A stretch of 64,000 nucleotides of DNA from Schizochytrium sp. TIO01 (GCA_004764695.1 SMSO01000037.1:3324747-3388746), one strand, 5' to 3'; numbered from the stretch's first letter, positions 1 through 64,000 are shown. Numbers and translations: made by a program. The notes: generated by a model not told the origin, from the sequence alone.

Positions 1-2446
1 TTGCTAAAAAGGCATCAGCTTCGTCAATAAACAAAGCTACACCTCGCGGGGTCCGGTTCGCCCATTCAAAGAGCTGGTGAAGCTCAGTAACAGCGCGATC
101 CTTAAGAGGTGCGACGTCAGCACCACTCATGATTGCATAGTCCAGACCACACCACTTTGACAGACGGCGAGCCACCATGGTTTTACCTGTTCCAGGGGGT
201 CCATAGAACAAGAGGTGACGCAACGGGGTGTTGTTTACATGTGCAGCACGAGTCGCGCGTGCGATACGTTCAATTTGTGCAGCCTGAGACGAAGGCAAGA
301 CAACATCAGACATAAAGCTGACGAATGAGTCCTCTGCAGTAGCTTGCCCACCTGCTGGAACTTTTGAAGGCTTGTCAGCAGCATTATCAGTTTGAGCACG
401 GCGCTTCAACTCTGACTGGACCTGAACCAGTTTCTTGTTGACAATGAGTAAACCAGACTTTGCCAGCTCTAAGCCACGAGAAATCGGTGCCCAACCTCTC
501 TGAGAAGTCTCCCGAACCAGGGAAGGCTGACCCAGGCGATTCTCAAAGACCGTGCGCCAGTACACCATAAACTCACGCCCAGCATAAATACCAAATGCAA
601 GCATAACAAGCAAACTAAGTGCGCCAGCAACCTCGCGAGGACTCTGCGCAGCCAGACGAAATGCGGCAATGGACTCTTGAAATGCAGCTTGAATTGTAGC
701 GATGGCCTTCTCGCGCGCTTCTTTGGCGTCAATTTCAGCCATTTCCTTTCGCAAGTCATGGTTTTGCCGCTCTCGCTGAGCATCAGCCTCGCCTTGTGCA
801 AGCACGCGCACGCGCTCAAGGTCTCCTTGAGCATGGATTTTCGCAACGTCTGCCTCTGCTTGGGCTCGTACAAGAGCTTGGTCCTTCTCAGCACGTAGCT
901 CGAGCTCTCTTGTTACAGATTCCTCTTTGGCGCGAATCGTTTGCAGCTCGCGTTCAGCTCGCATAGATTCTTCCTCTCGAACTCGTGCAATTGAAGCATT
1001 ATCTTCGCGCTCCCGGCGCTCTGCCTCGATGGTAGCAGAACTTCGTGCACGTTTCTCTTCTTCGATAGTTTTCGTCCGTTCAAGCTCAATTTTGGCCTCT
1101 TCAATACGAGCTTGGGCTTCTAGACTTTTGCGCCGTTCAATAATTTCTTCTGCAGCTTGGGCATTGACCTTTTCCTCGAGTTCTGCAACCTGTTTAAGTA
1201 GCTGATCCACTTCAGTTTGAATTTTTACACTTTCCGCATGAGCGTTAGCACTCACCGAGCTAATATTCTGAGAGGACTCCTGAACTGCTTTCTCCAGGGC
1301 TTGTCGCAGACCCTTAAGGTCAGTTTCCAGAGACGAGGTGAGTTCGCCTTGGATCTTAAGAATACCTTCCACCTCTTTTTGCAAAGATGAAAGTTGCTGT
1401 TCCAAGTTGCCTACTTTATTCTCAATAGAGGTAATCGCAGAGCTTTGTTGGTTGTCCATAAGGTCTCGTCTTACGTGCACATCATTGACTGCCTTTTCGA
1501 GTTTCGTGGCAAGATCTTCGCGCATGCTTTCGAGAGATTTTGCCGTTTCAGCAGCAGACGAGCTTGCTTTCGCAATGGCCTCTTCCAATTTGCTTTGAGC
1601 ATTTTGACGGTCTGCAGCAACTTGGTCGACGCGTGATCCTAGTTGGGTCATGGCCTGGTTCAACCCTCCCATGCCCGTTGAGATTTCACGGTGCAAACCA
1701 GCTTGGTCTTTGACTTCCGTACGAAGATCATCTTGCAAAGTTTCAAGGCGACGCGAGAGAGCAGTCCGCTCCGCTTGCTCAATTCGACTTGTATCCTCAA
1801 GTGATTTGAGAACGTGCTCAAGACGAATAGCACCCTCACTGCGCTGATGAGCCTCTTTGGCCAATGTTTCGAGCTCAGATTGCTTTACCTGCAAGAGGTT
1901 GAGCGCTTCATGCGCCTGTTTACCGGTAGCTGCATCCTTTTCTAGATTCAAAAGAGTCTCTTTTAGGTTATCAAGTGACTTACGCACAGTTTTCGTACGT
2001 GCGATCAGCTCCTGTGTCGCTCCAATGTGTGCCATGAAAAGGTTCTCGCTATGGAAAACATGCACGTCGGTTAAAATTGTTGGATTCTCATCGTCCACAT
2101 GGCTAACTGATCTCTTGGGAATGACGCCAACAGAACCAGGCAGCACTGGTTTGATCTCCTGCGCAATGATTCCAAGTTGTCGTTTGCCAAAAATAGGGTT
2201 GTAAAACTGTTCATAGATGTAGTCAAATTCGCGCAGTTGAACTCTGCTCACAGCATCAAGCAGCGCCTCAGTGTCTGCAGGCGTGACATTGGTCTTGAGA
2301 CGCTCGTCTGAGACCAGAACGTCGTCCCACGACGACAAAATGGACTCTTTCACGCTTCTAGTGACTTCTTCTGCTCTTGTGCTGCTTTCGGAGAGCCAAA
2401 CGGTCGCAAGACTGATGAGGAGGATCACTTGGAGATGGGTCCGCAT
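1..2446 (-). CDS. ICA/peptidase S74 - coiled coil - TM - ATAD3-like AAA+ ATPase fusion protein (3' end beyond the window; at least 815 aa)
   Basis: Hand translation from ATG 2446: MRTHLQVILLISLATVWLSESSTRA-EE (signal-like), SDERLKTNV...GIIAQEIKPVLPGSV...ENLFMAHIGATQEL (ICA/S74, ~2311-2000), long heptad region, TM AGALSLLVMLAFGIYAG (~628-577), LGQPSLVRETS, HLLFYGPPGTGKT (Walker A 202-179), YAIMSGADVAPL, VTELHQLFEWA, ALFIDEADAFL (Walker B). The start codon and Walker B are in the same frame, and no stop-terminated ORF is listed in this frame. Confidence 0.9.
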   Translation of the reverse strand, partial: MRTHLQVILLISLATVWLSESSTRAEEVTRSVKESILSSWDDVLVSDERLKTNVTPADTEALLDAVSRVQLREFDYIYEQFYNPIFGKRQLGIIAQEIKPVLPGSVGVIPKRSVSHVDDENPTILTDVHVFHSENLFMAHIGATQELIARTKTVRKSLDNLKETLLNLEKDAATGKQAHEALNLLQVKQSELETLAKEAHQRSEGAIRLEHVLKSLEDTSRIEQAERTALSRRLETLQDDLRTEVKDQAGLHREISTGMGGLNQAMTQLGSRVDQVAADRQNAQSKLEEAIAKASSSAAETAKSLESMREDLATKLEKAVNDVHVRRDLMDNQQSSAITSIENKVGNLEQQLSSLQKEVEGILKIQGELTSSLETDLKGLRQALEKAVQESSQNISSVSANAHAESVKIQTEVDQLLKQVAELEEKVNAQAAEEIIERRKSLEAQARIEEAKIELERTKTIEEEKRARSSATIEAERREREDNASIARVREEESMRAERELQTIRAKEESVTRELELRAEKDQALVRAQAEADVAKIHAQGDLERVRVLAQGEADAQRERQNHDLRKEMAEIDAKEAREKAIATIQAAFQESIAAFRLAAQSPREVAGALSLLVMLAFGIYAGREFMVYWRTVFENRLGQPSLVRETSQRGWAPISRGLELAKSGLLIVNKKLVQVQSELKRRAQTDNAADKPSKVPAGGQATAEDSFVSFMSDVVLPSSQAAQIERIARATRAAHVNNTPLRHLLFYGPPGTGKTMVARRLSKWCGLDYAIMSGADVAPLKDRAVTELHQLFEWANRTPRGVALFIDEADAFLA

Positions 2447-3184
2447 GGTCGAGTTCCGGTTTAGTGCAGAGTTATGACTCTGTGATATTCTCGAGCAAGC
2501 AGATAAGTGGTCGTCGCTCGAGGTGAAAGACGGCCTCGCTGGCTGAGCGCAGTGCTCTACCCGCCAGCCCTGCGTCTTTCAAGGCCGCGATTAGCGTTTG
2601 CGTTAAACTGTCAAGCTTTTCGTTTTTTCTATCTGTCTGAGCAGATCCTTTTAACGGGAGCTTTTCATTTATCTCATCATACAGTGCCAATGATACTCTT
2701 AAGGCCAATTAGGAAATACTAAAACAAGTTAAAACGACAAGCAAAAGAGATAAACGGACGAGAATGAGCAACGTCTTGAAGCCAGAACGTGTTATTGAGT
2801 TGCTCATCTAGGTTTCCACGGTGAGCACGTGGAGGTAGCTTTGAGAGTTTGCGAGAGTGTCCAGATTGTTCTCAATGTCATACATGCTAATCAACTACTT
2901 TGGAGGCGAAAAAAAAAGCTAATCGAGTGTTCATGGATCAGCAATATTGAATTAATTGCGTTTCGAAGAAGAGAAAAAGCCCCAACAGAAACGCAGCGCG
3001 TACCCACGTACGATTTGGGAACCAGGATAAAATAAAAGTCCATAGAACTCGGTGGTTAGCTAATTTATACTATGTGCTCCAATGCTCCACACCCTCGTCG
3101 TGTCAACGCAAGCGTATCTATCGCTGCCACGAATCCTTTTGATAATGCCGATCATAACTGGTCTTTCAAGTCTTTCACACCTAA

Positions 3185-3225
3185 AAACAACAACGGCGAC
3201 AACAACAACAACAACAACAACAATG
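3185..3225. repeat. (AAC)n microsatellite
   Basis: aacaacaacggcgacaacaacaacaacaacaacaacaat. Confidence 0.8.
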
Positions 3226-3667
3226 AAAATCCCTCGTTGACAAAGACCACTGTCAACCCGCTCGATGGAGACCTGTGCTCCAGGATTGTCACAGCGATAC
3301 ATACGCAAGGCCCAAACCCCCAACGTTCGATTGGTGCTCGAATTTACTTTCAACGCAACAGAAGTGAAGGGCCAATAAATGCCTATAATTCTAACGAAAA
3401 GCCCAGAGAACCGTTTGGCGAAGGGAAAAACTCCATTCGCCATAAGTCACTTATACCGCGCATAGTTCACTTTGTAGGTTTTGCTCAAATAGGGTAAACT
3501 TCAGATTGTCTATTTCGCAAAGTAGAAGAAGTGAGGTCGCATTGTTCCAGTGAGTGTCATAGTTGTTGCAATTGCCGTCGCATCACAGCTGCCGAGTACA
3601 AAGTCCATTTGGCGAATTCCTTCGCCAGCGCTTGGGGTCTGCGCGTTGAGAGGCTCACTGGGTAACT

Positions 3668-6600
3668 ATGGCGGAGCGGCTTCGACTCCGCCGTCGCGGT
3701 TCGCCGCCGCCGCCGCCGCCTCCTCCCCCCGCGCCGGGGTCTGGCATTTCCGGGAGTAATGACGATGTTGCGTCTCGTCTTGCTGACAAAGTGCGGCGCC
3801 AGGCAGAGACGCTCGTGGATTTGCAGAGCGACGTTGAGGATCGCACCCAGTATGCTCGACTTTGTGAACAGTTCGTTGTTACACTCGAGCCCTCGCAGCC
3901 TCTGCCTCTCGCCAAAGAAGATCTTGCAGCGCTACGTTCTCGGCGGCGACTAGTGGGACCGGAAAGCTACTCGTCCTCTTCAGCTGCCGTCAATCGAAAC
4001 AGCCGGCACACGCTCACGAGCATTGCGAAGCAGTATGATGCTGCGTGTAAACGAGTTCAAGATCTTACGCAGCGCACAGCGGAGCTCGAAGCAGAAATAT
4101 CCACAAGCCATCAGGCAAAAGAAGTCGCTGATCGACGTGTGGCGGCACTTCGAAGTAAGCTTGCGGATGCCCAAAACAAAGTTCTCCAACTCAGGAGAGG
4201 CGCAGGGTCCGTGGCAGTTGCGGCTGCAAATTCTGAAGAGATCGAAGGACTTCAGGCAAAGGTTACATCGTTGGAGCAGGATAAAATGAGGCTAAACGCG
4301 TCACTAGCAAAGGAGGCGAGAGCCACTGAGGAGCAAAGGGTATATATTGACGTCCTGCAGGCAGCACTGAAGGCTAGAGCAGAGGAACTGGGCATGGACC
4401 CAGAGCAGGTTCTCCACGCGGAGAAAGCAAAATTTGATGTGCTTGCAGCGAAAGGGACCATTGCGAGACTGGAACAGACGGAGCAGGAGCTCAGGGAGAC
4501 AATTTCAGTTGCGCATGAAAGACTTCGGTTGGAAAACTTGAGGCTCATGCAGACACGCAGGCGACTTGCGTTATATGAGCCTGATGAGGAGGATGACGAC
4601 GAAGAAAAGATTCATGCCGGTGAGTATGTACAGGAAGCAAAGGATCCAGCAACGCCTCGCAATGCAGGGTACCTTGTAGATGGAAAACGCGGGAGCCCTA
4701 TCCGGGATGGAAGAAATCTTCAGCACCTTCAAAACACAAATCGCAAGCTGAAGCAAGAGAATGAAGCTTTACTTGACTTTGTCAGAGAAACTGTGGAGCC
4801 CCTGAAAGCAGAAAAGCAAGAATTAGAGGATGCTTTGGAAACTACTGCGAGCTCACTTGGGGCTGCACGTAAAGAGAAAGAAGCCTTGCAGAACGAAATT
4901 TTCTTACTTGAACAGAAGCTGGAGACAGCTAAGCTTGAAAATGCCAAGATCAGCGTTGAGTGGAACGCCGCTCAAGAGGCTTGCATTACAACTGAAGAAC
5001 AGCGAGATCTTGCCAGGGCTCAGCTAGAAGAAACTAAAGAAGCTTTGGCGAAAATGAAGGTGCTTTTAGAATCACAAAAGGATGCCATGGAGAAATTGCG
5101 AGACGAGACAGCAGAGGCAAAGCAGCAGAGTCAAGCTGCAGGCGACCTTGCTCAACAGCTTGCAGACACGCAAAATGCGCTCCGTTGCGAGCGTAGAGAA
5201 CTGGTGGCCACAGAAGAGAAAAGATCAAGTCTTGAGAACAAAGTCAAGGAACTGGAGGTAGCACGTATGGATCTACAGGACCGTGCAGATAAGTTACAGG
5301 GTGAGCGTACTAGGCTAGAGACACAAGTAACTTCTCTGGAGGTATCTGTGGCACAGGCCAAAAAGGAAGCTCAAGACTTTAAAACTACTTGTGAAGAACA
5401 GACATCTGAGCGGCGCACGATAGATGATGAGTTGAAGGAGCTACGAATGTTCAAACGCAAAGCATGGCGAATTGAAAAGGCGATAGCGACTCTTTGGCAC
5501 GAAGGTGCTTCTCCCGATATTAGCTTGGCAAATCTTCAGGATATCTTGCAACGGGTCTCCTCGAGTGCCATGGGAGGCTCAGACGAGGAGGCATCTTCCA
5601 CAGTTATGAGTGCATTGGAGAATATCATGCCACATCTTAATTCTTTGCTCTTCTCTGCTCAATCTCTCGTTTCTCGAGCTCACTCGGACGCAGTTCGCGT
5701 GCAAAAAGACCTTGCAGGCCAGGAGGACCGGTTTCAGGTTGAGAAGCGTTTATTACACGACGAAATTCATGCTCTGAGGCAAAAATTTCAAAAGGTTGAA
5801 GAAATGCAAGAAAGGTCTCGTCAGATCTCCATGGATGAAAAAATGTATGTTAGCCAGAATTCAGTAGCAACAGCTGCTGATCTTGCGGAGTTAGATCGTC
5901 TTAGACAACGTTATGCCGACCTTGAAACAAAATATGCCTCTCTAGAACTGCAATTACATGATGCAGAGCATAGTGGCACCGATCTAGGTAACCAAGCGCC
6001 CCAGAGCGTATCATCATCCACGAGAGACTTTGCTCAAGGGACATTACGAAATATGCGTTCACGGATTGAACAGGCGTCTGAGCATGCGGAGCAGCTCGAA
6101 TCACTCCAACTGGAGCTTGAGAAAGCTGCTGCTCTGGTAAGAGAGCAAGAAGAAATCACTCAGCAGGTTGAAGCTCAACTAATTGACACTGAAGAACAGT
6201 GGCATGCGCTTCAACAAGATGTTGATTTGGTGCGCAAGCTGGTTGTATCAACGGTGAAAGGCGTGTATCTTCGCTACAGATCTTCACACGGCGGCGTTCG
6301 AGAGTTCTTTGTGGAGGGCCCGCCTCCAGGTCGGGATCAGCCTGAACGTTCTCTCGAGGACAGTATTCTGCCACTCTGCGAGCTTGTGGAATCAGTTCTC
6401 GAGTTTGATATTGGTCAACAGCGCAATGTTCTGCCCCGTGGTCGTTCTTCTGGGCGGCCCGGTGTCGCGCCAGCGTGAGAGGGAGCGCGCAGCTCGTATT
6501 GAAGCATTAAATGAGTCCCTTAGTCGTGCGCAGCGCGTAGTAGAAGATACGAGAGCGCAGCTCGACTCAGAGCTACATCAGGACTCTCAGCAAAACGAAT

Positions 6601-6995
6601 ATGCGCGTACTCGCAGTTTTGCTGGTGAAAGCACTATAGGAGTTCGCAGTAGCTTCGTTGGAGATCATGATGACATGGAGGACATTCTCGAAGGAGATCA
6701 TGATGATGAGATAGATGAGATTGTTGTACGGCGCGCTCATTCGCCATCTCGTGTTCGTGTCGCTCGGGATGGTAGTGTACAGATTGATGCGTTGCGACCT
6801 TCATCTTCTAAAAGTAACCGGCGTTCATCAGTAGATCTTCAAAGTAGTTTGCGCGACGCAGCACGCGCCGTGGATCAAATCGACCGAATCAGGAAGAGTT
6901 CCTCTCGGCATGAGACGCCTATGTCTCGTCGTTACAAGCAACAGTTCAAAGTTGCTCAGGACAGGTTCCGCCGGCTCCAGTCTCTTGATCGGTAA
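3668..6995 (+). CDS. Large coiled-coil protein of unknown function (~1108 aa if the 1-nt frameshift at ~6458-6460 is corrected)
   Basis: 936 aa ORF, E/Q/K/L-rich with an N-terminal poly-Pro run. It continues naturally into ORF 6309..6995 (…GRP|VSRQRERERAARIEALNESL…) if one C of the CCC at 6458-6460 is removed. Confidence 0.8.
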
Positions 6996-7632
6996 AAGTG
7001 AAACCTAGTCGATTGGTAGGGATATAGTTGACTTGGTCATGTTTGATTGGATTCAATTTATGGTCAGACCAATAGATGATCGTTTTGGGTGTATTTGTTT
7101 GAAGAAGTATAATGAACAAGAACAACGATATGTTTTCTAATTTTGATGTTTTTAATCCCTGCCGAGTTTCCACAGTCCTTCAGAATGATTTTTGCAGTAA
7201 TCAGCAAATTCATATGTGCCATACGAGATGATCTCGCCAGAGTTTTGATAGTATTTAGAAGTTTAAAAGTTGGGCTATGATTTTTTTCATATTAAAATTT
7301 TTTGTTATAAAAGAGCTGGTTGTGTCAGCAAAAGTATCATTAGTTCGACGAGGCTTTATATGATGATTTGATTAATTTTGCTATGATATCCTCATTCTGT
7401 TTCACCAAAAATAAATAATCTGCTTAACACGCATCAAATATAACAGCAACGAGAAGTATGCAGCATCAGGCATGATAGTAGCACAAGTGGTGCCGATTCT
7501 TGGTCGTGCTCACAGGTGGTTTCCTAGTCAGTGTTTTTTCAGGCACCTTTCAAGATACTCGAAAGGCTGACTGAGACTTCGCATGTTCTTACTCACCATG
7601 TCGTTATCCAGAAGAGTCAGTGGATTGGATTC

Positions 7633-8460
7633 TTAGTAGTTATGCTTGAGCAGCGCCTTGAGGTGAACCTTGATCTCCGCCTTCTCCTCTCGCAACTGGC
7701 GCAGGGACTCCTCGTATCCATACGGACGCTGGTCGATGGGGAGTTTGCGAATTCTTGCAATTTCCTCGCCCTCTTGCTTCCGCTTCATGTCGAGCATCAT
7801 TTTGAGCGTCCTAATGAGCCCCTGCCTTGAAATATCCACCCTGAAGCCTTCTGACGAAGAGAAGTCATCTCCACCTTCTGTTCCATTTTCCTTCTCGTCA
7901 TCCTTCTTCGCAGCTCCATCATCAAGAATCTTGGAGGCGTCCGCATCGCCCTTTGCTGCCAGCTCTGCCAGGAAGTCCCTCGAGGAGTCTACCGGGGCCT
8001 CCTTCTCAGCAGCAGCGTCCTTCTTGCCGGACCCTAGCCCAAGCCAGCTAGAGACCGAGGAAACAGCTGATGTGCTGTCGGGAGCTCCACTGTCGTCTTC
8101 GTCTTCGAAGCCCTCGTAGCGCCTGCGCAAAGCTTCTTCCTTCTGGTGCTCTTCATATCGCCGCAGAAGCTCCAGCCCTCCGTAAACACCGCCAACAGCG
8201 GCGACGAGGAACAGGAAGCCTCGGGTGTTGGTCTTCTTGGCCGGCTTGGCCTGCTTGTGGCTCTTCGCAGGCGCCGCACGAGGTCTTGCGGCGGCGGCCT
8301 TGGCAGCTGTCTGGGAGGCCTGAGGAGTCGCGATGTCGGGCTTCGCAGCGGCAGCAGAGGGACGGCGAGGAGGAGGAGGAGGCGGAGGTGGAGGACGCGA
8401 GGAGAGGAAGCGGGCCTGCGCGAGATGGCGCCGAGTTGAACGGAGAGAGGTCGTCAGCAT
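7633..8460 (-). CDS. Probable mitochondrial single-pass membrane protein, hypothetical
   Basis: First ATG gives MLTTSLRSTRRHLAQARFLSS (Arg/Ser/Thr-rich, no acidic residues, presequence-like), then a Pro/Ala linker, TM GFLFLVAAVGGVYGGL and a C-terminal coiled coil. The region is GC-rich and coding-like. Confidence 0.75.
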   Translation of the reverse strand: MLTTSLRSTRRHLAQARFLSSRPPPPPPPPPRRPSAAAAKPDIATPQASQTAAKAAAARPRAAPAKSHKQAKPAKKTNTRGFLFLVAAVGGVYGGLELLRRYEEHQKEEALRRRYEGFEDEDDSGAPDSTSAVSSVSSWLGLGSGKKDAAAEKEAPVDSSRDFLAELAAKGDADASKILDDGAAKKDDEKENGTEGGDDFSSSEGFRVDISRQGLIRTLKMMLDMKRKQEGEEIARIRKLPIDQRPYGYEESLRQLREEKAEIKVHLKALLKHNY

Positions 8461-9101
8461 TGTGGCAAGCTGGTGCGGGTTACTGAATTGAATGGGCCTA
8501 ATCTGATGTTTTAGAGATAACTTGGATTTTGCAATTGTTTTTGTGTTCTGCTGGCTTCTGGATGATTTCACCGCTGTATGCTCACCTCAAACTTTGTCTT
8601 TTGATGCAATCACAACTGCATTTGCAGAACATGATATTGGGCATGCTGGAAAGTAGCGCGGGCTCGACTGGGAAAGTTCATCTCTGGAGGTTGATTTTGG
8701 ATATTGGTTCAAGAAATTGAAATTTCATTAGCACCATATATTTTCTTAAAGCACATATATATATTGACTCATGTAAATATTTTAATTAAAAAAAGCATTA
8801 AAAAATGATGTTCTGCATTACATCATTGCATTTTCTGAATGCGGAACGTCCTGTGAAGTTGACGCTTCGAATTTCCTTGACTCAGAATTGGTATACGAAA
8901 ACATTCAAGATGATTGAAGGTCGAAGCTTGAAGACTGCATAGACATAGCTTCTAGGAGCCCATTGTGGGTGTTCTACAATCATGATCAGCTAGCCACCTG
9001 CATAGTAGGCTTTGCTTGCTACAATTACACTGCTTTTCATTCGTATTCATACGCTCAGTTCTCATTTGTACGTGTCTGCTTTCTACAGTGGGGTTAACAA
9101 T

Positions 9102-9184
9102 ATAGTTCACTATCTTCATTGAATAGTTCACTATCTTCAGTGAATAGTTCACTATTTTCATAGTTGAAATTAAATAGTTCACTG
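9102..9184. repeat. 21-bp minisatellite ATAGTTCACTATCTTCA(T/G)TGA, ~3-4 copies
   Basis: Direct repeats at 9102, 9123, 9144 and a partial copy at 9174. Confidence 0.85.
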
Positions 9185-11687
9185 TTTTGAGGGTTCACTT
9201 TTGCTTTCGTCGAAAATAGGTACGTACGAAGAGCAAAGGAGCACATGTTACTTCAAAACGATTCACGAAGTCTCGCTTGAGATCTCTAGCGACGACTGCG
9301 GCCGAGAGAAGTGTCTGTTGCACGACTGCAGCTGTGATCAAGGTGCGTCGCTTTGGACACTATCTTGGGGCTTCTTAAGGCTCTGAGTGGCTGCTGGGAA
9401 CGATGGAGTCGCCCATGGTGAGGACCGCGTCCGCTACGCCGTTGAAAGCCCCTGCTTCGGCACCACCTGCACAGCACGGACATCGCGGAAGGCCGCGGAG
9501 AAAATCTGCTGCTGCGGAGCCCAAAGCAACACTCGAACTTGTAGCTAGCGACGCCAAGCCAGCATTTGCGGATCATAGCGCACATCTCAATCCGGAACAC
9601 TGCGTCATGCTTCCTGCCTCAAGGTGAAAAACATGAAACTTTATCTGGTGAACATAAGATGGACCTTTTCAAGGAAGCGATCCCTACACGCTACACAAAT
9701 TGATGAGCAAATATACCCTGCTTGGAGTCGTCTGGGGAGCTGGCATGATTGAGTGTTCAAGAAGGCATCCTCTTGTTCTTTTTTAGGAAAGCTCACAGTG
9801 CTTTGGAGGAGGCAACATCGAGACAGATCTACACTTAGACACTCATTTGCAAAAATCATAATGTACAAAAGTGCGAAGAATATAGAGCCACGGAAGGATG
9901 CATGATCATGATTCGTCCACTCTTAGTTCCGTTTCTTATCCTCATGTCGATAAATTAATAAATAAAATTAAAAAAATGAATACCCAAACATTAAGCCATG
10001 CTCGCGTGAATCTACATTTCCTAGGTTCTGCAGCATAGTTGGACATGGCGAAAACTTTTGACTCAGCCATCGTAAAAGGGTACAGATTATGTTCAGACCT
10101 AAATCCAACTTAAAAGCAATGGAGTATAGCATGGGCATTTAACACAGCAGATTGTTATAGCTGTCTATACAAAAAGTTTTGGTCATAGCTTATTTTTTTT
10201 AATCCACAAGTTCGGCGGGCAGTGGTATAGAACTAAGCTACTGAAAGTATAGATTATGATATGCTGTCATACTCTGCAGTGTTAAAGTCAATATACTCCA
10301 CAGTAGGTAGAGATGGGTTGTATGGGTTAGATTGCTCCATTTGATCCTCCGACTTACCGGAGCGTTTGATTCCCAGATGGGTGCTCCATTTGAATTAAAG
10401 AACTCAATCACAAACTAATAAGATGTTGTTGTGGAAAAAGTGCTAAAAGGTGTTGGTAGATAATCTATTATCAAAACCATAGTAGTACATAGGTAGCTCT
10501 TAGCTTTGCAGAATAAAAGGTGTGCGAAAGGGGCGTTGAAGATCCGTTGAAAAAGAGTAGCTAAAGAAGACAACCGCGAATACTAAAGCACTCAAGAAGA
10601 TTACAAAGTCGCTGCTTCATGAAAGAGACCAGATTGGACTTAAAATGAGTGACTGTAGATGAACTGATATTAACGCCCTAAAGGAAGTGAGTGCCTGGTT
10701 AAGGAAATGTGCTTCAAGAATGTGTCTGGCTGCTTCTCTGGACAACTTATGGAACCTTTACAGTATATCTCAGAAAAACAAAGCCTTTTCCAACGCCTGG
10801 GCACAAAAAACTTAAATAGTACATGCTGGTGGGAATAGGATTGAGTGTATAGAATCTCACCTTCCTGCTCAATAATGATACATAGTAACTTATTGCTATC
10901 AATGCTTTTTTATTCTCAATTTTCTTTTTTTTCTTTTTGCACATCACATACAATGGAGGGACTATTTTGGGTTCGTTCAATAGTAATATGTCTGAGCGAC
11001 CCGTGGCAGAGGTGTCGATTGCTGCACGGTTAGGACTGGCCAGCAGGATTAGCTGATTGCTCCTCTTCAAAATTGAATAAACAAGTAGGATCTCTTCCTC
11101 TTGGAAAATACACCCCTTGTCAGCTTTTAAGGAAGCAAACTGTGGAGGGAGGACCCTGAAGTCATTGCTTCTCTGTGACTTACAGATGTCCATAATTATT
11201 CGTTAATCTTACTTCTTTCGGTAGCTCAATTGGTTTACGAGTTTAGTGTCTCTTCGTTTAGAAGATAGTGTGTGCTGCGGTGAGTAGTACTCTTTGTACG
11301 TTATCGACCTGGGTGGTCTAGAAACGCATGTTTTGAACTTCCTAGTCTAACTCGGATTCGGTAGAAGCGTGATATATAATAAATCAACTCACAGCGTACT
11401 TGGTATTCCCTTTTTACGCGCGGCGCGGACACCAAAAAGTGAACATACGATTCTATATCTTCTCCCTTTGTCATTTTCTTGAAGCGAGATCAAACTAAAG
11501 CAAGAAGCTTTAGCACAGACGCCAAAACCTCTTTCCGTCGTCGAGAAGCACGCGTTTTTTTGCAAGGGCGAGCTTGGAATACTTGCTTCGCCAGCTTGGA
11601 TGGCCAAGCTCGAGATCTAAGCTTGTGCGCCCCTCTATCGCGCTTCTACGCTTGCAAGCGTAGAGGCGACGGTTCGCAGCACAAGCG

Positions 11688-12731
11688 ATGAAAATTGTCC
11701 CAGATGAGGAGGTGCCAGCCATTGCGGTTGTTGACTTTGGCAACGTGTTGGCGACGCCAAAGTCTGTTCAAGCGCGCCGCAGCTCGGCAGGGACATCTTC
11801 TTCGGGGAAAAGTTTTGGGACATCTGCAGTGGATTCTGCGAAAGGACACATCAGCTTTGACAAAGATACTACCGTGCTTGCGGAGATTAGGCATGAAGAA
11901 GGAGAGACAGAAGAGAAACACTCCTCTCACTATGAACTTGAGGAGTCAGACAACATCGTGGATCTCTCTCCAGCAAGCCGAACATCCAAAGAGATTGTCT
12001 ATCTTGATGAAACAGAGTCGGCGTCCAGAATAGATTTCGACCCGGATAATACCTTGATCGTGAATACTGCAATGAGTGCTATTAAAACTCAAAACGAAGG
12101 ATCTTACAGCGACTCAGATATCAGCGAACGGTCTGACGATGACGATGGTGAAGGTTTTCTTAAACCTGTCCGCGCTCTTTCACCACATACTCCAGTTCGC
12201 TTTGTTTCTACAGCTGTGAAGGTGATCGAAAACGAATCATCGCGGATTGGTAGCTTTCGAACTTCATCACTCATCCTAGAAAGAAGCAATCGAACAGGAA
12301 CAGTACTGCAGCTCGGGGGAGGGCATACGGGTTCTCTTATTCTTGCACCCCGCTCACCTAGTGAGAATACGGGATTTGCATTTGGAGTTGACAAGTTTGG
12401 AAATCATATTGAAATTCCTAGAGACAGCCTTACGGGTGATTTGAATGGCTCATTGATTTTCCAGGGCCATCGTGGATCGGTTTCGTATGGCTCAGGGTCA
12501 CAACATTACAGTGGTCCAGGACAAAACAAAGCGGCAAGGTCCCTTAGCTTTGCTGATGAACGCGGTCAGGATTTGGCTAAGGTAACTGAGGTTCACGACA
12601 CACACTATCGATTACGAAATCATTTTTTTATTCGCTACATCGGAGCACGAGGCGCGACTCTCATCTTTGTTATTACCTTCTGTCTCTGTATTATAATTCC
12701 ACTTGTCATTTTTATTCTAAGGGGAAGTTAG
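11688..12731 (+). CDS. Ser-rich disordered protein with C-terminal TM anchor and PP1-docking-like motif
   Basis: 347 aa ORF. Contains RSLSFADERGQDLAKV and a C-terminal hydrophobic helix LIFVITFCLCIIIPLVIFIL followed by only RGS. Confidence 0.8.
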   Translation: MKIVPDEEVPAIAVVDFGNVLATPKSVQARRSSAGTSSSGKSFGTSAVDSAKGHISFDKDTTVLAEIRHEEGETEEKHSSHYELEESDNIVDLSPASRTSKEIVYLDETESASRIDFDPDNTLIVNTAMSAIKTQNEGSYSDSDISERSDDDDGEGFLKPVRALSPHTPVRFVSTAVKVIENESSRIGSFRTSSLILERSNRTGTVLQLGGGHTGSLILAPRSPSENTGFAFGVDKFGNHIEIPRDSLTGDLNGSLIFQGHRGSVSYGSGSQHYSGPGQNKAARSLSFADERGQDLAKVTEVHDTHYRLRNHFFIRYIGARGATLIFVITFCLCIIIPLVIFILRGS

Positions 12732-13283
12732 AATTTGCAGTGATTCCTTTTAGTAGCGAGTGACACATGACTCTTAAACATCGCGTCTCTTTCAAGAAAT
12801 TTACACATCTGGCCAAAACGCGCAAACGCCATGGCATTTACAAGGGAAGCAATGCTGTATACTACTAGTTTTGTCTCAGAAGAAGCAAGGCGAGGTCATC
12901 AATTTTGCAAACTTAGTGCTATTCATTCTCCATATTGAATGCATTGTTTGCTACTTACTGTCCATGGAGCAGGTCTGTGGATTAAACACCTAGAACAGCA
13001 AGACGAAATCATTTGCTCATTTATACAATGCATAATACACTTTTTGGCAGTATTAATTTTTAGATCAACGATGAGAGCGCTTAAATAGTATACATATTTT
13101 AATTTGAAAAAGAAAAAAAAGCACAAGGTGACCTACATTAAAAAAAATAAATCAGATTATGTAAATACGAAGTGAAATTGATTGCGGTTGTGTAAGGGTT
13201 AACCACCCCCCCCCCAAAAAAAAATATATATATATATATTCTAGAAAACAGTACTTATTTAATTTCTTTTTCAATATTTTATT

Positions 13284-16200
13284 CTAATTTCGCTCCGATG
13301 ATATTGAGATTGCACGAACAAGGTCATCTCTTGCCCCCAACACGATTGTGTTCTGACCTGGGACAACAGCAGGTGATGAAAATGACTCTGCTGGAAGCTC
13401 AAGCCACGCTTGCTCAGTACCATCACTTTTTGAAAGGGCAGTGACTCGGCCAGCAGTCGAGGTTACCACCACAAGGTCTGAAGTATCAAGTATTGCCACC
13501 TGGGTTGCGATAGCTGCGTCCACCTGGGTTTCCCAAATCAATGTCCCATCTTCAGAGTTCAAGGCTCGTGCGTAACGATCATGGCAAACCACATAGAGTT
13601 TCTCACCATCAAGCGTGGGAGCAGGGAATATTGGACCACCACAAACCCACGCCTGCCAATGCTCTTGACCATCATCAACGCTAAGGCAATGTACTGAGCC
13701 TTCAGCAGTTGAGACATAGACGCGACGTTGTTCTGACGACACCGATAAACCACCAAAAACAGGTCCGATAAGTTCGCAATGCCACTTTTGCTCAAAAGTC
13801 TCTTCGTCAAAACATGCAACCTCACCTGCGAGAGTTGCAACAAGAATCACACCGTCAAGATAAACTGCAGAGGAAGGTATGTTTCCTCCAAGTTTGAGCT
13901 CTTTCTTCACAGAAAATGTTTCAAGTGATATGCAAAGCAAGGTGGCGTCATAAGTTCCCACCCATATGCAAGACTCTGTGACTAATGGTGGCGACTTCAA
14001 GTGTGCAGTGTACTGATAGGTGCGCAGTATTTTCCCAGTGTCAGCGTCGAGCTCAACCAGACAGCCCGGGGCCTGGTTTTGGCATTTGCTTGATGCAATC
14101 CTTGGCGTTTCTACACCATCTACATCATTGGCAAGATAAGTAGATGCATAAATCAATGCTTTCCCGTCCTCATGCTCAGCAATAGCGACAGCTGCATGAA
14201 CACGCCCTGGGAGGCAAATCTGATGCCAGAGCACGTGGCCATTATCAAGCTGAATCGCAGCAAGATCTTGTCCATGCGATCCAACAAAAGCAACCTTCTT
14301 TGAAGCTTGAATGCGTGGTGCGGCATCAACACATCGGCCCAGCTTTGCTGTCCACAAAACCTGAGCATTCTTACAAAGGCTCCGGTTTAACAAAGAAGAG
14401 GTAGGGGCCATTTCTTGGTTATCACCCTCTAATCGAGGGCGCTTGACTTCAGGTACACCAGGAGATGTAGTGTTGGCAAGTAGTGGCTCCTTTCCAGCAA
14501 GAACATCACGGAGAGGTTGATCCCGAAGAAAACGCACTGCATCAACGTGTGCAAGGTTTTTCTGTCGAAGAGTCCATGAAAGATGCATCGCAAGAAGAGA
14601 ATCGCCACCCATACTAAGGAAAGATTTGTCGAGATCGACAGGTTCTGTGAGAGTCAAAATCTGCTTTACAATGTCTTCTACAGAGGCTGTAGATGAAGAT
14701 TGAGGCAGATCGTTTAATTTACTTTCATTGGTCGATCTATGTGCTCTGAAGCTTTGCGTAAGAGCGTTTCGATCAACTTTGCCAGAAGGCGTAAGCGGGA
14801 AACCGTCTTTTATCATGATAAACTCATTTGGCATGTGTTGGGATTGGCCTAGTTTTGCATGCACCTTTGAAAACATGTCTGCAGAGCTCAGATGACTTGT
14901 ACTGGCATTGCAATCGACAAAAGCAAGAAGTCGATCATTGATTACTTCCATGAGAACAGCGTTTGAAGACAAGTCAAGGGCATCAGTAACATCAACCTGA
15001 ACTTGGTCGAGCTGAATACGAATGCCGCGTAGCTTTCGCTGAGAATCAGCTCGGCCAACCCAAAAATAGTCACCTTCAGGGTTAAAAAAGCACAAGTCTC
15101 CGGTGCGAAAACGCTGGGGTCCAATGAACGCTTTCTCGGTAGCAGTTGGCAGATTTAGATAACCTTTAGCCACAGGGAGACCTTCGACTAAAAGCTCACC
15201 GATAGTATAAGGATCTTGGATAAGTTCGGCAACCGTCCCGTCAGCTGCCGAGCTTTGCAGAAACATCTTGGTATTTTTTATTGGCTTTCCAATGGGCATT
15301 GGTTCAACATTAAGAGAACCTGTGAACGCGTGTGAATCACTGCAATCGAGGTTCGTGAGATCAACGTAACTGGCATCTGCAGCAGTCTCTGTGCTACCGT
15401 ACAATGACAGTAGACGAATGTCGATGTTAGATCCTTTCCAGCGTTGAAATTCTCTCACTAGAGGTAAATGTACTGGCGCACCACTTATGCTGACAAGTTT
15501 GAGTTCATCCCATACAGGGACGTATTCCATGATAAAGGACAGCTGGGATGGTAACCAGTGCATCCGCGTGACTTTGGCGTGCCGCGCAGCAAGTGCAGTC
15601 TTTACCGCGTCCACGCGGTCATCAGACGGTGGGACGACGAGAGGAATACCAGCGAGAAGAGGTGCAAGAATTTCAGCGAGAGCATCAATGAAGATTAATG
15701 GTGTTCTTCTCAGGCATCGGGCACCATGCTCTGCGAAGGGCAACGTTTCATGCTGCCATTCAATACGATTAAGCAGTCCTGCTGCGGTGCCCTGGACGCC
15801 TTTGCCTCGACCTTCGCTAGTGGATCCTGAAGTGAAGAGAACATAAGCAACTTCTGGAAAGTCAGTTATCTCCTCGGGTGCAGATATTGACATGATGGCT
15901 TCGTTGAGGTTTAGGGAACCATCTTTTTGGAGTAAAGTGCAGCGGTAGAGACCGAGCTGAGCGAGTTGAAGAATATTTGGAGCTTCATCATTTTCAGCTA
16001 CAAGAAGGGCAGCTTTGGGTCTAGTCTGACGTACGGCGAGTGCCATGCGCTCATGCAGCGCTGGATCTTGCGGATCTCCACAGCATACGAATATTGCGCC
16101 AATACGAAGACACGCGAGGATTGAGGTGATTTGGGCTCCAACATCAGTATCACCAATGGCCACCAACACATGGTCTCCAGGGCGCACGCCATGTCTCGAG

Positions 16201-16439
16201 TATAATTGCGCAGCTATATCCTGTGTCCATGCTTGGATCTCGGCAAAACCCACACTATTGAGTAGTTGCTCTTGTTGCTGGTTCTGTTCTTCCTGGAGTT
16301 GCTTGTCTGCGCTTAAGTTTTGCCGAGTTTCTTCACTCTTCTCAGTTTCGAGGCGGCTTTGCACCAAAATTAACGCGTCCTCGTCCCCGAAGAAGGTACA
16401 CGTTCTCTCGAAGAGCGCGATGAGCTCTTGGGCCGCCAT
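13284..16439 (-). CDS. AASDH: AASDH/ACSF4-like stand-alone NRPS-type enzyme (adenylation - carrier - PQQ-like beta-propeller)
   Basis: A-domain motifs YVLFTSGST, LYGSTET, FRTGD, GRADSQRKLRGIRIQL, PLTPSGKVDR. Carrier motif FLSMGGDSL. C-terminal W-containing PQQ-type propeller repeats (CVDAAP, VFVGSH, ESFSSP, LGARDD). First ATG at 16439 (ccaacATGGCG). Confidence 0.9.
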   Translation of the reverse strand: MAAQELIALFERTCTFFGDEDALILVQSRLETEKSEETRQNLSADKQLQEEQNQQQEQLLNSVGFAEIQAWTQDIAAQLYSRHGVRPGDHVLVAIGDTDVGAQITSILACLRIGAIFVCCGDPQDPALHERMALAVRQTRPKAALLVAENDEAPNILQLAQLGLYRCTLLQKDGSLNLNEAIMSISAPEEITDFPEVAYVLFTSGSTSEGRGKGVQGTAAGLLNRIEWQHETLPFAEHGARCLRRTPLIFIDALAEILAPLLAGIPLVVPPSDDRVDAVKTALAARHAKVTRMHWLPSQLSFIMEYVPVWDELKLVSISGAPVHLPLVREFQRWKGSNIDIRLLSLYGSTETAADASYVDLTNLDCSDSHAFTGSLNVEPMPIGKPIKNTKMFLQSSAADGTVAELIQDPYTIGELLVEGLPVAKGYLNLPTATEKAFIGPQRFRTGDLCFFNPEGDYFWVGRADSQRKLRGIRIQLDQVQVDVTDALDLSSNAVLMEVINDRLLAFVDCNASTSHLSSADMFSKVHAKLGQSQHMPNEFIMIKDGFPLTPSGKVDRNALTQSFRAHRSTNESKLNDLPQSSSTASVEDIVKQILTLTEPVDLDKSFLSMGGDSLLAMHLSWTLRQKNLAHVDAVRFLRDQPLRDVLAGKEPLLANTTSPGVPEVKRPRLEGDNQEMAPTSSLLNRSLCKNAQVLWTAKLGRCVDAAPRIQASKKVAFVGSHGQDLAAIQLDNGHVLWHQICLPGRVHAAVAIAEHEDGKALIYASTYLANDVDGVETPRIASSKCQNQAPGCLVELDADTGKILRTYQYTAHLKSPPLVTESCIWVGTYDATLLCISLETFSVKKELKLGGNIPSSAVYLDGVILVATLAGEVACFDEETFEQKWHCELIGPVFGGLSVSSEQRRVYVSTAEGSVHCLSVDDGQEHWQAWVCGGPIFPAPTLDGEKLYVVCHDRYARALNSEDGTLIWETQVDAAIATQVAILDTSDLVVVTSTAGRVTALSKSDGTEQAWLELPAESFSSPAVVPGQNTIVLGARDDLVRAISISSERN

Positions 16440-16675
16440 GTTGGCAGGTACTTGGACCACCCGCTCGACTTCTCGTCTCCAGAAGGCTCCGACTGCGATC
16501 TCTGCATAAGCGGGTTGTCCGAGCTCACCTCGAGGCTTTCTGGATCAGGGCCAGTCAGGACCAGAGTTGCTGCCAGAGGCGACCTGGCCGGCGAGGATGT
16601 CGCGGGGGCCTCAGTATCCGCTCTGGATTTGCTGCCCTTTTTGGAGGCAGCCTTCTTGAAGAGCGCAGACGGCAT
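16370..16675 (-). CDS. Possible 101-aa upstream ORF overlapping the AASDH start in another frame
   Basis: ATG at 16675: MPSALFKKAASKKGSKSRAD...GTRTR*. It is GC-rich and preceded by a pyrimidine tract ending in CAG (acceptor-like). Confidence 0.35.
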   Translation of the reverse strand: MPSALFKKAASKKGSKSRADTEAPATSSPARSPLAATLVLTGPDPESLEVSSDNPLMQRSQSEPSGDEKSSGWSKYLPTWRPKSSSRSSRERVPSSGTRTR

Positions 16676-19600
16676 CCTTTTGCTCAAAAAACCTGTGGAC
16701 ACAGCGAAAGTAATGCAAACAGGAAAATGGAAAAGCCAAAGAGAATCTAACGTAGAACGAGAACCCAGAAGACAAGCAAGCGTGCAGAAGAAGCCAGTAG
16801 TTCCAGGTGCGATGAGTTCACGCAGCGAGGAGGAGATTGACGCCTCTAGGTTATTTTCGTGCTGTCTGTGGCGATTTGGTTTTGCCAACTTGATGTGGTC
16901 GAGGGTACCTTGGGTTCGTGCACAATTACTTTCTGTTGTGGATTTGCAGAACTATGTTTCTCACAAATGACATGATATGATTTTTTCTTTTTCTCTATTC
17001 TTTTTTCTTTTTTCTTTATTCTTTTCACTGGAAGACTTAGAGTCCTCTTTTGGGTGTAGGTACCTATTGCCCAGTCGTTCAGTTCTTTCTAACACCAAGT
17101 TTCGTCGTCTTCACAGGCTGGTGGCTTATTAGTCAACTTCGCACCGAGGCAGCTCAAGTAGTGGAGAAGTTGCGAGCCTTATAACCGCAGTAACGAAGAG
17201 TTAGGTTGATTGGCTTCATAGAGAAAAGAAAAGAAATTTATATATTCCTTTTGTTATTTTAAAAAAATTAAAAAATTAAAATACACATATTTCCACGAAT
17301 CCCACGATCGAATTGATATCAACATGAATGGATGGATGGATTCCATCCTTTTTATTCGCTTCCATTTCTACATCGAGTAATTTCTTGGTTTAGTAGGTTA
17401 TGTAAGAATGTCGTGCTTATCAGACTCTGATCAAGACACTGATAGCATATGCTAACCTGCTTCTGCTTTTACTTTTCCGGTGTTGGAATATTGCTTGTTT
17501 GATATTCTAAGAGTTGTGGCGTCTTTCTCATTTCTCTGATCACTGTTGCGCAACAGCATTTCCAGCTCCATTGTTTTTTGTTTCACTCCCTAATGGTATG
17601 CAGTAGTCCAAACGTGTTCTTTGGCCAGGCCAAATATCTTGACTTGTCACTGCATGTGCTCGATGATCATGGTATTGTGTTCTTGGCCCACATTTCTTCA
17701 CGTTTCCAAGATTTATGCTAAAATCCATTCAATCTATATCAAAACTTCACTCGTTCTAGCATCTCTTGGGTTAGACTGCAGCCATGAGTGCGTACTTCTG
17801 CAGGACGGAATGTTCGATGCAGCTGAGCGCCTCTGCTGCAGCAACTGCTGCGATCGAAAACCTTTCGGTTTTCATTGGTTCATTCAGATTGATCGATTCA
17901 TTTTTTCAACATTTTGTTTTGACTATGTCTATCCATAGTTGTTTCTTTCTATAAAAGAAAAAGAAAAGGAAAAAATCAATTGTAGAACGATTGATCCATT
18001 GGGGCTTCAGAAATGGGCGCAAGCCCACCCGCCAACTTTGAGTGGCTCGTCTGTTGGTTGTGCGCACTTGTCCGTCACCTATGCTTACTAGTCACTTTCC
18101 CTCAACCTGTTTGTTTGCAAGGCTCCGGTTTTGCTCTAGGGGAGCAGGACAACGCGGGGCGTCGAGTCCTCCGTATGGTTGTGCACGTGCTGATGTGTAA
18201 AAATAAATTTAATTAAAAAACACAAAGAATAAAAACTTAAACTGATGGCAGACGCCGATGAGTTTACTTAATACGCGCATCTCGAAAGAAAGGGCTCCTA
18301 TAAGTATGTTTCGGCTAGCTGTAGTGCTTGATTGGTGCTGGCCTGCTTGCTCGGTGCCTCAGGGCCTCAGTCCGAGGCGCCGAAGGAATCCTTTTCAGGA
18401 TCCTTCTTTTTTACAACTGAATAAAATGTGGCGAAGTCGTGCACGTGCACATTTCTATAATCGTAATACCACTTAAGCTCATCTCGCACTTGCATGAAAT
18501 CACTCAACAACCTTGCGACGCAAAAGGCGGCCCATTTTAGATAGGTACCTGAACCTCCATCCCTCTGAAGACGGTGGCAGCGACAGCGTCAAGATGAATG
18601 AGAACGCTAACTTCAACGAAGCTTTGGAGAATAAAAAGTTATAGGCCTATGGGCGCAGGTTGTAACTTGAAGTGCTTGCTTGCTTGGCTACCAAGAAAAG
18701 GAAAAAATGAAACACAGAAACCAGCTGTTCTGCCAGTTCCCATGAGTTCGCCTCCCGTTGCCAATTACACTTAGCCAGGTTGACGGAATATTTTAAGCGA
18801 GACGAAGACAATTTTTTACTAGATCTTCATCAGATCCCTTCTCCTGAGCTTGAACGAAATATATTGCAAGACTTCAACAATCATTTCCATGGAAAAGCGT
18901 CTCCGCCAGCACATTGATATACCCACGAAGAACCTGAACCCGAAGGAGTGGTCGCCAATAAGCCAACCAACCACTGCCGCGCAGCCAGGCTGGCCACCCT
19001 CGCTCATCTGCTCGCAGATTCCACGTTTCCACAAGCTGGGCAACCATTCATTGATTGTATGAGGGATGAAACCATTCAACTTCTACAAAGTGCTGCAGCT
19101 TCCAGTTGAACTACTGCTGCGGTCAATTCAGGCTCAAAGCTGGAAACTCGCTTGCAAGGCCCATTTTAAGAGCATCAAGACATGATCTCCGCCAACTGGT
19201 TGGATTGAGTTGGACGGGAAACCAAGTATTTGCCAACAACGTCAAAGAAGCAAAGCATACAATTCCACAAGCGTTTTCCCATTGCGGAAACACAGAAATG
19301 GGATCTTGAGTCTTCAGGCATCCAAACGCTTTCATCATGACCTATACCTAGTTTGCTTCAAATGTTTGTGTTGTCGATGTATACGCGAGCACCGTCCGCA
19401 CCTGCAGGTTCTTAGATGCGCGCAGGAATGGCTATCTATTTGTTTGGGCCAACGATTGGACCAGGCCTATATTGTTGGAGCGTCTAAAGGTTCGATCTTT
19501 AGCATTTATTTAAATATTTCTGCGGTTGCAAATCTTGCGAATATGTGCCGTGAATATGGATTGCTCATTTCTGAACCGCATGTAAGGCCTTTGCAATCAT

Positions 19601-22126
19601 GCCGGCAAGCTTAATTCTCAACCTTTCAAGCCTTGCTGACAGCCATTATTGAAGGTCTCCGCGGCAAACTACGTTCCCCGATAACTTCAAAATGTGGAAG
19701 GTTTTGCTTCCTTTTGGTGATACTATGCAGAATTGGTATCTCTCTCGGTGGATATTCTTTCAACAATCGAATAGAATCGGTGGATGCTTTGTGGTGAGAA
19801 TCGACAGCACCTATTAGTAGGTACTAGTACCTAGTAGTATCTCTAAGTCGTGCATGTGCCTCTAGAGTATAATGATGTTGATTATCGCGATTGCTACTTG
19901 TAAATCAGAGGTAATCTACATTCTTCTCTTCAAGTTGTTAGCAGTAGTGAAGATATGCAAAATCACCTCTGCCACTTGTTAAGAAATCCATGCCTTTGCG
20001 AATAATATGAAACCTAGAAAATAGTACCAGCTAACAGCATGGTAGCTTGACATGCACTGGCGAAGAAATGAAGGTGACGTTTAGAAGTTTAGAAATGAGT
20101 GGGCGGAGGAAAGCAAATGACTGGTATCTAGATATCTTCACCCACCATGGGGGCGGCGTTCGACTTGCTTTGAACTCAGAAAAGGTCCGGGACGAGAAGA
20201 CGCTCAATTGGTAATATCTTACCATGTGTTTTCTCCAAAGAGAACACGGATTGCTTCCACTTGAGCATCTGCAGCTAACTTGTTAGCCATTAAAGACGAA
20301 GAAAATCTCAGCGGAACTTTGAAGTAAAGTATGAGTTGTTAAATCAAGGAGGTAACTAATTGTCTGCTAGTACGTATTTATAAGATGTATTTCCCTAGAG
20401 TCCTAAAGGCCATTTGCAAAGACCAGTTGGCTTAATGCATGTTCTTTGAGGTACTATCTGCTTATTAGGCTGTGCCAAGTTGAAGAGAGTTAAAGATGAG
20501 AAAATGGTTTGCGTAAACCGGAGGGTGCAAAACACTGACGTTTCGAGTAATATTGTACTTTGAAATCATTCTAGCGCCTTATTTTGCGGAAGAGAGGCCT
20601 GCATCACTTTATCACTTTGAGTCATTTGTATTTGCTTCGCATTAGTTACAAATGAAGCTGAATAATTGCAGTATATGTCCATTATGTCTGATCGAAACCC
20701 TCCATTTGAAGACCACCCATCCATCTATATATTCCTTCATCTAGGAAAAGTCTTTGTAAATTCATCAAGCAGATAGCGTTGGTACCTCTATATTTAGCGT
20801 TGTTGATTTGCAGAAAGTAGTTTATCTGATATTTGGTTGTGGGACAGTCTCTATTCACAACAATTCCGAAGTACACCATAATATAGAACTTTGATAATTC
20901 GTAGACCTAATCGATGTACTGTGTATACCATACTATTGTCGCGCGTATTGTTCAAGATTAAGTCTGATGCTTTGTTCTGGGATTACCAAACACACCATAC
21001 TTATTTACCTAAGCATGAACATAGTATTCCCCCCCGCCAATTCACAGAAACAGCGCCGAAGTAATCATGAACAAAGCCGTGAATAAAAGCAATATTTTAG
21101 CAAGGGAGAGATCGATTTAATCAATAATCAAGTACCTATAGAGCTTTCTTTTATATTGAGTGTTGATAAAACACCACGGAGGGTTGATGTCCTCAAGTTT
21201 GCTGGCACAAGGAGCATGCGCAAGGTGTGCGATACTCTAGGTTTCCCACTACTGTTAATGGTAGTAGCGTAGTAGTACTCTACCTCCCAAGGTGAGGCGG
21301 GCTTCAGTGAAGTACTACCTACTGTGAGACGCGAATTATATTCGGTGCATTTGCAGTTTGCTATCTATTGAGTTAAATTCATCGAGATGTCCATCTATGT
21401 GCGTAGATGGGCAAATTGCTTTTGGATTGCAATGGGTTTTCATTTGAAAATCCGTCCACGAATCTGCTCAATTAGACTGAGCAGTGATATCCTTAACAAT
21501 AACAATTAATTCTAGTGGCGTCCGTGCGGAAGCATTAACATAGATGAAAGCTATGATTCTGCAATTTCGCAGCACTTTAATCTGCTGCACGTTGCGCATG
21601 ACTCATCCTGCCGGTGGCATGATACGAACTTAAGTTCTTGAAAGTCTTGAGGACCCCGTACTTCCCAGGTGATTTTGGAATACCCAAATCAGTTGGTTGC
21701 CAGTTATACTTCACAAATGAACTGCATATGGGAAATGATGAAGTTCCCAGCTTGCACTGTTCGTGCTGGTCAAGCAGCCTGAGCGAAGCAGAAGTTTTAC
21801 TACATTCGTAAATGCTGGCGTGACTAATGCTACGTTGACTACACCGTAAATTCTTCTGCCAGTGTCAATCAATCGAGCACAGACGGCTCTAATAAAAGAG
21901 AACGCTGATATTGAGGTGTGATTTCTGAGACTTGAATAAACTCCAAAGTGTAAACACACTAGTGCGCACAAGGTCCTCCATACCATGATCAACATCATAC
22001 ATAGACTATCCTGCAGCAGACCCCGAATGCCCAGAGAATCGATTCAAGCAAAGGGATTAGGACAAGTCAAAGTCCTTGATCTGGCTACTTGGATACTTGC
22101 GTTGTTTCGGTGCAATCATTGTCCAG

Positions 22127-22825
22127 ATGGGCTTGTTGCGACGCTACCTGGAGGGTTCCGATGGGATGTCAACTACATCAACATCCGTCAACGAAGGTGG
22201 CGTCTCGAGCTCTACAACGACCTCTTCCACAGGCGAAGGTGATTACAGTGCATGGACTTCGTTCGCTAATAAGCCTTATTTCTACCCTGTAGTGATTGGC
22301 GTTGCAGCAGTTCTCATCATAGGCTTTGGAATCGCCCTAGGAAAGTGGTTTCGCCGAAGCGCCTCCTCAACAACGGGAAATAGCCAAGGTTCTTGTAGTA
22401 CTTTTCCATGGTTTTTCAACAAGGCATCTTCAAAAGACGATAAGGGAATGTCCTCCTTTGAGAGCTTTGAAAGCACATCTTCTGTGGTGTCTGTACCTGG
22501 AGCTTCTGCTTCACCTAGCGAATGTGATATGAGGATTTTCGGTAAGAAACATGGTGATGATTCGTCTGTGAAGACATCTGCATCTGATCAAAAGTTGAAG
22601 AGGTCTAAGAAGCCACCAAAGCAAAAGATGACAAACAAGAAGAAGAACAGCGCATCTGCAGCTTCGTCTCGAATTTCTGAAGTGGAGTATTCTATGGATC
22701 GCATTCATGGTGAAGTGCTGAGCGATGAGAGTGAGGATGATGACACCGATCTGCATCTTCAATATCAAAATAGTTTGGGTCGTCGGCCACAAGTTGAAGA
22801 TATTGTAAATGGTCGCGTAATATGA
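22127..22825 (+). CDS. Single-pass membrane protein, Ser/Thr-rich, hypothetical
   Basis: S/T-rich N-terminal segment, TM YFYPVVIGVAAVLIIGFGIALG followed by KWFRR, then a charged tail. ATG 22127 follows TCCAG, so an upstream exon is possible. Confidence 0.7.
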   Translation: MGLLRRYLEGSDGMSTTSTSVNEGGVSSSTTTSSTGEGDYSAWTSFANKPYFYPVVIGVAAVLIIGFGIALGKWFRRSASSTTGNSQGSCSTFPWFFNKASSKDDKGMSSFESFESTSSVVSVPGASASPSECDMRIFGKKHGDDSSVKTSASDQKLKRSKKPPKQKMTNKKKNSASAASSRISEVEYSMDRIHGEVLSDESEDDDTDLHLQYQNSLGRRPQVEDIVNGRVI

Positions 22826-24110
22826 GTTCACCTTGTTCAGAATCTAATAATCTCGATCGAGCCGCTTGGAGCGCTCAAAGGGAGGTGTCATCCTCAAAGG
22901 GGGCAACATTCGTACTCTGAAATGCAGCTCAATTCCCGTTGAGAATCTACCAGGTACAACTTATTATCATAGTTTTCTAAAGATTACCTTCATTCAATGA
23001 CTTTTTCTCCAAATTAAGAAAGGCATCTCCGCGACGCTGCATAGATCGTCTGCCTTTGGTTCATAGATCCCACTGTTTCTCTGTGCGGAAGTTTTGGAAT
23101 CATATTCGCTGGAATACAGTTATCAAAGTAGGTATATGCTTCCCACCAAGCAACCTTAAGAACGCCTTCAATTCATGAATTCCAACGATGAAAGCCTTTT
23201 GACAAACAGTTGTTGATGGATTTCTGCGAGTTTGTAAGAATATCAGAGAATGAACAAACAGAACACTATCATTGATACTTTGAACAAAGAAGTTTTTTGC
23301 TTGCGACAAATTTCGATCTTCAAGCAATGCAGACCACAGCTACGGCAAAGTTCGGCGGGGTTTGTTTTAAGGAACCCGATGAGTCCGGTTCCGCCCGGAA
23401 CAATACCGAAAACTAAGCGCCACCGTCTGTTGCCTTCATTTTGTTTGTTCCTCATGATCTCGTGCTCTTTCCGTACAAACCATGATGCTTGGAATGTCAA
23501 TGCCAACGACCTTCGTTTGCTCTGCCTGCAAAACTTATTAGTGCACCTGCTCTGTGTATTACAATTTCGTGCAGAGCAGATGGCATCATATTTGCGAGCG
23601 ATAAAGACAGTTTACTCAATTCCAAAGAGCCTGCATAAGCAGACGAGTAGCGCTGTGGAGAAGAACAACTCCAAGATCAGTGATCATGTGGCATTGCGAT
23701 CTTTCAGTTTCGGCAGAGACTGCTGCAAATAACTTTATCTACAAACCCATGAGAACCATGGAATGCAGATAGGTTGTAGTAGGTAGGTGCTTTTGCACAG
23801 AATCTTCAATGGGCATGATCTCAACTAAAGCCATTGAATTACTTTTTATTACTTTATCTGTCACTCGATCAAACAAACAATCGATCTATCGATCAAATAT
23901 ATAGGCTATATTATTAAACGAAATTAAAAAAACTATTATTACAAAAAATAAACAAATAGAATCTAGGGGCGCTAAAATCTTTCTAAAATAATAATTCAAT
24001 AGCTAGTGCTTCTAACTAACAACTGCTAACCAGCTCTCTGTAGGGATTCTGTGGCCCTGCTCCTGTCGCGAACGCATCAATGGAAAGTTAACAGGTACGT
24101 ATCTCCTGCA

Positions 24111-24141
<31 letters not shown>

Positions 24142-24181
24142 GAGCAAACAATCAATCGAGCAAACAACCGAGCAAACAAGC
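24111..24181. repeat. (CAAT)n / CGAGCAAACAA compound microsatellite
   Basis: caatcaatcaat... followed by cgagcaaacaa variants. Confidence 0.85.
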
Positions 24182-24316
24182 AGTTATAAATCAATATCTG
24201 TGGGCTCCGGAACCTATAACTAACCCTGTTTCTCGAGTCTGAGCGAGTTTGCTCGTAGGTTTCCCGTGAAACCGCTTTAGGGCGCCGGTTACACTCGGTT
24301 TCATTTCACGCGCAGC

Positions 24317-24386
24317 TATCTATCTATATCTATCTATCTATCTATCTATATATCTATCTATCTATCTATCTATCTATGTATCTATC
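24317..24386. repeat. (TATC)n microsatellite
   Basis: tatctatctatatctatc... Confidence 0.9.
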
Positions 24387-25023
24387 AATTCAGTCTTTTT
24401 GTAATAGTCTTCTTTTCGGATATACTTGCCAGTTAAGAATACTCAAAAAGAGTTACAAAAGAGAAACTCCTGCGGGAAAGTCAAAGTAAAAGATAAAGGA
24501 ATTTTTAGTTTGTATCCTTTACTCTCTTTACTATACTTAAACTTAATTACTGCTCCGTTTTACCTATTTTAAAGATTTCTACCTTTTATAAATATTTATT
24601 TATTTGTTTATAATGAACTTGTCCAAACTTTATAAGACTATTGTTCAAGAAAGAACAGTCAAATCTATTCGGGTCTTCGGGTTTTTGGTCCCGGGGGGGC
24701 TTGAAGCCTGCTACACCAAGAAGAAGCTTTCAAGAAATGTCCAATTGACTGACGACACGATGGCTGGATACTGAGGAATGCTTCCTTCTCAAATAGCTTC
24801 AAGGACCACGCCTAATTTGTTAATCTAAAGACATCGCAATGGCTATAAATAACTCAATGCACAATGTATTTCGTCTCGAGACTTAGGGCAAGCAAGCCCC
24901 GTATCGCCCTCGTGAACTGCCGCGTTAATTAAGATCTCAACTTGTAGTGAAACTGCGCAGCTCTGACTGTACGATGCCGTTGTCTTTCATGTAGAACGCG
25001 ACGTGCTTGTTTCCAAGGGCCTG

Positions 25024-25073
25024 CATTCATTCATCATTCATCATTCATCATTCATTCATTCATTCATTCATCC
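25024..25073. repeat. (CATT)n / (CATTCAT)n microsatellite
   Basis: cattcattcatcattcatcattc... Confidence 0.9.
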
Positions 25074-25899
25074 ATGTATGATTCGTGTAACACTATTCAC
25101 TGCCTATACGGTAGTGCACTAGGCTTTGGAGAAACTCGCCGCTCGGGACCACGCAGGGTCTACTTATCCGCGGGACCGTCTTCAGGGCCCATCGCCGGCA
25201 GCGCTTCCGGGCGCGTACGCAGCTCCGTGTGCAGGCGGGTGTCCACGCAAGGCAGCAGGCAAGGCGCCAGACCTCCAGGCCCGCCACGACCCGCTTCGGA
25301 GACAGTCAGACAGACCTCAGGCGATCTCAGAGGCCATCGCTGGTCTACTTTTCGCAGAAGAGCTCCGGCGTTTTCCTTTTGAAGCGGGTGCGAGCCAGCC
25401 TCCTCGCTCTAGGAGCCAACGCGTGAATGGCGAGCGAGCCTCCATCCTGAGTCTCCCCGCGAGCGCTGCGCGATTTGGCATTCCTGACGTCGAGACGGAC
25501 AGCGTTGAAGGTCCATTTGGCCAGAAAGAGATTCCCCATTCGAGGAGATTTCTTTGCAGAGCCGCCTTTTTAAAATTAAAACTAATTTTTTGTGTCTATT
25601 TTTTTTTTTACTGACTAAAACGTTTTAATTAAAGCAAATTAACATGTTGTAAATACTAATTGCATACCGTGACATATGGAAAGTTCGAGTCGATTTTTTT
25701 TCTTTCATTTAAAAACTAAAACAACTTGAACAAGATTTCATTTTTAAAAAAACAGTGCAAATAATGTTTTACAGCTGCTAGGCCCTCCTATGCTCTGTAG
25801 TAGTAGTAGACATTTAAAAAAAAAAAAAAAAAAAAAAAGGGGATAGAAATTGGGGAGAAGAACAGGATAAGAAAGGAGCGATACTTCGTAGTTTAGGGC

Positions 25900-27400
25900 A
25901 ATAGATATGCGACAGACGATGATCTTTTGGTGCTTCACGTCTCTTTGGGGATTCCACGAGATAGATCAATCAAAGCCGAATGCGGATATAATGGTATCTC
26001 GATACCAAAAAGCGACGAAACTCTGAATGAATGCGCTGTTGTGGTTCGTACGACTGATCTTTGTTTTGTGCTGATGGATGACCAACAAGTTTGCTTCGCT
26101 CCAAGGTCTGTATAAAATTGCTCCATGGCCAATTCGCTGTATAGCCACAATCTCCTTCGTGAACGATGTTGAAAGTCACCGGCAGACCTGAAAGAATCGA
26201 CGAACGAATCGATGAACGAAGTTGAAGAAGCGATCGACTTCGTGATGGTATTCGTGGCAAGAGCGCCTTGAGCAAAACGAGCATATCCAGCTCGACCTGG
26301 AGCCAAACACCACGTACCCGGGCATGGCCACGGCTGTTGTTGCTGGTCTGGGATCAGAACGAAGTCCTGAACTGAGAAAGCCGCCTGGAACTCTCTGTCT
26401 AAGCGTGCATTCCTGCTGTGCATTCGAGCTGTGCATTCGAGCTGTGCATGCATTCGTGCAAATGTCTCGGCAAACTTCGCTCCAAGACCTTCTCCTGCCG
26501 ATGATGTCGTGGCCGAGGGTATTCATGCTTCGCCAACATTAACGCAGTGCCGATGAGGTTTCCGGAGCTGCGAAATCGGGCATCGTCGAAGACGAAGCCT
26601 CCACGCACCTCGTGGCACTTGCCACGCTCCCGAACGGGTTCCCCAGAGCTCTAGTTCTCGCGTTTGTGACCAAGAAAGGCCAACAGGGCCCCTAAAACCT
26701 CGAGCTCGCGTGAGTTTGCGATCGCGGAGCTCGCCTTCAAGTTGCCATTGTCCCTGATTTGCACAGCCTCGGCATGAAGTTGGCCACGGCATGGACGCAA
26801 TCTTCGGATGCTCTTCAAGTTCGTGCCCACTGATGTCTTGCAGAAACCTGAACGAGCGTTTACCCTCTTTGGTCGGTGCCACGATGGTAGTCTTGGACGA
26901 GAAGGCCTTCTTCGACGGGCATTTTATTGGAGGATCCCGAAGCAAAAGCTCGTCTGCTGACCTCGGTACGTCATGAGCTTGGCGTGAACCTTGCAGGCTC
27001 TGGCGACTTGGCGAGTTTATCTGACAGTGGTTCTTTGTGCCGCCAATTTGATGTTGGCGTCTTTAAAGATGTTCACGCGATCGCGTGTGTTGGCGTCTTG
27101 GTTTAGGGATCAGGGGAGGCGTGATGCGGTTGTCCAAGATGTTCAAGCTGGTTGTTCTTTGCGTGCTTTTAGCTCGAATAGAGACGATGGCAATGAAGAC
27201 TTTGCTCGCGTATTTCGGCTTTGGAGTGACCTGAAGAATTCCTTCAAGGGTTGATTTTACCTGCTGCTAGTTCGTTTGTCTTGCATGTAAAGCTGCGTAG
27301 TTTAGTGGCTCATCCTTCTTCTTCTCCTCGTCGATACTGATTGCTTACGACGTCGCCTCTTTGGGCCAAACCTCGGGTGTCGATGTGCTGTGGACAGCAA
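25900..27400 (-). pseudogene. Decayed coding-like segment of unidentified family
   Basis: Higher-GC block with a chain of overlapping 70-170 aa minus-strand ORFs in shifting frames and an internal 13-bp repeat (TGTGCATTCGAGC). No family recognised. Confidence 0.35.
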
Positions 27401-27414
27401 CTTGAGTTGAATTT

Positions 27415-27485
27415 AACAAAGTTGAACAAAGTTGAACAAAGTTAAACAAAGTTGAACAAAGTTGTAGAAAGTTGTAGAAAGTTGT
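27415..27485. repeat. 10-bp tandem repeat AAAGTTGAAC / AAAGTTGTAG
   Basis: About 7 consecutive copies. Confidence 0.85.
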
Positions 27486-29449
27486 ATCGAGTTAAGTCGA
27501 GTTGACTTGGAATGAAGTTAAATCAAGTTGAATAAAGCTGAGTTGAGTTGCCTTAACTTGAGATAAGTTAACACCATTTCCCTTTGGAGCAGAGACCTTC
27601 TTCGTTAAAAAGACAGGAAAGCAATCTAAACTTCCCCGCTTGACTCTATGCAGCAGCAGATAATTTGACTATTCGCCAAATGCTGCAACGCTCGGTAAGT
27701 CTAGATCAAACTATTCAAAGCATCTGTGGTGTCTCAGAGAGTAGCTCGCAACCGAATAAAAGCAAGACGGGTTAACTTTGATCTTGTTATGGAAATATGG
27801 AAATAACCAACTTCCTAGCTGTTCCGAACGCCTCTGAACGAGCTGCGTTTGCTTGAATTAAAATTGGTATTTACGGTCGGCCCTCAAATTGCAAATAGTT
27901 CTAAGCGGGAACAAAGCTGCCGCAGATTACCATATACAAAAACCGAGACGAAGAAGGTTTCAATGATCATCCGATGATCGATGATCCGATCCATTTATCA
28001 AAAAAGGCAAACCACTACATTTTGCAAATGACTTCTTTATCTTCATCTTTACCTTTTCTTTTCTTTTCAAGATCATCAATGAATGTGTAAATGTGTGCAT
28101 CGTGGCGTCCTTCAGCTTCGTTCATTCTCAAACAAATTAGGGAAGTGAAGTTCTTCCATGCGGATAACATGACCTATAAACTTAGCTAGAGAGTGCTCTT
28201 AGCCAGGGACATCTCTACGAAACGAGTTGCTCATTGTTGGAGTCTCTCCAAAACACATCAATACACAAATACACAACTCTATGTGAGAGTGAGAAAGAAA
28301 GCCTTCACGCTCATGTTCTTTTTATTTTTAGATGTTTATCTTAATAAATAAAAGATAAGAGATAAAAAAGACGTATTCTTTCATTTAAAAAAATAAATAA
28401 AATATATATATATTTGTATGAAGGCCTCCACATATCCTCATAATTAGAAACAACAAAAGCAAGACAATCAAAAGGCGGAGACATTGACTTCTCTCATCGT
28501 CTTTCTTTCTCCTTCTTTCTCCTTCTTTCCCCTTCGAGTTCCTGGAAACTGAGCATAAAAAGAAAAAAGAAAAAAGAAATTATAATAAAAAGAATCAGTG
28601 AGAATCAATAAATCAATAAATCAATTCCTCAACGAGTGAGCAATCGATGGGGACCACGGCTCCCGCCACGATCGACTGACTCCGGGCGCCGCCGCTCTGC
28701 CTGGCGTCGCTTTCATCGACGGCGGAGGGTCCGGCGCCTTCCCTGAGCTCCCCCGTGGCCCGCGTTTGTTCGCGTGCACAGCGGAAGGGAGGCAGACTCG
28801 CGCGGGAGTGGAATCGGCGACTCCAGGAGACCTGAGGTTTCTTTCCTCCTCCTCCTTCATTCTCCAACTAAATAAACATCCATTTTTTATTATTTAATTT
28901 ATCAATTATGTTATCCAACAAATAATTTCAATCTCTGTCATTTATTCTTTTACTGCTTCTTTCAATTTTTATAAATTGATGTTACATTCGTCTATTTCAA
29001 TGTGCTTTATTTCTTTGCGTAGTTCTGAGCTTATTCCTATGAAAAGGCACCCGCAAGCAAGAATAGATAAATAAAGCAGATCCATCTGCGTGGAAGTACT
29101 GCATACTCAGAGACTTACCTGCATAGCTGGCACGTACCATCACGGCCAAGGTTGGACGAGTCCTTGTTTTACCTTTCTTGGCACGCATTCATTCATTATT
29201 CTCGTGACGTATCGAATCAACTGCAATCAATCAAAATAGCTCCTTCTTTCTTGTCTTACGTACGTAACCTACGAGTAACCGACTTTCCGACTTTGCATAC
29301 ACATAGTTTTAATGTTGAAGAGATAGTCACTCACAAATGAAAGATTCGGCCTATCAGAGCTAACTGACTGCTAGCAGTTTCACCTTTTTCTTTTTCCTTT
29401 CTTTTAAATTGAAAAGGGGGAAGAGCCAACAAATCGTAAGTATCTTGGA

Positions 29450-29454
<5 letters not shown>

Positions 29455-29492
<38 letters not shown>
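29455..29492. repeat. poly(T) tract
   Basis: ~38 consecutive T. Confidence 0.9.
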
Positions 29493-30220
29493 CCTAGGAA
29501 GAAAGGAGGAGAAGGAAGAAGAAGGAGGTCTACTGTATTTTATTTATTTTATTTTAATACAGATTGATACGGTACTTCGTGTTGGTATTTTATTGTTCGC
29601 GGCGTCCGGAATGGAAAGCCGTCTTCCCCCGTGTTTGCTGCTGTGAGTTACATACGAATGTTATGTGGAGGACCCTCTCAGGAAGGCGAGGAAAAGCAAT
29701 AGGAAATGCGTGTTTGGAGTAAAGTACTAAAATGTTTATATCTTTGTTTGTTTGTTTATTTATTTTGTGTTTATTTCAATCAATCAAGTTGATATTTATT
29801 TTCATCAAGGTAGTTGAAAGCATCTCCAAGAAGCTTGCTGGCTAGTGCTTCTTCAAAGCCGGAGTTGCCAGCGACAGACTGTGCTTAGGTAGAAGAAGCC
29901 ACAGGCGCTTTGTGCTTCAACGTCGCTCGCTCTGGCGATGTATGGCGTGATCACTCACTCACTCATTGTATGTAAGAGACAAATCCGAATCCTGTTTTCG
30001 GTGCTTTTTTTGGCTTCCTTTTTTGGTTTTATTTTTTATTTCCAAGGTGAAGCGGCATCTTAAAGCACTAAGTACCTCGAAAAGGCACAGAAAACTCGAA
30101 AGCAGCTTTGTTTGTCCATTTGGTTTGCGAGAACTGAGACCTACAGAGACATCGATGTCCCTTATCAGAGCACAAACAGTTTGGCCAACTTGCAAAAGAG
30201 AAGAGACGAAGTTCGAGCTC

Positions 30221-30276
30221 TTCTTTTGGTTTTTATTCTTTTGGTTTTCATTCTTTTGGTTTTCATTCTTTTGGTT
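30221..30276. repeat. 15-bp tandem repeat TTCTTTTGGTTTTCA
   Basis: About 4 copies. Confidence 0.8.
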
Positions 30277-31019
30277 TATCTATTCTTTGGGTTGATCCTT
30301 TCGGTTTTCCGAGCAGCCATTTGCAGAACCTGGATTCGTGAAACCCAACGAAATACAAACAGTCGTAGACCAGCTTCAAGAGCTCGACCAGATCGCCTAC
30401 GATCAACGCATCGAGCTCAGCCGATGTACATCGACGATGCGTATCACTCCCTCTAAATCAGCTCCGTTGCTTATCAGCTAGCTCACATTGAATTTGACGC
30501 CGGCATTTGCAAAAGCTTGTCATCATCCTGAGCGCGCCTGCTTCAACCAAAGCTCAGTGCATTTGTCCATCCCTCCGTCTCCAGTCTTCCTCAGATCGCA
30601 GCGCCTGTCGCCAACTCAGTTCGTGCGACTCCAATTCGCATTGCACAACTCTGCATTGTAAAACTCGAGATCACGCCATATTGTATACAATCTCTGATGC
30701 TCAGCTGTGCCATTTATTGACCGTGAAGGAGGAAGAACAGTATACTAATAAGGGCAAAGAGAGCGGGCGAGCGACCTGGTGACCGGACCTCTGCTCTGCT
30801 CTGCTCTGCATGCCGCTGCGAAGGCGGGAAGGATGCTCCAGGGCTGAGGAGGAGAGCGAGGACGGCAGGGCGTGCAGCCTGCCTTGCTGCGGGCTCTCTC
30901 TGGCAAGGTCTCCGGCTTGTGCGAGAGGAGATCGACAGGGCCGTGTGACTTGAAGCTGTTCTGTGTTGGTGCACTCAATCGCTCTCTTTCTCTTCTTTCT
31001 TCTTCTTTCGCCCTCAGTT

Positions 31020-31200
31020 ATTCATAGTCATTCATTTTTATTTATTTATTCATTCATTCATTCATTCATTCATTCATTCATTCATTTTATTCATTCATTC
31101 ATTCATTCATTTTTATTTATTCATTCATTCATTCATTTTAATTCATATTCATTCATATTCATTCATTTTTATTCATTCACTCATGGTCATTCAGTCATTC
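31020..31200. repeat. Long degenerate (ATTC)n microsatellite
   Basis: attcattcattc... over ~180 bp. Confidence 0.9.
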
Positions 31201-32532
31201 CTGTGAACGATTTATGAGATAAGTGGAGTTTTTACGATTCTGTGCGGAATTCTTTCTTTGACTGATTGTCGGTTCGTTATTATGGGCATTCATTCACTCA
31301 AAGAGGACATTGAGAAGGAATTGGGCAGAAACAGAAACGCTTTCGAAGCGTGTGTCGGAGCACAGATAACAGAGGTTACAAGAGTTACACAGGAACTCTG
31401 AGAGGGAAGGCATCGCATCGCGTCGTGTTAGCTTTGCTTTGATGGTTGCTCTGCTCCCAGAGGAGGAAGATGCGAGAGATAGCAGATAACTAAGGATTGC
31501 ATGCTGCAAAAGAGAGAAATGGAATTGATTTCTCGCTCATTCAAGCACTGCAATTTTGCTCTGGCCTACTAGTAGTGCCTATACGCCTGCCTAGCATCAG
31601 CGGGCTGGGTTGGAATAGGGTAAAACTAAAAACTCCGCTCCTAGCAGGTACGCCTAGCGATTGTCCTAGCAGGTGGCGAAACTAATTTTATTTAACTAAA
31701 AAAATGAATCAAAGTATGTCTGGAAAATAAAAAGTAAAGAATAAATTAATTTGCAAAATGTTTTATTTTGTTATGTTTTGTTTTGTTTGTTTAGTTTTTT
31801 TTTGGATTAGAATTAAAAAGAAAGGACTATTGTTTAACTATAAAAGAAACACCAATAATGATGTCGAAAAAATTGGCTTTTGAGTTGTTGATAAATTGAT
31901 TCACTCATTCACATTCATTGATTGCTTTGGCTTTCGCTGTGGCTTGCGTGCTCTCGCTTGCAAAGAAGCCAACGCTTCGAGGAGCGCGACAGACCACGGC
32001 GGAGCCTGGAGGACCCGCGGGGCAGACCACGAAGAGGCAAAGGGGGACTGGCGCGCGACTGCACACGTCGGCCACGACTCTCAGGTCGCGCGAAGGAGCG
32101 AGGAGATTAACTTTTTTCACTGTGGCAGCAGCAGGCCATCTCGGCGAGCACGGCGAGCACAACGACCGAAGTCCACGCGTGAAGATCTGCAAGGGCTGGC
32201 GGCAATAGGAAAATAACTGCTTATAACTCGCGGGTGTATAGCTTTTGAGGTCGAAGCGGAGGTTTTTCTGCAGAATTTCACTGCTGTGTAAACGACATCG
32301 CAGAAGAAGAGGACTCTATTTTCACAGTGGACACCTCTGCAACCTGCAAAGCATCCGGGTTTGAAAGCTTTGGCGATTTCTCGCGCGGCCAGGAAGCTAA
32401 TCCAGCACTGTTTTTTGACTGCTATATTTCAAGGTATTCTTAAAGGCAGTTTGACGGCGTTGCCCGTGAGATCTGAGAGCTGGGACAAGTCCGTATATAT
32501 ATTATTTTAGAAAACAAGAAGCTCTTCACAAG

Positions 32533-33876
32533 ATGCCGCTTCGTATCAACTTAAACTGGTGCCGTGGAGGCGCTGAGCGGCGCAATAATAGTCGCAACGA
32601 CGGCATGGCTAACCAGCTCAACAGGAACCAAAGAAACCAGCAGCAACAGTCATCTAGCACGCAGGACCAAATCAAGCACATGCGCGAGTTGGAGAACTGC
32701 TACCAAGTGGACTGGTCCAAGGAGGGGTTTCTGGGAAAGGGCTACTTTGCAGAGGTGTACCGTGCTCGGGACATTCGCAACGGAAGGCAAGTTGCTGTTA
32801 AACGAATTTCAAGACACAATCAAGACGTCAAGGCCCTCAGAACGGAGATTGAAGCTCTCTTACGTGTACAAGGGCACCCAAATATTGTGAGCTTGTATGA
32901 CGTCTTCATTGACGAAAACGCAGTGATTTTAGCAATGGAGCTGCTTGAAGGAGGTGAGCTTTTCTCGCGAATTGTAAGCCACGGCGGGTATTCTGAGCGC
33001 GACGCTTCTAGGCACTTTGCAAAAATCACACAGGCCCTACTGTTTATGCACAGCCACGGTATTGTTCACCGCGACCTGAAGCCAGAGAACCTCGTCCTGG
33101 CAACAAAAGACCCGGATAGTGAGATCAAAATCTCCGACTTTGGTCTCTCCAAGGTTCTTGATCAGGGCAGCAACGTCATGTATACTGTTTGCGGTACTAG
33201 CGCGTATGCAGCTCCCGAGGTAGGCATCAACCAAAACTATGACAACCGTTGCGACAGTTGGTCTCTTGGTGTTATCCTCTATGTGATTTTGGCCTCCTAC
33301 CACCCGTTTGATCCCTATGGTCGCCTCGATGACATGGGCTTGCGACAGGCAGTATGCTCTTTCAAGTGGGACTTCAACGACAGGGTATGGGCAAATATGA
33401 GCGATAAAGTTAAGGACTTGATTGGCAAACTTTTATGTCCTGTGGATATGCGTCTGTCCATGCAACAGATTCTGGAGCACCCATGGATAAAGGCATACGA
33501 GGAGCTTCCGCAACAGCCCTTGTCTCAGCTTTCCTCCCGAACCTTGCATGCATTTATGTCTAGCAACATGCAAGGCGTGGATCACCCTGATTGCATTGAT
33601 GAAGAGGACGTGGATATGCTCTCGAGTAATGCAGACCTCGAACCAATCCCCTATGAGAATGGGCACATGGCCCAAAACGGCACTATCCCTCATACAGATA
33701 CTATCCAAATGACTTCGGATGCGACTTCACAACAACAGCAAAGGCAAATGCAGCAACAGCCTCAGCAAGAGCAGCAGGGTGGCTCCCCACAGATGACCAT
33801 GACCACACCACTAGACAATACAACGGTAGGAAAACAGCAGTCACATGAACCCTCGATGGTTATGACCTCTAGCTAG
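32533..33876 (+). CDS. CAMK-group (CaMKI-like) Ser/Thr protein kinase
   Basis: LGKGYFAEV, VAVK, HPNIV, GGELF, HRDLKPEN, DFG, CGTSAYAAPE, DSWSLGVILY, HPWI, and a Q-rich tail. Confidence 0.95.
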   Translation: MPLRINLNWCRGGAERRNNSRNDGMANQLNRNQRNQQQQSSSTQDQIKHMRELENCYQVDWSKEGFLGKGYFAEVYRARDIRNGRQVAVKRISRHNQDVKALRTEIEALLRVQGHPNIVSLYDVFIDENAVILAMELLEGGELFSRIVSHGGYSERDASRHFAKITQALLFMHSHGIVHRDLKPENLVLATKDPDSEIKISDFGLSKVLDQGSNVMYTVCGTSAYAAPEVGINQNYDNRCDSWSLGVILYVILASYHPFDPYGRLDDMGLRQAVCSFKWDFNDRVWANMSDKVKDLIGKLLCPVDMRLSMQQILEHPWIKAYEELPQQPLSQLSSRTLHAFMSSNMQGVDHPDCIDEEDVDMLSSNADLEPIPYENGHMAQNGTIPHTDTIQMTSDATSQQQQRQMQQQPQQEQQGGSPQMTMTTPLDNTTVGKQQSHEPSMVMTSS

Positions 33877-35061
33877 CGTGATTCTTACTTTAGCTAGCTA
33901 GCCGGTTAGCTGTCCAGCCGCTGTTCTCACTATCTCATCTCTAGAATTGTGCGTGTAAATATTCCATGGACACGCGCAATATCCATATATACATTCAAAC
34001 CCACCCACCCACACATACATACAAACAACGTTGTTCGTCCCACCGTACCCTGGTATATTCATCCTTTCGAATCATTATGTTCCCTCATCACTTTATCCTG
34101 CTTTTTTTGTGTGTGAATATATCACCTCAATTGACGATTGCCAAATTCCATATATATATCCACCTACACTGTACTTGAACTTAGTTCGCTGCTCTAATTG
34201 CAGGCTTACATTCAGTTTCCAACCCTGGCTCCGTCCCGCCCTTCTGCCGGCCATTTATAGCAGAACTGCAGAAGATCATTCCGTATACACTGGCGCGACT
34301 ATTTGCTGACTTGACTCTACAGCTCACTCATCACTTGATATCCCCTCAAGCCTTTTTTATCTCGTTTCAGAATTAAGAGTGCACGTATCATTGGCATTTT
34401 TAAGCGGCGGCTTCTTCCCTGTTTACGAAGGATTCCCACAACTGTTAGTGCTACATGGTGCTAGAGGGATAATGATGATGATCTTCTCGAAGTCTCGGAC
34501 AGAAAATATCACCAGCATATTGCTGTCCGCTGACCCACAAGCACAGGAAATACTCACGAACGGACAGGCCTTGGGAATCAAGTCTCCACATTGAACCAAA
34601 CAGCCTTGGAGACAACATACACTGCTTCTCCACAAACAAGGTGTGGCCAGGCAGAGCAAAATGTAACGCAGAATGCAATGCAAAATGCAATGCAAAATGT
34701 AATGCAAGAAATGAGGAGAAAAGAAAGAAAAGAAAAGAAAAGTTTCTCTAAATAAGAGATACCTAGAAAATCCTAAGGAAACTAATCCCTTCTCAAAACT
34801 CCGCACTTGCCTGCCGTCGCTACAGTGAAGTATACAGGGTCCTTTATAGTCGGTTATATTTATAAGTTAGTTTAACCTTGAGTTTGCAAGTGCACAAAAT
34901 GAAATGCAGCAAAACTTAGCTCGTACTTACTAGAGAGTTTACAATTCATGTGGACAAGGCAATCAATGTGAGAAGGAAGTAGCAGTAGATCTTCTTCTCC
35001 GTACAGACAAACCCTCAATTACTATCTCTTCGGCGCTCAGTTCCCGCCAGCTGATTTTACA

Positions 35062-36231
35062 ATGATGTTCCGTGCAGCCAGCAAGACTGTACGCCGTGTG
35101 GCGTCTCGCGGCGTTCAGTCCCGCGTGCCATCCCTTGGCGCTTCTACATCAACCCTCATGGCGCGCTCCGCAGCATCCTCCGTCATGAGCTCGCGCTCTG
35201 TTCTTCTCCGTGGCGGCGCTCCCGCGCTCTGTGAGTCTTTCTCTGGAGTCCGTTCCTTCTCCAGCGCTGCAGGTGACTCTCAATTTGTCTTCAACGTGGA
35301 CGAGGCCAGCTTTTCGACCAAGGTCATGCAGTCCAAGGTGCCTGTGATCTTGGACTGCCACGCCGAATGGTGCGGTCCTTGCAAGCAGCTCGATCCGATC
35401 TTGAAGAAGCTTGTGACCGGATACAAGGGCAAGATCGTTCTGGCCAAACTTAACACTGACGAGAACCCTCAGCTGGCCCAAGCTCTTCAGGTGAAGTCAC
35501 TTCCCACCGTGCTCGCCGTGTACCAAGGCAAGCTTGTCCACCATTTCGTTGGTGCTCAAAACGAGTCCCAAGTTAAAGAATTCCTCACGAACGTCGTGAA
35601 GATGACGGGCGCAGAGCAACCTTCGGATGCTGGAAACGCAATTGATTCCGCAGAAGGACTCATGGACCAGGCTGAGCAAGCTCTCGGACTCGGCAGCGTA
35701 AAGGATGAAGAGCTCATTCCTGTGCTCAAGCAGCTTGCGTCTGTCGAGCCCGATAAGGACGAAAAAGACCGCGAGGTCAAGGGCAGATATGCAAAGGTTC
35801 GTGCACGTGCTCTCGTTGGTCTTGGCGAACTTGCGCTCAAGAGCAATAACGTTGATGAGGCAAACGCTATTGTCGACTTGCTCAAGGCGGATTACAAGAA
35901 TATCTTGGATGAACCATTCGTGGCGTCTTTCGTCCGCTCCGTGCAGTTTGCAGCCTCTGCTAGCGATGTGAGCTCAGATGATATCAGTAACTACGAGGCC
36001 CGCCGATCCGAGCTGACCAGCGAGGAGCGCCTCCAGTTTGCTCAATCCCTTGTGTCTGTGAAGCGCTACGAAGATGCTCTCGAGGAAGCTCTTACACTCC
36101 TTAAGAAAGATCGCAACTTTCAGGACCAGGCAGCAAAGAAACTTCTGCTCGAAATCTTTGAACTTCTCGGACCCCAGAATGACCTGGTAAAGGCCGCCCG
36201 CCGCCGCATGGCCTCCATCCTCCTCGTTTAA
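35062..36231 (+). CDS. Thioredoxin + TPR chaperedoxin (CnoX/YbbN-like) with mitochondrial presequence
   Basis: The first ~65 aa are Arg/Ser/Ala-rich ending RSFSS. Then VMQSKVPVILDCHAEWCGPCKQLDP, and the YbbN-type C-terminus AAKKLLLEIFELLGPQNDLVKAARRRMASIL. Confidence 0.9.
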   Translation: MMFRAASKTVRRVASRGVQSRVPSLGASTSTLMARSAASSVMSSRSVLLRGGAPALCESFSGVRSFSSAAGDSQFVFNVDEASFSTKVMQSKVPVILDCHAEWCGPCKQLDPILKKLVTGYKGKIVLAKLNTDENPQLAQALQVKSLPTVLAVYQGKLVHHFVGAQNESQVKEFLTNVVKMTGAEQPSDAGNAIDSAEGLMDQAEQALGLGSVKDEELIPVLKQLASVEPDKDEKDREVKGRYAKVRARALVGLGELALKSNNVDEANAIVDLLKADYKNILDEPFVASFVRSVQFAASASDVSSDDISNYEARRSELTSEERLQFAQSLVSVKRYEDALEEALTLLKKDRNFQDQAAKKLLLEIFELLGPQNDLVKAARRRMASILLV

Positions 36232-36778
36232 ATAGTTTACATTTCACACTCACACAGATCCCCTTTCCTATTCTTTGCATTGCATCGGTTTGTTTTTTTC
36301 CATATGTTGAGGTCATGTTTTACTTTTAACTCCAAATAGCACTGATCACGAAAGTTATTCACTTTGCACCTGTGCCAGTGGTACTTGAACTCGGCGGGAT
36401 AAGATGCATGCGTACACAAACTGATTTGATGATTTCCCTCTTCTTAGTGAAATATATGAATTGAGAAGAAACTCACGTGATGATAATCAGTGAGTTCATT
36501 TCATATTTTTACAGCTATTAAAATACACATATATCAAATAAAATTACAGTTACATTTAAGTATTGAAGTAGCCAGGAGAAAGACTTTGGCTTCTCTTGGT
36601 CCCCATGTCTAAACCTGGAATGGTATAATTTTAATAGTGTAAAATTGCATCCCCAATTTTTTCTTTCAGAGCACTGCAGAGTTAACATATAAAAAAAGTA
36701 CAACTTCTTTAAAAGAGCAAATTCTCACTTGCAATGCCAATCCTACAGCGCAGCTTTATTAATGTTTACTCTCTAGAA

Positions 36779-38728
36779 TCATTGAGAAAGGCTTCCAGTG
36801 TGCTCTTCCAGCCTTTTATTCTCCGCTCGTATAGCTGCAAGATCTGAGAGAACCAAATCGAGTTGTTCATTGCTCACCTTTGAACGCAAATTTGCTGCGC
36901 GTGATTCCATTTCCTGAGCCCGGTTCAAAGATGTGCCAGTCCGCTTTACAATATCAACCAGCTCGTCGAAAAGCACTCGCATATCGTGCAATAGTTTGTA
37001 TGCAAGTGGCCCAGCAGGGTCATCAGGGCGGTTCTCTGACGTAAAGAAGACAAGGTCATCTGCCATATTCTCAGTTCTTCGTAAACGTTGGGACATTCTA
37101 TTGATATCGCTTTGCAGTCGCAGAGTATCTTGAATTACACGATTGATATCTTCTGATTGTCTTCGAACTTGATCTACAACGTCCCTAATACGATGTATAA
37201 TCTGCTCAGATTCATTAGTATCATCTAGTTTGGCGCTTGCTTCTCGAAGTGCAGCTACATGGTCTTGTTGAATTTGCAAGGTCTTTTCCATCATATGGAT
37301 TTCTTCATTGAGTTTTTGCATGGTAGTAACTAACTCTGAGGCTTCCATGGCGCGCTTGTCTCGAGTCATTTCCGTATTCTTGAGCTCTTCCAGAAGGGTG
37401 CCTTGTTCATCTGACCATGCTCGCGCAGAATCCTCTTGGTCCTGCACGGCCTGATGAAGCTCTGCTTCAAGACTTGCTAAATTATCTGGACACCCTGGAA
37501 GCTTTGCAAGGATTTGCTCTTGCATCACAATCTGTTCTCTGTAATCGTTTTCAAGTGCTCGCTCGCGTATCATGGCTTCCCTAGTGAGTTCAGTTTTGCT
37601 TTGTAACGCCAAACGTTCTGCAGTGGTTACCTCAACCGCAGCTTCAAGTTTGGCAAGTTGTTCTCGAAGGCTTTGAATACTATCATCCCCAGAGTTTAGT
37701 GGGGGCGTCGAGTCCATAAAACTGGACAAATCACCGCCACTTGTCGGGCTTGATGCTACGCTCAGGGATGATTTTGAGTTTTGACGTGAAACTTGTGGTC
37801 GCGGAGGTACTGGTGGAGGAGTTACGACCGATGTTGTGGCGTTTTTATCTAAAGTTGTTGTAGTAGCAAACCTTTCAGATGGGATCTCTAACGGGTCCGG
37901 TACGTGCCATTGTCGTCCCATACTTTGACGATTTAGGTTGTCATCTTTTGATTCTAGTTCTAGAGGCCAAGCAAGAGCTGAGCCATCCTCATCAGCGCGA
38001 CGCTTTTGTAAAGCACATAGTCGATTGCGTTCAATCAGAGTACATACTTCTTCACGGCTTAATGCGATTGTGTTGGAGCCCCTTCCGATGGATTTCTGTA
38101 GGTTTGTACATTGGTGTGGCTGTGGAGGAGGCCCAAGAGGCTGCGTGTGAAAACCAAAAGATACATTACGCACCGAGGTCTGCACGGACCACAGATCTCG
38201 AGACCAAGCAGAAAGACCTTTGCGAACTTGGCGCATGGGATCGAATGATCCTTCTAGCCTTGAGCCTTCTGCAAAAGGTTCATCAGTCGCTAACTCTGCA
38301 AGCTTTTCTGCAAGAAATGTTAACAGGTCGCGTGTGGACCGCTCGGAAGGATATAATAAAGTGTTGTACCCACATTCACGCGAGTATCCTAACTGTTTCA
38401 CCTTGGATGCTAAATATGTACATTGACGATGCTTTTGCATTACATTACCCTGAAGCTCAACTCCAAAAGCCTTTTGTTTTGGATCAACGAAGTCTTGGTC
38501 TTTATTTCTACCTAGCTTTTGTAGTGCTAAACCTACGCAGCGTACAACTTGAGCGGCGTCCAAATCGGCGATGCGCAACTGAGCAAAATCTTCTTCATTC
38601 TTATTGTCGTTTTGGACCTTGCCGTTCAGGCTGAGAGCGCCGAGGGCTCGAAAGCTCTTTAGCAGAATCTGGTCGGCCTCGCCCTTTGCAAGGATAAGCC
38701 TTCGCGATGATCTTGTCCGATCTAGCAT
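36779..38728 (-). CDS. CCDC22: Coiled-coil domain-containing protein 22 (CCC/Commander complex subunit)
   Basis: N-terminal EADQILLKSFRALG and KQLGYSRECGYNTLLYPSERSTRDLLTFLAEKL. C-terminal coiled coil with RIRDVVDQVRRQSEDINRVIQDTLRLQSDIN, AYKLL, DLAAIRAEN. First ATG at 38728. Confidence 0.88.
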   Translation of the reverse strand: MLDRTRSSRRLILAKGEADQILLKSFRALGALSLNGKVQNDNKNEEDFAQLRIADLDAAQVVRCVGLALQKLGRNKDQDFVDPKQKAFGVELQGNVMQKHRQCTYLASKVKQLGYSRECGYNTLLYPSERSTRDLLTFLAEKLAELATDEPFAEGSRLEGSFDPMRQVRKGLSAWSRDLWSVQTSVRNVSFGFHTQPLGPPPQPHQCTNLQKSIGRGSNTIALSREEVCTLIERNRLCALQKRRADEDGSALAWPLELESKDDNLNRQSMGRQWHVPDPLEIPSERFATTTTLDKNATTSVVTPPPVPPRPQVSRQNSKSSLSVASSPTSGGDLSSFMDSTPPLNSGDDSIQSLREQLAKLEAAVEVTTAERLALQSKTELTREAMIRERALENDYREQIVMQEQILAKLPGCPDNLASLEAELHQAVQDQEDSARAWSDEQGTLLEELKNTEMTRDKRAMEASELVTTMQKLNEEIHMMEKTLQIQQDHVAALREASAKLDDTNESEQIIHRIRDVVDQVRRQSEDINRVIQDTLRLQSDINRMSQRLRRTENMADDLVFFTSENRPDDPAGPLAYKLLHDMRVLFDELVDIVKRTGTSLNRAQEMESRAANLRSKVSNEQLDLVLSDLAAIRAENKRLEEHTGSLSQ

Positions 38729-41700
38729 GCTGCAGCCTTTGCAACCCCGTATGGTATGCTCGTTCTGTTGCAGTGTCAACTTTTTACTTTTATTTTACTA
38801 CTACCCTACCTTTAGTGAAGTCAGTAGGTAGGTAGGTACCTATGATACATAAATTTACAAAGATGTGTAGGCACGAATGAATGAATATGTACGTTCAGGT
38901 ACAGCCGTCTTCAGGTGCGAGACTGTGAAGGCAGCAGCGGTCGAAGGCAACGATCAACACTGGCACAGGAATGCTAACCATGCTAACATGAAGTATTTGC
39001 CTTTACATCAAAGGCATGAAGAAAGCCAATACTGCAATGAAAATCTCCCTCCTGATGCAAGACGTTCCTAATCTACTTTGTTGGCACAAAACTGACACAT
39101 CTACATGCCGTGCTATTTTCGCTACTGATCATTTTAAGACATTTAATGTAGATGGCTGAATAAATTCTTCAAGTTAGTCTTCCTGCAGTACACGAAACCA
39201 TTTGTATCCCTTGTTACTTGCAAAAACACTCTTCTATTGCAAAACTCAATGATTCGACAGGACATTTTCAGTTGTGCAGATATGTTATCTAGGACAGTGT
39301 AGGCTTTGGTTTACTCCAACACCTAGTCTCAAAAATAATTAAGGAAAACTTCTATCAACTAAACTAGTTTCCAGCACAATGCAGCTTTATAAGCAAGCAC
39401 CGATGCATATTCATGCCCGCAGGTCGGATCTACACTTCGTAGTTGAAGAGAGAAAAAAAAAAAAAAAAGGGAAATCTCTAATGCTGTTTGAATAATGTAG
39501 CTTGGTTTACAGAAGTCTGAACAATGTAAGGCTGTAGGAGATATTTATAGTTCAGGAGGAAAACACGCAATGTTCGATAGTGCAATAGCCAGCTCAGAAG
39601 ATATGCAAGATATCATTAGTAGAAAATTCGCAATGTCTTCTGTTAGGGATAAATGACCCTTTTAATTTTTTGCGTTGCTCTTGCCAAAGCTAGTCTTTGA
39701 CATTCAAATTATACAGTGCTAATTGTTATGATCGATGTAGAGACCGATCTAGAATGCGTTACATTCGCAAGCGATAATTTGAACTTTTGTTTTGTCCAGA
39801 TTTTGCAGAAGAAATACCCATTCAAAAGGTTTAATCAGGTATACACCTCTCTAGCTTCACGAAATATGCGTGGACATCTGCAGCTACGATCAGTTGCGCT
39901 TTCTAGATCACACTCATTGCAACATATGAGAGCGTGCACCTGGGCTCCTCTCTTTTAAAATATATGAGTTGTAACGTAGGAGGTAGGTACGTGGGTACAT
40001 TTTACACACCGCTGAGTCAGCCAAAATGATACTTAGGTAGGCATTTGCAAGTACGCTACATGTAATGAGAGATTATTTTGGCTGGAGGTTTTGCCCAAGT
40101 CATAGGACTGCTAAGAGTTGTTTCTCAATATTGAGCGTTTAGTTCTTTTGCTTCCATCGTAGCGAATGAAGCGTCGGTGGACTTCCTATTGATCCTGGAC
40201 GGCCTGCGTGTCATGGTAATTTGAACACTATTTCTATCATGCTATCTAACTTTCTCGGGAAGGTGGCGAGCCAGTTCAATGCTTTGGCAGCTCGCTGAAT
40301 GCAGGAAGATTAATGATGCTTTACTTCAATATATTTGCGCCCATGACACCGCGCCGCAAAACATTTGCGGACCGTGAGAGCTAACGGTCTTGCTCTGCAC
40401 GCGCAGATTGGCTGCATGACAACTTCAATCCACGGCCTGACGCCTTCAACTGCTTCAAAAACAAAAACAAAAAGTAAATGAATAAACATTGAATGACTTT
40501 TTATTACATAAACAGACTATTTCGATAACACTGCCTGTTGCTAATACTAATCAGCAAGACCTTACCTAGTAGTTTACTGGCGCGTGCAGCACGTGCTTTT
40601 CTCATTTGAGACCAAAGTCGCCACGCACAATTGGCGATATCAATTTGCAAATCGGGCTCAGGCAGAGGTCAACATGTTCTAGAGGACGATGTACAAAGGA
40701 CAAACCCTTGCGGAAGCAATGAGGTCTGCACAAGAAAAAATCTAAGATCTGAAACATCCCGCTCTTTAATTCACTTGAAGTTAAGTGACCATGAATTCGG
40801 AGCCTTTTTAGGCTTCTCGAGCTCATGCTGCGAATACTGTCTTCAAGTCTAGGTTGTTGAGCGATCACACCTTTCTCGAACAGAGGTTTCGATCGCCCCA
40901 TGTACCGTAAGTTCTCCGAATCATGTTCTCAGAACTGCGTGGCAGGCACGCTGGTTGCTTCGAGTTATTTACAAGCGTCATAACTCACGCTCAAGTAGAG
41001 TTCATTAAAACCAACTCCATGTTCGTTTCGGTTCGTCTCAAAGCGTGGGTACCTAGTCTTGTCTAGCTTAAGAGATAAATCTTGGATTTCTTCGAGTTTA
41101 TTTTAGATGTGCAAGTTTTATTTCCAGGATGGGGAGTCCTGCTTGAGCGAGCCCGCCGACGTCCACTGCTCCCGAAGCGAGGGTGCCGCAGTGCAAGGAG
41201 GACGGCCTCCGGGGCGGAGCCCACTTTGTTGTGCACGCACGCAGAGGCACAGCTCGCTCCGACGTGGCCTCGCGTGTGCTCACCGCTGGCTGTAACTCGT
41301 GGTCTTTAGAAGGAGAACTTGAAGTTCAAGGAGTGAGTGAGTGACTGGGCTAGAGTGAGTGCGCGCGAGAATTTATTAATAGCTGACGAATTGCAAATGT
41401 AATGCAAAGTAGTGCAGCTGAGGTATCACAATCATAATACGGCTGCAAGTCTTCTCCAATCCAAGCTTGCTTAAGAAATCTAATCTACTAAATGCTACAC
41501 GCGAATGAACGTGTATCAATGGAGGTAAGATTTGTATTATATCACTAAGCATACATCACATGCAAGTGCTCAGGTTGAACGAGTAAGCTATCATTCTGCG
41601 AGAGTGAAATGTCCAATTTCTTTCTGTATCGATGGTGTGTATTCTGCTCGAAGCCTCCAAAACCAGCTCGAACTTCCCTCTCTCGCCACTCGTACCCGTG

Positions 41701-44700
41701 CTTCCCACCCGGCTTACTACGCACTGCACTAGCTTAGCTAAGTAGCGGTGCTAAACAGATGATCATTTAACAGAAGAGCGAATTGGCGATAAAAGAAGAA
41801 CAAAAGTTTAGTTTCGCCAACCTGAGCTTTGAGGCGCGTAAATCTTGTCGATTTCTTGGCAAGCCATGGCAAACTTGTGCTCCACGGGAGCTCATCGTCA
41901 CGATGCTGCAGGTTGGCTCTGAGAAGATCGCTGGCTACTGCTTGATCGCCAAGACCATGCGGTATGCGAGCACGACGGTAGATGACACCATGAAAACATA
42001 ACAGCAGGCGTTGACGAACGGCCCGCAATCAGGGCCAATCGATGCTCTGCTCTTCAGGGTGGAGATTCTGTATATCGAGCTTAGGCACCGAACAAAGATT
42101 CCTTAAGGTGAAGCGTCTGCATGTATCTGTAGGTTCGTGGATTGCGTGCCATGTGATCCACTGGATACAACGTTGAAGTTGAACCAGTCGCTGAGAAAGC
42201 TGATGCAAACAGCTTGAACTTGAACGCCTCGCGTACTCTGATCCATACTCAGTCCTGCTCGGCCTAGGGTCTCAATTTATCAAGGATTATCAGGGAAACT
42301 TGAAGGTCGAATCTCTCATGAATCTTGCTGTTGATAGCTGCTATGAATCTAATCCTCTTGCAAGCTTGGTTCAACTTTAAGGATGGTGTCACGTGATAAT
42401 TCAGAACTCTACTCAGCGTGAAGCGAGATTCCGAATAACATCGCAACAGATGAAATTAGGGTGAAAACCCGCGCGTGCCTGAGCTTGGGCATGCATTATT
42501 TAATAATGTTTGTCAGGTATAAGTGAGGCAGTTGGTTAAACTGTAATCCAGGTTAGCTGGCAAATCCTCCGCCGTTGTGGCCCAGCCTGGGGCGGCCGTT
42601 AGCGAGAGTGCTTTGTCGCTACCAAGGCCGCGGCTGCGGCGGCTCTTTTGCTCGTGCGAGCGGCATTGCCTCCTCCCCAAACTATCAATCTTGCAGCATT
42701 TTGTAAAGCAATTTACATTTTTGTTATGTTTCTTCTTTTCATTGTATTTTATTATTTCATAATTTTTAATAACAAACATAAAAATTAAAAAGAAAAAGGT
42801 TTTATGCTGATCTTTTACAACTTCTGGGATGAATACAATTTGAAGACCAAGCTATTCATGATAATAAAATAGACATTTTCTTAGGAGCTGGCCAATGACA
42901 CAGAGAAGAGATCAACCCAGAAGAGAGTCGCGTTGCAGGATGGATTCTTTCCATGCATGCGTTGGTCGAATCTTTATCAGGCCGTGGACATGCATTTAAC
43001 GAAGAGACCTGCGTTTACATTAGAGCGTGATAATCATCAAGCTATGGCCAATGGCAGACAGTAAATAAATAGTACCCATGATTATTGCTTCCGACCGAAG
43101 GCTCGCGAGCAGAAAGCAAACGCACAGCGCGTTCTGTGAGGCGGAAAAGCAGAAAGGAAAGATTCCATTTAGAAACCCATTTGGAATGCTTCGACACGAT
43201 TTCGACTGGGAGAGACACTTTTTGGCTTTGATGCAAAGAACTAAGAAGCGACGATGTGTTAGTTATTATGATGCTCAGATGAATCTCTGTCGTTAATCTC
43301 TCTCCTAAACTTGCGTGAATGACATAAGAAATCGTCAAAGAAGGCAGTTAATAGAATTTTTCGAGTTGGGAAGGACCGCGGAAGAGGCCTCAAGGGGTGC
43401 TTGAAACTGTTGATGGGCTCGTTGTTTGATTAAAGAAAGAATAAGAAGACAGCATTTATAATTATCTTGACTAAGGTTATCTATGATCGTCTTCTTCGAA
43501 CCAGCATCCTGTCGCCATTCCTGTCACGAGGAAATACCTCAAAGTATTCGAGAAGAAGAAGAAGAAGAAGAAAACCCTGATTCGTTGAAGTGGGAATGAT
43601 TAATTTTATTTTATTTTTAAATAAAGAAAATGTTGTGTTACCTACTACTACATAGTAATTGAAGATTAATTTAGTTATATGAGATGATAGCTATAGGTCA
43701 GAAAATTCAACTATCTTCTGATTTGTCTTCAGCTATCTACTGTGAGGTTTGCGCTGCAAGAGTTGCTTTTCCACATTTCAACACCTTAACTCGTCCCTTC
43801 GAAGTAGACAAAGGAAAGTTTTCTTAGAAACGGGACTTCTGGTATGCAAAATATTATCATAGGTAAATTTGTTCTTCTTTTTTAATTTAAAGTTTTTATA
43901 AATAGGAGAAGAAGAATAACTTGAACAATATAAATTAGGAAGAAAATCTACCTACAAAACCAACATTCTTGTGAAACCTACTACTGGCTAGGTAGCACTT
44001 TCCTATGCGCAAATAAGGCACTCCAAATAGAAATAGAGAGAAACAATCCTTGAAAACTTGATGACTATGAGAGCCTAATGAGTGTACGATCATTACTTTA
44101 TGACAAACAAGCATGCAAACAAGCGGTCCCCAGAAGCGAAGTCGATGATCTTATGCCAGAACCCGAACCTTGTCAGCAAGCTTCACATTGTTATGAATAT
44201 AAGTAATCCTCTTCGATACATATCATATCATTCATTGGTAGATCGAATCGACCATTTAGACACCACGGTCACTTCACGTTCAGCTAGAAGCACAACTAGA
44301 AGTTTGAGGCTCCTTGAGTTCAGGTGAAACAATAGCCAAAAGCGAGCTGGGATCCGGGACTTCGCACGACCTTTGAGGCCAAATCAAACTCAAACTTTGA
44401 TCGAATTCATACCAAACCTCAGGTGACACTCGTTTCCAGCTCTTACTCCCTCGCTTGATTGATCGGTTGATCGATCGATTGATCTTTGCCTGATTTTAAT
44501 TACATTTTGTAGGAGGAGTCTTGCCAGCCTTCATCAACTTGTAACCAAACTCTTCCTTTTTGAAGAACCCCCTCTCGCTACTCTCTGCGGCTACTCACCT
44601 ACAAGTTCTCTCTGCATTGCCACTACTGTTGTTGTTCCTGTCGCACCGAAGCCTATATCAACAGAAACAGGACACGAAGAGGAGTGAAGAAACGCGCGCA

Positions 44701-45392
44701 GCACAGAAGGAAACAAAGAAGCTAGCTAGCTACCTGAGACAGGCCAGCATCGCAAACTTGTGCGCTTTCTCACAAGAAGGAACTTTTATATTTCCTCTTT
44801 TTGTTTGCACACCATTCGCTCCCAGCTGCGTGCGGGGCTCCCTGCGTGCTGCCCAGCGTTCTCCAAGCGAGTAGAGTAGTCTTGCTGCGCGCACATAAGG
44901 GCTGGAAGCGGCACGTGCTGCGGCGTCAAGAGCCATAAGATCGATCTAAGTACTTTTAGAAGTCTTCATTAAGCTTTCACAGAGGAAAAGGTGCACGTGC
45001 TGGGTGAGCTTGGCAAACAATAAAAAGAATCTGTAAAAGCAGATTTCTTACTGACTGCAGAGCAGAATCGGTGCTTTTAAAAACACATTAAAAAGAGCAC
45101 GAGTTGGGATCAAAGGTCTGCTAGGCAGTAGTTGGCAATCACCAAATACGGGGCGCACTACGCAAGGGGATATACCAGTTATTGCCTATAAACACCTTTG
45201 GGAACTAGTGTTCAGGTGCGGTTCAAAGCTCTATTTAAAAGGCAGCGAGTTTGTGTACTTTCAAGAAAAGAAAAAGTTTAGGAGGAAGGCAAAAGCAAGG
45301 AGCAAACTCGGAACGAAGCTTTGTCGTGAAGCAACGCAACGGGGTGCAACGAAAGTCGCTCGCGAGCGCACAACTTGGTCGCAAAGAACATC

Positions 45393-47147
45393 ATGCAACG
45401 TGTAGAATCTGACGGCCAGCGTCGGAGGCAATCAAGATGGAAAAGACTGACATCAGGCAGGCTGGCATCCTTTCGAGGAAGCAGTAGTAGTGGCAAAAGC
45501 TTTGAGGAGCATCATTCTCGGACCAGCGAGGAAGACCTTGCAGATGATCAGCACAATCTCTCGAGGCATCAGAGTCATGACAAACAAGATGGACCACTGA
45601 AAACACACAAGCATGGCCATCGAGCACCGAAGCTGAGAATTGGTGGGGTTGTGCAAAAGACTCTGCGCAGACATAAGAAATCAGATGCATTCAAAAACAA
45701 GGCCAGACCAGGACTTGTTCCGGTGCAGCAGCTGCAAGGAAAGGGCGGAGTCCACTTTCCTAGAGACCCTAGAGAACCCGAAGAAGAACATGATGAAGAT
45801 ACTTCTCACTCGGAGGGAATCTACGACCACCAAGCTGATTTTACCAGTGCTGACGAGGAAGAGGGATACGAATACTATGAAGAAGAGGATGGCCCTGTAC
45901 GGCCTTTAGCTATGCACTCCCTTGCTTATGCGACTGAGGAAGAAAACATTCCTTGTAGTTGGAGCGAATATGATGCCTCTAACTTCAATATTCGCCAAGT
46001 TGGATATAAAGTGACCAAAGAAAAGGCTCCATCTGCACCTGCCCTCTATGACTGCATTGGCATGGACCTCATTCGGGTTGAAGAGAAAATACCTTTAATC
46101 TGTGAAACAGTTGCGCTCCCAGAACCTCGTCCCGAAGACAACATTGACCTTATCAATGCCAGTGGATTGCCTCGTCTGTTTATTGTGAACATTCAACTAC
46201 CATTGAAACAGGCCGGTGCATTTGGTGCCGTAGACCAAGGCGGCGCCTCCCTCGTCTGGTATTTCTCTATCAAACCTGAGACAGTTGCGCAAGCTCTGGA
46301 TGACTCCAAGCCCAAGCCAGCTATCGATCTCTTAAAGCGCTTTGTATCAGAGATTGATACTAACGAAGCTATGCGCAAACGCTTCAAGGTCATTGCCTGT
46401 GCTCTCAACTTCGACGAGCTTGGATACAACTCCAAACTTTCGCAGTTCAATGGTAAACCAATTGTGTTGAAAAGAACTCTCAAGTTCCACCGTACCAAGA
46501 ATTGTTTCGAAGTTACTATTCAAGTACATCGTTTCAATGTGTTTCTACGGGGACTCTATCATCAGCTAAAGGATATGTCAACTCAGCTTCGCATTCGTGG
46601 CGGATTCCTTATTCAGGCTGAAGATGATGCTACTGAGCTTCCTGAGGTAATCCTTGGTTGCTCAGCACTCCATAACCTTGACTTTGAGGCTGCCACTCCC
46701 TTGAGTGCTCTGGAATCTGTTCCCCTTCGAAAGAGAAAATCCAATCGTAGCTATCTTGGAAAGCACCTGTCTGGCCCCTCCCCCATTAAAACTGTTGTTT
46801 CCGAGCCAGCGCTGCCGCGGGCAGATAGTAGCATTCAAGAAACGCACTCAAGCAAGAATCCTAAACACGAAAATCAAAACAACAACCACATTGATGATGA
46901 TGATGAAGAGGAAGATACCCAAGAGGAGGACTCCACGTCCCGCGTTGCTATTGTATGGGAAGCTGTGACCTCTTTCTCGAGAACACTATCAGCAACATTT
47001 TGGGGTAGTGGCGATGATACTACAGCTCACCCTGCCACTGTCTCTGCAGCTGCATCATCGGTGCACAATGACTGTTATTCGAACAAAATTCAAAATGATG
47101 CTAGCTCTAGCTATGATAACAAACACAACAGCACCACACAAAACTGA
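45393..47147 (+). CDS. DUF1336 / EDR2 C-terminal-like domain protein
   Basis: WSEYDASNFNIRQVGYKVTKEKAPS...LY, LFIVNIQLP, SLVWYF, RFKVI, FNGKPIV, FEVTIQVHRF, GFLIQAEDDATELPEVILG, with disordered termini. Confidence 0.85.
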   Translation: MQRVESDGQRRRQSRWKRLTSGRLASFRGSSSSGKSFEEHHSRTSEEDLADDQHNLSRHQSHDKQDGPLKTHKHGHRAPKLRIGGVVQKTLRRHKKSDAFKNKARPGLVPVQQLQGKGGVHFPRDPREPEEEHDEDTSHSEGIYDHQADFTSADEEEGYEYYEEEDGPVRPLAMHSLAYATEEENIPCSWSEYDASNFNIRQVGYKVTKEKAPSAPALYDCIGMDLIRVEEKIPLICETVALPEPRPEDNIDLINASGLPRLFIVNIQLPLKQAGAFGAVDQGGASLVWYFSIKPETVAQALDDSKPKPAIDLLKRFVSEIDTNEAMRKRFKVIACALNFDELGYNSKLSQFNGKPIVLKRTLKFHRTKNCFEVTIQVHRFNVFLRGLYHQLKDMSTQLRIRGGFLIQAEDDATELPEVILGCSALHNLDFEAATPLSALESVPLRKRKSNRSYLGKHLSGPSPIKTVVSEPALPRADSSIQETHSSKNPKHENQNNNHIDDDDEEEDTQEEDSTSRVAIVWEAVTSFSRTLSATFWGSGDDTTAHPATVSAAASSVHNDCYSNKIQNDASSSYDNKHNSTTQN

Positions 47148-47642
47148 GCTTTTGACTTTCAGTTTAGGTGCTATGAAAACTATTTGACCACTATTGTTAT
47201 CCTCGCACAAGCTTTCGCGTCTCGTATGGTTTGTGAAGTCACCTTTCAGTCCACGTGACAATGAGGGTGATATTGTAAGTATCTTTCTATTAAGGCAACA
47301 AAATTAAGCAATGACTATATAACGCACTGCTTCTCAACGCATGCATCCCTTGTAAAAGGAATTATATACATGGGAAGCTTACAAGTAAGCCTAAAATAAA
47401 TGTAGCGCCTCTCTTGCGTTATGAATAACATTTTTTTTCTTTGTAAATATGTGAACCAATTCTGTGATATAAAATTGATTTTACAAATCTCATCAGCATC
47501 AGCAAGATCTCTTCACAGGAGGAAAATTTGGTTATTTAGTTGAAAGATCTCAGGCTAGGCTCGATAGCTCGCAAATATACAGAGAATCTCCTGGTAGTGA
47601 CATGAAGAAGCATAATTTATATACGGAGCTATCACGATTAAC

Positions 47643-48551
47643 TCAAATATACTGCATAAGTTCTTCATTTTGATACAGGTAGACAAGCAAGCTATCCGCT
47701 GCACGCGGCACAATTGAGCTTAGTAAATGAAAAGGATACACTACGCCAAATGGGAAAAACACATCACGTGCTCGAGTTTCTCCACCCCGAACAATCGCGT
47801 AGGCGCACTCCTGAGGACTAGCCCTTTGTGCTTTGGCCAAAGATGTGCCCTCCACAGCTTTACGGTTACTCTCAGTGTCAATGTTGCCAATGATACACAT
47901 TGTAATATCAACAGGAAGTTTTGCAATAGCAAGATCAATCCGCAAACTTTCTAGGAAACCATGCATAGCGTGCTTCGTTGACGAGTATGGTGCGACATTT
48001 GGCAACCCACGAACCCCCGTCACAGACGACACAAAGATTATCTTCCCCTTTGATGCCGATAATGGGTCTAGGGCTGCATGCACAAGTGCCATGTGAGAAA
48101 ACGCATTCACTTCGAAAAGTCGCCGCACTATACTCATATCCTGAACCTTATGCCACCCCTTCTGGTGATACTGATCAACAGTGCTGATGTGGTTAAGCAC
48201 AAGTGAGTCTAGGCCACCCAACTTTTTCACTGATGATTTAATGATATCTGAATAGACAGTCTCATCAGACGAGCTCAGATCAGCTTGGACATAGTCAACA
48301 TATTGTGCACCGAGATCTTGGCAAACCTGCTGTGTTCTCCGAAGCTTGTCTTCATTTCGGGCTACCAGTATGATCTTGGCACCCAATCGCGCGTACAAAC
48401 GCGCAATCTCGAGCCCGATTCCAGATGTGCAGCCTGTGACAACAACGCGAAGTCCTTGGACTCTGTCCTCATCCAACTTGGGCTCATAAACTGCAAGCCC
48501 GATCATAGCCGAGACCAAGACCAAACCAAAGATCCAAAAGCGCCCAGACAT
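47643..48551 (-). CDS. Short-chain dehydrogenase/reductase, HSD11B1/HSD11B1L-like, N-terminal membrane anchor
   Basis: VVTGCTSGIG, LVARNEDKL, GGLDSLVLNH (11beta-HSD1-type), FEVN, catalytic YSSTK, IGNIDTE. Confidence 0.9.
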   Translation of the reverse strand: MSGRFWIFGLVLVSAMIGLAVYEPKLDEDRVQGLRVVVTGCTSGIGLEIARLYARLGAKIILVARNEDKLRRTQQVCQDLGAQYVDYVQADLSSSDETVYSDIIKSSVKKLGGLDSLVLNHISTVDQYHQKGWHKVQDMSIVRRLFEVNAFSHMALVHAALDPLSASKGKIIFVSSVTGVRGLPNVAPYSSTKHAMHGFLESLRIDLAIAKLPVDITMCIIGNIDTESNRKAVEGTSLAKAQRASPQECAYAIVRGGETRARDVFFPFGVVYPFHLLSSIVPRAADSLLVYLYQNEELMQYI

Positions 48552-49241
48552 CTTCCGCGCAGAACTGACGGAAACAGAATCCTGTTTGGAATATAACTGT
48601 AGCAAGTTTGAGAGTGCAAATGTCTAGAATACGCAACTCCGAACCAGCAGCCTCTAACTAAATCTCAGGTGAGACGCGATTGAACTAGTTTTGGTTCAAT
48701 CCAACTGGTTTGATTTCCGCTCAAAGATATAGCCCTAGATATATCTATTTTTTTCATTATAAATAACTATATATACCTCCTATATTCTTTATTTTATTTC
48801 TCAAATATAATATCAAACTTTTTTATTTTTTTACAGAAAACGTTTAACTAATTTTTAAAATCAATCAAATCATTTTTTATAAGGTGTTTTATAGTTGAAA
48901 TTAGGTTAGTTTGCCTAAGGCCGTTCTTGAGTTGCTCAGGGCTTTGCAGAGCATGCAATGCGGCTATTTCACGGACGTAAAATGTATTTACGAATATGAT
49001 AATACTCAACGACCAGGTTTTCGTTGAACTGGCACAGGTCCGAACCGCAGATATATAGGAAAGAAAGAAATATAAAACAATCAATTAATTGTACTACGTT
49101 CTAGAGTTGGATTGGCTTTTTTTAAAGGCTTGTATTCTGCTATATTGATGTGCAAACAAAGTCGATATAATCTAGGTCTCATTGGCTATCGATGTTACGC
49201 CCTTAACTCTGAAGCTGATCAAGTTCCTTTTGACTAAAACC

Positions 49242-49943
49242 TTACTCCATGAGAATAGAAATGCGACCCCTGGAAAGCAGTTTAATGTCCTCTTCAATTT
49301 GCTGCAGCTCGCGTTCATAGCGCTCTTTCAATTTTTTCTTTGTGTTTGATTCAGCCCCTCCACAAGCCTTCTGATAGTGTGAGTTAATGAGACCCCATTT
49401 TCGCTTCAGCTGCTTGATGAGTATTTCTCTGTCTGCGTCAGCCATGCTCTCTGTAACATTAGCCTGGTTAGAAGAAATGTTCAACTCATCCAGAAACTCT
49501 TGAAGAACCTCCTTCTCCATCGCAATAGACTGCTTTACATCATCTAAATAGGCAGGTCTCTTGCCAAAGTCGGGTTTGTTGACATAGCGATCAAATTCTT
49601 GGTTAGAGCCATTGCGGGGTTGTTGTACATTTTTACGCAGCTTGTTTGCGCCCACAATCACCTCTACAGCATTAGCGACAACAAAGTTCTTCGAAGATTG
49701 AAGTCCTAACTTGGGTTTATGAGTTCGTAGCGGAACCTGAGGCTTGGGTGCCGGAATGGCATCCTTTGGAATTTCAGAAGCAACATTTTTCGTGAAAGTA
49801 GAATACGTAGGTTTTTGCTTAGGACAATGTGTCGATTTGTACAGCTTCTTCTTTTCCTTTGCCTTGAGAAGGTCTGCAGCAATGACATTTTCGCGGTCAA
49901 TGACTTCGAGCCATTGACCAAAATGCTCGTGTTGATGTTGCAT
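49242..49943 (-). CDS. ENKUR: Enkurin-family ciliary protein
   Basis: LGLQSSKNFVVANAVEVI, YVNKPDFGKRPAYL, REILIKQLKRKWGLINSHYQK, KERYERELQQIEEDIKLL. Confidence 0.85.
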   Translation of the reverse strand: MQHQHEHFGQWLEVIDRENVIAADLLKAKEKKKLYKSTHCPKQKPTYSTFTKNVASEIPKDAIPAPKPQVPLRTHKPKLGLQSSKNFVVANAVEVIVGANKLRKNVQQPRNGSNQEFDRYVNKPDFGKRPAYLDDVKQSIAMEKEVLQEFLDELNISSNQANVTESMADADREILIKQLKRKWGLINSHYQKACGGAESNTKKKLKERYERELQQIEEDIKLLSRGRISILME

Positions 49944-50705
49944 TTTCCTGGGCGTCTAAAGAGATTTGGAGGACGCTATACGATACGTGTGTACGTAGCA
50001 CTTGCACGCTCACGATATAGCTCCGAGTGCTGTTTGCTCCGTTTACTCAATACAGTGAGATGAAGAGAAAGAACAGTGTTTGCTCTGTCCAAAGCACTGA
50101 AAAAAAAACAGCTTCTGCACGCAATATTGGTTTTAGGTGAGCAAGACAAAATCCCGCGCCTCTTCTCTTCACATTTTAATAAGATCATGTGCACAAATAA
50201 AACTATAAGATAGATACTTAAGAGTTATTGATGAGGGATAATGCATGCGCGCCATTAAACGCACATTCTCAAGACTTAAGCTCTGATAAAGGTGTGCAAC
50301 TTAAATTCTCCTTAATGGGTCTAACAAATGGTCTAACGGATTTATGGGCTGTCTTCTCCAAACAGTCCCCTTCTTAAAGAAGCCCGTATTTACAGCGCAC
50401 TACTTATTTTCAACCTTGATCAATCTAAACAGCAGAAGTCTGTCTGCGGCGCAGTTCAAGTGCGCAGCCAAGACCATAACTGGTAACACGTGGCTTACCT
50501 AGCCCAAGCGTGGAGCACACGGGTCAAAGGGACCTTCCTTGCTGGAGAATAGGGTGCATCTTCAAGTCGAGAGGCACTGAGAGTTCCACTCCATTAAAAG
50601 CTGTACAAGAGGTCGCGTTATAAGTTGCATGCATAACAACACTGCCATTCTTCTTATCGATTTGCTGTTACTCTTTGCTTTTGTGATTGCCCTAAGGGAA
50701 GCACC

Positions 50706-51137
50706 ATGGCTGACAATGGAGGACCTCTGGGACCACGCGCCACAGTGTTGGCGCCAACAAGCGTTGATCCGGCTCATCCGCCGCAGAACATTCTGGACGA
50801 AGATGACCGATCTTTTTGGATGACCACTGGCCTGTTTCCCCAGGAGGTGATTATTCGCCTCGATGATGTTTCAACAATTCAGCGCATTGGATTGCGTACA
50901 ACAAACGTGCAAAAAGTCGCGATTTTGGCCTCCACAGAGTCTTCCTCGTTACACGATTCCGCTTCGCCAACAGAGTGGGAGACAATTGGGGAGGCAAGCA
51001 TTGGGGATACCGACGGTCGCTTGCAGATTGAAACAATCACTGTAGAGCGCCCAGCAAAAGATGTCAGTCATATCAAGATACAACTTCTGAAAGGTTGGGA
51101 TGATTTCTGCGCAGTCCACAGTGTTGAACTGGACTAA
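50706..51137 (+). CDS. IFT25: Intraflagellar transport protein 25 (HSPB11)
   Basis: TSVDPAHPPQNILD...FWMTTGLFPQEVII...DGRLQIE...HIKIQLLKGWDDFCAVHSV. Confidence 0.92.
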   Translation: MADNGGPLGPRATVLAPTSVDPAHPPQNILDEDDRSFWMTTGLFPQEVIIRLDDVSTIQRIGLRTTNVQKVAILASTESSSLHDSASPTEWETIGEASIGDTDGRLQIETITVERPAKDVSHIKIQLLKGWDDFCAVHSVELD

Positions 51138-51440
51138 TCTCTTTATCTGTAGATCATATTCCTCTTTAGCTATCTTGATTATTCCTCTTTTCTTTGCAGA
51201 ACAAATTAATAAATTGCAATCTTACGATCGATTATGCGTGCGAAAAAATACAAAGAAGAAGACGCCTTCTCTGTGTTTCCGTATTGATAACAATCTCTTG
51301 TCCGTAGATCTTATTCTTCTTTAGCGATTTTGATCGTTCCTCTTATCTTTGTAGAAAAAATTAACCAATTACAATCTTACGAGAGATTTGTTGTGTGAGA
51401 AAATGCAAAGAACACGAGGCTTCCTCTGTGTTCCTGTGTC
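51136..51440. repeat. Diverged ~155-bp tandem duplication directly after the IFT25 stop
   Basis: gtagatcatattcctctttagc...aattgcaatcttacga...caaagaa...ctctgtgtt (from 51149) matches gtagatcttattcttctttagc...aattacaatcttacga...caaagaa...ctctgtgtt (from 51304). Confidence 0.8.
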
Positions 51441-51807
51441 TTTTGTACCCGCATGAAGCAGGGATATCCATTATACCAACTATCTCACTTCATCTACAAT
51501 AGATCCGTTTTTCTTTCTAGTTATAATTTAGACTTGAAGAGAGACTGTGAGAACTATCGACTTAGAGTTGGAAGGTTGAACCAAACGTCTACAAGACTTG
51601 AAAAAAAAAAAAAAAGGAAATAGAAAAATCAAGAGAGAATGTTTCTCACTTGATCGAGTATGGTCTTCCAAGAGCAACCAACATAAACCAATTCCTTGAG
51701 GATGCTGATGTATTATTGTGCAGTTGTTAAAATAAGAACTCGTTGGTTTCTAGTTAAATAAACCCAAATTCGATTCTTCGTGAGGACGAACCTCACTTCA
51801 TAATACT

Positions 51808-52836
51808 ATGCACCGTCGCGGGGAGCGACAGCTCGTGGGTAAACACAACCTTCCGTCTCTCCATGCCATAGATGACGGGAGACTACCGAGTACTACCTCA
51901 AGCTCACCTGCTGTACCAGAAGTTATTCATGATTCCTCAGCAGCACCTGCAATATCTAGAAGGCACCATGTTTTAAAACCTTCAACTGCTTTTCCAGTTT
52001 ACGCGAAAAGAAACACCTCAGTACGCTTCTGCCGTGGGCGTAAAATTATTACTCCTAATGTGACCAAATCCAAAATCACAAAAGAGTATGACAGCCAGGA
52101 ATGTGGCGTGGTATCAAATGATCCCAAGCCTCAAGTCGAAGTTCCTTCGTTAAATTTACATCTTCTGTACCGAAATGTTCATGCTATCGAAAGTGGACGT
52201 GTCGAAATAGATGAGGAGCTTATTAGACTCAATATTAACCAACGCCAAGATCAACAAGAACAACACCAGATCGAGATTAATGCACAGCAACAGCTCGATG
52301 TCAAATTCTTGAGCCAAGCAAAAACTACTGGAAGTCTGCGGCATCGGGCAGAGAGTGCACGTGAAAATTTCCAGTATCCCAAACACTTATTGCAGCCTAG
52401 TACAACATTTCGCCGCCTTGAAAGAAAGGCACCACCGGAGACTCTCTCTGCTCGAATTTTAGAGGAAGTGAAATATGTCCCCGCGAGAGACAATTCGGCT
52501 GTAGCTCGGCAAAGATGCCTAGCACAACATTATAAGACTATAACATGGATGCGTGCAGAGCATCCAAATTGGGACACTGCATCTAATGATGCACGGTGGG
52601 AGACTGCAAAAATGTGGAACTTGCATGAGCACAAACCAACGCGACCAAATCCATATCTCTGGTCGAAGGAGCACCGGGCGCGTGTCATGACCTGTCGGGA
52701 CCAGGTTGCTAGAGTTGAACAATATGCGAAACACGTTCAACAGCATCAACAAGAATGTGAGGATGCAAGGCTAGCACGCAAACGTGTTCAACGGCAAGCA
52801 TATGATTTGAAAATGCTTGCTCGCAATTCTAGATAG
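51808..52836 (+). CDS. Hypothetical basic protein with C-terminal coiled coil
   Basis: 342 aa ORF with no competing long ORF. It ends 68 bp from the convergent neighbour. Confidence 0.7.
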   Translation: MHRRGERQLVGKHNLPSLHAIDDGRLPSTTSSSPAVPEVIHDSSAAPAISRRHHVLKPSTAFPVYAKRNTSVRFCRGRKIITPNVTKSKITKEYDSQECGVVSNDPKPQVEVPSLNLHLLYRNVHAIESGRVEIDEELIRLNINQRQDQQEQHQIEINAQQQLDVKFLSQAKTTGSLRHRAESARENFQYPKHLLQPSTTFRRLERKAPPETLSARILEEVKYVPARDNSAVARQRCLAQHYKTITWMRAEHPNWDTASNDARWETAKMWNLHEHKPTRPNPYLWSKEHRARVMTCRDQVARVEQYAKHVQQHQQECEDARLARKRVQRQAYDLKMLARNSR

Positions 52837-52904
52837 GAATTTTATTTTTAGTATCATTCGAATATCACTATAACTTCTAAAGGGAATAAGACTGTTATAA
52901 CATT

Positions 52905-54898
52905 TTATAGACTCTCAGAATTGACAGTCAATTTTTTCGGTTTGCTTTTACAACACATAAAAGCAAGTGTAGCAATTGCAAATAGTGCTATAATAACAAT
53001 GCATACAATCATAAATGGCACCGCAGCGTCACTTGGGATATAGTATTCTTCCAAACGCTTGATGCCAAGAATGACATTGACCAATGCAAGAATAATGACG
53101 ATTCTGCCAATACTATGATGCACAAGTTCCCAAGTCTTTCGATGCGGAGCTTCGTGCTCTGGACGAAGCATTGCAAGAATGCAGTGTAGCACAACTAAGA
53201 GCAGAATTGATAAGCCAAGCTGTCCATGGGAACTGTTGAAATTACTTCCCTTTTTGTATGTGACGATCACAATAAAAGCAATTAATACCAAAGTTAGTGC
53301 AGAAACCACCAGAATCTCGTGGCCCCAAAGCCATATTTTACCGCCCTTTGCCTTGAAAAAAAGAGGCAACATAGTTGCTGCAGGGAAAATAAATATCCAT
53401 GCAACAAACATTAGCAATGCATGAAATGCAAGCTGCCATGGAGCTCCAGAAATCCATTCTCCAAATGATGTGGCAGAAGTCTGCGTAGCTGTACCACAGG
53501 TAAGAGATGCATCGTACTCGAGGGCAAGGGGTGTAGTACTCAGAGTTACGTCATGAACGAGAGCTCTAAGCTCTACGCTTGAAGCAGGGTAATACATGAA
53601 AAGGCCCATGCACATCTCATCGAGGTTGCATCGCCACCGCTTGTGGTAGAACTCCGGCTTTCGGAGTTGTAAACACAATGTACAGTAATTCGATCTCCAA
53701 CGTTGAAATTGAGCTGGTCTTCGATAGACTTGGTTTCTTGCAAATCAAAATCATAGTTTGAATTGCATGATGCTAGATACGCCTCTTTTGCTGTACTAGC
53801 AGGTGTGACTGTGGTCCATATTTTGGTTGCGATCTTATGACCATGTTCCAAAACAGCAAATACATTAATTCCTCCTGATCCAAGAACATTTGGCATAATT
53901 CCAGTAGCTGAGATTTCGTAGTATGTCTGACCAGCAGGGATAGAGATTTCGCTGAATGCTGCGCCCATCCACGCCCAAGCAGCGGCTTGGAACGAGGAGT
54001 CCACATTTGCAGCTAAGGAATAGTATAGTTGCAAGCCTGACGCATCGACAAGATTGGCTTGCGTTTGGGGATTATCGTAATGAATTTCAAGTACTAGAAC
54101 ATGACCTGTGCCATTAAGTCGAAAGCCAACATCTTCCGGTAAGCAAAATTCGTTTCCACCAACAGCCCATGCAAAAACAAGGTTTGCACACCCCGCCATT
54201 GTCCCAGCCTCTCCAGGGGTGGTGAATGCGCTGCGTACTTCATCGTTATCTACGCAATCATACAGGAGCATATGGTGAACGACATCGCGCTGATCAATAA
54301 TCGGTGCAATTCGAGTTACATACGTGATACCGCTTGGAATATTATCTAGTAAGTATTTTGCGTATGTTGTCTCCTTGGATGGCACGGTGTAGCCTGGCAT
54401 TGTTGCGTTGAAGCTTAACGTTCCATTTGGCTCGTCATACGTGTCACAGTACGAGAATGACGAGCGCACTGTACTTGCGAATCCAGGATGCGAGATTCCT
54501 GCCTCGAAAAGGGGAGAGTCTCCAACTTGCCATTCGCAGTACGGGTCACCGAGTTCAACACCGTTCGTAAGGCCATCACCATCACTGTCTTTATTGCATA
54601 GATCTTCAGTCCATTGGTATCCTGCTGACTTGAAGTCTTCACCAAATGGGTTCAAGCTGCCGCCTCCTTGAGCCCGCATGTGGCCAACGCCAGGCCAGGC
54701 GGACCCATCGTCAATGGAAACTTTCTTTCCATTAGGAATGCGATCTTGGTATTCCTCGCGCGCGACGCCTGGGACTGGGAGTGCTACCAGAACTGCTATT
54801 AATGCAAGTGCTACTCTTGCAGGACTGCTTTGGTTGTGCCCAAACGGTGTTGACAACCCAAGTTTACTCGTCTTTGTCGGCGCACTGCTTGGAGACAT
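52905..54898 (-). CDS. Temptin-like + copper type II monooxygenase (DBH/MOXD1-like) + cytochrome b561 fusion, copy A (copper ligands intact; 1-nt frameshift at ~53624)
   Basis: Signal-like VALALIAVLVALPVPGVA. Temptin-like YQDRIPNG..WPGVGH..NPFGEDF..WTEDLCNKDSDGDGLTNGVELGDPYCEW. Copper motifs VVHHMLLY, LEIHYDNP, EHGH, NYDFDLQ, and (in the next frame) DEMC. b561 His in AFHALLM, WGHE, SSHGQLG, VHHSIGR. Joins ORFs 53573..54928 and 52905..53678. Confidence 0.88.
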
Positions 54899-55834
54899 GT
54901 TTTCAGCTAAAGCAGCTCGTCCGTTCACTTAGCCCCAGAGCTCCACGTCAAAGTGAGCTGTACACGCTTGCCTCCACCGAGACTTTCGCAGCTCAGCAGA
55001 ACTGGAGTTTGGTGATTGCTGCCATCCCAAACCCAGCTTGAGATGCATCCCATAGGCGATGCACGCGGACATGTGCAGGGCTCCAACATGGGACTTCGAA
55101 TTCGTGTGCATAGAAAAGATCAGCTGGCTATATAAAAGAAAAACGATCCGTGGAGCATCAGTACTATATTACGGAGGCTGTTTTTTTGTTCGGATAACCT
55201 CCTGGAGTCACTAAGGCAAAGTTACAGAACCTTCCTTTCACAAGTTTGGATGATTCCATTTATTGGCAAGTTTTCTTTTTAACTTTTGGATAACAAAACT
55301 GTAATTAAAATTTATTTTCCAGGAATAAAATGAACTTCTTCTCGTTCATTCTTTTCCATTTAAAAAACAAAAATCTATTTACTTTCTTTGGAAAGGCTTG
55401 AGAATGGAAAGTATGATGTATAAGTCGATTGGTGAGCCAGTGCTACGCTACTTTGTAAGGAGGCCACTCGCAGAGAGACATGCTTGCGTGTACCAAGAGA
55501 CAAACTGGAAATGCTTCAAACTTACGATAGGCTTGCACACACATACCTCCACCAGAATCTGAGATGGTGTTTGCAAACGTGTGGTTGGTGAATGAACGAA
55601 GAAAGCAAGAGGAGAACTCTGTGAATATTATTACTTCGAAACCTACGTTAACTTTGTAAGAATCATTCGACAGGACTAAGGCCATGTAAAGTAGGCCGAT
55701 TTTTATAGAAAGACAGGACTTGAGCGCACGCTCTGGTTTGTTAAAACATATGGCGACAGTGATGACATTGACGACCAGACAGTCGTTTGCTTGTTGGAGA
55801 TGCCTGTTAATCACTCACGCCTATGATTTGGCTA

Positions 55835-57808
55835 TTAGGTGTGGCTAATCTCGGATTTGCTGATATGATCGCCAGCGGGAACTTGTTTAGAATCATCAGA
55901 GCCCCCCTTGGCCTTTGTCCAGATTCGCTTGCCCAGTGCCCCCAAAGAAATAACAACAGCAAGCGCAGCGATGACGATACATGCAATTTCAAAGGAATCG
56001 GCCGAATCACTGGGCATGTAGAAGAGCTCGTATTCGTCAATGCCAAACACCACGGCAACTGGGCCAAGAATCAACAACAAACGACCGAGAAGGTGATGGG
56101 TCCATTCCCAAGCATCGCGATAGTTATCACCAGGATGCGGACGAAAGAAAGCGAGAATAATGTGAATAAGAACAAGAATAACAACCACAAGACCTAGTAC
56201 TCCATGCGTGGTCTCAAAATTTGCACCAGCTTTGTACGATACAATAACAAAGAACGCGATTAAAGTCAAGACAATTGCCAAAAGAGCAATATACTGATGA
56301 CTGATAAACCACGTTTTCCCTTTGAAACGCTTGAGAAACACTGGCATGAGTGTAGCACCAGGCACAAGCAGGATCCATGCCACAAACATCATGATTGCGT
56401 GCAGACCTAGTTGCCAAGGAGCATCGGAAATCCAGGAGCTGAAGCTTGGAGAGGTGAGTTCACCGCTTCCGCATGAGAGCTCAGAATCATAGCTTAACTC
56501 TACAGTTCCAGACGCAGTCTCAATATCACTTGAAGTAATTTGTAAAGCTGACCCTGTACTTGGGTAGTACAAGAACATACCAATACACAGCTCGTTGGAG
56601 CTTCCCTCGCCGCCCAGGGTTGCAGAGCTTTCGCTAGCAGAGTTATACTGACAATGAAGATTAAGTCGGTCACCAGCTTCAAGGGTAATGTCGCTTTCCA
56701 CCTCCTCAGTTTGTAGAAGGTACGCAACGTAGTTGGACGAGCAGGATGCTAAGATAGAATCGGAAGATGAGTTTGCAGGTGTCACACTAGTCCATATGTT
56801 TGTGGCCAAAGAATTGGCATTGTTCATGACAGCAATCACTTGGACACCCGAATCTGGAATAGAGTTGGGGAGTATCTCTGAAACTGCAACTTCATATACC
56901 GATGTCTTTGCTGGAATTGAAAGAGCACTTTCGTCTACAGCAAGGTATCCCCAAGCTGCTGCTTGAAAAGAACTGTCAACATCGCTAGACTGGGAATAGT
57001 ATACTCGCAGACCAGATGTATCTGCCTTACTAGATGATCCCACTGTGTTATCGTAGTCGATTTCGAGAACGAAGATGTGTCCAGTGCCATTGAACTCTAA
57101 ACCAACATCGGATGGCATACAGAAGCTGGCGCTGCCGACAGCCCATGAGTAGATGAGTTCTGTGCTTCCACAGCCCTCAAGGGTATCTACTTGCGCGGGT
57201 GAAGACAGAGCGGTTCGGATAGCGGCGGTATCCTCGCAGTCATAAATCCGCATGCTCTGCACGATATCAGTTTCGTCCACCAAGGCAGAAATTCGAGTGA
57301 TATAGTTTGTACCTGATGGCAACTCATCGAACAGGTATCGGATGCTCGGCGACGCGCCCTTGGACACTGTAAAGCTTGGCATGGTCACATTCAGAAGCAG
57401 GGTTCCCGAGGGCTCCTCATAAGAATCGCAGTACGAAGATGTTGCGGTGAAGGAGTTTGCTACTCCAGGATTTGTAATCCCACTCGAATAGAGAGGTGTG
57501 TCGCCTTCACTCCACTCGCAGTACGGGTCGCCAAGCTCTACTCCGTTGCTGAGTCCATCGCCATCACTGTCCATCTCACAGAGTCGCTGAGTCCACCTTC
57601 TGCCGGCATGTTCAAAATCATCGCCAAAAGGATTGCGTTCCTCCCCTCCAAGCGCGTTGACATGTCCTACAGCAGGCCATGCGCTACCATCTGGAGCTCG
57701 CACATGCCTACCATTCGGTATGTTCTCAAGGAACTCTGGTTTTGCCAGCGTAAGGACTGGCCCAGATACAGCAGCGATCAAAGCCCAAACCACCTCAATC
57801 GATTTCAT
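55835..57808 (-). CDS. Temptin-like + inactive Cu-monooxygenase-like + cytochrome b561 fusion, copy B
   Basis: Colinear with copy A. Start MKSIEVVWALIAAV (57808). Copper positions read VQSM, EIDY, NNAN, NELC. b561 His retained (GLHAIMM, ISHQ, TTHGVLG, THHLLGR). Confidence 0.9.
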   Translation of the reverse strand: MKSIEVVWALIAAVSGPVLTLAKPEFLENIPNGRHVRAPDGSAWPAVGHVNALGGEERNPFGDDFEHAGRRWTQRLCEMDSDGDGLSNGVELGDPYCEWSEGDTPLYSSGITNPGVANSFTATSSYCDSYEEPSGTLLLNVTMPSFTVSKGASPSIRYLFDELPSGTNYITRISALVDETDIVQSMRIYDCEDTAAIRTALSSPAQVDTLEGCGSTELIYSWAVGSASFCMPSDVGLEFNGTGHIFVLEIDYDNTVGSSSKADTSGLRVYYSQSSDVDSSFQAAAWGYLAVDESALSIPAKTSVYEVAVSEILPNSIPDSGVQVIAVMNNANSLATNIWTSVTPANSSSDSILASCSSNYVAYLLQTEEVESDITLEAGDRLNLHCQYNSASESSATLGGEGSSNELCIGMFLYYPSTGSALQITSSDIETASGTVELSYDSELSCGSGELTSPSFSSWISDAPWQLGLHAIMMFVAWILLVPGATLMPVFLKRFKGKTWFISHQYIALLAIVLTLIAFFVIVSYKAGANFETTHGVLGLVVVILVLIHIILAFFRPHPGDNYRDAWEWTHHLLGRLLLILGPVAVVFGIDEYELFYMPSDSADSFEIACIVIAALAVVISLGALGKRIWTKAKGGSDDSKQVPAGDHISKSEISHT

Positions 57809-58104
57809 TCTCCCAAGGAAACACCTCTGGCGAATTTGCGTGCGCTCCGCCTTCACCAAGGACCCTTTCGCCGGTTCGGCCTTCCTCCTCTTCTCTCTCG
57901 TGTCCAATGTCTAATCTCCGTGCCACGAAATTCGGGTTTCGGGTTTTGCTCTCGATTCAACCTTACGCCAGCGAAGTCCTTGTCCCTCAAAACTCCTGCT
58001 TCCTCCTCGCAAACGAACTTGTATTGTTCACTTGCCTCGACCTTCCTGAAGTATGGTTACCCTCAACCGCCTCGGGTCCCAAGAGTACCGGTGAAATGGC
58101 CGCG

Positions 58105-58197
58105 ACTGCTGCTGCTGCTGTTTTGCCGTTTTGCTGTTTTGCCGTTTTGCTGTTTTGCTGTTTTGCTGGTCCAGCAGGTCCAGCACTTCCAGCAGGT
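58105..58197. repeat. Low-complexity repeats (CTG)n, GTTTTGC(C/T) and TCCAGCA
   Basis: ctgctgctgctgctgttttgccgttttgctgtttt...ccagcaggtccagcac. Confidence 0.75.
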
Positions 58198-58596
58198 GCG
58201 AGGCCTCAACTTCAGGTTCGAGCCTCAGTGCCTCTTCGATTCGGTTTTGTTGATCCGCCTCGACACCAATCTGGACTGCTTTCTTCTCTGCACTTGTGTC
58301 AGGGCTGAATTTGATGAAGCTTGCTTTTAATGCGCATGCACGTATGGAGCGAGCTATCCATGTTTTCAGTACTCGGGTTCGTCCAACTTTTTAACCCCAC
58401 CGCTTCCGTCTCAGACATGCGCTTCTTACGAGTTGGCATCCATCGGCATCTCTTCGCCATTGCAGCAGACAGCCTTGCAATTGAGGGTCTTGAGTTTAGT
58501 TCGAAGCGAGCATTCGCTAAATTCGCCTTCTTCCGCGTCTTTGGTGGTGCTGGAAATCTCTGGATGTGAGGGTGAGTTGTTTTCTACGTACAGTGC

Positions 58597-58690
58597 ATAC
58601 ATACATACATACATACATACATACATACATACACGTACATACACACGTACACGAATGCAAACAAATGAATGCAAATGAATGAATGCAAAT
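58597..58690. repeat. (CATA)n microsatellite plus AATGCAAATG repeats
   Basis: catacatacatac... followed by gaatgcaaatgaat. Confidence 0.85.
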
Positions 58691-61167
58691 GAAGGCAAAC
58701 ACATCTGAGGCTCCTTTCGTCCGTGTCACTCACACTTACGGGCCACTTACGGGCAATTCTATTTGTCCATTAGTTCATTTGTTGTTGTTAGCTATTGCTT
58801 TCTAAAGAAAGTGTAAGTGTTTAATCAAAACCTCATCAGTTCATTCAATGATTTTACCGTAAATGGAACTATCCCAAAGCTCAACTCGACTCGTCCATCG
58901 ACCTTTTGCAAAGACGGTGAATAAAACCGAGTTGGCGAGCCTGATGAGTGATACCTCAGGTTGGAGTTTGCATCGAACGAGCCGAATTGAAATGTGGCCT
59001 CGAACATGTCCCGGCAAACTGGCGTTTATTTGTTTCTCTACTGCAATTCCCAATGTGCGTAGCTAAAGAGAATTTCAGACTTTGCTACTCAAAATCAGAA
59101 AGAATAGTTTATTTCTCTTTCATAAAGATAGACCATCCAGAAATCAAAGGAAGAAGAAGCAGCATTGTACCACCTTGTATTTAGGTATCCATTCATTCAT
59201 TTTATTCATTTTGTTCATTTATTCATTTTGTTCATTTGACGGCATTATTTCCTTTCTCCGGTAAGGGTATTGAAACGATAGTCGCTGCGGGTTTCGCTTC
59301 TGCGCAGAAGGGGCACTCATTGTTAGGGCATTGCCAGTTTACCAAGAAGATCTGATGCCGATATTGATCTTTTGCTTCTCTCCAGGCGATGGACACAAGA
59401 AAGAACCTTTCATGTGTTGATGTGTGGTTTCTGTTTCAGTTAATTTGTTTCTTAATTGGATAGTTTTTTTAATAGTTTTTTTTTTTTTTTAAACTTACAT
59501 TTATTTTTTCCCCATTAATTTATAATTTAAAATAATATTTATTATTAAATAAGACCTTGGCAAGCAAGACATAGGAGGGCCAATCAAGATTGGTTAGACT
59601 GCGCGCTATTCTATAGCAAGAAAGTAAGCACTCGCTTCAGGGAGCCTGTGACTTTTCATTTCCAAGATCAACAATGTTTCGGAGAATTCACTTTCCGGAT
59701 GAATCTACTCTGCCTCTGACCATGCTCGGGATAACTACCTACTTATTAGGATAGTGCTTACATTCAAGTTTGTTTCGATTAGTTTTCTTCTTGAGACAGC
59801 AAAATAAATAAAATAAATAAACAAATAAATAAATACCTCGGAACAGAATCGCCTGCCATTATTTGAAACAGGAGGAATACCTAACATGCAATCAAACAGC
59901 AAACTACTCGGCGCGTGAAGATTGCCATCTCGTACGCATGGGCGGACTTTGGCGGACACGGATTTATTCCACCCACTCAAAAATGCCGTCGTAGGTATCA
60001 AAGGCAGACCTGCCTTCAATTTCATGATTGTAGTTTCGTGCATGTCTATGTACGCCCTTCTATCGTCCTTGTTGCTATAGGTTGCGGGATACCAATGTCA
60101 TCGCCGCGACTTTGATGACGCCGCCTGAATTTCACGGGCTTCACAGTCGTCAACGATCCGCTGTGTGTCCTTATAGCGTGCCCTGGAGGAGATCGTTGGC
60201 GTCGACGAGGGACTCGAAGGACTCCGGCGCACAAGGAGGGCAAACAATGCAAAGGTCACCTGGCTCCAGCAGCTAGCTCCGTTACCAGAAGCTCACCGGC
60301 GCTAAAGGTTTAGGGAGGGGGGACTCGACTCCGCGGAAGCGAGCTGCGCATGGTTCGAGGAGAACACGAAGCTCGAGCTGGCCCGGAGTTGATCGGCATT
60401 CGATGTTCAGGTTTGGCTTTGGTGTTTATGACATACTCGAGAATGCTTCTCATGTGGGTGTGTACCTGGAAGCCCACAATGGGGCTTTGACAGTGAGAGA
60501 CACCGACTTTATCGATTGATGATTCTCTGATAGACTTGCATATTGATGGGCGTGATGCGCTGGCCACGATTCAATCGTAAGACGTACGTTCGATAGTCAG
60601 ACTATGGGTGAGAGAGCTTTTGAGCGTTTTCGAAAGCGGGTTGGGAGTTTGTAGATATCACTCTGAATAATTGTGGTTAGCTTCGCACCTTAGCTTGCGC
60701 TTGCTAAAAATATTTATTCTTTTTATTGTATACACCTATTATTATTTTGAAACAATTAGATGACTTGGTTATGGTGTACTTTAAATGTCGTGTGGTTAGT
60801 TAGATCAACCGAAGATTGGGGATATGTCGCGACAAGCATCAGCAGATTGCCCGTAGTAACCAGCGAAGGTTAAATGCCAACACTGTGCCTCACTCTTTGA
60901 TATTCTTTTCTCTTCGTTTCGCCCGATGCTTCTTTGAGATCTGCACTGAGGCCGAGGCAAGCTTCTCGATTTATGTTCAAGTGTTTCTCAGCGTCAAACC
61001 AAGAAACAAAAGAAATGAAACGCATGTAATTGTCTAAATCAATATTATAGTGCCTTAGCAACAACAAAAAATGTTTGGTATAAAATAAGGAAGTTAACTA
61101 CTACATTATCTTTTCAAGAGTCAAAGAACTACCATTGCAGAAGACCTGCGCAAGCAACTTGGATGAT

Positions 61168-63312
61168 TTAGAACGAGTTTTTGGCAGAAGGTGCAGAGTT
61201 GAATTTATTTGTGCTCGCCTCGACATCAGGGTTATGTGTTTGATCAGCCGTATGCTCTTTCTGTGCCGCAAGACAACGACGGACAACGAAAATCACTGTG
61301 ACAATAAGCATTGCAGCAACAATCACAATGCTGGCCAGAATTACTTTTGATGAAGCCGCATTTGGCATGTAATATAACTCATATTGCTTGATTCCAAGCA
61401 CAACATTTACTAGACCAAGAATCAACAAAGCACGACCCAATGCATGATGCGCCCATTCCCATGCTTCGCGCCAATCGTCGTCATGTCCCGGGCGCACTAT
61501 AGCGAGTGCAATGTGCACAGCGACAATAACGAAAATTGCCAACCCGAGCTTGCCATGAACAGAATTGAAGTTGCTGCCCCATTTGTATTTAACAATAATC
61601 GCAAAAGCAACAACAGATAAGATACAAGCAATGAGAACGAGAAACTTGTGGCCTTTAAACCACATGGTGCTATTTTTAAATCTCAAAAGAAGAGGCAAAA
61701 GTGTTGCACCTGGAAAAAGGAAAACCCAAGCTACGAACATCATGATAGCATGCGTGGCTAATTGCCAAGGTGCACCTTGAATCCAGCTTTCAAAACTTGA
61801 AGAATCATACGCAGAGGACGGAATATCGGACGTTGAGCTCGTGGGTGATCCCCCAGAAGGGGACGCTCTTGACGTTGGAGAGTTTGTGTGAATGCGCTCG
61901 CATGTTAGATTCCCTTCATATGCAAATTGAAGAGTAGTGTTGCTTGCTGTAACATTAGCATCCAGCAAAGAACTAGTTGTATTATTTGCTGGGGTGTAAA
62001 GGAACCAAAAAGCACACATCTCTTCAAGTTGTTCATCGCCGCCAGTTGTTGAATTTTTGCGACCCGATGAATCATACGTACAATGTACAGTTAGACGATC
62101 ATCTGCATAGAGTGTAATATTTGAGGACAACCAATTGACTTGTTGAAGGTTATAGTCAAATTGAGCATCGCAAAACGCAAGGTATGGGCTTTCATAGCTG
62201 TTGGCTGGACTCACAGTAGCCCAAATGCCAGTAGACATGCTACGTGCGAAGGCAAATGTAGCCAAGACTGTTACCCCCCGAGAAGGGAAGCTTGATGGCA
62301 AACTTCTGCTAGCAGCAATCTCATAGAATGGCTCATCTGGAGGAATAAGTATCGAATCAGTAGACGCCCCAAATAATCCCCACGTAGCTGGCTGAAAGTT
62401 GCTTGATGTTTGATTTTGAGGGATATAAGTTATCTCAAACCCGGAGCTGTCTGTATAGTTAGATTCCAATGCAGAGTTGAAATACTGCACCTCTAGAATG
62501 TATACTTTATCTTGACCATTGATCATAATCCCAGATTCACTGGGCATACAAAGCGTTTCGCCCCCTGCGGCCCATGAATATACAAAATTAGTACAATTGA
62601 GTGCGGACACGGTTCCTTGTGCAGGACTAGAAAACGCCAATTGCAGAGCTGTAGAGTTTTCACAGACCAACAAACGCATGGTTTCAACCATGTCAATTTG
62701 ATCAATGACAGGGGAAATCCTTGTTATGTAAATTTTGTCTTCAGGTAGACCATCAAAAAGGTAACTAACTTGCGAGGTCTTTTCCTGCGTGATGGAATAG
62801 CTGGGCATAGTCAAATTTACCTCTCGGGACCCAACTGACTTGCCGCATGAGGGTGATGGAGTAGGATAGAAAGTAGGGGAGAAAGTTGGAAAGTGCGTTG
62901 GCTTCTGTGTAGGAGCATTGGTACTTTTAACAACGACATCATATACTCCTGGATTCGTGATGCCAGTTACATAAGTTGGAGTGTCTCCTTTCGACCAAAT
63001 ACAGCTGGGGTCTCCGAGTTCCTCGCCATTGGATAGTCCATCTCCATCGCTATCCTTTTTACAAAGTGCCTGAGTCCATGAGTGACCTGCACTTTGAAAG
63101 TCCCGACCAAAATTGTTGAGACTTCCTCCACCGCTTGCACGCGTATGACCTACGCCTGGATAGTAGACCCCACTAGAAGAGTAGACGTTGTGGCCATTTG
63201 GAATTCGATTCTGATAGCTACTATATCCGTAGCTCAAGCCAGGAAAAAGAGCAATGAAAAGCAACTGAGCAATCATGACCAAAATAGTACTTTCTGTTTT
63301 CATCTTTGACAT
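61168..63312 (-). CDS. Temptin-like + PT-repeat + inactive Cu-monooxygenase-like + cytochrome b561 fusion, copy C
   Basis: Signal ILVMIAQLLFIALFPGLSYG-YSSYQNRIPNG, DSDGDGLSNGEELGDPSC, PT linker APTQKPTHFPTFSPTFYPTPSP. Copper positions read VETM, EVQY, AFAR, EEMC. b561 His retained (ATHAIMM, KGHK, SVHGKLG, AHHALGR). Confidence 0.9.
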   Translation of the reverse strand: MSKMKTESTILVMIAQLLFIALFPGLSYGYSSYQNRIPNGHNVYSSSGVYYPGVGHTRASGGGSLNNFGRDFQSAGHSWTQALCKKDSDGDGLSNGEELGDPSCIWSKGDTPTYVTGITNPGVYDVVVKSTNAPTQKPTHFPTFSPTFYPTPSPSCGKSVGSREVNLTMPSYSITQEKTSQVSYLFDGLPEDKIYITRISPVIDQIDMVETMRLLVCENSTALQLAFSSPAQGTVSALNCTNFVYSWAAGGETLCMPSESGIMINGQDKVYILEVQYFNSALESNYTDSSGFEITYIPQNQTSSNFQPATWGLFGASTDSILIPPDEPFYEIAASRSLPSSFPSRGVTVLATFAFARSMSTGIWATVSPANSYESPYLAFCDAQFDYNLQQVNWLSSNITLYADDRLTVHCTYDSSGRKNSTTGGDEQLEEMCAFWFLYTPANNTTSSLLDANVTASNTTLQFAYEGNLTCERIHTNSPTSRASPSGGSPTSSTSDIPSSAYDSSSFESWIQGAPWQLATHAIMMFVAWVFLFPGATLLPLLLRFKNSTMWFKGHKFLVLIACILSVVAFAIIVKYKWGSNFNSVHGKLGLAIFVIVAVHIALAIVRPGHDDDWREAWEWAHHALGRALLILGLVNVVLGIKQYELYYMPNAASSKVILASIVIVAAMLIVTVIFVVRRCLAAQKEHTADQTHNPDVEASTNKFNSAPSAKNSF

Positions 63313-63432
63313 ATAAGCTATGGCTTATCTCGGCTGTACTTTTAACATAGAAGAGCGAAACCGCGAGCTTAGAGAGGAAGTTATTTTTTGTTTTTGTCTC
63401 TTTGCATACCTTGGGCTTTTGGTTTCGACTTT

Positions 63433-63475
63433 GGTATTGACTTTGGTTTTGGTTTTGGTTTTGGTTTTGGTTTTG
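63433..63475. repeat. (TTTTGG)n hexamer repeat
   Basis: tttggttttggttttggttttggttttggttttg. Confidence 0.85.
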
Positions 63476-64000
63476 TTCATTATTGCGCTCTTTTACCTGC
63501 ATTGATATATTCCCGCTGCAAAGAAGCATCCATGTATCATAATTTCCAGAATGCAGTTAGGACGACTTAATTGCAAGCAATGAAAACGGAAAGGACATTC
63601 GCACAGTGTCTCACAAATTCAATAAAAAACTCTGGCCTCAGTTTTGCAAAGTATAACCAGCAGAATTCAGAATTATTGTATTTGATGGGCTCAAAGAGCA
63701 GTTGCGTTTCAGCTTTTAAGCAATTAACTTTAGAATGAGTTGTTCTCAGTCAAGAATCCGAACAAAGTTTGTTTCTCCTCTTTTCCAGCTCTAAACTTCC
63801 TTGTGTGATAGGCACTTTGTGAAGCTAATCATCATGCTTTTAAATTTGTTATTTTTTTATACACGCCCTATATCTAGGTAGGCCTAAATACATATTTTTA
63901 ATTGAGATTGTAAAGAATTAAAAAGACAACCAGTTTTAGACAGAGTAAACTTTAAAAAACTGCTTTCTGTGTACAATAACTAACATATTGAACCTGTCAC

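What the first reader, a model, noticed from the sequence alone, without database searches (positions are those of the whole stretch)
1..2446. MYRF/phage-type self-cleaving ICA domain fused to an ATAD3-like AAA+ ATPase (ORF absent from the ORF track)
Seen: one uninterrupted minus-strand frame from ATG 2446 off the left edge. It encodes S46-D-E-R-L-K51...GIIAQEIKPVLP...ENLFMAHIGATQEL, ~450 aa of coiled coil, one TM helix, and the ATAD3 signatures LGQPSLVRETS / LFYGPPGTGKT / SGADVAPL / LFIDEADAFL. Known: SDxRxK (Ser-Lys dyad), G[VI]IAQE and a FMxxxGAxxEL helix mark the intramolecular chaperone auto-processing (peptidase S74) domain of phage endosialidases/tail fibres and of MYRF/MrfA, which trimerises and cleaves itself just before the Ser. 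Characterised ATAD3 proteins are mitochondrial membrane AAA+ ATPases without such a domain. Inference: this is a self-processing membrane AAA+ machine where a trimerising ICA module nucleates a long coiled-coil stalk coupled to a (usually hexameric) ATPase ring. I am not aware of this architecture having been characterised.
Basis: partly seen in the sequence, partly recalled or inferred. Interest (0 to 1): 0.88.

Follow-up and report, generated by a model that had tools for sequence, protein, structure and literature searches.

The report
Signal-peptide ATAD3 paralogue capped by ICA
A marine protist (thraustochytrid-like) has, besides its normal mitochondrial-type ATAD3, a second membrane AAA+ ATPase with a secretory-type signal, a phage/MYRF-type self-cleaving trimerising cap and a very long helical stalk; this uncharacterised architecture is conserved in other stramenopiles and in dinoflagellates.

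Summary
The minus-strand frame from ATG 2446 is open to the window edge and continues 164 codons beyond it, giving a 979-aa single-exon gene. Peptidase_S74/ICA (46-106), ATAD3_N (422-645) and AAA (745-871) all exceed Pfam's gathering scores.

The ICA module folds at pLDDT 92.8. Its best solved match is the MyRF ICA (7dc3). A homotrimer model scores 0.88 against 0.00 for the best control.

The fusion is neither a chimera nor a singleton. Colinear transcript-sized contigs from three studies cover it, and strain variants give pN/pS of about 0.35. Dozens of 50%-identity clusters share the layout, with named members in Hondaea, a diatom, Chrysoparadoxa and dinoflagellates.

- The genome also has a conventional ATAD3, so this gene is a divergent paralogue.
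- Every complete member starts with a signal-peptide-like segment and has only 10-25 residues before the cleavage Ser, so there is essentially no cargo.
- The stalk has two parts: a heptad coiled coil (about 166-428) and an E/R/K-rich helix (429-601).

The Ser-Lys dyad is intact here but lost in some lineages. No paper found describes the architecture. Location, cleavage and function remain inferred. The scan's only earlier notes on this are on the same stretch.

The parts
2447..2618 (-). 5' untranslated region (approximate)
   Evidence: Transcript-sized contigs from runs X1, X4, X6 and X19 end at L002 8549-8618, which is window 2549-2618. There is an in-frame stop 44 codons upstream, and no ATG is visible in the 180 nt upstream. 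The 1-nt indels between strains at window 2453 and 2457 lie here, outside the CDS.
2384..2446 (-). Residues 1-21 (MRTHLQVILLISLATVWLSES): predicted cleavable signal peptide, with a basic n-region, an uncharged hydrophobic core (residues 7-19) and small residues at -3/-1
   Evidence: Maximum KD over 10 residues is 2.91 at residue 7, and no 19-residue window reaches TM strength. A comparable N-terminal hydrophobic segment is present in all 25 complete family members examined and in none of 11 conventional ATAD3s. No dedicated signal-peptide predictor was available.
2312..2383 (-). Residues 22-45: short pre-cleavage segment, the only 'cargo' ahead of the ICA. Its end (SW-DVLV) is shared with Hondaea, and in the trimer model it contacts the neighbouring subunit
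   Evidence: Alignment and census. Low pLDDT for residues 24-43. Interface residues 39-57 in the trimer model.
2294..2311 (-). S46-D-E-R-L-K51: predicted Ser-Lys catalytic dyad. The predicted scissile bond is V45|S46
   Evidence: Sequence. Aligns with the dyad region of the MyRF structure 7dc3, whose S587/K592 are essential for cleavage (PMC8326128). In the family Ser is kept in 31 of 37 informative members and Lys in 36 of 41.
1952..2311 (-). Residues 46-165: ICA (Peptidase_S74) domain, made of a beta 'donut' and the start of the C-terminal trimerising helix (from residue 133)
   Evidence: Pfam PF13884, 42 bits. PDB sequence hit 7dc3, E 6e-6 over residues 46-163. AF2 pLDDT 92.8. Foldseek: 7dc3 E 1.6e-8, then 3gw6, 3gud and 4uw8. 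Homotrimer score 0.88 against 0.00 for the best control. All four strain variants in residues 1-165 are synonymous.
1163..1951 (-). Residues 166-428: heptad-periodic coiled-coil stalk, with helix breaks near 205-212 and 337-343
   Evidence: Power at period 3.5 is 3.7-12 times background in most windows from 177 to 428. Model helices 133-204, 213-336 and 344-481. Trimer contacts follow an a/d rhythm to the end of the modelled piece, about residue 192.
644..1162 (-). Residues 429-601: E/R/K/A-rich helix without heptad periodicity (single-alpha-helix-like). This is the part homologous to ATAD3_N
   Evidence: A 20%, E 20%, R 14%. Period-3.5 power is 0.08-0.94 times background for windows 429-568. 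Pfam ATAD3_N covers 422-645. Helices 344-481 and 485-601.
578..631 (-). Residues 606-623 (VAGALSLLVMLAFGIYAG): the single transmembrane helix
   Evidence: The only 19-residue KD windows above 1.4. The following 20 residues carry three Arg against two Arg and two Glu in the preceding 20, which fits the AAA side being cytoplasmic or matrix-like.
503..538 (-). Residues 637-648 (RLGQPSLVRETS): juxtamembrane ATAD3 signature
   Evidence: G639, P641, L643 and R645 are invariant in the family alignment. The same motif follows the TM helix in the conventional paralogue, as MGKPPLIRETSRR.
1..214 (-). Residues 745-815 of the AAA+ domain (Walker A GPPGTGKT at window 179-202; Walker B LFIDEAD at 14-34). 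The domain, lid and C-terminus (to residue 979) continue left of the window to G000:C36:3324253 (L002:5507-6000)
   Evidence: Pfam AAA, 84 bits over 745-871. K755, D808, E809, N851 and R863 are invariant. pLDDT is about 90 for 710-960. The nearest solved relatives are hexameric Afg2 and p97/Cdc48.

Best explanation
This is a real, expressed, single-exon gene for a 979-aa membrane AAA+ ATPase. It belongs to an old, uncharacterised sister lineage of conventional ATAD3 found in stramenopiles and dinoflagellates.

Shown: the order of modules is an N-terminal signal-peptide-like segment, about 24 residues, a MYRF-type ICA domain with an intact Ser46-Lys51 dyad, roughly 470 residues of uninterrupted helix (a heptad coiled coil followed by an E/R/K-rich helix), one TM helix, and an ATAD3-type AAA+ module with all catalytic residues.

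Inferred mechanism: the signal peptide sends the N-terminus across the ER membrane, giving a type I protein. The ICA cap and stalk would then lie in the lumen or outside the cell, and the ATPase in the cytosol. Three ICA domains assemble through the helix that starts at residue 133, which sets the register of a parallel three-stranded stalk. Once trimeric, the Ser-Lys dyad cuts the V45|S46 bond and sheds the short N-terminal peptide. As in MYRF and unlike in phage fibres, the ICA stays on the membrane-anchored product. The ICA therefore acts as an N-terminal assembly clamp for what lies downstream of it, not as a chaperone for an upstream fibre. The non-heptad E/R/K helix could let the three strands separate before the membrane, so that two trimers could feed one classical hexameric AAA+ ring.

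The cellular role is unknown. My best guess is a force- or distance-setting membrane device, not the nucleoid and cholesterol role of mitochondrial ATAD3.
For: The gene is real. The frame is open and complete. Colinear contigs of 3.2-3.6 kb from three studies span the whole ORF without joints and end 100-170 nt before the ATG, and indels occur only outside the CDS. pN/pS is about 0.35, with only synonymous changes in residues 1-165. The domains all pass Pfam's cut-offs.

The ICA is genuine. Its best solved sequence match is 7dc3 (E 6e-6). The AF2 model has pLDDT 92.8. Foldseek finds 7dc3 at E 1.6e-8 and TM 0.74, then phage chaperones 3gw6, 3gud and 4uw8. The homotrimer model scores 0.88, best of 3 controls 0.00. 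That mark was reached by 21 of 30 proteins solved as pairs of one chain and by 0 of 23 solved as single chains. The runs agree in at least 87% of contacts and the partner pLDDT is at least 79. In MyRF, cleavage needs the dyad and trimerisation by the C-terminal helix but not the upstream fold (PMC8326128), so an ICA with almost nothing upstream could still cleave.

It is a family, not a singleton. Eleven hits have the same three domains, 22 of 25 N-terminal-ICA representatives carry ATAD3_N, and adds more. Named members are Hondaea fermentalgiana, Chaetoceros tenuissimus, Chrysoparadoxa australica, Durusdinium trenchii and Gymnodinium smaydae, plus MMETSP and TSA transcripts.

It is a paralogue. 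A conventional ATAD3 lies on C31 (244 bits to ATAD3_N; 83% identical to Hondaea's and about 50% to animal ATAD3). Conventional ATAD3s form one clade and the signal-peptide/ICA proteins lie outside it.

The N-terminal signal is family-wide. The hydrophobic N-terminus is present in all 25 complete members examined and in none of 11 conventional ATAD3s. In one subclade an AxG-type site sits directly before a conserved NWLLQCxxCVDQ peptide. The two-part stalk is shown. The ATPase residues are invariant.
Against: No experiment or dedicated predictor supports the ER/secretory location; it rests on N-terminal features alone. Every characterised ATAD3 is mitochondrial, including that of the alveolate Plasmodium falciparum (PMC13249166).

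Cleavage is untested. Several lineages keep the domain but have lost the Ser (Gly, Ala or Glu) or the Lys (Tyr), so proteolysis cannot be the domain's universally selected function.

The trimer prediction may come from the model's memory of the solved MyRF and endosialidase trimers, and the calibration used two copies, not three. The stalk's oligomeric state beyond about residue 192, the 3:6 arrangement and the single-helix behaviour of 429-601 are inference only. The full-length monomer model has pLDDT of only 60-70 there.

The runs used as transcript evidence are labelled 'RNA?' as a guess. The root of the ATAD3 tree is not established.
Confidence: 0.55

Rival explanations
1. The protein is mitochondrial like other ATAD3s. 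Its N-terminal hydrophobic segment would be an outer-membrane or intermembrane-space anchor or sorting signal, not an ER signal. The ICA cap and stalk would then sit in the intermembrane space or reach the cytosol, with the AAA+ ring in the matrix, making it a self-processing variant of the ATAD3 inner/outer-membrane tether.
For: It shares ATAD3_N, the TM helix, the RLGxPSLVRETS motif and the AAA module with mitochondrial ATAD3. Characterised ATAD3s are mitochondrial, with an N-terminal coiled coil reaching outwards, in human and in Plasmodium (PMC13249166). The charge bias after the TM helix fits a matrix-facing orientation as well as a cytosolic one.
Against: The genome already has a highly conserved conventional ATAD3. 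The N-terminus has no amphipathic basic presequence. It has a short hydrophobic core with small residues at -3/-1, which is typical of signal peptidase substrates. In the dinoflagellate-type subclade the conserved mature peptide begins directly after an AxG site. Conventional ATAD3s lack any such segment. No named apicomplexan ATAD3 clustered with this lineage.
Confidence: 0.2
2. The ICA domain serves here only as a non-catalytic trimerisation cap, and no self-cleavage takes place. The conserved dyad in this lineage would be a relic or would play a structural part.
For: The domain is retained in lineages where the nucleophile is Gly, Ala or Glu or the Lys is Tyr. There is no upstream cargo to release. 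In MyRF trimerisation comes from the C-terminal helix, not from cleavage (PMC8326128).
Against: In this protein, in Hondaea and in most members the S-D-x-x-x-K dyad and the surrounding pocket residues (G92, A95, Q96, E97, P103, Q145) are kept. All four strain variants in residues 1-165 are synonymous. The residues just before the Ser are conserved within clades (SW-DVLV; NWLLQCxxCVDQxxF), as expected for a substrate strand. In MyRF cleavage is independent of the upstream fold.
Confidence: 0.2
3. The fusion is an assembly or gene-model artefact that joins an ICA gene to an ATAD3-like gene.
For: The ORF runs off the window and was not in the ORF list. One database relative (P0094) is clearly a merged gene model.
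Against: There is one uninterrupted 979-codon frame. Independent contigs from three studies are colinear with it. The same architecture occurs in many independent genomes and transcriptomes down to about 30% identity.
Confidence: 0.01

Closest known systems
MYRF / Dictyostelium MrfA ICA domain (PDB 7dc3; Pfam PF13884 and PF13887)
   Same: It is the best sequence and fold match. Shared features are the Ser-Lys dyad in S-D-x-R-x-K, the G-[VI]-I-A-Q-E motif, the beta 'donut' and a C-terminal helix that forms the trimeric coiled coil. In both, the ICA stays on the membrane-anchored C-terminal product and a TM helix lies downstream.
   Different: MYRF is a type II ER protein. Its ICA faces the cytosol and releases a large N-terminal DNA-binding trimer through a beta-helical stalk. 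Here there is no NDT80-type domain or beta-helix, only about 24 residues precede the Ser, the ICA probably faces the lumen, and a 470-residue helix plus an AAA+ ATPase follow.
C-terminal intramolecular chaperone domains of phage endosialidase, tailspikes and tail fibres (3gw6, 3gud, 4uw8; MEROPS S74)
   Same: Same domain family and fold, with trimerisation-dependent self-cleavage at the Ser (PMC8326128).
   Different: In phages the domain is at the extreme C-terminus, chaperones the upstream triple beta-helix and is discarded after cleavage. Here it is at the N-terminus, is retained, and what it can nucleate lies downstream. The other three S74-bearing open frames in this genome keep the domain well inside the frame. 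In the two ORFs examined it lies near the C-terminus, at 316-378 of 425 and 491-547 of 594.
Conventional ATAD3 (human ATAD3A, PfATAD3; Pfam PF12037 + PF00004)
   Same: A charged helical ATAD3_N region, one TM helix followed by RLGxPxLxRETS, and a classical-clade AAA+ module with Walker A, Walker B and an Arg finger.
   Different: About 35% identity to plant ATAD3 over the shared half. ATAD3_N scores 56 bits against 244 for the conventional paralogue in the same genome. It falls outside the conventional clade. It has an added signal peptide, ICA and about 260 residues of extra heptad coiled coil. No localisation or function data exist.
Trimeric lumenal coiled-coil spacers (SUN-domain proteins, Climp63). 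This is an analogy from my own knowledge and was not tested
   Same: A membrane protein with a long lumenal coiled coil ending in a globular oligomerising head.
   Different: No sequence or fold relationship was sought or found, and those proteins lack an ATPase. The analogy only illustrates what a stalk of up to about 70 nm could do.

Membership tests
[quoted passage not shown] | Profile match to PF13884 above the curated cut-off | tested here: met
   42 bits against a cut-off of 22, residues 46-106, profile positions 1-57 of 58.
[quoted passage not shown] | Ser-Lys catalytic dyad in S-D-x-x-x-K at the start of the domain | tested here: met
   S46 and K51 are present and align with the dyad region of the MyRF structure 7dc3, whose S587/K592 are essential for cleavage (PMC8326128). 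Ser is kept in 31 of 37 and Lys in 36 of 41 informative family members.
[quoted passage not shown] | ICA fold: a beta-sheet 'donut' plus a C-terminal helix | tested here: met
   AF2 pLDDT 92.8. Foldseek: 7dc3 at E 1.6e-8 and TM 0.74 on the target, 3gw6 at 1e-5, 3gud at 2e-4, 4uw8 at 3e-3.
[quoted passage not shown] | Homotrimerisation | tested here: met
   In silico only. Score 0.88 against 0.00 for the best of 3 controls. The mark was reached by 21 of 30 proteins solved as pairs of one chain and 0 of 23 solved as single chains. At least 87% of contacts are shared between runs and pLDDT is at least 79. The result may reflect memory of solved ICA trimers.
[quoted passage not shown] | Autoproteolysis immediately before the Ser | not testable with these tools
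   This needs expression of wild type against S46A and K51A, with mass spectrometry.
[quoted passage not shown] | Position C-terminal to a trimeric fibre or beta-helix that it helps to fold | tested here: not met
   After the predicted signal peptide only residues 22-45 precede the Ser. This holds across the family, with 10-25 residues in each member.
ATAD3 (conventional, mitochondrial) | ATAD3_N (PF12037) followed by an AAA domain (PF00004) | tested here: met
   56 bits (cut-off 25) and 84 bits (cut-off 21).
ATAD3 (conventional, mitochondrial) | TM helix followed by the (R/M)-(L/M)-G-x-P-x-L-(V/I)-R-E-T-S motif; intact Walker A, Walker B and Arg finger | tested here: met
   TM 606-623 and RLGQPSLVRETS 637-648. 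K755, D808, E809, N851 and R863 are invariant.
ATAD3 (conventional, mitochondrial) | Membership of the conventional ATAD3 clade (orthology) | tested here: not met
   Conventional ATAD3s of animals, a chytrid, oomycetes, ochrophytes and this genome's own C31 gene form one clade (SH-aLRT 100). This protein lies outside it with the other signal-peptide/ICA proteins. The root is not established.
ATAD3 (conventional, mitochondrial) | N-terminus without a secretory signal; mitochondrial location | tested here: not met
   A hydrophobic signal-like N-terminus is present here and absent from 11 conventional ATAD3s. The location itself cannot be tested with these tools.
MYRF-type membrane-bound transcription factor | NDT80/PhoG-type DNA-binding domain and beta-helical stalk upstream of the ICA | tested here: not met
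   No such Pfam hit at E up to 1, and only 45 residues lie upstream of the Ser.

The most novel reading that the evidence does not exclude
The signal-peptide/ICA/ATAD3-like proteins are a non-mitochondrial class of membrane machine shared by stramenopiles and dinoflagellates. A self-cleaving trimeric ICA cap would nucleate a lumenal or extracellular stalk tens of nanometres long, which is mechanically coupled across the membrane to a cytosolic hexameric AAA+ motor. The ICA domain would be used in reverse, acting on what lies downstream of it. In the dinoflagellate-type clade the cleavage would also release a conserved 15-residue CxxC peptide.
Probability: 0.3. Interest if true: 0.85.

Novelty: new variant of a known kind. 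Interest (0 to 1): 0.66.

Why it matters
ATAD3 is studied as a strictly mitochondrial AAA+ protein that is important in human disease and was recently shown to be essential in Plasmodium. A deep sister lineage with a secretory-type signal would show that the ATAD3 chassis has a second, unexplored cellular use in major marine protist groups: thraustochytrids, diatoms and dinoflagellates, including coral symbionts.

For the ICA field it is the first arrangement I could find in which the domain sits at the N-terminus with essentially no cargo. That separates its trimer-nucleating role from its fibre-chaperoning role. It also offers a natural series of active-dyad and dead-dyad versions for comparison.

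The combination of a trimeric cap with a typically hexameric motor raises a concrete, testable question about symmetry mismatch. Everything beyond the architecture and its conservation is still inference.

Tried and rejected
- **Assembly or gene-model chimera:** rejected.
- **Only ATAD3 of the organism:** rejected, because a conventional paralogue exists on C31.
- **One-genome oddity:** rejected.
- **Uniform 450-aa coiled coil:** rejected in favour of a two-part stalk.
- **MYRF-like transcription factor:** rejected, since there is no DNA-binding domain.
- **Apparent multiple origins or losses of the ICA in the first tree:** largely an artefact of detection. P0028-P0030 have a signal peptide and a degenerate ICA, P0011 is truncated, and only P0023 truly lacks the domain.
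- **ESM Atlas search with residues 1-420:** returned only generic S74 clusters at sub-threshold scores of 0.83-0.84, so it added nothing.
- **Literature searches pairing ATAD3 with ICA, S74, endosialidase, MYRF, stramenopiles, dinoflagellates or diatoms:** found no description of the architecture.
- **Linking to the experimentally mitochondrial PfATAD3:** the paper mentions no ICA or signal, and no named apicomplexan protein appeared among relatives of the degenerate-ICA clade. Its placement stays open.
- **RNA evidence:** no run is on record as RNA, so the transcript-like nature of the contigs is inferred from their sizes and ends.
- **Scan notes:** a word search for ICA, S74 and ATAD3 returned nothing.
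- **Neighbouring ORF:** the 936-aa ORF at window 3668-6478(+) has no Pfam match, so it gave no context.
- **Not done:** no AU test of a single clade and no careful tree were run.
Full report
**Observation.** The minus strand of window 1-2446 translates into 815 codons without a stop, starting at ATG 2446. The ORF is missing from the ORF list only because that tool does not list ORFs that run off an end of the source. The window is G000:C36:3324747-3388746 in a 64-Mb, 37-contig genome. I fetched 6 kb to the left (L002). The frame closes after 979 codons, at L002:5507-8446(-), with no sign of an intron. ATG 2446 is the first ATG after an in-frame stop 44 codons upstream, and no ATG is visible in the 180 nt upstream.

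**Domains.** Pfam gives three hits above the curated cut-offs: Peptidase_S74 (residues 46-106, 42 bits against 22), ATAD3_N (422-645, 56 bits against 25) and AAA (745-871, 84 bits against 21). There is also a weak AAA-lid hit. The only strongly hydrophobic 19-residue windows are at 604-628, giving a single TM helix at 606-623. It is followed by more positive charge than precedes it. Walker A, Walker B, sensor-1 Asn and the Arg finger are invariant across the family. The closest solved relatives of the ATPase half are hexameric classical-clade AAA+ proteins (Afg2, p97/Cdc48), and no ATAD3 structure appears among the solved chains.

**The ICA module is genuine.** A sequence search of the PDB with residues 1-200 finds the MyRF ICA domain (7dc3) as best hit (E 6e-6). 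It aligns from Ser46 through the C-terminal helix to residue 163. Residues 24-200, predicted with a 64-sequence alignment, fold at mean pLDDT 92.8. The model has four strands, short helices and one long helix from residue 133. Foldseek against the PDB returns 7dc3 first (E 1.6e-8, TM 0.74 on the target). Next come the endosialidase chaperone 3gw6, 3gud and the T5 tail-fibre chaperone 4uw8. Nothing else scores below E 0.1.

A three-copy model scored 0.88 against 0.00 for the best of three controls. That mark was reached by 21 of 30 proteins solved as pairs of one chain and by 0 of 23 solved as single chains. The runs share at least 87% of contacts, and the partner pLDDT is at least 79. The tool warns that this may reflect memory of solved ICA trimers and that calibration used two copies. 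The interface follows an a/d rhythm along the helix to the end of the piece, and the strand carrying Ser46 (residues 39-57) contacts a neighbouring subunit. This matches the 'cable through the donut' arrangement described for MyRF. The MyRF structure paper shows three relevant things. S587 and K592 are indispensable. Trimerisation is driven by the C-terminal triple coiled coil. Unlike in phages, cleavage does not depend on the upstream fold (PMC8326128). An ICA with almost nothing upstream could therefore still cleave.

**The gene is real and expressed as one unit.** Twenty-three public runs from 11 studies hold 73-91% of the sampled words of the locus. I laid four runs on L002:5300-8700 (3,401 letters, within the operators' limit). 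Three studies each gave a single contig of 3,620, 3,606 or 3,217 nt that is colinear with the whole ORF. A fourth run covered it with two overlapping contigs. There were no joints. The 5' ends lie 100-170 nt upstream of the ATG. The only indels lie in the flanks, outside the CDS. These sizes and ends look like transcripts, but the runs' 'RNA?' label is a guess, so this is suggestive and not proof. Strain differences within the CDS are 16 synonymous and 18 non-synonymous, giving pN/pS of about 0.35, and all four changes in residues 1-165 are synonymous. Relatives derived from transcriptomes (MMETSP, Trinity and TSA entries) carry the ICA and the AAA on one ORF.

**It is a conserved family.** The word-indexed search found 11 proteins with precomputed PF13884 + PF12037 + PF00004, including Hondaea fermentalgiana (62% identity, 1,006 aa) and a protein filed under Durusdinium trenchii. 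An exhaustive search of 1.84 billion representatives with the ICA module alone gave 316 hits. Many carry the ICA at residues of about 25-175 in proteins of 540-900 aa. Of 25 such candidates, 22 have ATAD3_N and 18 have AAA. Cluster look-ups add Gymnodinium smaydae, Chaetoceros tenuissimus (GFH60663.1) and Chrysoparadoxa australica. A third search adds a MAST assembly with a recorded S74 domain, plus a Noctiluca scintillans relative for which no S74 was recorded. No paper in the searched library mentions ATAD3 together with ICA, S74, endosialidase or MYRF.

**It is a paralogue of conventional ATAD3.** The same genome encodes a 595-aa conventional ATAD3 on C31. It scores 244 bits on ATAD3_N and has no signal peptide and no ICA. 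It is 83% identical to Hondaea's conventional ATAD3 and about 50% to animal ATAD3, so Hondaea also has both forms. In a tree of the shared region, conventional ATAD3s form one clade (SH-aLRT 100), and the ICA-bearing proteins form several deep lineages outside it. Rows that first seemed to lack the ICA turned out to be truncated (P0011) or to carry a signal peptide and a degenerate ICA (P0028-P0030). Only P0023 keeps the signal and stalk without an ICA. This fits a single origin of the fusion. However, the tree was a quick search, the outgroup branch is very long, and no AU test was run.

**N-terminus.** All 25 complete members examined begin with a hydrophobic, signal-peptide-like segment, with maximum KD over 10 residues mostly 2.5-3.7. 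Eleven conventional ATAD3s reach no more than 1.75, in Ala-rich stretches. Only 10-25 residues separate this segment from the S-D-x-x-x-K motif. In this protein the core spans residues 7-19 and is followed by S-E-S, and the remaining residues 22-45 end in SW-DVLV, which Hondaea shares. In the dinoflagellate-type subclade a conserved peptide, NWL(L/H)QCxxC(V/S/I)DQxx(F/Y), starts directly after an AxG-type site and ends at the cleavage Ser. That looks like a signal-peptidase-generated N-terminus. No dedicated predictor was available, so the secretory reading is inference. The other S74-bearing open frames in this genome hold the domain well inside the frame, and the two ORFs I examined have it near the C-terminus, which underlines how unusual the N-terminal position is.

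**Catalytic residues across the family.** Ser46 is Ser in 31 of 37 informative sequences (Gly 2, Ala 2, Cys 1, Glu 1). Lys51 is Lys in 36 of 41 (Tyr 4, Ser 1). G92, P103 and Q145 are nearly invariant. The diatom and Chrysoparadoxa subclade and the P0026-P0030 subclade have lost the dyad but keep the domain. So the universally conserved property is the fold, presumably for trimerisation. Cleavage is probably retained in this protein's clade but is dispensable elsewhere.

**Stalk.** There is no proline between residues 130 and 603. The full-length model gives helices 133-204, 213-336, 344-481 and 485-601, then the TM-containing helix 603-638. The AAA+ module is confident (pLDDT about 90) and the stalk is low-confidence (60-70), as expected for a monomer. 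Heptad periodicity is strong in most windows from 177 to 428. It is absent for windows 429-568. Residues 429-601 are 20% Ala, 20% Glu and 14% Arg, resembling a single alpha-helix more than a coiled coil. Fully extended, about 470 helical residues would span roughly 70 nm. That figure is my arithmetic at 0.15 nm per residue, and whether the breaks act as hinges is unknown.

**Mechanism.** The best-supported reading is a type I membrane protein. The signal peptide would place the ICA cap and stalk in the lumen or outside the cell. The ICA trimerises through its C-terminal helix, sets the register of the downstream coiled coil and then sheds the short N-terminal peptide at V45|S46. The E/R/K helix, TM helix and AAA+ module connect this stalk to an ATPase ring on the cytosolic side. 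The main rival keeps the mitochondrial ATAD3 topology. It is supported only by homology and by the fact that every characterised ATAD3 is mitochondrial, PfATAD3 included (PMC13249166). I could not place PfATAD3 relative to this lineage. A second rival holds that the ICA is purely structural here. An artefact is excluded.

**Verdict.** This is a new variant built from two known modules, conserved and uncharacterised. Location, cleavage, stoichiometry and role are still to be tested.

Noticed in passing
G000:C31:6141730-6142482 (+); L003:1354-3138: This is the conventional ATAD3 paralogue: 595 aa, starting MWPFSK..., with no signal peptide and no ICA. It scores 244 bits to ATAD3_N, is 83% identical to Hondaea's conventional ATAD3 and about 50% to animal ATAD3.
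   Followed up: partly
G000:C24:1489361-1491337 (-); L006 and L009: Two Peptidase_S74 domains lie about 1.8 kb apart inside a 10,882-codon open frame, so this is a giant gene. The longest contig in run X1 is 35.6 kb and might be its transcript.
   Followed up: no
G000:C34:4630228-4630416 (+), L005:556-1830; and G000:C6:1310009-1310179 (-), L007:1360-3141: Two further S74 genes have the ICA near the C-terminus of the ORF examined (316-378 of 425 aa; 491-547 of at least 594 aa) and no other Pfam domain.
   Followed up: partly
Family members P0010, P0012, P0013, P0014, P0082, P0090, P0091, P0093, P0097, P0104, P0106, P0180, P0231: In the dinoflagellate-type subclade a conserved 15-residue peptide, NWL(L/H)QCxxC(V/S/I)DQxx(F/Y), with a CxxC pair, lies exactly between an AxG-type signal-peptidase site and the ICA cleavage Ser. 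It could be a released peptide or a disulfide-stabilised cap.
   Followed up: partly
P0023 (1,312 aa) and P0009 (1,311 aa): Stalk length varies greatly within the family. P0009 has a much longer coiled coil. P0023 has the signal peptide and a long coiled coil but no detectable ICA.
   Followed up: no
P0094 (615 aa): This database protein combines LSM, CN_hydrolase, S74 and ATAD3_N. It is probably a merged gene model and not a real architecture.
   Followed up: no
window 3668-6478 (+): The neighbouring 936-aa ORF, divergently oriented about 1.2 kb upstream of the ICA-ATAD3 start, has no Pfam match at E 0.001 or better.
   Followed up: partly
window 541 and 915 (L002 6541 and 6915): All four laid runs differ from the reference at N636H and V511A, so the assembled strain carries the minority allele at these two codons. 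Either that or these are assembly errors.
   Followed up: no
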